NCBI GenBank assembly: GCA_030167865.1
Contig: JALAGF010001782.1
Coordinates: forward strand, 1 to 43,398
Length of the DNA stretch: 43,398 nucleotides
Direction: 5' to 3'
Source: Craspedostauros australis
Taxonomy: Eukaryota
Shown: piece by piece, positions 1-43,398 of the stretch
How the letters are laid out: each line of letters opens with the position of its first letter
Numbering within the stretch: the first letter of the stretch is position 1
The notes under the pieces: model-generated
Databases searched by the model: none
Told to the model about the DNA's origin: nothing
Seen by the model: the letters and a program-made list of their open reading frames with translations, nothing else
Made by a program: the position numbers and the translations under genes

Positions 1-640
1 TGTGATTGGTGGTTCATGACGCAGCAGCCAGTTTGGTGACGTAGATCACGGATCATGCAAACACTGGATAGAGTGGATGTAAACACGCACTCGCCGCTTC
101 TCCCAAAACTCTACAACTAGCGCTATCGTGGACAGGGTGTGGGATGGTCTCATCGGAACACGTCAAAAGGAGACTAAACAATTCAAAATCGGAACAAACT
201 TGCTGAAACAAAGAACAGCAAAGGGTTAACTTGGATCGATGTAGTCGTAGCCAAAAGGCTGAAACCCGAACGAGATGGACGAATGTGCAAATCCATCGGT
301 CCATAAAACTTAAAATACGGCCAACCTCGGAACTGGAATGGATTGGTATATGTTTTAGATCTATGAAGATTGCGAATATGTGCTTAGTTTGAAAATCCCA
401 GAAATTCGACTACACTCTTCATTTCAAACGATTGGTCGACTCACTGATGGATTATAATCCATCATCAGAACCAATCCACACATCAACACATCACCACACG
501 CCTCCACTTCAACAAGAAGAAACAAAGAAGGAAACTCAAATCTCGGAGGTGTCCTCATCCCCTCCCATGCTTTGGCCTGCACGCACGCGCCAGGACGCAC
601 AGGGCCACTTTTCCCCCATACCCACCGCGGAGGCCATCTC

Positions 641-3600
641 ATGAGGGATATGAGATATGACACGCAAACGCTTGGCGGATCACGCCAACGCAGAGACAGC
701 TTCGACCTTCGCAACGACAGCGAGCACATGTCGGTCAGCAACAGCCAATCCAACCTCGATGGGCAGAATCTCTTTGATGAGTTTGGTCCCATCTGCGTCA
801 CCAACGACATCTTGTACTTCGGACCATCAGTGCCTCATCTGAAGTACCACGCCGTGACACCGCCGTCCACATGGGCGGGGGCAACCCGCAGCCTCCTTCC
901 CAAGGAGTACATGCTCAATCTCCAACGTGACATCCGCCTGGACATGTCAACGCAGACTCTATCCGTCATTGACGATCAATCCAACGGGAAATGGGACTTC
1001 GAGATGCCGGTTTCGGAGTTTTCGATCCACGTGGAACCACCGATGGGAGGAGGCGTGATGAATCTGTACGTCAAGGGATCGACGAAAGAAGAGTGGATGG
1101 AGTTCACCTTTGACACGGCCCAGATGGCAGCGCAGTTCCAGATCGACCTTCTGGCGAATCAGGTGCTCGGCAAGGTCGTGTACTCGTTGTACCACGCACT
1201 GTGCCTCGTCTACGAAGGCAGCGAATGCCATGACGGTCAGGAGTTTGTGCTGCACGATCAGGAGGTAGTGGCGGCAGAGAAGGCCGAACAGAAGCCGGAC
1301 GAAGACAATACGCCCGTCCCCGCCGTATCGACCGGAGTTGCATGGGATGATGCGATGCGAGCATTGGGCGGTATCCCGTCCGTCCGCATCGCGCTCGAGC
1401 AGCTATGGATCTTCCAAAGCAAGAGCAAACGTGGAGGCAAGGGGTCCAGAAACAAGCCGCTGGCAGCTGCCGCCCTTCCCGCCAACAAGGTCGCGATGGC
1501 AATCCCCAAAGCGACGTCGGATGACCTCCTTACAGAACCCTACAAAGGCAGGCGGCTGCTGCTGGGTCCAATTGATTTCTTCCGTTTGTTCGTGCCGAAT
1601 CTCCCAGAGACCGCTCTACCAGACAGCGAGGCGCACAAGGAACGGATGGAGCAGCTGCTGAGATGGCGTCGAAAGGTCGCCCGTGCCGCGGTGCTGGTCA
1701 ACGCCTACCACAAAGCAAGGTGCATCGCCAACAGAGGGTGGAACCTTCCCGCGTCCGCAGGCGTTGGGCGTCAGTTGCTGAAGAAGCGGTTGGCGTACGA
1801 TGATAACGCGGAGAACAGTAAGCACGATATCCATGCCGAAAATGAGTACTACGAAGCGACCGTCTCCCGCGACGTCCGTTGCCTCGTAAGGCCAGGTAAC
1901 AAGTGCCTTCATGATGAAAGGAATGGCGGTGGAATATTCTTGTCGGAGCACATGCACGCCGAGTGCGTCTCCAGTCCCATTCAGGCGTACACGCTGGTGG
2001 GAACGCATTGTTTCATGCTTCCGGAGGACATGGCCCCATGCCATGGGCTGCACCGCTGCCGTGATCCTGTGGAGGCCATCCCCTCTCTGCGCGCGCTGAT
2101 CGCCAGCAATCCGGACGTTCACTTCTGGGTGACGAAGCACATCTCGTCGGTTCGGCACTGCTCTTTCATCGACGTATATGCAAGGTCGTTACCGCAAGGC
2201 GTGGACACAAGCTTTGATAATGTGGTACGTCAATGCAACCTGTTGTATGTGTGCGTGTGTGAGTTTGAGCTACTTGCAATGTTGCGCGCCTGGTGCCAGA
2301 CGCTAGACTCGCATGTGGTATGGTACATACTCCCACCCAATGGATTTGCGGCGTCCATTTCAGCTCCTTTCTTCTTTGGTTTGGTTTGATATGGTGCAAG
2401 GTGGTGTCGCTTCAAAATGCACAACTCAATTCCTTTCTCACTCCCAACCTTCTGATCCATTCATCTCTTCCACACGCAATCATGACACAAATGACACTCG
2501 CACCTACACCCACCCTATTGCACTCGACTCGACCTTAACCTTACCCTACCCTATCTGCCCGTTTGCTGTGTGCATATTCGTGCTGCCCAACCGCGCCCTC
2601 GAGCAGATGAGGAGATACTGCGAGGGAGGGCATAAAGTGCGCGATCGCAAACTCTACATGATGATGCAACTGGGAAGGACGGTCACACAATCGTTCATTT
2701 CATGGTTCGTCATCCGGTTGCTCATGTACTTGTTCAGCTTCACACAAAACAGGAGGGAATCGCCACGGATGCCCCGTGCGACCCAAAGTCGCAATCCGTT
2801 TCCAGCCATACACATCACGGACCTTTGCGATACCCTGCACTTTGGTGGTGCCTTGCAAACTGATGAATCGCTTCCGACCAACTACGTGGGTGCGACAATC
2901 GTGTATCAGACCGGCGTGATCCAGAGCTTTATCACTCGCCTTTTGTTCAACAAGCTGGAAAATGGCGCGATGGAGAAGCACATCATGGACTTTACGTGGA
3001 TCATCGAAGGTGAGCAAGACGACGAGCTTCCCGAGAGGGCCTTGTGCACATCCCGCGTGGTCCACATAAACATGACAGAAGTCGCCCTACCCGCCGACAC
3101 TAGCGCTGTGGTGAACGGTAATTATGCCATCGAATCAGAGAAGCAGAACGAAGGCCGAGAAACACGACGGCAGACGTTGTTTGCGCAGGCTATATCAGAT
3201 GTGGTGTCCAGATTTGGGAAGCAGAACGAAAGTGGTAAGGGCGGTCTGGATCCTGTGCTTGAGGAAAAGCCGGATGGTAGCGACGACGATTCGGCGAGCG
3301 CATCGTTCGAAGATGCATTGCGGTACGTGGACAGCGCTGATCCGTTCGAAATCGCCGCCAACAAGCTCACCGAAGTTTTGGAAGATGTCAGATTCGTGCC
3401 TGACCGAATAGCAAAGAGTAGCAGCGCTGCCGATGGCGTCAGCGTGGCATCCCCGAGATCGAATCTGCCCTCCAGCTGCACCGTTCTGGATAAGTTGAGC
3501 AGAGACGATATGAAGCGGTACTTCATCGCTTGCAGATGCAACCTCAAGGAAGCAGCCACGCGTCTCGTCAAGTCAGTAGCATGGAGAGAGGCCACGTTTC

Positions 3601-4382
3601 CCATTGATCCCAGGCGGTGCCGTTTGGAACTGCAAAACGGTCAATTCTTCCAGCAAGGACTCGACAAGGACGGCAACCTTGTGTTCTATTTTCGGAACAT
3701 GTGCCTGGGACCATGGCGGGAGAACGTTGATGCGGTCATCCTATCAGTCCTGCTTCGGTTGGAACGGGCCATCGAGCAACGTGCCATGACGGAGCCCAAC
3801 ATCAAGTGCACGCTGATCGTGTTCATGGGCATGCCGTACAAGGACAAGAAGAAGCCGAAGGGCAAGAAAGGCAAGGCGGACGACAAGCAATCCGCCACAG
3901 CCGACAAGTCGGAAACTGCAGGCGGCGACAGCTCGAAAAACGACGGCGACGGTGACGGCGATGCGAGCGAGGTTGATATCAACACCACTGCGTCCTCCCA
4001 GGAGGGAGCAGGAACGGCCGACGCCAGCAAGCCAAAGAGTGTTGGCCTGAGCAATCCGAGAATCCAGCAGGCGGAAAGCTGGCATTCTCACACCAACAGG
4101 GAGCTGGTGACCCGGCTGCTGGGCATTCTGGAGGAGCACTACCCTGAGCGTTTGGCAGCTGCCTACGTGGTGCCTGGCAGAGGCAAGCACAGCTACTACG
4201 ACGCCGTTTTTGCCGGGCGATCCAAGCTCTCCAAGTTCTTCCGCTCCGTCACCATGGACAAGATCCATTTCTTGAAGAATGACATCTCCAAGCTGGAAGA
4301 TGCCGTCCCACGCAAGATTCTGCTGAAGATGGTCGGTGGCGATGCCGATATTGATCCGTCCGCCTTTTCCGCAAGTTCATAG
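641..4382 (+). CDS. Large multidomain lipid-binding/transfer-like protein (possible PH-like region, EDR2 C-terminal/DUF1336 domain, CRAL-TRIO/Sec14 domain); 5' end probably incomplete
   Basis: Two long ORFs joined by a phase-0 intron 2225..2606 (GTG|GTACGT ... GAGCAG|ATG). DUF1336-like motifs: FDNVMRRYCEGGHKVRDRKL and DFTWIIEGEQDDELPERALCTSRVVHIN. CRAL-TRIO-like motifs: DMKRYFIACRCNLKEAATRLVKSVAWRE, FFQQGLDKDGNLVFYF and LEEHYPERLAAAYVV. The frame is open from 458, but the first ATG is at 641 and a CA-rich intron-like stretch precedes about 516, so an upstream exon is likely. Confidence 0.75.
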
Positions 4383-5250
4383 ACGCTGCAGCGTGGAGCA
4401 AAAGAAAGCGGAAGCGGAGGGTAGTCTCTACTCTCGAGAGTAGTCTGCTCTTCTCCAAATTGCAAATGTCTCGAGCACAAGTCCTCCTGCTGTAGTCGTA
4501 TGCGCATCCGTACATGAGCGTAGTCGCAACGTAAAGCATCTGTCATTCATTGTTACTCTCATCGTTGCCACCAACGTCTGCCGATTGGTGGATCGAGTGA
4601 ATGGAACCAACAACGCGGGAGGAATCGGTCGTGGTGTCTGAGCCTCGACAGATCCTCGAGATGCGCAGTGTTGGGTGCAAGAGACGTTGAAACGCAAGAG
4701 AGGGAGGCTTCGCGCAAGACTTCTCGCAGATCGTTTCCGCAGGGACGGTGTCAAGAGAGGAGAATCTTTTTGGCGCGTTCTCGATCATCCGTCAGTCCCG
4801 AATCATTTCTTTCGATATCATTATCCTTAGCGTTTATTGGTGAGAGGAGCAACAAATGGATTTTTTGTAAGAGATGAAGAATAATGCGAGTTGACGCTGG
4901 GGAGATGCGCGAAGTATCCAAATCACACAAACGAGTCTCTCACGAAGGGGAGAAACACTCCAAACAAAGAGACAAAGCGTCACAACGCAACGGCGCCATT
5001 GGATCTCCCTCCAGACACATCCTTCAGCAACGATAGATCCGCACTCAGGCACACTGGACAACTTCGTAACCATAATCACAATCACAGCAACACACAAACA
5101 CAACTTTGTGATTTCGCATTCAATTGCGACTGCACTTGCGACTGCGATTGCTATCAAAGTTGTGAAGAGCAAGATACAGGGAGCGGCCACTCGTGCAACT
5201 GATCGAAGACAACGTTCGCTACATCGAGCTGCAAGACCGACGCTCCCAAG

Positions 5251-5279
5251 ACACAAACACAAACACAAACACAAACACA
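5251..5279. repeat. (ACACAA)n microsatellite in the channel gene 5' leader
   Basis: acacaaacacaaacacaaacacaaacaca. Confidence 0.85.
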
Positions 5280-5319
5280 GGCTCAGATAAAGGAGCAACC
5301 GCAGAGGTTCCATCACAGG

Positions 5320-8300
5320 ATGACGGTTTCCAGACCACAGGAGGCGACGCCGCTGCTCACCGAAGCAGAAAGGCGCACAGCAACTCAGGAATCTCGACCA
5401 GCCGCAGCAGCAGCACCAACAGCGGCTGAACCGGCAGCAGGTTTCAGACTCGCGCTGTTCAACTTCCTGGAGGCCAAGACATCAGTCGGCAAGGTATACG
5501 AGAAGTTCATCGTTCTTCTCATCCTCGTCAACGTCTTTGCCTTCATCCTGGCGTCTCTCTTCCTTGAAGAATACAATCCGGTCGACTGGGCTGCTCGTGA
5601 GGGAGGCATTTGCGATGACACCTGCGACACCATCTGGTTTGGCAACTACAGCGACAATGGCTTGGAATTCCTGGGCATCGGATCGACCTCCGTCCTGGAG
5701 ATCTTCACGGTTGCCATCTTCAGTGTGGAGTATCTCCTGCGATTGTTGGTGGCAGACTTTGAGGATCCAAAGTTCTCCGGTCCACTCGGCAGACTGCGCT
5801 ACATCCCGACCTTCTTCTCCATGGTGGATCTCGCGTCGACGCTTCCATTCTTCGTCGATGCCTTCCTGCTTCAGGACACGGACCTGGCCGCCAGCTCCTT
5901 CCTTCGAATGTTCCGCCTCTTGAGAATGATGCGTGTCGAGGGACGCTACGACACAGCCTTGACAAGTAAGTCAGCAATCGCGCACATGCGCTGCTTCTGT
6001 TTTTCATCTTCTCGTCCAAATCACTCACGACGTCGCACCCATTCCACTGCTCCGTGCGCCACACTCACATATGTTCACATTGCCCGTACTTCTACACATG
6101 CGCACCTTCGAATGCACACCAATGCAAATACAATTGCGCAGTGGTGGATGACGTGTACGCAGCACAGAAGGGAATCTTAGGAACGGCACTCTTCGTCGGA
6201 CTGACAACCTGGCTGACAGTTTCCAGTCTCATGTACATCGTGGAGCGCCGTTCGCTCGACTTGATCTACTGCGGAGCAGCACCCGACTACTGCGGTGACA
6301 CCGACAACATCGACACCTCCTTGTGCACCATCGATGACTGGGGCATCGCGGATTGCGCCAACGCCGGCTGTCCAGCATCGGACGACTATCCCGAACCGTG
6401 CTACAATCTCTACCAGTCCATCCCGATGGCGTCCTACTACACTCTATTGAACCTTTTCGGCGAATTCCCACTCGTCGATGAGCACACCATCGGTGGAATG
6501 ATCGTCGGAACCTTGACAGCGGTTGTCGCGGTCGCCTTCTTCGCCCTGCCTGCCGGTATCATCGGCAACGGCTTCGAAGAGGAAATCGAAAAGCGACGCG
6601 CCAACGACGATGAGGCCCCAATTGTTGAGCGCGGCGGCGTCACGGCCGGTTACGAGGCCTCATCGAACACCATCAAGGGCAGGCTCTACAACTTCCTCCA
6701 CGCCATGTGCACGCCAGGTTCTGGAGGATTCGACAACTTCATCAATGTGCTCGTCGTCGGCACAGCGATGACATTCATGCTCGACACCCTCGTGTCGCTG
6801 CCATCAAACGTTCACGTTCTGTCGGACATATTCGAGCTGTTGGCAGTCAGCGTCTTCACCATCGAGTATTTGCTGCGTGTCTACTCTGCGACCGAGGACC
6901 CCAAGTACAAGGGCGTCGGAGGCCTTGTTTCCTACATGACGAACTTTCTGCCGCTGGTGGATCTCCTGAGTTTCGTGCCCTTCTGGATCGAGGTCTTCGT
7001 CACCGGGGAGCTCGTTTCGTCAGTCTCCGACTCCAGTTCGACGTGGAGCAACCTCGTCAAGTCCCTCCGCTTGCTCCGCATCCTCCGTTTCGAAAAGTAC
7101 ACGCATGCCTTCACGAGCTTCGATGATGTTCTGTCAAGAAACTCGGACGTGCTTGCTGTCACTGGATTCACGGCCTTGCTCATCTGGGTCTTCTTCGGTG
7201 CGTTCCTCTACTTCACGGAACGTGACAACCCAGACAGTGAGATGTCATCGAACTACAACACCATCCCAAATGCCATGTGGGTCACGCTCCTCAACCTCGC
7301 CGGCGAATCGCCCTTGTGCCAGTACTCCATCTGGGGCAAGATTGCCACCGGAATTTTGGGTCTCTTCGCGACAGGTGTTTTCGGCATCCCCATCGGTATT
7401 TTGGGCGCTGGATTTGAGCAGGTGGTGGAGGAAGAGAACGCGGACAACGCGGATGAGCTGCGGCGCGCAGCGCAGGCGATGAACCGTCGAAGAACCACGA
7501 TCGGCAGCACCATTGAACGCACTGCGTATCGGTTCGTCAATGGTCTGTCCGGTCAGCTCTCCGTGCTGTTCGAGAAGGGCATCTACCTCCTCATCTTCAT
7601 CGCGGTCGGCGTTGGAGTCTGGCAGACAGTCGATGGACACGAGAACGATTTCAATGAGGTCGAGCTGGCGGCAGTTGTGATCTTCACGCTGGAATACTTC
7701 ATCCGATTTATCGGAGTTGGCGCTGATCCCCAATTCGCGCCGGGACGCAATTCCATGACATCGAGGCTGCGTTTCATCTTCAGTTTCTATTCCATCATCG
7801 ATCTCTTGGCCATCGTGCCGTACTACGTCACAGTCGCCATGCCATCGTCGTTCCTCAACGAGTACGACGAGTATTTGCGCATGCTCCGTATCCTGCGTCT
7901 CGTCAAGCTCGACAAGTACATCCCGAGCATCACCCTCATCGACGATGTCATCCGGCTCAAGTTCAAGGCGCTGAGCGTCGCCTTCTACGCCGCTGTGACG
8001 CTTTGGATCCTCTTCGCATCTCTCATGTACGTCTTCGAGCACGGCGACAGGTCCAACGAGATCGACCCAGTCCCCGACTACGGATGCAACGAGTCGTGCA
8101 CCATGGCCGATCGTTTCCACAACTTCTTCGACAGCATGGTGTACACCGGCATTCATCTGACGGGAGACTACCCCATCATCACGTACAGCTGGCCGGCTCG
8201 GTTCGTCAACTTCTTCATGGTCATTTCGGCCGTCGGTGTCGTGTCGATTCCGTCCGGTCTCATCGCCTCCGGCTTCGTCGAGATCGTGCAGAGCAAATCG

Positions 8301-9395
8301 AAGGCAAGGCAGGCTCAGAGAGCGCAGCGCGCAGGAGGTCAGCCTGCAGCACCTATCGAAGGCCAGATCGGCGATGATTGGTACGAGCATGCCTACCGCG
8401 CTCTGGAAGGCGTCGATCCGCCGCCGTCCAGTTTCGGACCAACGATGGACAGGATGCAGCATGCTGTCAATGAATTCTTGAACGGAAAGGAGGACGCGGC
8501 GGGCGTCACTCGGTGGACGCTCACGGCGAAGATCTCCCGCACCTTCATTTTCATCGTGATCATTCTGAACGTCGGTGCCGTGCTTGCCGAGAGCATCCCA
8601 GCCGTGGACCAGGCGGTCGGCAACGCTCGAGGCAACGTCTTTGACGCATTCGAAGCATTCAGCGTGGTGGTGTTCGCGATGGAGTACGCCGCCAGGCTGT
8701 TCTCGGCACCCAAGAACAGAGAGGCCCTGTATTCCTCCACAGTGTATGCCACCACCTTCTTCGGAATCGTCGATTTCCTGTCCACAGCACCGTGGTTCGT
8801 GGAGCAAGGTCTGATCCACACTGGCAGTCTGAGCCGCAATGACGACAACGCCAGGATTTTCCGCATCTTCCGTATCTTCCGAATCCTCCAGCTGGAGGAC
8901 TTCATCGTCGCGTTCAGCAAGCTGGACAACGTATTCCGCGCGTCGAAGAACATCCTGAAGGCCACAGGGCTGATGGCCTTGATCATCTGGGTCGGATGCG
9001 GGGCTCTGTTCTACATCTTCGAGGAGAACAACCCGAACTGGCGATCATGCGACGACAGCATCCCACAATTCTCAGTGGAGGAGGGCACGCCAGGCTGCTA
9101 CGACTTCAACAGCACCGCCGCCTGCAACGCGTACTACCCCGACATGTGCGACCAGAAGGTGTTCACGAACATGCCGAACAGTCTGTACCTCACCGCCGTC
9201 TTTTTGGGTGGCGAATGGGGAGTTGTGGACTTCACATGGCCCGGCCGTATAGTGTGTCTCTTCCTTTGCGTTGTTGGCATCGGTCTTTACGCCATCCCGA
9301 CCGGCGCCCTGTTCGACAGCTTTGGCGCCGTTCTTGGCCTTGGTGGTGACGATGATGATGAAGAAGAAGAGGAGGAAGAGGAAGAAGCTAACTGA
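5320..9395 (+). CDS. Four-repeat (4x6TM) voltage-gated-like cation channel, about 1299 aa
   Basis: Exons 5320..5965 and 6142..9395, phase-1 intron (A|GTAAG ... GCGCAG|TG), 3900 nt. Four Ion_trans repeats, each with an S2 F-x-x-EY, an S3 (I/V)DL/DF, an Arg-rich S4 (LRMFRLLRMMR, KSLRLLRILR, LRMLRILRLVK, RIFRIFRIFRILQ), a pore helix, and an S6 (FFALPAGIIGNGF, VFGIPIGILGAGF, VVSIPSGLIASGF, LYAIPTGALFDSF). Acidic C-terminal tail. Confidence 0.9.
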
Positions 9396-10210
9396 GGCAG
9401 ATGACCGAAGCAAGTCTTATACTCTGATTGTATAAGACTCGTAAGCAACATGAAGGAATACCAATTCCTATTCCCTGTCTTTGTTTGCTGACGCATTGAA
9501 ATGGAGCGCAGCGAAGTTGTCGACTTTCTAGCCGGCTCTACCCAACTCTGTTCGACTGGTTTGTTAGTTTGCTTGTTCTTCACTTGCATTATATTCTATT
9601 CTAGAATATTATATTACTAATATTATATTATACCAGCATGTTGCGAGCCATGGTGTGCAATGGCGATTTTCGTTACCAAGAAGATGCGGAGTACCTGCGT
9701 CTTCGTTTTGGTTGTCATCGAGCAGCCTACATTCATCAGGATAGAATCGTGTTCTGTGCCGATGATGCTTGTGGGCAGATTGTGTCAAAGGATGTTTTGC
9801 TTGTTGACGTCACTCATTGCACACGTCGCGCGAGAACAACAAGTCACTTCTTCTGTTTTGCGATGTTCTGCTTCTGCTTCTTTTTCTGCCTGACGACTGC
9901 TAAAATGGCTTCCAGCTGATCGTGACCCTCGGCAGATCATCTCAGTTCATTTTACTCTGAGGAGTAACTCCATGAAGAGGATTAACTCTGCTCCCAACGA
10001 AGGCCGCAAGACGCATAGTTACAAACAGTTCCGCAATTGATCGGACCATCCATAACGACGACAACCAAGATCGCCATTCGTTGAATTGAGTACTCGAGAG
10101 GACTCTTTGATCGTCGGAGGCGTTGTTCGATTGACTGATTGATTGATCGACCAAACAACTGCAAGCCATCTCAGATCTGTCTCGCCAGCGGAAACACTCC
10201 ATTTGACACC

Positions 10211-13129
10211 ATGGCAAGCACTATGGCAAGCACAAGGACGAGGACAAGGACCTGTGGCCAGGCCAGCACTGGAACGAAGCCCATGTCGAGGGTTTCAGCC
10301 AAGGCCGCATCCACAGGCACAATTCAAATTGCAGCCACGTTGGCTGTCTTGCTGATACTTACGCGCACCATCACAGATGCGTCTGCGTTCACCACGTCTA
10401 CTCGTACCGGTGCTGTGACCGTTCAGCCTTTGCGCAATGGCGCCTTCGACTGCCCTGTGGGATCCGCGAGCAGCCATACAAGCACGCATGTGTGCACGAG
10501 CACCAGCATCGACAGAATGCCCCTCGTCGAGCAACCCAAAGCGTGCTCCAGAACTTGCCGTCCATCGCCTCTCCGAATGCAAGTCGGAAACGAAGGACAT
10601 GACGAATCGCCTCGATTCAGCGATTCCATTGATGACGCAACCAACAACAAGCCCAATAGAGAGGCGCAACAGCAATCCAACCAGCCTCATGCCAACGCCC
10701 GCAAGGCGATCGCGAAAATCGTCAAACTGGCGTCCTCCACCTTGATGGCCATCATGTTGGTGTTTGTTGCATCCACGTCGCTGCCAGATTCCTACATCGT
10801 GGCCAACGGTCAGGATGCGAGCATTCCAACCGGAAAACGATACTGGTCCATCCTGCAGGAACCGACCAGCACCCCGGAGCAACGCACGATGGCCAACGAG
10901 GCACTCTTTGACTACGTCATGGGCACCATCAACACCATGTACTACGACAACAGCGGCGGTGCCTACTTTGCTCCAAGGGAATTCTACGCGCGCTGGAGGG
11001 AGTACCGATCTGTGGCGACGCACCAGGAAGACCTTGCGACCATGCTCAAGAACAGCAAGGTCCTGTCGCAGGATGGTCTGCCACAGCGCATGGAGATGGA
11101 AAGTCGGGAAGGTGCCGTGGAGGGATTGAAGTGGCTCGTGTCATCGCTCGGTGATCCCTACTCAAAATACCTCACGCGCGAGGATTTACGCAATGAGCTG
11201 AGCCAGGACGCTGACGGATTCTTGGGGCTGGGAGCCATCGTGCGGGCGCCCAAGGCGCACGATCCCTCCATCATCGCATCGCACTCGCAGATACCGATGG
11301 ATGAACCCAAGTTGTCCAACATCAAAGAGCGAACTGCCAGATCCGTGGCTCCTACGATACCGAAAGCGTCATCATCATTGTCATACTCGCCATCGTCCCC
11401 GTCAGCATCGGCCGCGACGGCATCAAAAGCGAGCAGCATGAACAGAGAACTGCTCTCCACCACAAGAGTCGCCAACTTGCCTGTGATCACGGCCGTCGCG
11501 CCCGAATCCACCGCCGAACGTTCCGGTCTCGTGGTCGGCGATCGCATCGTGGCGGTCGGCAATCACAACTTTCTGGGATTCACACGCAACGAAGTTGCGA
11601 AGACACTGGCAGACAAGTACTCGGCCGAGAATTACTTGGGCCATGCCGACATCACCATTGCCAAGCCTGTCTACGCATCCCGATTTGTGTCGCAGCGCAG
11701 CAGCGCGCCAACGTATGTGGCGTCTGCATCAACAACCACAAGCGTGCGAGTGGAGAGCAACATGGCCGACATGCCATTTTCGATGGTGGATTCGCAGCAA
11801 GAATTCGTGCTGGGCTATCGTCAGACCAGGGTGAGACTACCGACGAAGGCTGCCTCCACCGTTACACCCTACTCGTCGAAGGCCGCTGTGTCAGGTGGCG
11901 ATGCCATCGTGCACTACGAACTCCTCACGTCATCATCTGGTTCCATCTTTGATAGATACAAGGTCTACAACGACCCAATACGCGAATCGGACATGCAGGA
12001 TGACGATTTGCAACAGAAAACTGCATTTCAGCAACCGCGACAACAGCAGCAGGCACAGGGGCAGAAAGAGGAAGACGGCGGCGATAAGATCGGTTACATC
12101 CGCCTCACACGATTCTCCAAAGCGTCCACGCAAGCATTTCTCGACGCCACCAACGTGTTGGACGAGGCGGGTGCCCAATCCTACATCATCGATCTGCGCA
12201 ACAATTACGGCGGCGTCATCCAAGAGGCCATGCTGTTGGCATCCACCATGCTGCGTGACTCCCATTCCATTCTGTGCTATACGCTCAATTCACGCGGTGG
12301 TTTCACGCCCCATGATGTGGAAGAATTCGCAGTCGATCGGCGGTATCCAGGATACCTGTTGTCTTCAGAATCCAAGACGATCACCCTGGATCAGATTCGC
12401 AAGGAGAGTCCGGCAATGTTCGAGGAGAATGGCATCACGTGGACGCCGCCAAGTTCTTTCGCCAGCTTGCATGAGCAAACGATGAAACGCAGCATTCGCA
12501 GCCGCGTCTCGCAAATGTACAGCGGCAACGCAAACCGAGTGGAAGCAGGCTGCAGCGACGAGGACGCGTTGAACATTCGGCGATTCCAGAACTACGAAGG
12601 CCTGGAGCCGGATATTCTGTCGCAATACCGTGCGCAAAAGAACATCGTGCTTCTCGTTAACGAAGGCACGGCGTCAGCTGCGGAGGTCTTCGCATCTGCG
12701 TTGCATGATAACGGCAGAGTGGTCGCGATGGTGGGGAGCAAGACGTACGGGAAGGGCTTGATCCAGCACACCTTCCCATTGCCGGATGGCGGCGGGTTGA
12801 GACTGACGGTTGCCGAGTACCTGACGCCGTCGTTGCGGCATGTGACGAAGGTGGGTGGAGCGCAGTTCGACCGTGACACGGGGACCTTCGTGGGTGGAGG
12901 AATCCGGCCGGACATCGTGTGCGGGAGCAAGCAAGGGATTCCAAGCAACATCGGCGCCGATCTATGCGTTGGCGTTGCGTTAGATGCATTGAACGAGGCT
13001 GTGTATGATCTCGAATCCTTGCCCCAGGGACTGGCCGATGCGAATGTACCCAACTCGAGATCATCCAGCCAGTTGGTGGCATCCAGCTTTCCCACGTTGG
13101 TATCGAAGTGGATGAGCGGTCTGAGGTAG
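10211..13129 (+). CDS. Carboxyl-terminal processing peptidase, family S41 (CtpA-like) with PDZ domain; predicted plastid, possibly thylakoid-lumen, targeted
   Basis: Intronless ORF. The first ATG is 10211 (the track start 10139 is TTG). Motifs: LGDPYSKYL, PDZ-like PESTAERSGLVVGDRIVAV, IGYIRLTRF, IIDLRNNYGG, catalytic Ser in NEGTASAAEVF, catalytic Lys in GSKTYGKGLIQ, LRLTVAEYLTP, GIRPD. Signal peptide ending DASA|F, then a second hydrophobic segment LMAIMLVFVA. Confidence 0.88.
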   Translation: MASTMASTRTRTRTCGQASTGTKPMSRVSAKAASTGTIQIAATLAVLLILTRTITDASAFTTSTRTGAVTVQPLRNGAFDCPVGSASSHTSTHVCTSTSIDRMPLVEQPKACSRTCRPSPLRMQVGNEGHDESPRFSDSIDDATNNKPNREAQQQSNQPHANARKAIAKIVKLASSTLMAIMLVFVASTSLPDSYIVANGQDASIPTGKRYWSILQEPTSTPEQRTMANEALFDYVMGTINTMYYDNSGGAYFAPREFYARWREYRSVATHQEDLATMLKNSKVLSQDGLPQRMEMESREGAVEGLKWLVSSLGDPYSKYLTREDLRNELSQDADGFLGLGAIVRAPKAHDPSIIASHSQIPMDEPKLSNIKERTARSVAPTIPKASSSLSYSPSSPSASAATASKASSMNRELLSTTRVANLPVITAVAPESTAERSGLVVGDRIVAVGNHNFLGFTRNEVAKTLADKYSAENYLGHADITIAKPVYASRFVSQRSSAPTYVASASTTTSVRVESNMADMPFSMVDSQQEFVLGYRQTRVRLPTKAASTVTPYSSKAAVSGGDAIVHYELLTSSSGSIFDRYKVYNDPIRESDMQDDDLQQKTAFQQPRQQQQAQGQKEEDGGDKIGYIRLTRFSKASTQAFLDATNVLDEAGAQSYIIDLRNNYGGVIQEAMLLASTMLRDSHSILCYTLNSRGGFTPHDVEEFAVDRRYPGYLLSSESKTITLDQIRKESPAMFEENGITWTPPSSFASLHEQTMKRSIRSRVSQMYSGNANRVEAGCSDEDALNIRRFQNYEGLEPDILSQYRAQKNIVLLVNEGTASAAEVFASALHDNGRVVAMVGSKTYGKGLIQHTFPLPDGGGLRLTVAEYLTPSLRHVTKVGGAQFDRDTGTFVGGGIRPDIVCGSKQGIPSNIGADLCVGVALDALNEAVYDLESLPQGLADANVPNSRSSSQLVASSFPTLVSKWMSGLR

Positions 13130-13940
13130 TAAATCGCCTGAATTCTATTGAGAAGAAATTGCTGAACTGGCCAGCACTGCACGGTTGCTTGGTCGTGAGA
13201 GTCAAGTGATGTCATTCTTTCTCAGGTGGACATCAGCACATGCGCTGTATACAAGTATTGAGTAAAGTATTGTAGAATACGATGATTGCAAGGGAATGTT
13301 TGGAGAGGGATACAAATTACATACGACTACGAGTAGAGACTTCATGTTGCGCTCACATCCTAAGGGCCATGATATGTGGAGGAGTACCAGTGGTAGCACG
13401 ACACAACAGACCCCAACACTTGCTGCACGAACATGGCCCTGGAGCATTTGCTGGCTCTTCTTTGTGGCACTTGTTGTGGCAACTGAATGTATGGATGAAT
13501 GGGAACGTGGACGAGGGACATGGCAGTAGGCAGCCCCGCTTCAAAAAAAATGGGCAAAGCAAGTCATCCAAAGTCTGAGGAGTATTCGTAGAGTTTTTCT
13601 ATTGGTACAACTGGAGTAGATTGGAGGTAATCATGCAGAGCTGACCAAAGTTCGTTCGGCGGTTGTGTTCCTCTCTGTTCGATTGATGAATGGGGCTACT
13701 CTCTACCACCACAGGATGGACCTTTCTTCATGTAACACCAATGCGATCCGAACCAATTGGTATGTTGCCGGTCGCCAAAGCGAATCGGTATCATCGCACG
13801 GTCGCATCTAGAGTGGGGATTGTCATTGCCGCTCTGACATTGGGTGAAGCAGTTTCGCTCGTCTCACAAATTTGCAAAAGTTCTTCGCGATTGGCTTTGT
13901 GTTCCAAAAAGTGACCAACTTGACGTGGGGACCATCGCAT

Positions 13941-14495
13941 TTACATTTCCCACGTGCGCATGATGGCACCGCGCTTGTTTGGATTGATCTGCACATCTGG
14001 GTTGTACGCCAGGCAGGATGCGCCCACACCGACCACAAGAAAGGCGGCAGACACCATGACTCCCATCAGCGGATAGGTGGATGGATCCGAGAACCAGTTG
14101 CGCTTGAGGGTCTCGGCCTTGTGCTTGTGCAGGAAGGTCGTGCTGGTGGAGGACTGGAATCGTCGTTGTCCCATGCTGCAACGATGAGAAAAGTGAAGAG
14201 AACGCGAAGGCGTATCATGAGGTGAGAGACAAGGCGACCGTGTTGAAGCGTTGCGCAATGTGCGTGCTATCAGCAGAAAACACGCCATCTTCCTCAAAGC
14301 AACAACAACAACAGCAGCAGCAACAACAACAACAACAACAGGACCAGGCGCGAACGAACGGCACTCCATACTATTGCACTCGATTATAATGTAATAGAAT
14401 AAACGGCAGAGAGACATTTCGTTCGCTGGATCTTTCTCTCTCCCGAACAAACGATTGACTCACAGGGCACCGCGTCGGAAGGCTGAGTTGAGCAT
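13941..14495 (-). CDS. B12D / NDUFA4(MLRQ)-like small mitochondrial membrane protein, 88 aa
   Basis: Exon 1 14495..14464 (ATG CTC AAC TCA GCC TTC CGA CGC GGT GCC CT|GTGAGT), intron 14463..14176 ending TTGCAG, exon 2 14175..13941. Product MLNSAFRRGALMGQRRFQSS...NWFSDPSTYPLMGVMVSAAFLVVGVGASCLAYNPDVQINPNKR. The YPL...NPDV pattern around one TM helix fits the B12D family, and the N-terminus is Arg-rich and presequence-like. Confidence 0.8.
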
Positions 14496-15319
14496 GGTGA
14501 GGCTTGACGTAAGTGTTGGTGAATGCGGTGATGAATGCGAGAGCGATTGCGGCGGCAGCTGGAAGTCTTCAAGTACTCTTTTTGTGACCTTCTCGTCTGC
14601 TCTGCGATCATCTCACCAAGGCGGTCTTCCTCTCTTCCTTCATCCCCCTCTTCTTTGTTCCTCCTTGTTGCTATCGCTTCCGGTGCAGTCAGAGATCTGG
14701 TGTTTGTTCTTTGGTACGTTTCCTCGTGTGTTCTCCTTCTGTTCGCTGGAAGAGGATCCATCAAGAGCAGAAAAGAAAAACGATTGTTCGAAAGATACTT
14801 TCGCTCCGCAACGATCGGAAGTCAACGTAGGACACCACGTTTCTCAAATACATTCACATTCGATCGAGGAGGAGATGTCAAGACTGGGCAGTTTTCGGAA
14901 CCACCATCTGTGCAAGAGGCCCATGAAAAAGAGCTCGTACAAGCATCAACCCGTCCCAGCAAAAAGTCGATCTAGTCGATGTAGGGTTCCACGTGGAAGG
15001 CTTCAATGACGATCCACGAACATCTCCGACGAGAATGCGTTGTTGATGTGTCATCTTTTTGTTCCTGTGTCGGAACAGCGCAGTTCTTCTTCGCTCTTGT
15101 GGTTGTCGTGGGTCGTACGCAGCACTCCCTCCAACCGGACTGCGGGAGGCAATGCGTGTTCCCATCGACTCTGTGCGTGCCTCATCCAAACCGAAGCCAA
15201 CAACCACGTTCGATTCTTTCGTTCGTTCGAGAGAGATCATAACCAGAGCAGAGCAGAGCACTCATATTATACAATAGAGCATAGAAACACTTGCGAGACC
15301 TTGGAGCATCGCTGCGACC

Positions 15320-16459
15320 ATGGCATCCAGTGTGACAACGTACCAACCATCGAAGGACGAGACGGTCCGATTCGACCCAACCTCCATCGGTCTGCCGAAG
15401 GGATGGTCGCTGACGGATTGGTCCGATCTGAAGGGATGAGCCTGCAAGATCCCGCAAGACGAGCTGCAGACCATGCTGTCTGATTTGGACCTGGGGGATG
15501 GCAACAACCTCGGGACCGCCGACGGAAGGATCGCGCTGGATTGTTCCGTGCGCGAAACGCGTCAAGGGCACTACGTCATTTCCACCACGGATTTCTTCTT
15601 CCCGCTGGTGGACTCTCCCTACCTGCAGGGCAGGATCGGGGCTGCCAACGTGCTCAGCGATCTCTACGCCGAGGGTGTGGAGCACTGCGACTTCGTTCTC
15701 ATGCTGCTGGCCGCCTGCCGTGACATGCCGGAGGCCGAGCGCACCATCTGTACCAAGCAGATGGTCCGGGGCTTCAAGGATGCCTGCAAGGAAGCGGAGA
15801 CGCCCATCACAGGAGGTCAGACCGTGCTCAACCCATGGCCCATCATTGGAGGAATCGCGACTTCCGTCGTTGCCGAAGGAGGCTTCGTGCCGTCCGACGG
15901 TGCCAAATTGGGCCACGTCGTCGTTCTCACGAAGCCCATCGGGACGCAGATTGCGGTCAATGTGCATCAGTGGAGGAACCAGAACGGCAAGCATTGGAAG
16001 AAGATTGTGGAGAAGAACATCCTCACAGACGAGGAAGCAGATGACATGATGCACTCTGCCGTGTGCAGCATGGCCCGCCTCAACAAGAATGGCGGCAAGT
16101 TGATGATAAAGTACGGATCATCGGCAGCGACGGACGTCACCGGATTCGGTATCTTGGGACACGCGCAAAACTTGGCGGACAATCAGGTGGCCGAGGTCGG
16201 AATCGACCTCCACACGCTCCCATGCATCGCCAAGACCATGGCGGTCAACGAAGAGATTTTCAACTTTCGTCTGGGCGTTGGGTACTCCGCCGAGACGTCC
16301 GGAGGTCTCATGATATGCATGCCGGAAGACAAGGCCAGCGACTACATAAGGGAACTAGAGGCCATGGATGGCACGCCTGGCTGGATCATCGGCAAGGTGG
16401 TGGAAAGCAAGGAAAGGAAGGCTAGGATCATGGACGACTGCAAGATCCTCGAGATCTAA
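15320..16459 (+). CDS. SPS2: Selenophosphate synthetase (selenide, water dikinase), Sec-containing SPS2 type, 379 aa with in-frame UGA at codon 40
   Basis: The frame from ATG 15320 reads ...FDPTSIGLPKGWSLTDWSDLKG-TGA(15437..15439)-ACKIPQDELQTML, matching the eukaryotic SPS2 pattern W-x-LT-x-x-S-x-x-KG-U-x-CK-x-PQ. Downstream motifs: TTDFFFPLVDSPY, ANVLSDLYA, GGQTVLNPW, LTKPIGTQ, ATDVTGFGILGHA, AETSGGL. Stop TAA at 16457..16459. Confidence 0.95.
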
Positions 16460-16921
16460 GCGGTTTGGACGACACCCCATCAAGCGCGCTTGGTTCCAAG
16501 CAAGACGAAGACCGCCTTGGGTTCGACTTCACTGGACACTTTCATTGGCGTTGTGCGCTATCACGATTTCGACCTCACAACCATGGCCATAACAGTCATA
16601 TGCACAAAGATCACAGACACACCATCGCAACAATTCGGCATCGTACCATTCTCCACAAAGAGCACTCAAACCAACACACACGCACTGAACACAAACACAC
16701 CAAAAATCGCGCACATCATCCTCATTGCCGTCCAACGATACTAACAAACGACGACGACGACGACAGCAACAGTCACAATACCAACAAAATATAGTGGGAG
16801 AGGTCGCCTGGCACCATGGAGCGCGAACGCCACAGTTTCCAAAGAACATGCGAAATGCAAACAGAGACAAACATTTGATTGACGAAGCTGGCCGGTTTTA
16901 CATACGTATGGGGAAACAGGA

Positions 16922-17009
16922 CGATGATGTGCTGAATGACGAAGGATGAACCGTGGTCTGGGCTGTACTGCTCCAGACCATCTCATCTTTCCGAACAAGC
17001 ACGTCATCG
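16922..17009 (+). promoter_or_regulatory. SECIS element (type II-like) in the SPS2 3'UTR
   Basis: Helix I: CGATGATGTGCT (16922..16933) with AGCACGTCATCG (16998..17009), 12 bp including one G-U. Core: ATGAC (16936..16940) opposite CGAA (16992..16995), giving tandem G.A/A.G pairs. Helix II: GAAGGATGA (16941..16949) with TCATCTTTC (16983..16991). Apical stem: TGGTCTGG (16954..16961) with CCAGACCA (16973..16980). Confidence 0.85.
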
Positions 17010-17776
17010 GCTGATGTTGACAATCGCCTTTTGAGGAGGGGGCATGCAGCGCATTTCACTGATTTTCTCAGCTCGTCTTTCATGAAATTGCGGTGCGTGC
17101 AGCAAGCCACGTCCTTGCAATCTATTCTCCCAATAGGCCACACGTTGGCTTCATCGCGTTTCCGCTTCCGCTGGTCAGCTTGAATACCATACACAATATA
17201 CACTTTGCTTCGTCGTCTACAACAGAATATTCGTACCATGTTATGAGCTTGGAGTGCAACATCAATACTCTACGGGTAGTCCAGGTCGTACGTGTATACG
17301 TGTATGGGAGCACCAATTGGCAAACGTAGTGTTCCTCCGTTGTCAATTGTCTCCAAACAGGACGTGATGAATTACGAGCACGGCGAACTCTTTCCAACGT
17401 TGTGATGCAGTCCCCTTGTTGTCACGGCGGTGTTGAAACAAGGTCTCTACTCGTACTACTATGGTACGACCACGAGTGAGCACTAATACACTGTTGATGC
17501 CGTGGCATCCCGACAGAGCAGAGTACGAGTATGGCAGATGCATCGAAACAAAGATAGAGTTGGAAAGTATTACACATATTATATGTATTAATACTCATTG
17601 GATTCGCCCGCAACTCACGTCGTCATTGGTTCGGTGAACGAGTGGGAGAGAACGGAAAGATATCTGCCTTACTACGAGTATAGAGGAGAGTATAACTGTA
17701 GCTTGAGAACTGTAGCTTGTGTACTCTACTCTACCACGTTCTCTCTTGCTCTTGCCCTGCAGAGAGGCATTGCGTT

Positions 17777-19285
17777 CTACTCTGTCCATGACACATCTCC
17801 AATTAACAATGTATCCGACGGCAACGACCCCGTGCAGGGACTCAGCACCTCCAGCATGTCAGTATCCATATTGACCTGCTCCACCGAACAGAAACCTGCC
17901 ACGCCCGCCGTGAGCAGATCCCGCGCTCGGTTGCTTTGGCTGTAGGCATGCACGGACGCGGGATGGCAAACGGCAAGCAGTGCGTGCTTCAAGGATTCGT
18001 TGCATTCGACGTACTCCACCTGTATGGCATCCGTCGTCTGCTGCTGCGCCACCGGGAGCAATGATTTGGCAAGCGACATCGACGACAGTCTGAAGATTTT
18101 GATTTTGGAAAATTGGATCTGCAAACGGAACGGCGTGAGCTGGGGGACGAGGTTGGTTCGGTTGGCTGAAGCGCTGCCGGGCGCTTCCGATGATCTACCA
18201 GGTTGCAGGGCAGACGACGCCAGCGAAGAGACGCCCTTCTTCGATGGGTCCACCAAGTCCCCATAGAAGTACCGTTTGATCGCTCGAGACCTGCAATACC
18301 GTATGAAATCGTCGGAGCGTTTGACAACACCTCCTGACGGTTGTATGTTGAGGACCTTGAGCTCTTCGACGAACGTCGGCTTGTTCTTCTTGAAATGCCT
18401 CGTCATCTTGCTGTAGAGCTTCTCCTGACCCATGATGAGAACGATGTTGATCTTCAAGGACTCGATCGCGCTAAGCATGGGATCGTATCCATCGCGCTCG
18501 ATCCAACCGTTCGTGTTGACGACGATCCCCGAAGACCGCGCCAGGTCGTCCGCTTCCAGGCGCTTGTCAATCTTTCCCGCCAGCGCCGCCACCTGGGCCT
18601 TGAACAGATCAGCATGCAGCTTCGATGAGGAGCCATGCCACAGCACCAACGGCGTCATGGGCGTGCTCGGTGGTACGCCGGTCGTCGCGTACGTTTCCAC
18701 AGTGACGGCACCAGCCGTCATCGGCGCAACAGCAAGCGTGCCGGGGACGCTGATGGAATTGTCCATGGGGTCGAGGTCCACCCAAAGTGGCGATCTTCCC
18801 ACCTTGCAGGCATACGCGACCAGAGTTTTGGCGAGGCTCGTCTTGCCGCTCTCAGATGGACCAACGACCATGACTCGTGGACCCTGCAGCGCAGATGCCT
18901 CAACAGGAGCCCCAGTCGCAGCCGACGAAGCTGCGGCCGCCGCTTCATCCCGCATCGATTCCAGCTGCGCGTGAGTGTTGACGTAGCTGACGTTGGGATC
19001 CGTCTCCGTGCTGTCGTACACATCGATGCCGGGCGAGTCCACATCTATCACGCAACCATGCCATGTGAACAGAGCTAGCTTGACGGCACCGTCCGAGATC
19101 GTGTACTCCTTCTTCTCCGCCAACTCGCATCCCCACAGTTCGCAGCTCCCCTTCTGAAGGATGAATCGGCAGCTCTCGACGGACGATGCCAAGTGCGGCA
19201 CTTCAAACCGAAGCTCAGTCTGCGGTTCCAGCTCGAAGCGTTCGCCGATAGCCGGCGGCAGGTCGCTTGTGTCAATTTGCACCAT
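17777..19285 (-). CDS. CLP1: Clp1 polyribonucleotide 5'-hydroxyl kinase / mRNA cleavage factor subunit, 502 aa
   Basis: Intronless ORF. Motifs: ELRFEV, GSCELWGCELA, ALFTWHGC, YVNTHAQLESMR, GPRVMVVGPSESGKT (P-loop), VDLDPMDNSISVPGTL, GIVVNTNGWI, SGGVVKR, IKRYFYG, and C-terminal VAGF...VLSPCTGSLP. Confidence 0.93.
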   Translation of the reverse strand: MVQIDTSDLPPAIGERFELEPQTELRFEVPHLASSVESCRFILQKGSCELWGCELAEKKEYTISDGAVKLALFTWHGCVIDVDSPGIDVYDSTETDPNVSYVNTHAQLESMRDEAAAAASSAATGAPVEASALQGPRVMVVGPSESGKTSLAKTLVAYACKVGRSPLWVDLDPMDNSISVPGTLAVAPMTAGAVTVETYATTGVPPSTPMTPLVLWHGSSSKLHADLFKAQVAALAGKIDKRLEADDLARSSGIVVNTNGWIERDGYDPMLSAIESLKINIVLIMGQEKLYSKMTRHFKKNKPTFVEELKVLNIQPSGGVVKRSDDFIRYCRSRAIKRYFYGDLVDPSKKGVSSLASSALQPGRSSEAPGSASANRTNLVPQLTPFRLQIQFSKIKIFRLSSMSLAKSLLPVAQQQTTDAIQVEYVECNESLKHALLAVCHPASVHAYSQSNRARDLLTAGVAGFCSVEQVNMDTDMLEVLSPCTGSLPSDTLLIGDVSWTE

Positions 19286-19873
19286 CGAAGCTGAGCGATG
19301 CGATTGCGATTGCGTTTGTTGTGGATAGCTGATGTCTGCAATCTGCGCTTGCTCTCTTCCAACTGTTGCCCTGCGCTCTGTTCAATCCAATTATGCGCTC
19401 TCGCTCTCCCAGTCTCTCTCTCCGTCTGCCTGTCTTGTGCACAATGCGAGGGTGCGGAGATCCTCATTTTGTGTTTGGTTTTGTGGATGGTCTCAAACGG
19501 GATTGCCTCGTTACGACTGCTGTCGCAGTTGTTGTTGTCTTGAGCCATCCAGTTTCGTCATGGTCGCCGTTTGAGCCGAATGAGTCGGAACAGCCTCTCT
19601 TGTTTTGTCTCGTTGGCGATCCAGCGTGGAGTCCAACAAGTCATTGGCATCGCTCTGACATACGGACAGACAGGATCTCGCGCCAAATCCAACCAAACCA
19701 GAACATCAAAAATTGTGCGCAGAACGAAAAGGCATCCGCGAAAAGAACACATCATCTGCTGCTTCGTGATGGCTCTTCTTTGTTGGCATAAAACAGGAAC
19801 GAGGAGAAGAGGCACCATGCCATCTCGTCATAGTCATACCATGACAACACGGCATCCAACTACGAGTAGAAAC

Positions 19874-21796
19874 ATGGAGAAGTCAGCGGCGTTATTGGTC
19901 TCACTTCTGGCGTTGCTTGCCAGCACACAATCATGCGATGCGTTCACGGCAGTGAAGCGTACAGCAACGAGGGTGCCATCGACGGTGCCATCGACTTCGG
20001 CGCTGAGCGTTTCGACATCGCCCGAAGAAGCGATGGAGCGAACCATGAAGCAGCTGGAACGGATGAAGCGGACGCCGCAAGCACCCCAAGACGAGCCATC
20101 GAACGACCCTGAATACGAAGAGCTCTACCAGAGCTACATCAAACAACCGGCCAACGCGCTGAAAGCAGAATTGAAGAAGCGCAAGCTGCGGGTCAGTGGA
20201 CGCAAACCGGACCTCGCGAATCGATTGACGCAGCACGATCTTGGTGTCTCCGACGCGAAGAATGCTGTCGAAGAAGTCACGCCATGGGATGTCGACAGCG
20301 AGCAGTCGCAAAAGCGAATGGCCTCCTTCTGCGGCTTGAGGCTGTCCAAGGCGGCTGGAGTGGCCTTGGGCAACGCAGATTTCCAAACGCCGACCACCAT
20401 CCAAGCAGACTCGCTACCGCGTCTTGTTGAGGGTGAGTCCTTGGTGCTGCATGCCGAGACCGGAAGCGGGAAGACCCTGGCGTACCTGCTGCCGATCACG
20501 GAACAGCTGTGGCTGGATCACGAGAATGACAACATGGACGACGCGTACGCCTTCATTCTCACACCCACGCGTGAGTTGGCCGCGCAGGTTGCTGGTATCG
20601 CATCCGTCTTGGCACCACCGGGCACTGTGCGCATGGTGTCGCAGCCCACCGACCTCATGTCATCAGGCGACGCCCTGCGCGATCGCGGCGAGCAAGAGCA
20701 CGGCGGTTTGCTGGATGATGATTCGCCTGGCAGAGCGCGAGAGACCCGCTTGTACATCGGATCGGCCAAGGCCATCATGACGTCGCTCTACGGAAATGAG
20801 AAGATGCCCGCATCGCCAACGAGGAAACCGCAGGCCATGTTCCTGCTGCAGCACGTCCGGTGGCTGGTTCTGGATGAGGTCGACCGCTTGCTCAATGTCA
20901 AAAAGTCGAGAGGATATGGACCATCTTCGCCAGCGGGCAAGGCCCATGAACGACCAGCTGCTATCGTCACGGCTGCCGTGGCACGCATGACGCTCGGACG
21001 GGCGCAGATTATTGCGGCCAGCGCAACCGTGGGACGGCCCATGAAACGCGAACTCACGCGCGTGCTGGGATTGACGCCCCAGGAATGTCCCGACATCATT
21101 CACGGCACACAGGCCGGGGACGATGTCATTCCATCGCAGCAGGGCGCGCAACGCGGTGTGCATCAGAGCCGCGCCATCACCATCCCAGCGACCGTCAAGA
21201 ATTACGTCACTGCTATCGAGACCACCACTTCGGGTCAGCTCCTCACCAGCGCGTTCTTCGTCGTGAAGGGTCTCAACCTGAAGAAGGGACGCAAAATGCT
21301 CCTGGTCTTGACACGAGGTTGCGGCCTCAGCACACAGAACGCAATCGGTGCCTTGAAGCATTTCCGATGCGAACCATCGCCGACGTCCTTGCTGGATGCG
21401 TTGCAGGCGGATGGCACGGATCGCATGATCGAGAAGCATCGTCTGGTGTCCGGTGCGACAGGCATCGGAGAGTCCTCGTACTTTCAGAAGAAGAAAGCCT
21501 CTGACAGCGAGGACGGCGCAGAGGATGAAAGCGAGGATGGTTACCTGCTGGTGACAGGAGAGGACACAGTGCGAGGATTGCACCTGGACGGACTTGACGT
21601 TGTGATCGTCGTCGGACGTGCTCCTGGACCGGATGAGTACATGCACATTGCTGGCAGAACAGGACGTGCCGGTCGTCGCGGCATGGTCATCAACGTTCTA
21701 AGCAAGGAAGACACCGCCGCTGTCAAGGGATGGGAGAAGATGTTGGACACCGAGTTCGAAGAACTGGAGGTCAGGGATGTTGCCAAGCTGGACTAA
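19874..21796 (+). CDS. DEAD-box RNA helicase with N-terminal SAP domain, predicted plastid-targeted
   Basis: Intronless. Probable start MEKSAALLVSLLALLASTQSCDA|F at 19874 (in-frame ATGs also occur upstream, e.g. 19817). SAP-like LKAELKKRKLRVSGRKPDLANRL. Helicase motifs: Q motif FQTPTTIQ, AETGSGKT, PTRELAAQ, LDEVD, SAT, VRGLHL, YMHIAGRTGRAG. Confidence 0.88.
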   Translation: MEKSAALLVSLLALLASTQSCDAFTAVKRTATRVPSTVPSTSALSVSTSPEEAMERTMKQLERMKRTPQAPQDEPSNDPEYEELYQSYIKQPANALKAELKKRKLRVSGRKPDLANRLTQHDLGVSDAKNAVEEVTPWDVDSEQSQKRMASFCGLRLSKAAGVALGNADFQTPTTIQADSLPRLVEGESLVLHAETGSGKTLAYLLPITEQLWLDHENDNMDDAYAFILTPTRELAAQVAGIASVLAPPGTVRMVSQPTDLMSSGDALRDRGEQEHGGLLDDDSPGRARETRLYIGSAKAIMTSLYGNEKMPASPTRKPQAMFLLQHVRWLVLDEVDRLLNVKKSRGYGPSSPAGKAHERPAAIVTAAVARMTLGRAQIIAASATVGRPMKRELTRVLGLTPQECPDIIHGTQAGDDVIPSQQGAQRGVHQSRAITIPATVKNYVTAIETTTSGQLLTSAFFVVKGLNLKKGRKMLLVLTRGCGLSTQNAIGALKHFRCEPSPTSLLDALQADGTDRMIEKHRLVSGATGIGESSYFQKKKASDSEDGAEDESEDGYLLVTGEDTVRGLHLDGLDVVIVVGRAPGPDEYMHIAGRTGRAGRRGMVINVLSKEDTAAVKGWEKMLDTEFEELEVRDVAKLD

Positions 21797-21908
21797 GCTG
21801 AACTGAACTGAACAAGAGGAAATGAAAACTGGAGGCAATCCGCCTGCACGCAAGCGGAGACGAGTACTCGAGGGTAGAGACTAATGCAATGCAAATTTAG
21901 CTTACTGT

Positions 21909-21930
21909 AGAGAGAGAGAGAGAGAGAGAG
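21909..21930. repeat. (AG)11 microsatellite between convergent genes
   Basis: Perfect AG dinucleotide run. Confidence 0.9.
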
Positions 21931-22047
21931 CACCATACTCGCATGTATTATATGAACTGTCCTGGGTTCCAATGGATTGAATAACTCGATGGTGTACTGC
22001 GTATCTATTGGTACACTTCTACTACTTCAAGCACTATTGATGCGTGT

Positions 22048-23726
22048 TCATGCCTTGTCTGGTATGTCTTTCGTGTACTGTGCCATCCAGGATCGGTCGA
22101 TCCGATCCTTCCATGACCACATCCATTTGCCTTCCATAGAGAGGTACGATCCCTTGGATGCGATTGCATACTTGTCTCCTGTGGACACCAACCCAAGGAT
22201 GTTCGATTGTGGCACGTAAGGCTTGACTGATTCTCCAACCAACGCTCTCCAAATGTTCTCAGCCAACGGCGGTCCAGCACGCACCGCATGAACTCCGGCT
22301 TTGGCATATTGCATAAATAGAGCAGATAAACAGATGCAGTGTTGATTGAGCCATTGAGTCACCGAGTTGCTCGTACTACTACTCGTATGTACACCCACCC
22401 ACCCACCCATTCGTTCATTCATTCGTTCGTTCATGCATTCGTGGAGATACAGGAGATGCACCGGAGCCGCGCAATCATCTCTGGAGATAATCAGAAAACA
22501 ATATTGCAAGATCCAATAGGACACCGATGAACACTAAAGACATGAGAGCAAACTCGTGCTTGAACAGCAACAACAGCAACAATAGCAACAGCAACAAACA
22601 GACAGACCGAGTGCACTAAACGCATCAAGCATGGTACACGCAACTCACCTTTCGGACGTGGATGATCCACCATGCCGCAGCAATCACCGCCCGCGAACAC
22701 ACCCGGCGCGTCCACCACTTGATACGTGGATTCCACCATGAGGAATCCGTTTGCGTCGGTACGGAATGGCGTGCTTTGCGACAGCCAGCTGGCACCATCG
22801 GCCGTCGTGCATAGCAGACATTCGTCGACGATCAGATCCGAAGGTTGCAAAGCCGTCCCGCGCAATTTCAATTGCAGTCGGTCGTCGGGCAGCGTCTCAA
22901 CGTTGATGACTTCGGCAGAGTAATGCACTTGGATGTTGCGCTCCTTCAGAACACGTTGAAAACATTGGCGAACGGAATGGTTGTGCTGCTTCAACAACGA
23001 CGTGCCTCTAGTGAAAAGGACCATCTCCAATTCGATGGGATTCTGTGGTTGCTGATGTTGTTGCTGTTGTTTCGCAGTATCGTCCAACAAGCGTTGCAAG
23101 CTGTGCTGCATACTCAGGATAACTTCGATGGCGCCAGCGCCACCCCCAACGACCCCGATCCTGTGCTTGATCGGTGTGGATGCGGAAGCAGACGACGAAT
23201 TCTGTTGCAGCCGTTGCAACCGTTCCTTGAGCTCGATGTAAAAGTTGCAGAACTCGCTGATCGGCTTGACGGAGATGACCTTGGGGTTGTTGCGCAAGGA
23301 CTGCGATGCCACCGACGGAGCGCTTCCAACGTTGATGCTGAGACAATCAAAGTCGATCCTTTCGCCGTTGTCGCAGATGCAAGTTCCGCGTCTGTTGCTG
23401 TGATTGTTGCTCTGATTGTCATTGCCATCATCATTTTCTGTCGTGTGAGATGCGTCTGAATGATAGATGATCTGCATGCACGCCGCATGAATGAGCCGGA
23501 TGTTGGCATAATTGCAGATCTTGGCCAAGTCGATGTGAATGTCCTCGTAGGTATAGTGTCCCGCGATGTATCCAGGCAGCATTCCGGAGTACGGCGTCAT
23601 GATGTCCTTGGCGATGAGCACTACCTCTACATCCAGCTCCTTGAGCTGCTTCTGCTTGGACGCAAGGTGCTTGAGGACGTACACATGGGCGTGCCCTCCA
23701 CCGACAAATGCCAACGTTCTCGTCAT
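22048..23726 (-). CDS. FAD-dependent pyridine nucleotide-disulfide oxidoreductase of the 'N-terminal to SelD' type (TIGR03169-like), stand-alone, 442 aa
   Basis: Exon 1 23726..22649, intron 22648..22299 (G|GTGAGT ... CCAAAG|CC), exon 2 22298..22048, 1329 nt. Family hallmarks: VGGGHAHVYVL, TPYSGMLPGYIAGHY, HIDL, LSINVGSAP, VKPI, VVGGGAGAIE, FAGGDC, the junction-spanning HPRPKAGVHAVRAGPPLAENI, YVPQSNILGLVSTG, AIASKG and WKDRIDRSWM. Stops 11 codons after DRSWM with no SelD domain. Confidence 0.88.
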
Positions 23727-24520
23727 TCTTCTTTCAGGTGATCACTTCGATGGTTGGATGCGATGAAATGAAATGCGATGCGATGAGATGCGATCTGCTT
23801 TCTTTTATGACAGCTGCAGTGACGACGCAGCGAATGCCCATCTGTTTCCTCCTCGTTCGTTGCCAACCCGTGGCAGCATGCCAGTTTCGCATGTAAGTCG
23901 AAGAGGGGAACAGAATGCTTTCAATGGTACTCAGAGTATGTGGAAGCACGGTATTGGTACGACTACGATGATGAGGGGGCGATCATGTGATCATGTGATC
24001 ATGTGCCCACGTAGGTCTTTGCGGACGACGCCCAAGCAGGATGGATGTTCGGTTTGCGCCAAAAGATTCTGGCACCGAACTGGATGATGTTTTGGTCGTG
24101 GCTCGTGTTGAACTCCCGGTTGGTCTTGTTTCGCGAATTGTAAATCATGCATGACTCAGAGATCTGTCGATCCCAACGTCAGTCTGACTTCGGTCAGCCA
24201 CAGAACACAAACTGCAATAATCCGTTCGAACGACAATGCACCCAAACAACTCATCGTCATCAACGACAACATCATCTCTCACTCTCTGTGTTTGAAGCTG
24301 TTTCTTCGTCCTCCGAAACCGCAACGTTTCATCTCTACTCTCTCGAGATCCTCGAGCCAAGAGAATCCCAAGCTTCAGCGTGTATAGGGCATTCTCCACG
24401 ATCCGTCTACATTCCTCAAGCGGACGAAGACGACATACAATCTCAGGTGCAAACCCAGGCGCAGACCAAAGAACGAAACTCGAATCCAAACACAGCAGCA
24501 GCAGCATTAGCAGAAATAAC

Positions 24521-26251
24521 ATGATGAGAAACATGGTCGTCTTGATGGCCGTCATCGCCGGATCGTTGCGACGTCCAGGCGCATCCGCATTCATACAGAA
24601 TCACCACCACGTGCATCGCACAGCCGCAGCCGCCTTCACGTCCACCTCCCTCTTCTCCACAGACACCGAAGCCGAGAGCAAGCCAGCGGCTGCGCCCAAA
24701 AAGATCCGTCCGCAGCGAATTTTGTCGGGTGTGCAACCAACGGGCGTGCTGCATTTGGGCAACTACCTCGGTGCCATCCGACAATGGGTGGACTTCCAGA
24801 ACAAGGACCAGCTTGATGAGGATGGCGACGTCATTCTCACCGAGAACTACTTCATGGCTGTAGATCTGCACGCCATCACGATGCCACACGATCCCAAGGA
24901 GCTGAATGAAAGCACGATGACGAGTATCGCCCTTTACATCGCTGCCGGTACGTCAGATTTCATGACATCAATGTCATTGGCGTCATCATGATCATCATCA
25001 TCGCCATCCGTTGGAGCGATCCAAGGATCGGTGGTTCCAAAGATATTCAATGACACTCCGACATATCGCCTGAGTTGATTTGCTTTGATTTCGCTGTGAT
25101 GGCCGTATTCGTATTTCGTGCAAGACTTTCTCTTGTCATGTGAATAAACAAGCAAGCGCGAAAGGCATGATGGATCCCAGAGAGTGCGGTTGCATTCGTT
25201 TTCAATTCGATGCCATCTCGTGTGGTTCCATTCCGAAATGCATGCATGTTTGCATGGTATGTACATTCCTCATTTTCTTCGCCCAACAACTCACCGATTC
25301 TCATTACGATACCTCCAAACGTATTCATTCGGGACAAATCATCATCCCAATTACAACCCGAATTGTAACCACCAACACGAAACAACCATTTTGCCACCAA
25401 AAGGAATCGACCCGGCCAAATCCAAAATATTCGTCCAGTCTCACGTGCCCGCTCACTCCGAGCTCACCTGGTTGCTTAGCTGCGTCACCCCGATGGGATG
25501 GCTGGAACGCATGATCCAGTTCAAGGAGAAATCGCGCAAGCAGGGTGAATCCGTCGGCACCGGTCTCTTCACCTATCCTGTCCTCATGGCAGCTGATATC
25601 ATGCTCTACCAATCCACCAAGGTCCCCGTCGGCGAGGATCAGCGACAGCACCTGGAACTTGCGCGCGACATCGTCCGCCGATTCAACGACCTCTTCTGCA
25701 AGGGCAACCAGTTCAAGAAGCGCTGCAAGGCCGCCGGCATCGCATCGCGACCGGTCTTCGTTGAACCCAACGCCATGATCCTCAAAGATGGTGCCCGCAT
25801 CATGAGCCTCACGGACGGTACATCCAAGATGTCCAAGAGCGACCCCAGCGACGGCTCGCGTATCAACGTCCTCGACCCGCCCAAGCTCATTCGCGACAAG
25901 ATCAAGCGCTGCAAGACCGACACGCTCGATGGCATCGAATGGGACAACCCGGAACGTCCGGAGGCCACCAACCTTCTCAACATTTACGCCGCCGTGCAGC
26001 CCGATCGCACGCGCGAGGATATTCTGGAGGAGGTCAAGGATCTGCGATGGGGCGAGTTCAAGCCTCTTCTCGCCGAGGCCATCGTGAACCACCTTGAACC
26101 CATCCAGCGGCGCTACAAGGAGGTCCGGGAGGATCCGGAGTACCTCATGCAGATCCTCAAGGATGGTGCCGATGCCGCCAACGAGGTTGCCAATACCACC
26201 CTCTTCGGTACCAAGGTGGCGATGGGATTCGTCACGCCCAACCAGGACTAA
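24521..26251 (+). CDS. trpS: Tryptophan--tRNA ligase, bacterial/organellar type, 424 aa
   Basis: Exons 24521..24947 and 25404..26251, phase-1 intron restoring [17 protein letters not shown]. Motifs: [19 protein letters not shown] (HIGH), [35 protein letters not shown]-terminal presequence with ASA|F. Confidence 0.93.
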
Positions 26252-26854
26252 ATGAATCGAGAACGACGAAGTACTCTCGGGTATTCTGGATTGATTATTC
26301 TTCACGTAGAGGACTTTTCGCGACTACTCTACTGGACTCTACTCTGTTGCATTACAATTGCGGAACGTCATGGCATTTGAAGATGATGAGTGTATCTCGT
26401 TTGTCGTGAACCAATGCCTTCCGCAATTCACAACACACCAACTCCACAATCGGCTGATTGCAACAAATACAAAACTCTTTAACATGCACTGGGGCGCTCG
26501 CGTAGAGTACTCGCGAAACTGCTTGCTTACATCATACATTGGCCGATACTTGTAGCATGGAGTACTGTTCTATCGTTTACATCGCGTAGTAGTAGTAGTT
26601 GGTGTTATTTGAAGATTGTATTGATGCAACGCTGCCGCATTCCCGTCTTTGAAGACACTGATTTGTGTTGCGTCGCATGTGTTGTTGTGCGCATGCATCG
26701 ATTTCAGCCGTGGATCCATGGCACACAAGTGTTGGGTGTCGCTTCGTCTTCAATCCAGTCCGACCTGATACACTCAAATGAAATGGAGTCGAGTGAAGTG
26801 AAATGGATTGCCACGTGATGTGATCTGATATCATGACACACCCGCAAAACAGAT

Positions 26855-28168
26855 TTAGTATCCACCGTTTGGATCGACCAAAAGACCGGCGGCGACAATT
26901 CCAAGAACGAGGGTTCCGATGGCGGCAGTTGCGATGACAGTGTTGCGCTTCTCCTCGTCGGTCTCGATCTCCACGAGGGCCTGGCAGATATCATTCTCGG
27001 CTCCACTGACCTCGCGTTCCGTGATACGGTAGACCCATCCACCTGGCGACACAGTGGTGTCGAGGAATCGGTACTCACCACCGTCTGGTCCCCTGGAGGC
27101 GAGTGGACCCCAGTCCTCGAAGGAGGCGATGGTCTCAAACTCCTCGGTTCTGGCGGCGCGACGCTTGATGATGAATCCCTGGGTGTTGGCCTCAGAGCTG
27201 GTGGCCCATTCGATCTCGACCTCGCCGTCGATGATCTTCGTTCGCAGACCACCTCCGCTGAGCTCCTGTGCCTGACTGTCGACGAGCAGGGAACCGCTGA
27301 CGGTCTGCTCCTCGACCTGACGTTTTCGGCGCGCCTCGGTTCGCTCCTTCATGACCTGCTTGATCTTGGCCTCGTCCTCACGCGAGATGTTCATCCACGG
27401 GGCGTACTCGACACCGTTCTGGTTGCGCAGGTTGGAAGCGCGCTTCATCTTCTTGACCTCGGCCTCTGTGAGCATTTCAATCTCTTCTTCCGCGCTCATG
27501 TCATCGACATTCTTGGAATCCGTGACGGGGGCATCGCCTTCGGCCATGAAGAGGGCAACAGATGGGACTGTGGCGGCATGACATGGCATGCGGCCGGAAA
27601 TTTGAAGATGGAAAAAGTGCGAGAAACGTGTTGAATGGAAATTGTGAGACGAAAACGAACTCTTGGAAAACGTTCGGTTCGTGCGCGATTGTCAACGACG
27701 CGCATCTTCGCAGCAATCAAGATTCCTTCTCACGAGACATCGCATGATGATGCATCAAGCCGATCCATGCCATTCCATACCAAGCCGCTGCAATGAATGA
27801 ACCGGAATGCGGATAGAGTAGAGTGGTGGTTGCATCGCTGGACGCAACCATCTCTTGCAATTGCGATTCCGCAGAGCGTCATGTCGAATGCAGCATCCGG
27901 AGCGGATCATGGAGACCATGCTCATGGTGATGGTTGTGTTCGGGTTGCATCTGCATCTGCCATCACAATTACGATTGCACGATTCTTTTCCAAATACGAG
28001 TGACGCGGGTCGTGTTGCATGGTGCGAGCACCCCTTGACAGGAGGCATCGCGTTGGTGGATTCCGTACCATTGCTCGTGGTCTTGGCGAAGGAGCGTGGG
28101 GTGGCTGTGAAAGCAGAAGCCCCGGAGATGCTGAGCAGTGCGATGGTGGAGACGGTGGAGACCTTCAT
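26855..28168 (-). CDS. Plastid-targeted protein with a fibronectin-III/Ig-like module and C-terminal transmembrane helix, 270 aa, function unknown
   Basis: Exon 1 28168..28069 (MKVSTVSTIALLSISGASA|FTATPRSF...; G|GTACGG), intron 28068..27568 ending CACAG, exon 2 27567..26855, 813 nt. Helical charged region, then VEIEWATSSEANTQGFIIKRR...YRFLDTTVSPGGWVYRITERE, then hydrophobic VIATAAIGTLVLGIVAAGLLV. Confidence 0.8.
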
Positions 28169-28890
28169 GATGGACGTGTGTGGCGTATGGGTGGGTTCGT
28201 TGGGGGTATGTCGTAGTTGTGGGAAGGCTGTGTTGAGTTGTTTTACGTCGCGTTGCGTGGCGTGGGGTTGTTGTGGTTGCGTGAGTTGATGGCAACGAAT
28301 GCGAGTAGATACGGGTTGATGTGTTCAACAATTGACAATCATCTCTCCCAAGACCAGAGTGACCTGGCCTGGCCTGACGATGTCGTCACCATCCTCGTCG
28401 TCATCAACGCACCTCGCCACAATCATCATCATCCATCGCATCTGTAGTCGTATGCGGTTATTATTTCACCGTGTCTTTTCGCCGTGTTGATTGTGTTCAT
28501 CGATTCTGGAACGTTTTGTGTTGCAGCTGACGTAGCAATGTGACGTGTTGTCCGATGAGTCAATCAAGTCACGACAAAAGAGGAATCGATGAATCTACAT
28601 CACGCCAATCGTGACATCCATCATTCGTTCTTCCTTCGTCCGTTGAAACCAAACGTGCTTGTCAATCCCTCATGCAGACCATTCGTGTCCATCATCATGC
28701 ACATCCACGCACACGAACACACACGCAAAGCGTGAGCTGCGGATTTGACAAACAGAGAGCAATGCAACCACGATCCGCGCCCAATACGATCTGTCGGTGC
28801 TCATGCGCTGCATCAACAAACGAAGACCCCACAGAGTTCCCACTCGCACGATCGACTCATACATTCACACACACACAATCGCAGCACACG

Positions 28891-31800
28891 ATGGGACGCA
28901 AGAAGAGAGGAGGCAAGAAGGGCCGCGACGATCCATGGTCGGATGAAGAACCGGCGGCCAAGCCAGCACCTGCTGCGGATGCGGAGGAAGGCGGCGCCAA
29001 GATGTCGCGCAAGGCCAAGCGCCAGGCCAAGCAGCAGGCCAAGCAGCAGGTGAACAAGAAGCCGGACTCCGATTCGGATGACGACGATGACGACGATCTG
29101 GCCATGCTGTTGGGCGGTGGCAAGAATCTGGCGCAGTACGGCAGCGATAGCGACGACGATGACGACAACGATGACGATGACGATGACGATCTTCACGTCC
29201 CAGCACCCGTCAGCAACAAGAAGAACAAGGGCAAGAACAAGAAAAAACAGCAGCAGCATGTCGTGTCGGATGATGAAGATGACACAGGCATGGGCGATGA
29301 AGACGATGAAGACGATGAAGACGACGACGATGGGGATGATGGAGATGATGATGCAGACGTGGAACAGTTTGCATTCAAGATTCTCGATGAACCCAAGAAG
29401 AAAAAGAAAGACAAGAAGGAAAAGAAGGAGAAGAAATCAAAGAAGGACAAGAAAGACAAGAAATCCAAAAAGGAGAAGAAGGATTCCAGCCACAGAGGCG
29501 GCAGCGACGAGGACAGAAGCGATTCCAAGACTGCGGAAGAAGCTGCCGCACCTGCCGCCAAGCAGAAGTCCAAGCTGGAGCTTCAGATGGAGACAGCCAT
29601 GAAGAAGAAGGAAGAGGAGGCGATCAAGAAGTCGCAGCCTGCACCCAAGAAGCAACCTGCGCAACAGCAGGAGCAGCAACAAGACGAGGAGGAGAGCAAG
29701 GTAGCAGCGGATTCGTCCGATGCTAATGCGGAGGGCGGTGATGAACCTTCCGAGCTCATGTATGGTGCGCCAGACGATGTGGTATGGTCCGACAAGAGCC
29801 AGGCCATGGTAGACCAGGAGGCCAACGCTGGAGACGACGGCAAGAACAAGGTGCGTCATTGGCAGAGAGAGAGAGAGAGTGCACATCATGTGTCAATTGC
29901 ACAACAAGCACAATCGCGTTGGGTGGTGATTTTCGTGCTCTATCCGCCTTCTCGTTACGATGTGCTCATGGCGTGTATGTAAAAGTTGTGGCCATGTGCA
30001 TAATGTTGCCTGTGATGTTGATGCTGCTGCTGATAACGATGATGATGATGACGTTGGCGTTGGTGTGTGTGGTTACAAGATTTGCAGTGACCCTGTTGTG
30101 CCATGATGCGCTACTCGTATTCGTCACCTTGCTCTTTCTCCTGTTGCAGTACGGCAAGGCTGTATGCTGCGCAGCATTGCGTTTGCATCAACCATGAATC
30201 TCACTAAAATCGTTGCACTACTGCACTCTGTGCCACACCACGCAACTCTTCACCATACTACGCGCACATTCACAACAATTCAATTGGCGCAGCTAATGTA
30301 CGGAGCGAACGGAAAGAAGCTCAGCAACAAGGAACGCAAGCGTTTGCAGAAGCAGCGCGAGGCAGAGATGAGAGCGGCAGAGTACGAGGCCGTTGCCGCC
30401 AAGGCATCGCGCGAGGGCGCCCAGTTTGCATGCTCGCAGACGGCCGTCAACGAGAAGGACCCGCAGTGGGAGAACGCACTCGATATCAGCATCCCCAACT
30501 TCTCCATCTCCGCTGCCGGCAAGATCCTATTCAAGGACGCAGCCATCTCCATTGCTCACGGACGCCGTTACGGTCTCGTGGGACCCAACGGCCGCGGTAA
30601 GTCCACTCTCCTCAAGATGATCGCCTCCAGAGACCTCAAGCTCCCGCCGCGCATCGACTTCCTCTACGTCGAGCAGGAGGTTGTGGCGGATGACACCCCG
30701 GCAGTCGATGCCGTTCTCAAGGCCGACAAGCACCGTTGGGATCTCATGGAGGAAGAGAAAACTCTCATGAAGAAGATAGATGACGGCGACGACACCGAGA
30801 AGACCATCGACCGGTTGGAGATCGTCGTGGAGGAGTTGACCAACATGGGCGCCGCGTCCAGCGAGGCCAAGGCACGCAGGATCCTCTACGGTCTTGGATT
30901 TAGCATGGAGATGCAGACCAAGCCGACCAAGATGTTCAGTGGTGGTTGGCGTATGCGTATTTCCCTCGCACGCGCTCTCTTCATCGAACCGACCTTGCTC
31001 ATGCTCGATGAACCCACGAATCATTTGGTACGTGCTTTGATGCTGTGATGTGCTGTGCTGTGATGTCCTTCGTCACCAAATTGCTGTGTGTTTGATGTGT
31101 GCATGTCGAGAATATCGCTCTCCGTTAGAGTTGCTTGTGCGCTGGATGCATTGCATCTCAACTGACGATCATTGGCATCACCCCTAACACTCGCAATGTG
31201 CCCTCTTTTCCTCGTATGTATGGTGCATGTTGCTACCCACCACAATCATTACGACCAACCAACTGACCAATGGATGAACGGCAGGATCTCAACGCTGTGA
31301 TCTGGCTGGATGAGTACCTGCAAAAATGGAAGAAGACGTTGCTCGTGGTTTCTCACGACCAGGATTTCCTCAACAGCGTCTGTCAGGAGATGCTCCACAT
31401 TGAAGATCTCAAGCTCATCTCCTACAAGGGAGATTACGACACCTTCAAGCGTGCGCAGAAGGACAAGCTCGTGCAGCAGGTGAAGGCATGGGAGAAGCAG
31501 GAGAAGCGTCTGCGCGAGCTCAAGCGTTCCGGGCAATCCAAGAACAAGGCCCAGGAGACCATGAAGAAGAGCAGCAAACGCGAGGCAGGCGCACGAAGTC
31601 AGAAGAAGAAGAATCAGGCCATTGCAGCTGGTACGGAGACTGCCGAAATCGTCGAACTAATCAAGCGACCCAAGGAGTACACCGTCCAGCTGGAGTTCGC
31701 CGACGTCAACGAACTGTCTCGTCCCGTCATGGAGGTCAACAACGTCAACTTCCGGTACTCCGCCAAGCACCCCGTCATCTTCGACAACATCGACTTCGGT

Positions 31801-32243
31801 ATCGACATGGACAGCCGCATTTGCGTCGTCGGTCCCAACGGAGCCGGTAAATCGACCTTGCTCAAGCTTCTCACCGGCGAAATTCAAGCTACGAAAGGAG
31901 AAGTCAAGCGAAACCCCCGTCTTCGGTACGTTCCTGTGTCTGTGTAACACTTGCTGTTGTTGCTCTATCTTGGTGTGAATTCTGATCTTTGACACCACGC
32001 TGTGCTTATTATGTGAATACCAATGCTGACAACAAGATCAATAAGAGTACTTTACTGCATTGATGTCGATGGTGGGCTTTATGAAGGAGGAAGGAAACAC
32101 TTCCAGGTCTTGGTCATGTCCGAGCTGTCCAAGCCAATCCCTCTCGTTGTGACTCGGACCTCACTCACTCTCACACAATCACAACAACATCTGCTTCCCA
32201 ACCTCGTCACAAATCGTCATGCTCTGCTACCGTATCTCCATCG

Positions 32244-32275
<32 letters not shown>

Positions 32276-32838
32276 GTGGTCATTACAGAATGGGTATCTA
32301 CAATCAGCACTTCGTCGACCGACTCCCCATGAATAAGACCCCAGTCGATCATCTTCGCAGCCGCTTCGAGGACCTTGACTACCAGACCTGCAGAAACCGC
32401 CTGGGCAAGTACGGGTTGGAAGGACACGCGCACGAGGTCGTGATGAGAGACCTCAGCGGTGGTCAAAAGGCCCGTGTCGTGTTCGTCGAGCTCAGTCTGC
32501 AGGAGCCGCACATCTTGCTGCTCGACGAACCGACGAATAATCTCGATATCGAAACCATCGATGCGTTGGTGGAGGCAGTGAATGAGTTTAACGGTGGCAT
32601 CGTGGTGGTGACGCACGACCAAAGGCTGATCGAGGAATGCGACTGCACCTTGTGGGTCGTCGAGAAGCAGGGCGTGACTGAATGGACCGCCGGATTCGAT
32701 GACTACAAGGAAAGCATCCTGAAGCAGCTGGAAGAGGAGGTGGAGCGTGAGAACAAAGCCCGCCGCGAAAAGGTGGAGGCTGCGGAGAAGGCGAGGGCAG
32801 AGAAGATCGCTCGCCTTGCCAAGAACAAGAAGAAATAG
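28891..32838 (+). CDS. ABC-F family ATPase (ABCF1/ABC50-like), 961 aa, with long K/D/E-rich N-terminus
   Basis: Exons 28891..29850, 30293..31027, 31285..31925 and 32289..32838, all GT..CAG introns, 2886 nt in frame. NBD1: [48 protein letters not shown]2: [36 protein letters not shown]. No transmembrane domain. Confidence 0.93.
32245..32274. repeat. (CAT)10 microsatellite inside ABC-F intron 3
   Basis: Perfect CAT run ending shortly before the TACAG acceptor at 32288. Confidence 0.9.
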
Positions 32839-33621
32839 GCAGCATGCGATTGTTCCGCTTACCAGTCAGTAGTTTGATGTCATGCAAAACATGGTTGGCA
32901 AAGGTTTGGTTCAATCCAATGTCCGCGTGCGTAGTGCACTTCGATGAAATGTGGGCAGCAGCAGCATCATTAACCGCTTCACGAACACAACAAGACGAAG
33001 TTCGTTGAGGGAAGGTGCCACATTCTGCTTTGGTTTGTATTCGGACGATCGAACAACCAACATTTGCGAGCGAAACTTCATCCGCCTGGGCGTTATTATT
33101 AGAGTAGCGATTTGCTGCGGTACATGCAGGTTGGAAGCAATTGTACTTGGTTGTTCGTTACATATAATTTTAATGGTTGCTATTCCTAACATGGGTCAGT
33201 GTGGGTCAATGCGATGCGCAAGCATGCGCAGGTGCCGCATCGAAGATCATTCTGTCTCCTTCAGTTCGTTCACCTTGCTGAAGGAGTTTGATTGATAACG
33301 GGTGTAGTGTCATTCGATGAATGATGACGGCTGACGCGATGTGATCGTGATGTGGATGTCGATGTCGATGTGGATGTCATTTGATAATACAATGTGATAC
33401 TTGTGATGGCTTGTGTCTGATCGTTTCTCTTCTCGTGAGGCGATCAAGATGACTTGAGGGTGCTCATGGGAGGGCACAGTCGATCGGTGGATTGGTTGAT
33501 TGGTTGATGGCTCGGTGGCTTGTTTGGTTGTGTAATGGCACGCAGCAATCGCCTGCCCCAAAACACTCAAAAACCCAACCACCGATCTGCAACTCTCTTC
33601 GCTCATTCCATCTGGGCTCTT

Positions 33622-34616
33622 TTATATGCAACCACAGAAGAAGTAGCTGCCGCTGCCGAGGTTGGCTGGCGTCGTTGGATGCTCGGTGACGAACTCTGTT
33701 TCGTTCCTGGTTGCTGCCGCGATCACATCGTTGTACCTGTCCTGCGTTTGGTGGTTGTTGGGGATGTTCTCCTTGTCCTCCTCTGCCGCATCAGCCTCCA
33801 TGATCGTGGCGGAGTCAGTTGGCGTGCCATCCTCTGGAAGATCGTTGTCCTCTTCCTCATCCTCTTCCTCCTGCACGGTAACATCGCCGTGGTCATATCC
33901 CGTCGGTCCCTGTGCGCGGTCGGTTCCATCCATCAGCATGTCGGCACCATGGACGAACGCGTTGTTATCTTTGGCAGGTGGCTTGTCGCCATTGTCACGT
34001 GTGTTCCTGTCTTGTTGGACGGCATCATCTTCGTCATCGAAGTCCTCCATCTCGAGCTTGGGAGACTCTGGCTCCATCTCGGCATCCACGTCATGGTCAT
34101 CGGCGTTCTCCATGCCTTGGGCTGGCTCGACATCGTCACGTTCCTCGACTTCATCATCGGAGGTGTGGTTCACGATGGCATCCTCCTCGTGCTGTTGCCG
34201 GGCGTCGTTGACGTCGTCTGCCTGCGCAGCGTTGGCATTGTCGTATCCGGCGACACCTGCCGCAAGAGTGGCAACGCGCTCCTCGTCCTGGTTCTGCGCC
34301 CCCCTCTTCGCAAGCTTCCTGCGTCGGAAGCTCTTCAAGAATCCAGCGCCTTTCTTGGGCGTGGGCGCCTTGGGAGTCTCTGCTGTCTTCTTGCTACCGC
34401 GTCTCAAGAGCCTGCTCCGCAAACCGTTCCGCACGTACGCGCAAATGTGCGATTGCAAAGGTCAAAGAAGGGTGAGCTGAGTGTTTGCTTAGCGTACGAG
34501 TACTTTGGATCACTTCGTCATGGTTGGTAGTGATGGTGGTGATGCTATTCTTCGCGTGGATGCCCCTCAGTTTCATTCGCCATCTCTTCTTCCCGCGCTT
34601 GCCTCACTTACTTCAT
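33622..34616 (-). CDS. Low-complexity protein: basic N-terminus, long acidic disordered body, C-terminal FFCGCI; 264 aa, function unknown
   Basis: 5-nt first coding exon ATGAA (34616..34612) followed by a consensus GTAAGT donor. The intron 34611..34412 ends GAGCAG, and exon 2 34411..33622 gives MKLLRRGSKKTAETPKAPTPKK...NLGSGSYFFCGCI*. Confidence 0.7.
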
Positions 34617-35257
34617 GTTGCGAGTTCTGTTTTTGATGTTTTGTGGATGACAGTCGTTTGTGAGGAGAGTGTTTTCTTTGAAATTGTGACATGCGGTACA
34701 TCATGTGCGGTCACGCTGCGCGAACGACGAAAGTGACGGCAACGACGAACACACATGAGCGTTGGCACCTCCTTCTTGCATTCTGTCCTTCCTGTCACAA
34801 ATCCATTGTGACGCGTCGTTGGCGAGAATTGGCGAATTGCCACCGCGCGGCGCCACCTCCACTGTGCGACGTACAACCAGATGTCCAATATACATATTCA
34901 TGTATCAATGAAATGTAAATGTATGCGACATCACGAGGATAGTGAGCGAAACACGAATTGCAGTGTCGGTTCATATCGCTACAGGTCGACGAGACATTTA
35001 TGAAATATTCATGTACGAATATATAATTTAAATTTCCAGTTCGTGTACCATCGCCACATTTTCGTTGGCTTCTCCGCGGTCTGTAGCGATCTTCGTTGAA
35101 CGAAATTTGGTGCGCGACAGGACATGTTCCATGCATGTGTGTGTGCGACTTGGTGTGCTTGTGTGGCAGTCAGTTTCAGAAGTGGTTGGAGCAACACGGA
35201 GATGCTGGCACGAACATCGAACAAGGCAACGACATCCAAGGAGGAGGCAAGGCAATC

Positions 35258-35289
35258 AACGAACGAACGAACGAACGAACGAACGAACG
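35258..35289. repeat. (AACG)8 microsatellite
   Basis: Perfect tetranucleotide run in the divergent intergenic region. Confidence 0.9.
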
Positions 35290-35871
35290 CAAATGGTTGT
35301 GGGGTCGCCCATCCATCCTGTGTGAAGCCGTGACAATCCTGATCCCCGAAGAAGGAAGAAACAGAGAAACAGAAGAAACGGCAGAGCAGGCCAGAGACCG
35401 CGCTTGCGTTCCAGCATCGCACAACACCCATCCATCCATTCATTCATCCATCTCCTTCATCCACCTATTCCCGTCTCCATTTCCATCTTCATCTTCATCA
35501 CCACATCGAGCCTCGATTGATCAGCGTCAGGTCATTCATCGCCTCCAATCACGTTCAGCTGAAGGCCACATCCTCCCTCATCCGTGCCATAGAAATTGAA
35601 CTGGAGCGTTGACACCGAAGCACCAAGGTACACACTCGTACCAACACTCACGCCCGAACAACTGGTGCGATACTGCCAGCACACCTTCGGCCGTCCGTTC
35701 CGCTCCGTTTGCTTCCCTTGCCTCACATCCAACGCAGTTCGCTTTTGCTCAGTCCGAGCACACACAAAGCACTTCGCAGTCAACGGCCGTCCTTGTCCTT
35801 CGAAGGAATCCCAACTCCACACACACCACAAATACCGCAACAGCGCGGAAAGAGCAACCAAGCAAGACACA

Positions 35872-38325
35872 ATGGCGCCATCCAGAAGCAGCAAAAAGGG
35901 GTCCCGCCGAAAAGCGGAACCACAAGACGATGACAAGCCCACCATCTTCGAGCGGCTCCTCTTCGGTGGTTCCGAGAGCGGCGACTACTCCGGAGATGAA
36001 TCGCGGAGCGATGTCAGCACCGACTCCGAAACCGGCAGCTCGTCCGTCTCTCATGGATCCGGAAGCGAAACATCGGGCTCCGTCGATCAGACCGAAATCA
36101 CGGAAGAGGACAGAGACCTGATCCGCTTCGATCGCGATCTGCGCGCCAAGCACCGAGGTGCCTGCAAATCCATGACTGTGAGTGCGCTCCATCTCTTTCC
36201 GCCAGGTCATGCCATGCTGTTACACTGTGCTGTTGTGACCATGCGTGTTGCTTGGATTGGTGACTACATCATGATCTGCCGGCTTGCTGGTTGTTGTTGT
36301 TGCTGTAATTTGCGGCGAGAAAGCTATTTTGCGGACAATGGATCAGTCTCGTTGATACCACAACCACACACAAAGGAAAATGATTTCTTGATGCGGGACA
36401 CTGCCTCCACTATTTCGCGCCAATGTTGCCCCCATCGAAACAACATCCGACTCGCCTCCTAACACTCTCCTCCAATTCAACCCTTTGATTTCCCCATCAT
36501 AATTTCATGATCATTCCTTGCGCAGAATGGCAAGTACCAGAAGGCAATCAAAACATTCGAAGGGATTCTGGCGGATCTGTTGGACAGATTCGGTGAATCC
36601 CATCCGCGTGTTGGAGCCGGCCTTCACAACGTGGCAGTCGCAAATCTGCGAGCCGGATTGCTCAGCGATGCGCGAGAAGCAATAGAGGAGGCCGTGCGGA
36701 TCCGCAAGGCGACGCTGGGCAACCAAAGCCCCAAGGTGGCGGTAAGTGCCAATCGTGTGGGTGCGATACTGATTGGCAACATCGACTTTGCATGAAGGGC
36801 AGTATACTTGCGCTACCCCATATGTCACACACCTCACACATCTAATCTTGTGCATCCACGAAATACTCTCTCCCACAATACTTCGATACCCACAATACCC
36901 CCCACACCAAAACTCACAATCCTTGACCACACATCACCAACATTTGCAGGACTCCCTGGTCGAGTACGGCATCATCTTGCTTTCCATGAAAGAGTACTCC
37001 GACTCTCTCGATACCTTCCGCGAGGCCTTCCACCTGAGGCAGCGTGAAGCAACGCTGGCACGCAAATCAGACTCCACGACGGCACAGGAAGCCGAGCTCA
37101 AGATGGCGAAGATCCGGCACAACATCGGCTGCGTCAACTTCGAGTTGGGCAAGTTGGACGATGCCAAGAAGTCTTACATGGAGGCCATCGATCAGCAAAA
37201 GAAGGCGTTCGGAACATGGTCAACGCCGTTCATGATCATGACGGACACCACCAAGCCGGGATTCCTCACCATGGCATCCACCATGTGCAACAAGGGATAC
37301 ATTGACCTGGAGCAAGGCAAATACAACGAGGCACTCTCCACATTCCATGAATCCTTGAAGGTACGACATCTTACGGCACATTGCATTATTCTGTTTCATG
37401 AAATTCATGCAATACGCTCACACACATACCAAACATCGTCCCTTCCTTTCCTTCAAACTCTGTCTAAATTCCCATCCTGTACCATGCCAATTGTGCAAAT
37501 CCGATCACGTACACATGACGGGACACGGACCTAACAACAACCACCATCATTACCACAATCATTACCACCATCATTACCGCCAAACAATAAACTCAGATCC
37601 AACGACTTCTGCTGGAGGCTGACAACAAGTTGATTCTCGGAACATTGGACAATATCGGATACGCGTACTGCATGAAGAGAGACTATGACAGCGCTCTGAA
37701 GGTAAGTTTGACACAAAAGGCCCAACCTGCTCATACGTCGTTTCCCATCATATCCGTGCTCGCAGTGGGCCGCCTTGTGAATGATCATCAGTTAGCGATC
37801 GCAACAACTCACGAACGTCTTTCCTTTCATTTTATCTATCTCATTGCGGAACCGGTTTCACACACGACCGCAATGCGCACGCGGACACCGACACCGACAC
37901 ACGTTCCTCTCCTCTGTTTACCCTTGCGCATGACTGAACAGGCATACGAGGAGCTGTGCAAGCTGCAGCAGGAATCGTACGGTGACCAGTCGCAGAAGGG
38001 ATGGTCCCAATCTATCCGCAAACTGATCTACTGCCAAACCAGCCTGCAACAATGGGAGGCTGCGTTCACCAATCTTCAGTCGTTGGAGGATTACTTGAAC
38101 ACGCGCGGCAAGGGCAAGAACCTGGCCGACGATCTTCGCAACACCCACGAGCTCATGGGCGAGGTCAACTACCAGATCTTCAAGTTCCCAACCCTGGCCG
38201 AATCCATAGCGCCGGCGATGGGATGCGGGTACTGCACGAGCGACGATGTGGAGCTCTCCGCTTGGGTGCCCAAGAAGCCAGCCAACGGCAGCAAGATGTC
38301 CGGCCACCGAATGACGTACGCCTAA
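35872..38325 (+). CDS. Tetratricopeptide-repeat protein (kinesin light chain-like repeats), 473 aa
   Basis: Five exons: 35872..36177, 36526..36741, 36950..37360, 37597..37701, 37942..38325; all phase-0 GT..CAG introns. Repeats such as FGESHPRVGAGLHNVAVANL...AIEEAVRIRKATLGNQSPKVA, MAKIRHNIGCVNFELGKLDDAKKSY and TLDNIGYAY. Ser/acidic N-terminus. Confidence 0.85.
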
Positions 38326-39108
38326 ACAGAGGTGCACGGAAAACCGAAACATCTCTCCAACAAAGGAATACTACATGAAACGGCGATATGAGGAAATAGC
38401 AGCAAGCGCGGCGACTTATACGATACATACCATATACTTACGGAACCGATGCATACGAGACGCGGAAAGATGAGAACCCAAGGAGGCGACCAAAACGAGA
38501 GCAGAGGACGACAAAGACAGGAGGATTCTTTGCCAACGCACGCACATACGGTACAATACAGTATGTGTTGCGAGAGAATGTCCATCGTGTTGTGAGGACG
38601 TACTCATCCGGTTCAACTCCACTAGGGTTCTACAGCCGACACTACATGCAAGTACCAATGCAAGCCGCAAGTGCAAGTGCATTCCCTCACTGCAACACAG
38701 CAGCGTGGGAAAAATACGACTTTCAATATCGCCCAACATGGAACGTGCGCAGAGCACATACTAAATGTATCATTTATGTGCACAATAGAGCCTAAGTGTT
38801 TATCACTGTTGTGCTTTGTAAAGAAAGTGGGTATTATATGTATTCTCCACCGAGATGCAGTTATCCAAATACAGAAGAGAGCTGTCGTAACCTTTCAAGC
38901 TAGTCTGCGCAGACGGACAACGTCCTCATCGTGCCGGATGAGTTTTGCTTCTGTTTCAAAGCGATGTGGGGAGGCGTCAGAGGTTGGATGTGGCAACGAC
39001 GGCCGTTGGTCACGACACCCATATAGCACAAGCATTCCGCAGATTGCCGCATCTTGTGCTTCAGGTCGTCGATGGTTCAGCATCCAAAGTTGGAATTTAG
39101 TATGAGGT

Positions 39109-41028
39109 CTATTCTCCCCGAGCTCGTACGTTGCGTCCATGTTCTGTTCGGGCAAGCGTAACATTCTTCAAGTAGTCCAAAATTGCCGCGCGGTTCCCCG
39201 TTGTTGGGAGCTTCAATGGATCGACACCACCGCGATCCTTGATACTGGTATATGCGTCGCAGAACTCCACCAGATACTTCACAATCTCCAATCTGCTATA
39301 AGAACATGCGCACCAAAGTGGAGTGTGGCCGTCTCTTTGTCGGGCGTTGACGTCCAAGTTGCATGATTCAAACAGATACTTGACGATTTCCAAATTGCCG
39401 GACTCGCAAGCTATGTGCATCGCAGTGCTGCGATACTTGTCGCATTTGGCGTGGACATCCACCTTGCCTGATTCAACCAACCACTTCATAACATCGAGAT
39501 GGCCGCCTACACTCACATGATAAAGTATGGGGCGGCCATCCTTGTCTTTGATGTTCAAATCAACATTGGGCTCTGCAATCAGATACTTCACAATGTCAAA
39601 ATGACGATGGCCATATGCATTGTAGACCGGAGTCTTGCTCCGGCTGTTCTCGACGTTGATGTTGGCTTTGCCGGATTCGACCAACCACTTCACAACGTCC
39701 AGATGGCCATTCGCGCTTGCGAGATGCAGTACAGTGGTGCCACACCTAGCTCGGGAGTTTGGAAACATGTTGGGTCTCCCAAGTAGATACTTGACAGTAT
39801 CAAAGTGCCTGTTGCAATATGCCTTGTAGAACGAAGTCTCACACTTGCCATCCTCGGCGTTGATGTTGGCTTTGCCGGATTCGACCAACCACTTCACAAC
39901 GTCCAGGTGGCCATTCGCACTTGCGTAATGGAGCATGGTCTTGCCGAACCTGTTCTCCGCGTTGACATTCGCTTTGCCTGACTCCACGAAATGCTTCACC
40001 ACCTCCAGGTGGCCGTTGGCACTTGCGCGATGGAATGCGGCGTTGCCTCTCATGTTCTTGATGTTGGTGTTTGCTTTGCCTGACTCCAACAAACACCTCA
40101 CAACTCTCAGGTGCCCCCCAGCACTTGCGAGGTGGAGTACGGTGTCGCCATCCTTGTTCTTGGCATTGCTATCCACCTCACCTGAATCCACCAAATACTG
40201 CGCCACGTCCAGATGACCTTTGGAACACGCAAACTGAAGAGCCGTGCTGCCAGCTCCACTCGCAAGATGAGCATCTGCTTGGCACGACTTCACTAGGTGT
40301 TCTGCAACATCCAAGTGATCATTTCTGTAAGCAAGATGGAGCGCAGTGTCGATGTCATTGTTCTTGACATCGATGTCCATGGTGCGAGTCTCTGTGATGT
40401 ACTTCAAGATATCAAGATGACCCTTCAGGGATGCATCGTGGATTGCAGTATTGCCCAAATCATCCTGGATGTTGATCTCCACTCCACATGATCCAACAAG
40501 GTACTTCACGACATCCAAGTGTCCATGAAGACACGCAGCATGGAGAGCGTTCTCACCCTTCTCGTCTCGCACTAGAGCGCTTGCAGAATATGACTCGATC
40601 AGAATCTTCACGATGGCCACATGCCCCTCGGTACATGCGTCGTGGAGTACCACCTTGCCGGAGTTATCCTGGAGGTTGACATCTGCAGCATGCGACTCCG
40701 CTAGATATTCCACGACATCGAGGTTACCCTGCGCGCATGAATAGTGGAGCGCAGTCTTTCCATCCATAGACTGGGCATTGGCCGCTGCTCTACATGACTC
40801 CATCAACTGCTTGACCATATCAAGCTGGCCGTTGGAGCATGCGAGGTGGAGTGGAGTCTTGCCGTGGTTGTCCTTGATCGTGTCGATGGAAGCTTGTGGA
40901 AAGGCCATCTTCCATGCAGTGAGGGTGTCCACATCTCCTTGTTCTGAGGCGCACAAGAGGTCTTGGTTGGTGACAGTTGGCTCGGACGCATCGCCAGGGG
41001 TCGATTTCAGCGGAAGAATGAAGACCAT
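39109..41028 (-). CDS. Ankyrin-repeat protein, about 17 repeats, 639 aa
   Basis: Intronless. First ATG at 41028 (MVFILPLKST; the track start 41184 is not ATG). Repeated G-x-T-(P/A)-LH-x-A-x-x-x-GHL-x-VV-x-x-L units at 34-aa spacing through nearly the whole protein, with no other domain visible. Confidence 0.92.
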   Translation of the reverse strand: MVFILPLKSTPGDASEPTVTNQDLLCASEQGDVDTLTAWKMAFPQASIDTIKDNHGKTPLHLACSNGQLDMVKQLMESCRAAANAQSMDGKTALHYSCAQGNLDVVEYLAESHAADVNLQDNSGKVVLHDACTEGHVAIVKILIESYSASALVRDEKGENALHAACLHGHLDVVKYLVGSCGVEINIQDDLGNTAIHDASLKGHLDILKYITETRTMDIDVKNNDIDTALHLAYRNDHLDVAEHLVKSCQADAHLASGAGSTALQFACSKGHLDVAQYLVDSGEVDSNAKNKDGDTVLHLASAGGHLRVVRCLLESGKANTNIKNMRGNAAFHRASANGHLEVVKHFVESGKANVNAENRFGKTMLHYASANGHLDVVKWLVESGKANINAEDGKCETSFYKAYCNRHFDTVKYLLGRPNMFPNSRARCGTTVLHLASANGHLDVVKWLVESGKANINVENSRSKTPVYNAYGHRHFDIVKYLIAEPNVDLNIKDKDGRPILYHVSVGGHLDVMKWLVESGKVDVHAKCDKYRSTAMHIACESGNLEIVKYLFESCNLDVNARQRDGHTPLWCACSYSRLEIVKYLVEFCDAYTSIKDRGGVDPLKLPTTGNRAAILDYLKNVTLARTEHGRNVRARGE

Positions 41029-41567
41029 GGTGGTGGTTGCTGTGGCTTGTTGGTTGGAGCACAGTAAGTGTGCACGGATAAGTATAGCAGAATGGAGTGC
41101 TGCCCAGATCAGGTATAGCGAGCTTGGACGAAGAGCTTGTCGGTGTGATTGACTTGATGCTTGTTGATTGGGGTATGTGCGCAAGGGTTCGCAGCTGCGT
41201 GATATAGAAAGGGCTTATTGCTCCGATCTGATGTGACAAGATTGAATGAAGAATCGTTTTCGATATGATTGGCCATGCGCTTGGTTGATTGCTGCTCTTT
41301 GATGGCCGCCCTTGTCTGTTTTTATGAGACTGATGCTATGCTTCTTGATTGTTGTTGTTGTTGGTATCTGTGTTTCGTTTCACATAATGCGTGCTGGATG
41401 GTGTATTATCTGCTCCGAGTATACTACTACGCCGAGTATTGCTTCACCATGGGCTTCATTTCGCTCATATTCACGCCACGGTACGATGTATGTACGCATG
41501 GTACCACCGTGAGTACGCGTACTCCACCAACTTTGGGCATCAACACCAGCGTGGATATAATCTCGAG

Positions 41568-41593
41568 CGTGAACGTGAACGTGAACGTGAACG
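41568..41593. repeat. (CGTGAA)4 microsatellite
   Basis: Perfect hexanucleotide run upstream of the ankyrin gene. Confidence 0.85.
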
Positions 41594-42351
41594 CGGGTGT
41601 ATTGTAGCCAACCTTGGAAGAGAATGTTGATCGTGGCCACACGCATCGACGCCAATCGCTTCATCCAATCTTGGAACGTGGAGGTGACTGAGCATCCTGC
41701 AAGCGGTCTACGACGCAAAACATCGGAGTCAACATGGCACTCGTACGCGGAGACGATGCTCTTGCTGCTGATTTCTTCTGATCTGCCGAAAAACACCGGA
41801 CGAGCAGAGCAGCTTCGTTTCCATCATGCGAGAAGACCGATGTGCTTCCTCAATGTAGGTAATGCAATACCTCGCGCCCGACCAGGCCGTATGAAATGCG
41901 TCGGTGGGGAGAAATGGACGACGGAACCGTCGGTGTGCACCGTTGACAATCGGGATACCCATGCCAACATCTCGACGTCGTTTCCACGCCCGCCACCCCA
42001 TGATCTCTGGACCCCGAACCCAAACAACATGATTCGTTGGGTGTTGTTGTGGTTTGGGACAACAGTCTTCTTGTTTCTCATGATGAAGAAACAGTCATCC
42101 CAGCCAAAGATTGTACCATACTCTCCAAATCCTTCTTCCCCATACCATACCATGCACATGATCTACTCGTCATAGAATAATATGCCATACCACATCACAG
42201 TCGTCCCGTCACGCTCGAGGATCCCGATCATTTTCGCACCATCATCCGGGTTGATTGACATGATGATGACGTCATCGCTGCACGACTAAACAAATGTATT
42301 GAAGCGAAAGTGGGTGTCAAGTGATGATGAAAGGATCGTCTGAACGGATTA

Positions 42352-42558
42352 TGACCGAAGTCTTTGTTTTTGTTTTGGGCGATCTCGTTTGTGTTTGCCT
42401 TTTCTTCGTTTCGCTGCTGTTTCGCTGCTTTGCTGCTGCTTTGGTCTGTGCGTGGTGTGCGCGTGGTCTGCGCGTGCCTTCGATCTTTGACACGTTCGGT
42501 TGCTGTTCTGCTTCCCTACCAGTTTGTGGTCGACCTGCTTGACCACTTCTCTTCGTTA
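42352..42558 (-). repeat. Candidate 3' LTR of the copia element
   Basis: Begins immediately after the purine tract with TAACGAAG and may end at the imperfect inverted repeat CTTCGGTCA (42360..42352). An alternative end lies near 42300 (CTTTCGCTTCA). The second LTR is not in the window, so neither end can be confirmed. Confidence 0.4.
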
Positions 42559-42998
42559 CGCCCCTTCAGGGTATGACGGGGAGTATACACGTGCATAGCC
42601 TGATATACATGTACGAATGCATGGACCATGTTGTCATGTGATGTACTTGCGGTTGGCTCAGCTGGTGGAATCTTCGTCGTCTCCTTGGCTTTCTTCAGGT
42701 GTGCAGGTGCTCGGAATATGGACATCCGGATGAGGCGATGGAAGACAGCTTTCGACACTGGTTTTGTGAGTAGGTCAGCTTCATTGTCGTGTGACGTGAT
42801 GTGAAGGAATCGCACGGCTCCTGCTGCGATGGCTTCCCTGACACGGTGGTAAGCAATGCCACAATGCTTCTTCTTGAGGACGCTTGACGGGACTGTCATA
42901 TTCAACACCACAGACTTGTTGTCACCAAGTAGGATCGCAGGTTCAGGGATGGGAACGCCCAGTACGCGCAGTGCCGTCCTGAGTTCCATGATCATGTC

Positions 42999-43011
42999 NN
43001 NNNNNNNNNNN
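42999..43011. other. Assembly gap (13 N)
   Basis: Run of 13 n inside the copia RNase H region; the reading frame is preserved across it. Confidence 0.99.
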
Positions 43012-43398
43012 GCTGCAACGAGTTCAGCACCATATGTTGATGACTCGACTGTGTTTTGTCGCTTGCTGAAGGAACGGACAACCATCCCATTGATTTTGGC
43101 GACGATGCCAGTGACAGAACGTCGGGTTACAACATCATGTGCATGGTCAGCATCGACGTATACTGTGATGTATGCAGGTTTCCCTTTGGGTGGTGGCATG
43201 TTGTGTGGTGTTGCTTCTTCTGCTTGTGGGTAGTACTCCATCCATTTCTCATCATCCGTTTGTGGTTGCATGGGGTGATCTGGTGGTGTGGGATCGCAGA
43301 GTAGTCGTCCATTTCGGTGTGATTTCAGGTAGCCGAACACACGGATCATGGCCTTGAGGTGGCCTTGACGTGGGGCCATCGAGAACCGAGAGAGGGAC

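Follow-up and report, generated by a model that had tools for sequence, protein, structure and literature searches.

The window analysed here is the whole stretch of 43,398 nucleotides that makes up contig JALAGF010001782.1 of the diatom Craspedostauros australis. Within it, a selenophosphate synthetase gene (SPS2, forward strand) and a gene for a free-standing flavoprotein of the TIGR03169 family (reverse strand) are convergent, with 5,588 bp between their two stop codons and with Clp1 and a SAP/DEAD helicase as the sole genes between them. This layout, with a Sec-type SPS2 some 5.6 kb from a free-standing copy of the oxidoreductase domain, had been proposed in a first-pass annotation, and is upheld by both coordinates and domain matches. 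The features are as follows:

15320..16459, + strand: SPS2, eukaryotic selenocysteine (Sec) type, intronless, 379 aa (single frame; profile match)
15437..15439, + strand: in-frame TGA, codon 40, the selenocysteine position of the UxxK motif (the only in-frame TGA)
16917..17013, + strand: SECIS-like hairpin in the SPS2 3' UTR (predicted fold)
17777..19285, - strand: Clp1, mRNA cleavage factor / RNA kinase (domain match; ancestral neighbour of the fused gene)
19874..21796, + strand: SAP-domain DEAD-box helicase (domain match; start codon inferred; ancestral neighbour of the fused gene)
22048..22298, - strand: oxidoreductase exon 2 and stop (translation)
22299..22648, - strand: oxidoreductase intron, 350 nt, GT..AG (joint in an X1 contig at 22298-22649)
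22649..23726, - strand: oxidoreductase exon 1 (translation; profile match)

Judged by its sequence, the synthetase is of the eukaryotic Sec-containing type, as first annotated, and is unrelated to the SelD half of the fused proteins discussed below. It scores 219 bits on TIGR00476 (cut-off 125), contains the PF00586 and PF02769 domains, and has its TGA in the context K-G-U-A-C-K; another diatom-type copy (L096) has a TGA at the same place. It is 68-85% identical to its 120 best homologs, several of which carry diatom labels, and 22-28% identical to 32/32 fused SelD halves. The predicted hairpin comprises a helix I, an internal loop with AUGA (16936) opposite GA (about 16993), a 9-bp helix II, an apical AA and a long helix III; its z-score is -7.2 and none of 200 shuffled sequences folds equally well, although helix II is short and the element is without an Rfam match. 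It lies within a contig of run X1 (16160-17563), which is putatively RNA. The UxxK motif with TGA and, putatively, the 3' SECIS-like hairpin are shared with eukaryotic SPS2 (clade III of PMC6627142), relative to which the position of the gene is its only unusual feature. The Sec machinery is further represented by SepSecS, on contig C2406 and unlinked to SPS2. Scans for SPS2 elsewhere gave none among 90 candidates on viral contigs and one among 79 on prokaryote genome contigs, a diatom-type copy, frameshifted and uninformative, carried by a MAG contig; neither Clp1 nor the oxidoreductase was found in that MAG genome.

The two exons of the flavoprotein gene translate exactly into database protein P0126, 442 aa followed by a stop. 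All four hallmark motifs listed in the first-pass annotation are present, and splicing is supported by an X1 contig that joins 22298 to 22649; X1, the only contig-level run that contains the stretch, is RNA by guess only, no RNA run being recorded for this stretch; it leaves the 5' part of SPS2, Clp1 and the helicase uncovered, and is uninformative for these. With 330.5 bits P0126 exceeds the TIGR03169 cut-off of 310, whereas its 186 on TIGR04369 (fusion_not_SelD) is below the cut-off of 700. The chain ends about 10 residues past the domain, within the region that forms the linker of fused relatives, and has no CxxC SelD half. As first annotated, no SelD part lies downstream: after about 250 bp its stop is followed by that of the convergent helicase, at 21796. 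Continuation into a SelD exon, by read-through or by splicing, was considered and rejected on account of this short interval, the lack of a SelD half elsewhere, and the opposite strands of SPS2 and the oxidoreductase, which make splicing into one fusion impossible; the X1 contig shows no loose end at the oxidoreductase stop. Four queries against the 6,734-contig assembly, which is possibly incomplete, recovered SPS2 as the sole SelD-family gene and no displaced SelD half. A separate oxidoreductase-SelD gene, for which the annotation had advised a search, did not emerge either, a fused diatom query meeting SelD-like sequence at SPS2 only. The genome does contain a second free-standing oxidoreductase paralog, on another contig, which also ends right after the domain.

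Descent from a fused protein and repeated loss of the SelD half

The best full-length matches of the oxidoreductase are fused diatom proteins (P0136, 48%; P0137, 50%), and in three trees it is nested within the fused diatom clade. It descends from an Ndh-SelD(CxxC) fusion that lost its SelD half. Of the earlier proposal of a fission with partner replacement, the loss of the SelD half is borne out by these trees and matches, and the replacement of the partner is not. Compared with the Ndh-SelD or NADH-SPS fusion (clade I: Pyr_redox_2 + AIRS + AIRS_C, with CxxC), as represented by Phatr3_J48952 and Seminavis Sro699_g189470, the N-terminal domain is orthologous (44-50% identity), but the window gene lacks the SelD half, the CxxC and the marker residues of the fused form, and selenophosphate would be supplied by SPS2. 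It scores above the TIGR03169 cut-off and, like seven bacterial loci with stand-alone members, terminates right after the domain; unlike them it is eukaryotic, intron-bearing and recently derived from a fused diatom gene, and not from a stand-alone bacterial lineage. Its matches in the ESM Atlas are bacterial FAD oxidoreductase clusters only. One diatom fusion, P0161, carries a decayed SelD half. According to the figures given in PMC2398784, the fused form accounts for about 40% of the Cys-type SelDs found in metagenomes from the ocean.

On a 50-row tree, 10 stand-alone proteins require five changes, at least four of which are forced by strong branches; seven of the ten are gene calls on environmental contigs, some of which could be cut at an intron, and the count leaves out proteins ending at a shared intron or contig end (e.g. 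P0007-P0016). A single origin of the stand-alone form is rejected (p-AU 0.0006). Loss of the SelD half thus recurs in at least four diatom lineages.

These losses were accompanied by a convergent erosion of residues. Five columns are lost in at least four of the five stand-alone lineages, against 0.30 expected and in none of 20,000 shuffles, and none of the five is lost in five long-branch fused controls. D4, M23 and G32, a marker of fused forms derived in this analysis, occur in 52/52 bacterial fusions, and the window protein has T4, S23 and D32 in their place. Among metagenome loci the [GA]M motif is found in 53/58 fused and 2/6 stand-alone members. From co-variation and Rossmann topology we infer that the convergently lost residues, with D4, M20, M23, G32 and R122 as the positions concerned, form a candidate SelD-facing surface, which is open to experimental testing.

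The same data bear on whether the oxidoreductase is a decaying remnant devoid of function, which we regard as very improbable. Such decay would agree with its branch length of 0.62-0.67, which is long beside a median of about 0.3, and with the retention of fused-conserved columns at only 80-85% in 9/10 stand-alone proteins. However, the gene has no stop or frameshift, is correctly spliced and scores above its family cut-off; moreover, 69 columns are unchanged across all ten stand-alone proteins, and the losses are concentrated in residues 1-135 (0.25 against 0.10 elsewhere). Since the lone domain has been kept after repeated loss of SelD, it has a use independent of the covalent link.

Fold and predicted activity of the lone domain

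The structure model of the oxidoreductase (pLDDT 88) has the two-dinucleotide-binding fold, with TM 0.75 to type II NADH dehydrogenase (NDH-2) and with the FAD- and NAD(P)H-binding core motifs kept; its best profile match is FSP1 (E 3e-17). With NDH-2 and FSP1/AIFM2 it shares two Rossmann folds, the GD and PK-A motifs and a C-terminal helix, the last only moderately amphipathic (0.51) in the window protein. It is only 14-17% identical to NDH-2 structures, and the GGGHAH and YSGMLPG motifs set its family apart from these enzymes. A Thr-Arg pair replaces the acidic residue expected past the second Rossmann strand, which would point to NADPH rather than NADH as the donor. The family-wide redox cysteine pair of a sulfide:quinone reductase or disulfide reductase is missing: C306 and C349 are invariant in 44 diatom-clade rows, but occur in 0 and 2, respectively, of 52 bacterial rows. 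As modelled, the protein is most likely a lone flavin-dependent NAD(P)H reductase of a small acceptor, possibly a quinone or an oxidised selenium or sulfur species. The literature searched yielded proposals, and no measured role, for the SelD-fused oxidoreductase. Diatoms offer natural half-knockouts in this regard, with a fusion and no annotated SPS2 in Phaeodactylum, SPS2 and a lone domain in the window species, and both synthetases in Seminavis; the recurrent loss of the SelD half provides a way to probe the job of the half that remains.

Ancestral neighbourhood and the proximity of SPS2

The surroundings of the oxidoreductase are older than the loss of its SelD half. At metagenome locus L015 a helicase, Clp1 and a fused-type oxidoreductase stand side by side, the first two being 55% and 47% identical to their orthologs in the window. 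The Clp1 of L015 in turn matches P. tricornutum Phatr3_J15508, a chr_20 gene only 1 kb away from the fusion J48952. As the intact Phaeodactylum fusion adjoins the same Clp1 and helicase as the window gene, the oxidoreductase occupies the place of its fused ancestor and never moved to SPS2. L015 was the one diatom locus among the best 80 of at least 597 pattern matches in the metagenome scan, the other 79 being apparently bacterial; none of these 80 had a eukaryote-type SPS2.

Linkage of the two genes was compared in two other diatom genomes, Seminavis and Phaeodactylum, neither of which carries the stand-alone form. In Seminavis, the one species with both genes placed, they are unlinked, an outcome that the annotation had counted against a link: one scaffold of 21 kb carries SPS2, at 10.3 kb, and another of 52 kb carries the fusion, at 28.5 kb. 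For about 10 kb in either direction from the Seminavis SPS2 there is no fusion, and the adjacent gene encodes an amidohydrolase; the position of Clp1 was not found in two supplement sets. Seminavis is a weak test, because the fusion is kept there and gives no reason to hold SPS2 nearby. In Phatr3 only three genes have AIR-synthase domains (PurL, a PurM-type gene and the fusion), which leaves Phaeodactylum with no annotated SPS2 apart from the fusion; this absence is that of a published gene set, and errors in annotating selenoproteins are frequent.

We consider it probable that the SelD half became redundant and was lost in place, leaving an independent NDH-2/FSP1-like reductase, and that the closeness of SPS2 is an accident of rearrangement. 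Selenophosphate synthetases of two unrelated kinds occur in diatoms: SPS2, of the eukaryotic Sec type, and an Ndh-SelD(CxxC) fusion of bacterial type. With both present the SelD half would be dispensable, which may be why it disappeared from the locus while the flavoprotein half stayed next to Clp1 and the helicase. This remaining half would then release its product rather than dock on a synthetase, and SPS2 would have reached the edge of the old block through ordinary rearrangement, presumably by chance. Two observations are in tension with this account. First, a single named gene would fall so close to SPS2 within 65.9 Mb with a probability of about 2e-4 (4e-4 for two copies), a figure uncorrected for the large number of functionally related pairs and of windows examined in a scan; given also that SPS2 is the only synthetase of the genome, this counts against chance proximity. 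Second, a selenophosphate synthetase is adjacent to Clp1 in both Phaeodactylum and the window genome, which chance does not predict.

The low prior and the single synthetase would suit a selected module, in which SPS2 was brought to or held by a remnant that reduces its selenium substrate, the two being co-regulated; so would the intact, spliced state of the remnant and the proposal, as worded in PMC2432076, that this domain generates the SelD substrate. Nevertheless, we deem it unlikely, and the selected clustering envisaged in the annotation is not supported: 1) the oxidoreductase stayed in its ancestral place, and the Seminavis genes are on separate scaffolds; 2) two unrelated housekeeping genes intervene, and convergent genes have no common promoter; 3) neither SepSecS nor the second paralog shares the contig of the pair; 4) the fusion-marker residues are lost; and 5) no selD was seen in the sequence available for seven stand-alone bacterial loci, two of which had less than 1.2 kb of downstream sequence. 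Selenium-related genes likewise lie close together in one algal genome, but the clusters described in PMC7539508 are pairs of selenoproteins, mostly confined to one species, with SELENOF-PDI given there as the only one common to several; conservation of the SPS2 link was not found in Seminavis and Phaeodactylum. Equally unlikely in our estimate is a scenario in which a horizontally acquired fusion lost its synthetase half and the native SPS2 was drawn to the locus or retained there, leaving the reducing and activating steps on separate but linked genes. If true, in-place replacement by a non-orthologous gene would have restored a eukaryotic selenium module, and the same might have happened in further diatom lineages without the SelD half. 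Only recurrence would lend importance to the surroundings of SPS2.

A slightly more doubtful alternative accounts for the shared adjacency to Clp1 by placing both synthetases in the Clp1/helicase block of the pennate ancestor, with subsequent loss of SPS2 in Phaeodactylum and of the SelD half in the window lineage, and a broken block in Seminavis. The block is indeed old, and one synthetase by Clp1 in each of two lineages resembles reciprocal retention. Against this stand the Seminavis SPS2, with its fusion-free flanks and amidohydrolase neighbour, and the window genes past SPS2, which do not map to Phaeodactylum chr_20: their families (MLRQ, 2/2 genes; S41, 6/6 genes) have no member on that chromosome, which would fit a break in synteny close to SPS2.

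As a separate observation on chr_20, a W/Y-tRNA synthetase is located 43 kb from the Phaeodactylum fusion, and the window contains a TrpRS that is a candidate counterpart.

The synthetase gene and its oxidoreductase neighbour

The first-pass annotation described a selenium mini-cluster, in which a Sec-type selenophosphate synthetase (SPS2) lies 5.6 kb from a free-standing copy of the oxidoreductase domain that is usually fused to SelD. The adjacency itself is upheld: the stops of the two genes lie 5,588 bp apart, with Clp1 and a SAP/DEAD helicase in between. The genes are convergent on opposite strands, and a spliced fusion is therefore impossible. The features concerned are:

15320-16459, + strand: SPS2, an intronless frame whose sole TGA, in K-G-U-A-C-K, is codon 40
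16917-17013, + strand: SECIS-like hairpin, with AUGA opposite GA, a 9-bp second helix, an apical AA and a third helix
23726-22649, - strand: oxidoreductase exon 1, joined to exon 2 by a contig of run X1
22298-22048, - strand: oxidoreductase exon 2, joined to exon 1 by a contig of run X1

SPS2 scores 219 bits against TIGR00476 (cut-off 125). The hairpin (z -7.2; equally good folding in 0 of 200 shuffles) is arranged like a eukaryotic SECIS, and its Rfam search returned no match. An RNA-type contig extends through 16460-17563, 1.1 kb beyond the SPS2 stop and 550 bases beyond the hairpin; the sequence here is single-copy, and none of its short ORFs has a Pfam match. SepSecS is located on contig C2406 of the same genome. 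Searches of that genome (65.9 Mb in 6,734 contigs, one of which is the window in full) with SPS2, TIGR00476, a fused diatom protein and AIRS_C recovered no second SelD-family gene, the other AIRS_C matches on contigs C902 and C1111 probably being purine genes. Elsewhere, a diatom-type SPS2 with its Sec TGA kept and a frameshift (L096:445-1340) starts a 229-kb contig filed under a bacterial MAG, which is probably a misbinned eukaryotic contig.

The 350-nt GT..AG intron of the oxidoreductase is bridged by the X1 contig, and the translation of the two exons is identical to the database protein P0126 (442 aa), with which run X1 possibly shares one source. P0126 exceeds the TIGR03169 cut-off (330.5 vs 310). 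In UniRef, one protein from the 90% cluster of the oxidoreductase bears the name of the diatom Craspedostauros australis.

Descent from the diatom fusion

Proteins longer than 629 aa gave 906 matches to the oxidoreductase, and of the top 120 nearly all carry AIRS domains. The closest proteins, P0136 (48%) and P0137 (50% identity over the whole domain), run on into a CxxC SelD, and the window oxidoreductase ends within their linker; in three trees it groups inside the fused diatom clade. By these sequence comparisons it is derived from the diatom Ndh-SelD(CxxC) fusion; the first-pass annotation had offered fission as one possibility. SPS2 is not the lost SelD half, because it is only 22-28% identical to the fused SelD halves (32 of 32), whereas the 120 closest homologs of SPS2 share 68-85% with it. 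Both points agree with earlier studies, in which all fusions have CxxC (PMC2398784), entered protists by horizontal transfer, with P. tricornutum among those listed (PMC4561486), and form a clade separate from the eukaryote-archaeal type (PMC6627142).

Recurrent SelD loss in diatoms

Ten diatom-clade proteins stop within about 30 residues of the domain, a count that leaves out those ending at a shared intron or contig end. Transcriptome entries back three of them (P0126, P0032 and, via cluster member P0549, P0024); the other seven come from genes called on environmental contigs. The fused/stand-alone label requires five changes on a 50-row tree, at least four of them forced by strong branches, and a single origin of the stand-alones is rejected (p-AU 0.0006, from a quick search with long branches present). 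To judge from this tree, loss of the SelD half is recurrent among diatoms.

The 134 conserved columns (kept by 85% or more of the 34 fused proteins) include 69 that are unchanged across all stand-alones, among them both glycine-rich motifs, YSGMLPG, GD, the AGV-AVRAG stretch and the C-terminal K-D-R-W. M20, M23, G32, R122 and R125 (window numbering) are gone in at least four of five independent lineages; 0.30 such columns are expected, and 0 of 20,000 shuffles reach the observed number under a null that ignores site rates. The same columns were lost in none of five long-branch fused controls, which were selected after the trees had been seen and have a somewhat lower overall loss. D4, M23 and G32 are kept in 52 of 52 bacterial fusions. 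Among the metagenome loci, 53 of 58 fused ones have a [GA]M motif, compared with 2 of 6 stand-alone ones (p 0.003, with 16 of the 80 loci left unclassed). The window oxidoreductase lacks all of these marker residues. Rossmann topology and predicted secondary structure would place them at the sheet end away from the flavin, and the simplest reading is that they formed a surface touching the SelD half, which would decay once SelD was gone. The diatom-clade fusion P0161 has lost both the CxxC of its SelD half and M23, and is a possible intermediate in SelD loss; the SelD half remains above the TIGR00476 cut-off.

This genome has another free-standing TIGR03169 gene (C3286:36204-37934, - strand; also L003:991-2721; 577 aa, 312 bits), which lacks the marker residues and falls outside the diatom fusion clade, grouping with bacterial rows on a long branch. 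Its signal-like N-terminal presequence may target the plastid.

Both gene families are already known, and the diatom fusion has been published; our search, which lay mostly outside subscription journals, found no literature on free-standing diatom remnants, repeated SelD-half loss or these marker residues. The repeated in-place loss offers a usable handle on what the domain does.

Ancestral position and possible function

The one diatom contig (L015) among 80 metagenome loci (the best 80 of at least 597 pattern matches) carries the helicase (55%), Clp1 (47%) and an oxidoreductase with a fused-type N-terminus side by side, in an order and orientation differing from the window. In P. tricornutum, the Phatr3 model J15508, which matches the Clp1 of L015 (PMC7596299 supplement), lies at chr_20:131088-132659, and J48952 (Pyr_redox + AIRS + AIRS_C) at chr_20 127633-130097 (Phatr3 table, PMC5859163 supplement 8). 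Therefore, an intact fusion once adjoined Clp1 and the helicase, and the window gene is a leftover in place. The selenium-cluster claim is weakened.

Selection holding SPS2 and the oxidoreductase together as a functional selenium module is unlikely, even though the named pair would be this close by chance with a probability of only 2e-4 to 4e-4 (about 0.7-1.3% for any of 30-60 selenium-related genes, a count that is assumed). In Seminavis, SPS2 (Sro1872:10321-11334, a 21-kb scaffold; second copy on a 3-kb scaffold) and the fusion (Sro699:28474-30167, a 52-kb scaffold) lie on different scaffolds, which counts against such a module, but weakly, since this diatom keeps the fusion. Published algal selenoprotein clusters are mostly single-species (PMC7539508). 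An ancestral block originally containing both synthetases would accord with a synthetase lying beside Clp1 in Phaeodactylum as well as here; we regard it as similarly unlikely. The families beyond SPS2 in the window, MLRQ (2 genes) and S41 (6 genes), are absent from Phaeodactylum chr_20, which fits a break in synteny at SPS2 or close to it. AIR-synthase domains occur in only three Phatr3 genes, a separate SPS2 not among them (PMC5859163 supplement 8, in part), and in Seminavis the gene following SPS2 encodes an amidohydrolase (PMC7335047 supplement).

For the leftover oxidoreductase, the predicted structure (pLDDT 88) resembles type II NADH dehydrogenases (TM 0.75) and sulfide:quinone reductases (0.68-0.70), and FSP1/AIFM2 are its top sequence-profile matches. 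The likely reaction would pass hydride from NAD(P)H via FAD to a small acceptor. The presence of Thr239-Arg240 where an acidic residue would otherwise stand suggests NADPH as donor. No family-wide redox disulfide is seen, because bacteria do not conserve the two cysteines that are invariant among diatoms. Within the fusion the domain may provide reduced selenium for SelD, as proposed in PMC2432076. The stand-alone form may reduce either selenium species diffusing to SPS2 or a quinone, and the data favour neither acceptor; if SPS2 were fed via a soluble product, gene linkage would be unnecessary.

The start of the J48952 model seemingly maps, by inferred coordinates, to the Met of YSGMLPG (L015:4671-4962), and the model would thus lack the short exon 1 of L015 together with its first FAD-binding motif. 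In the window, a small spliced B12D/MLRQ (NDUFA4-like) family gene (13944-14464, - strand; 288-nt intron) is divergent from SPS2, and a four-repeat ion-transport gene occupies 5203-9395 (+ strand). The remaining contig carries ordinary diatom housekeeping genes: S41 protease, TrpRS, ABC-F-like, TPR and ankyrin proteins.
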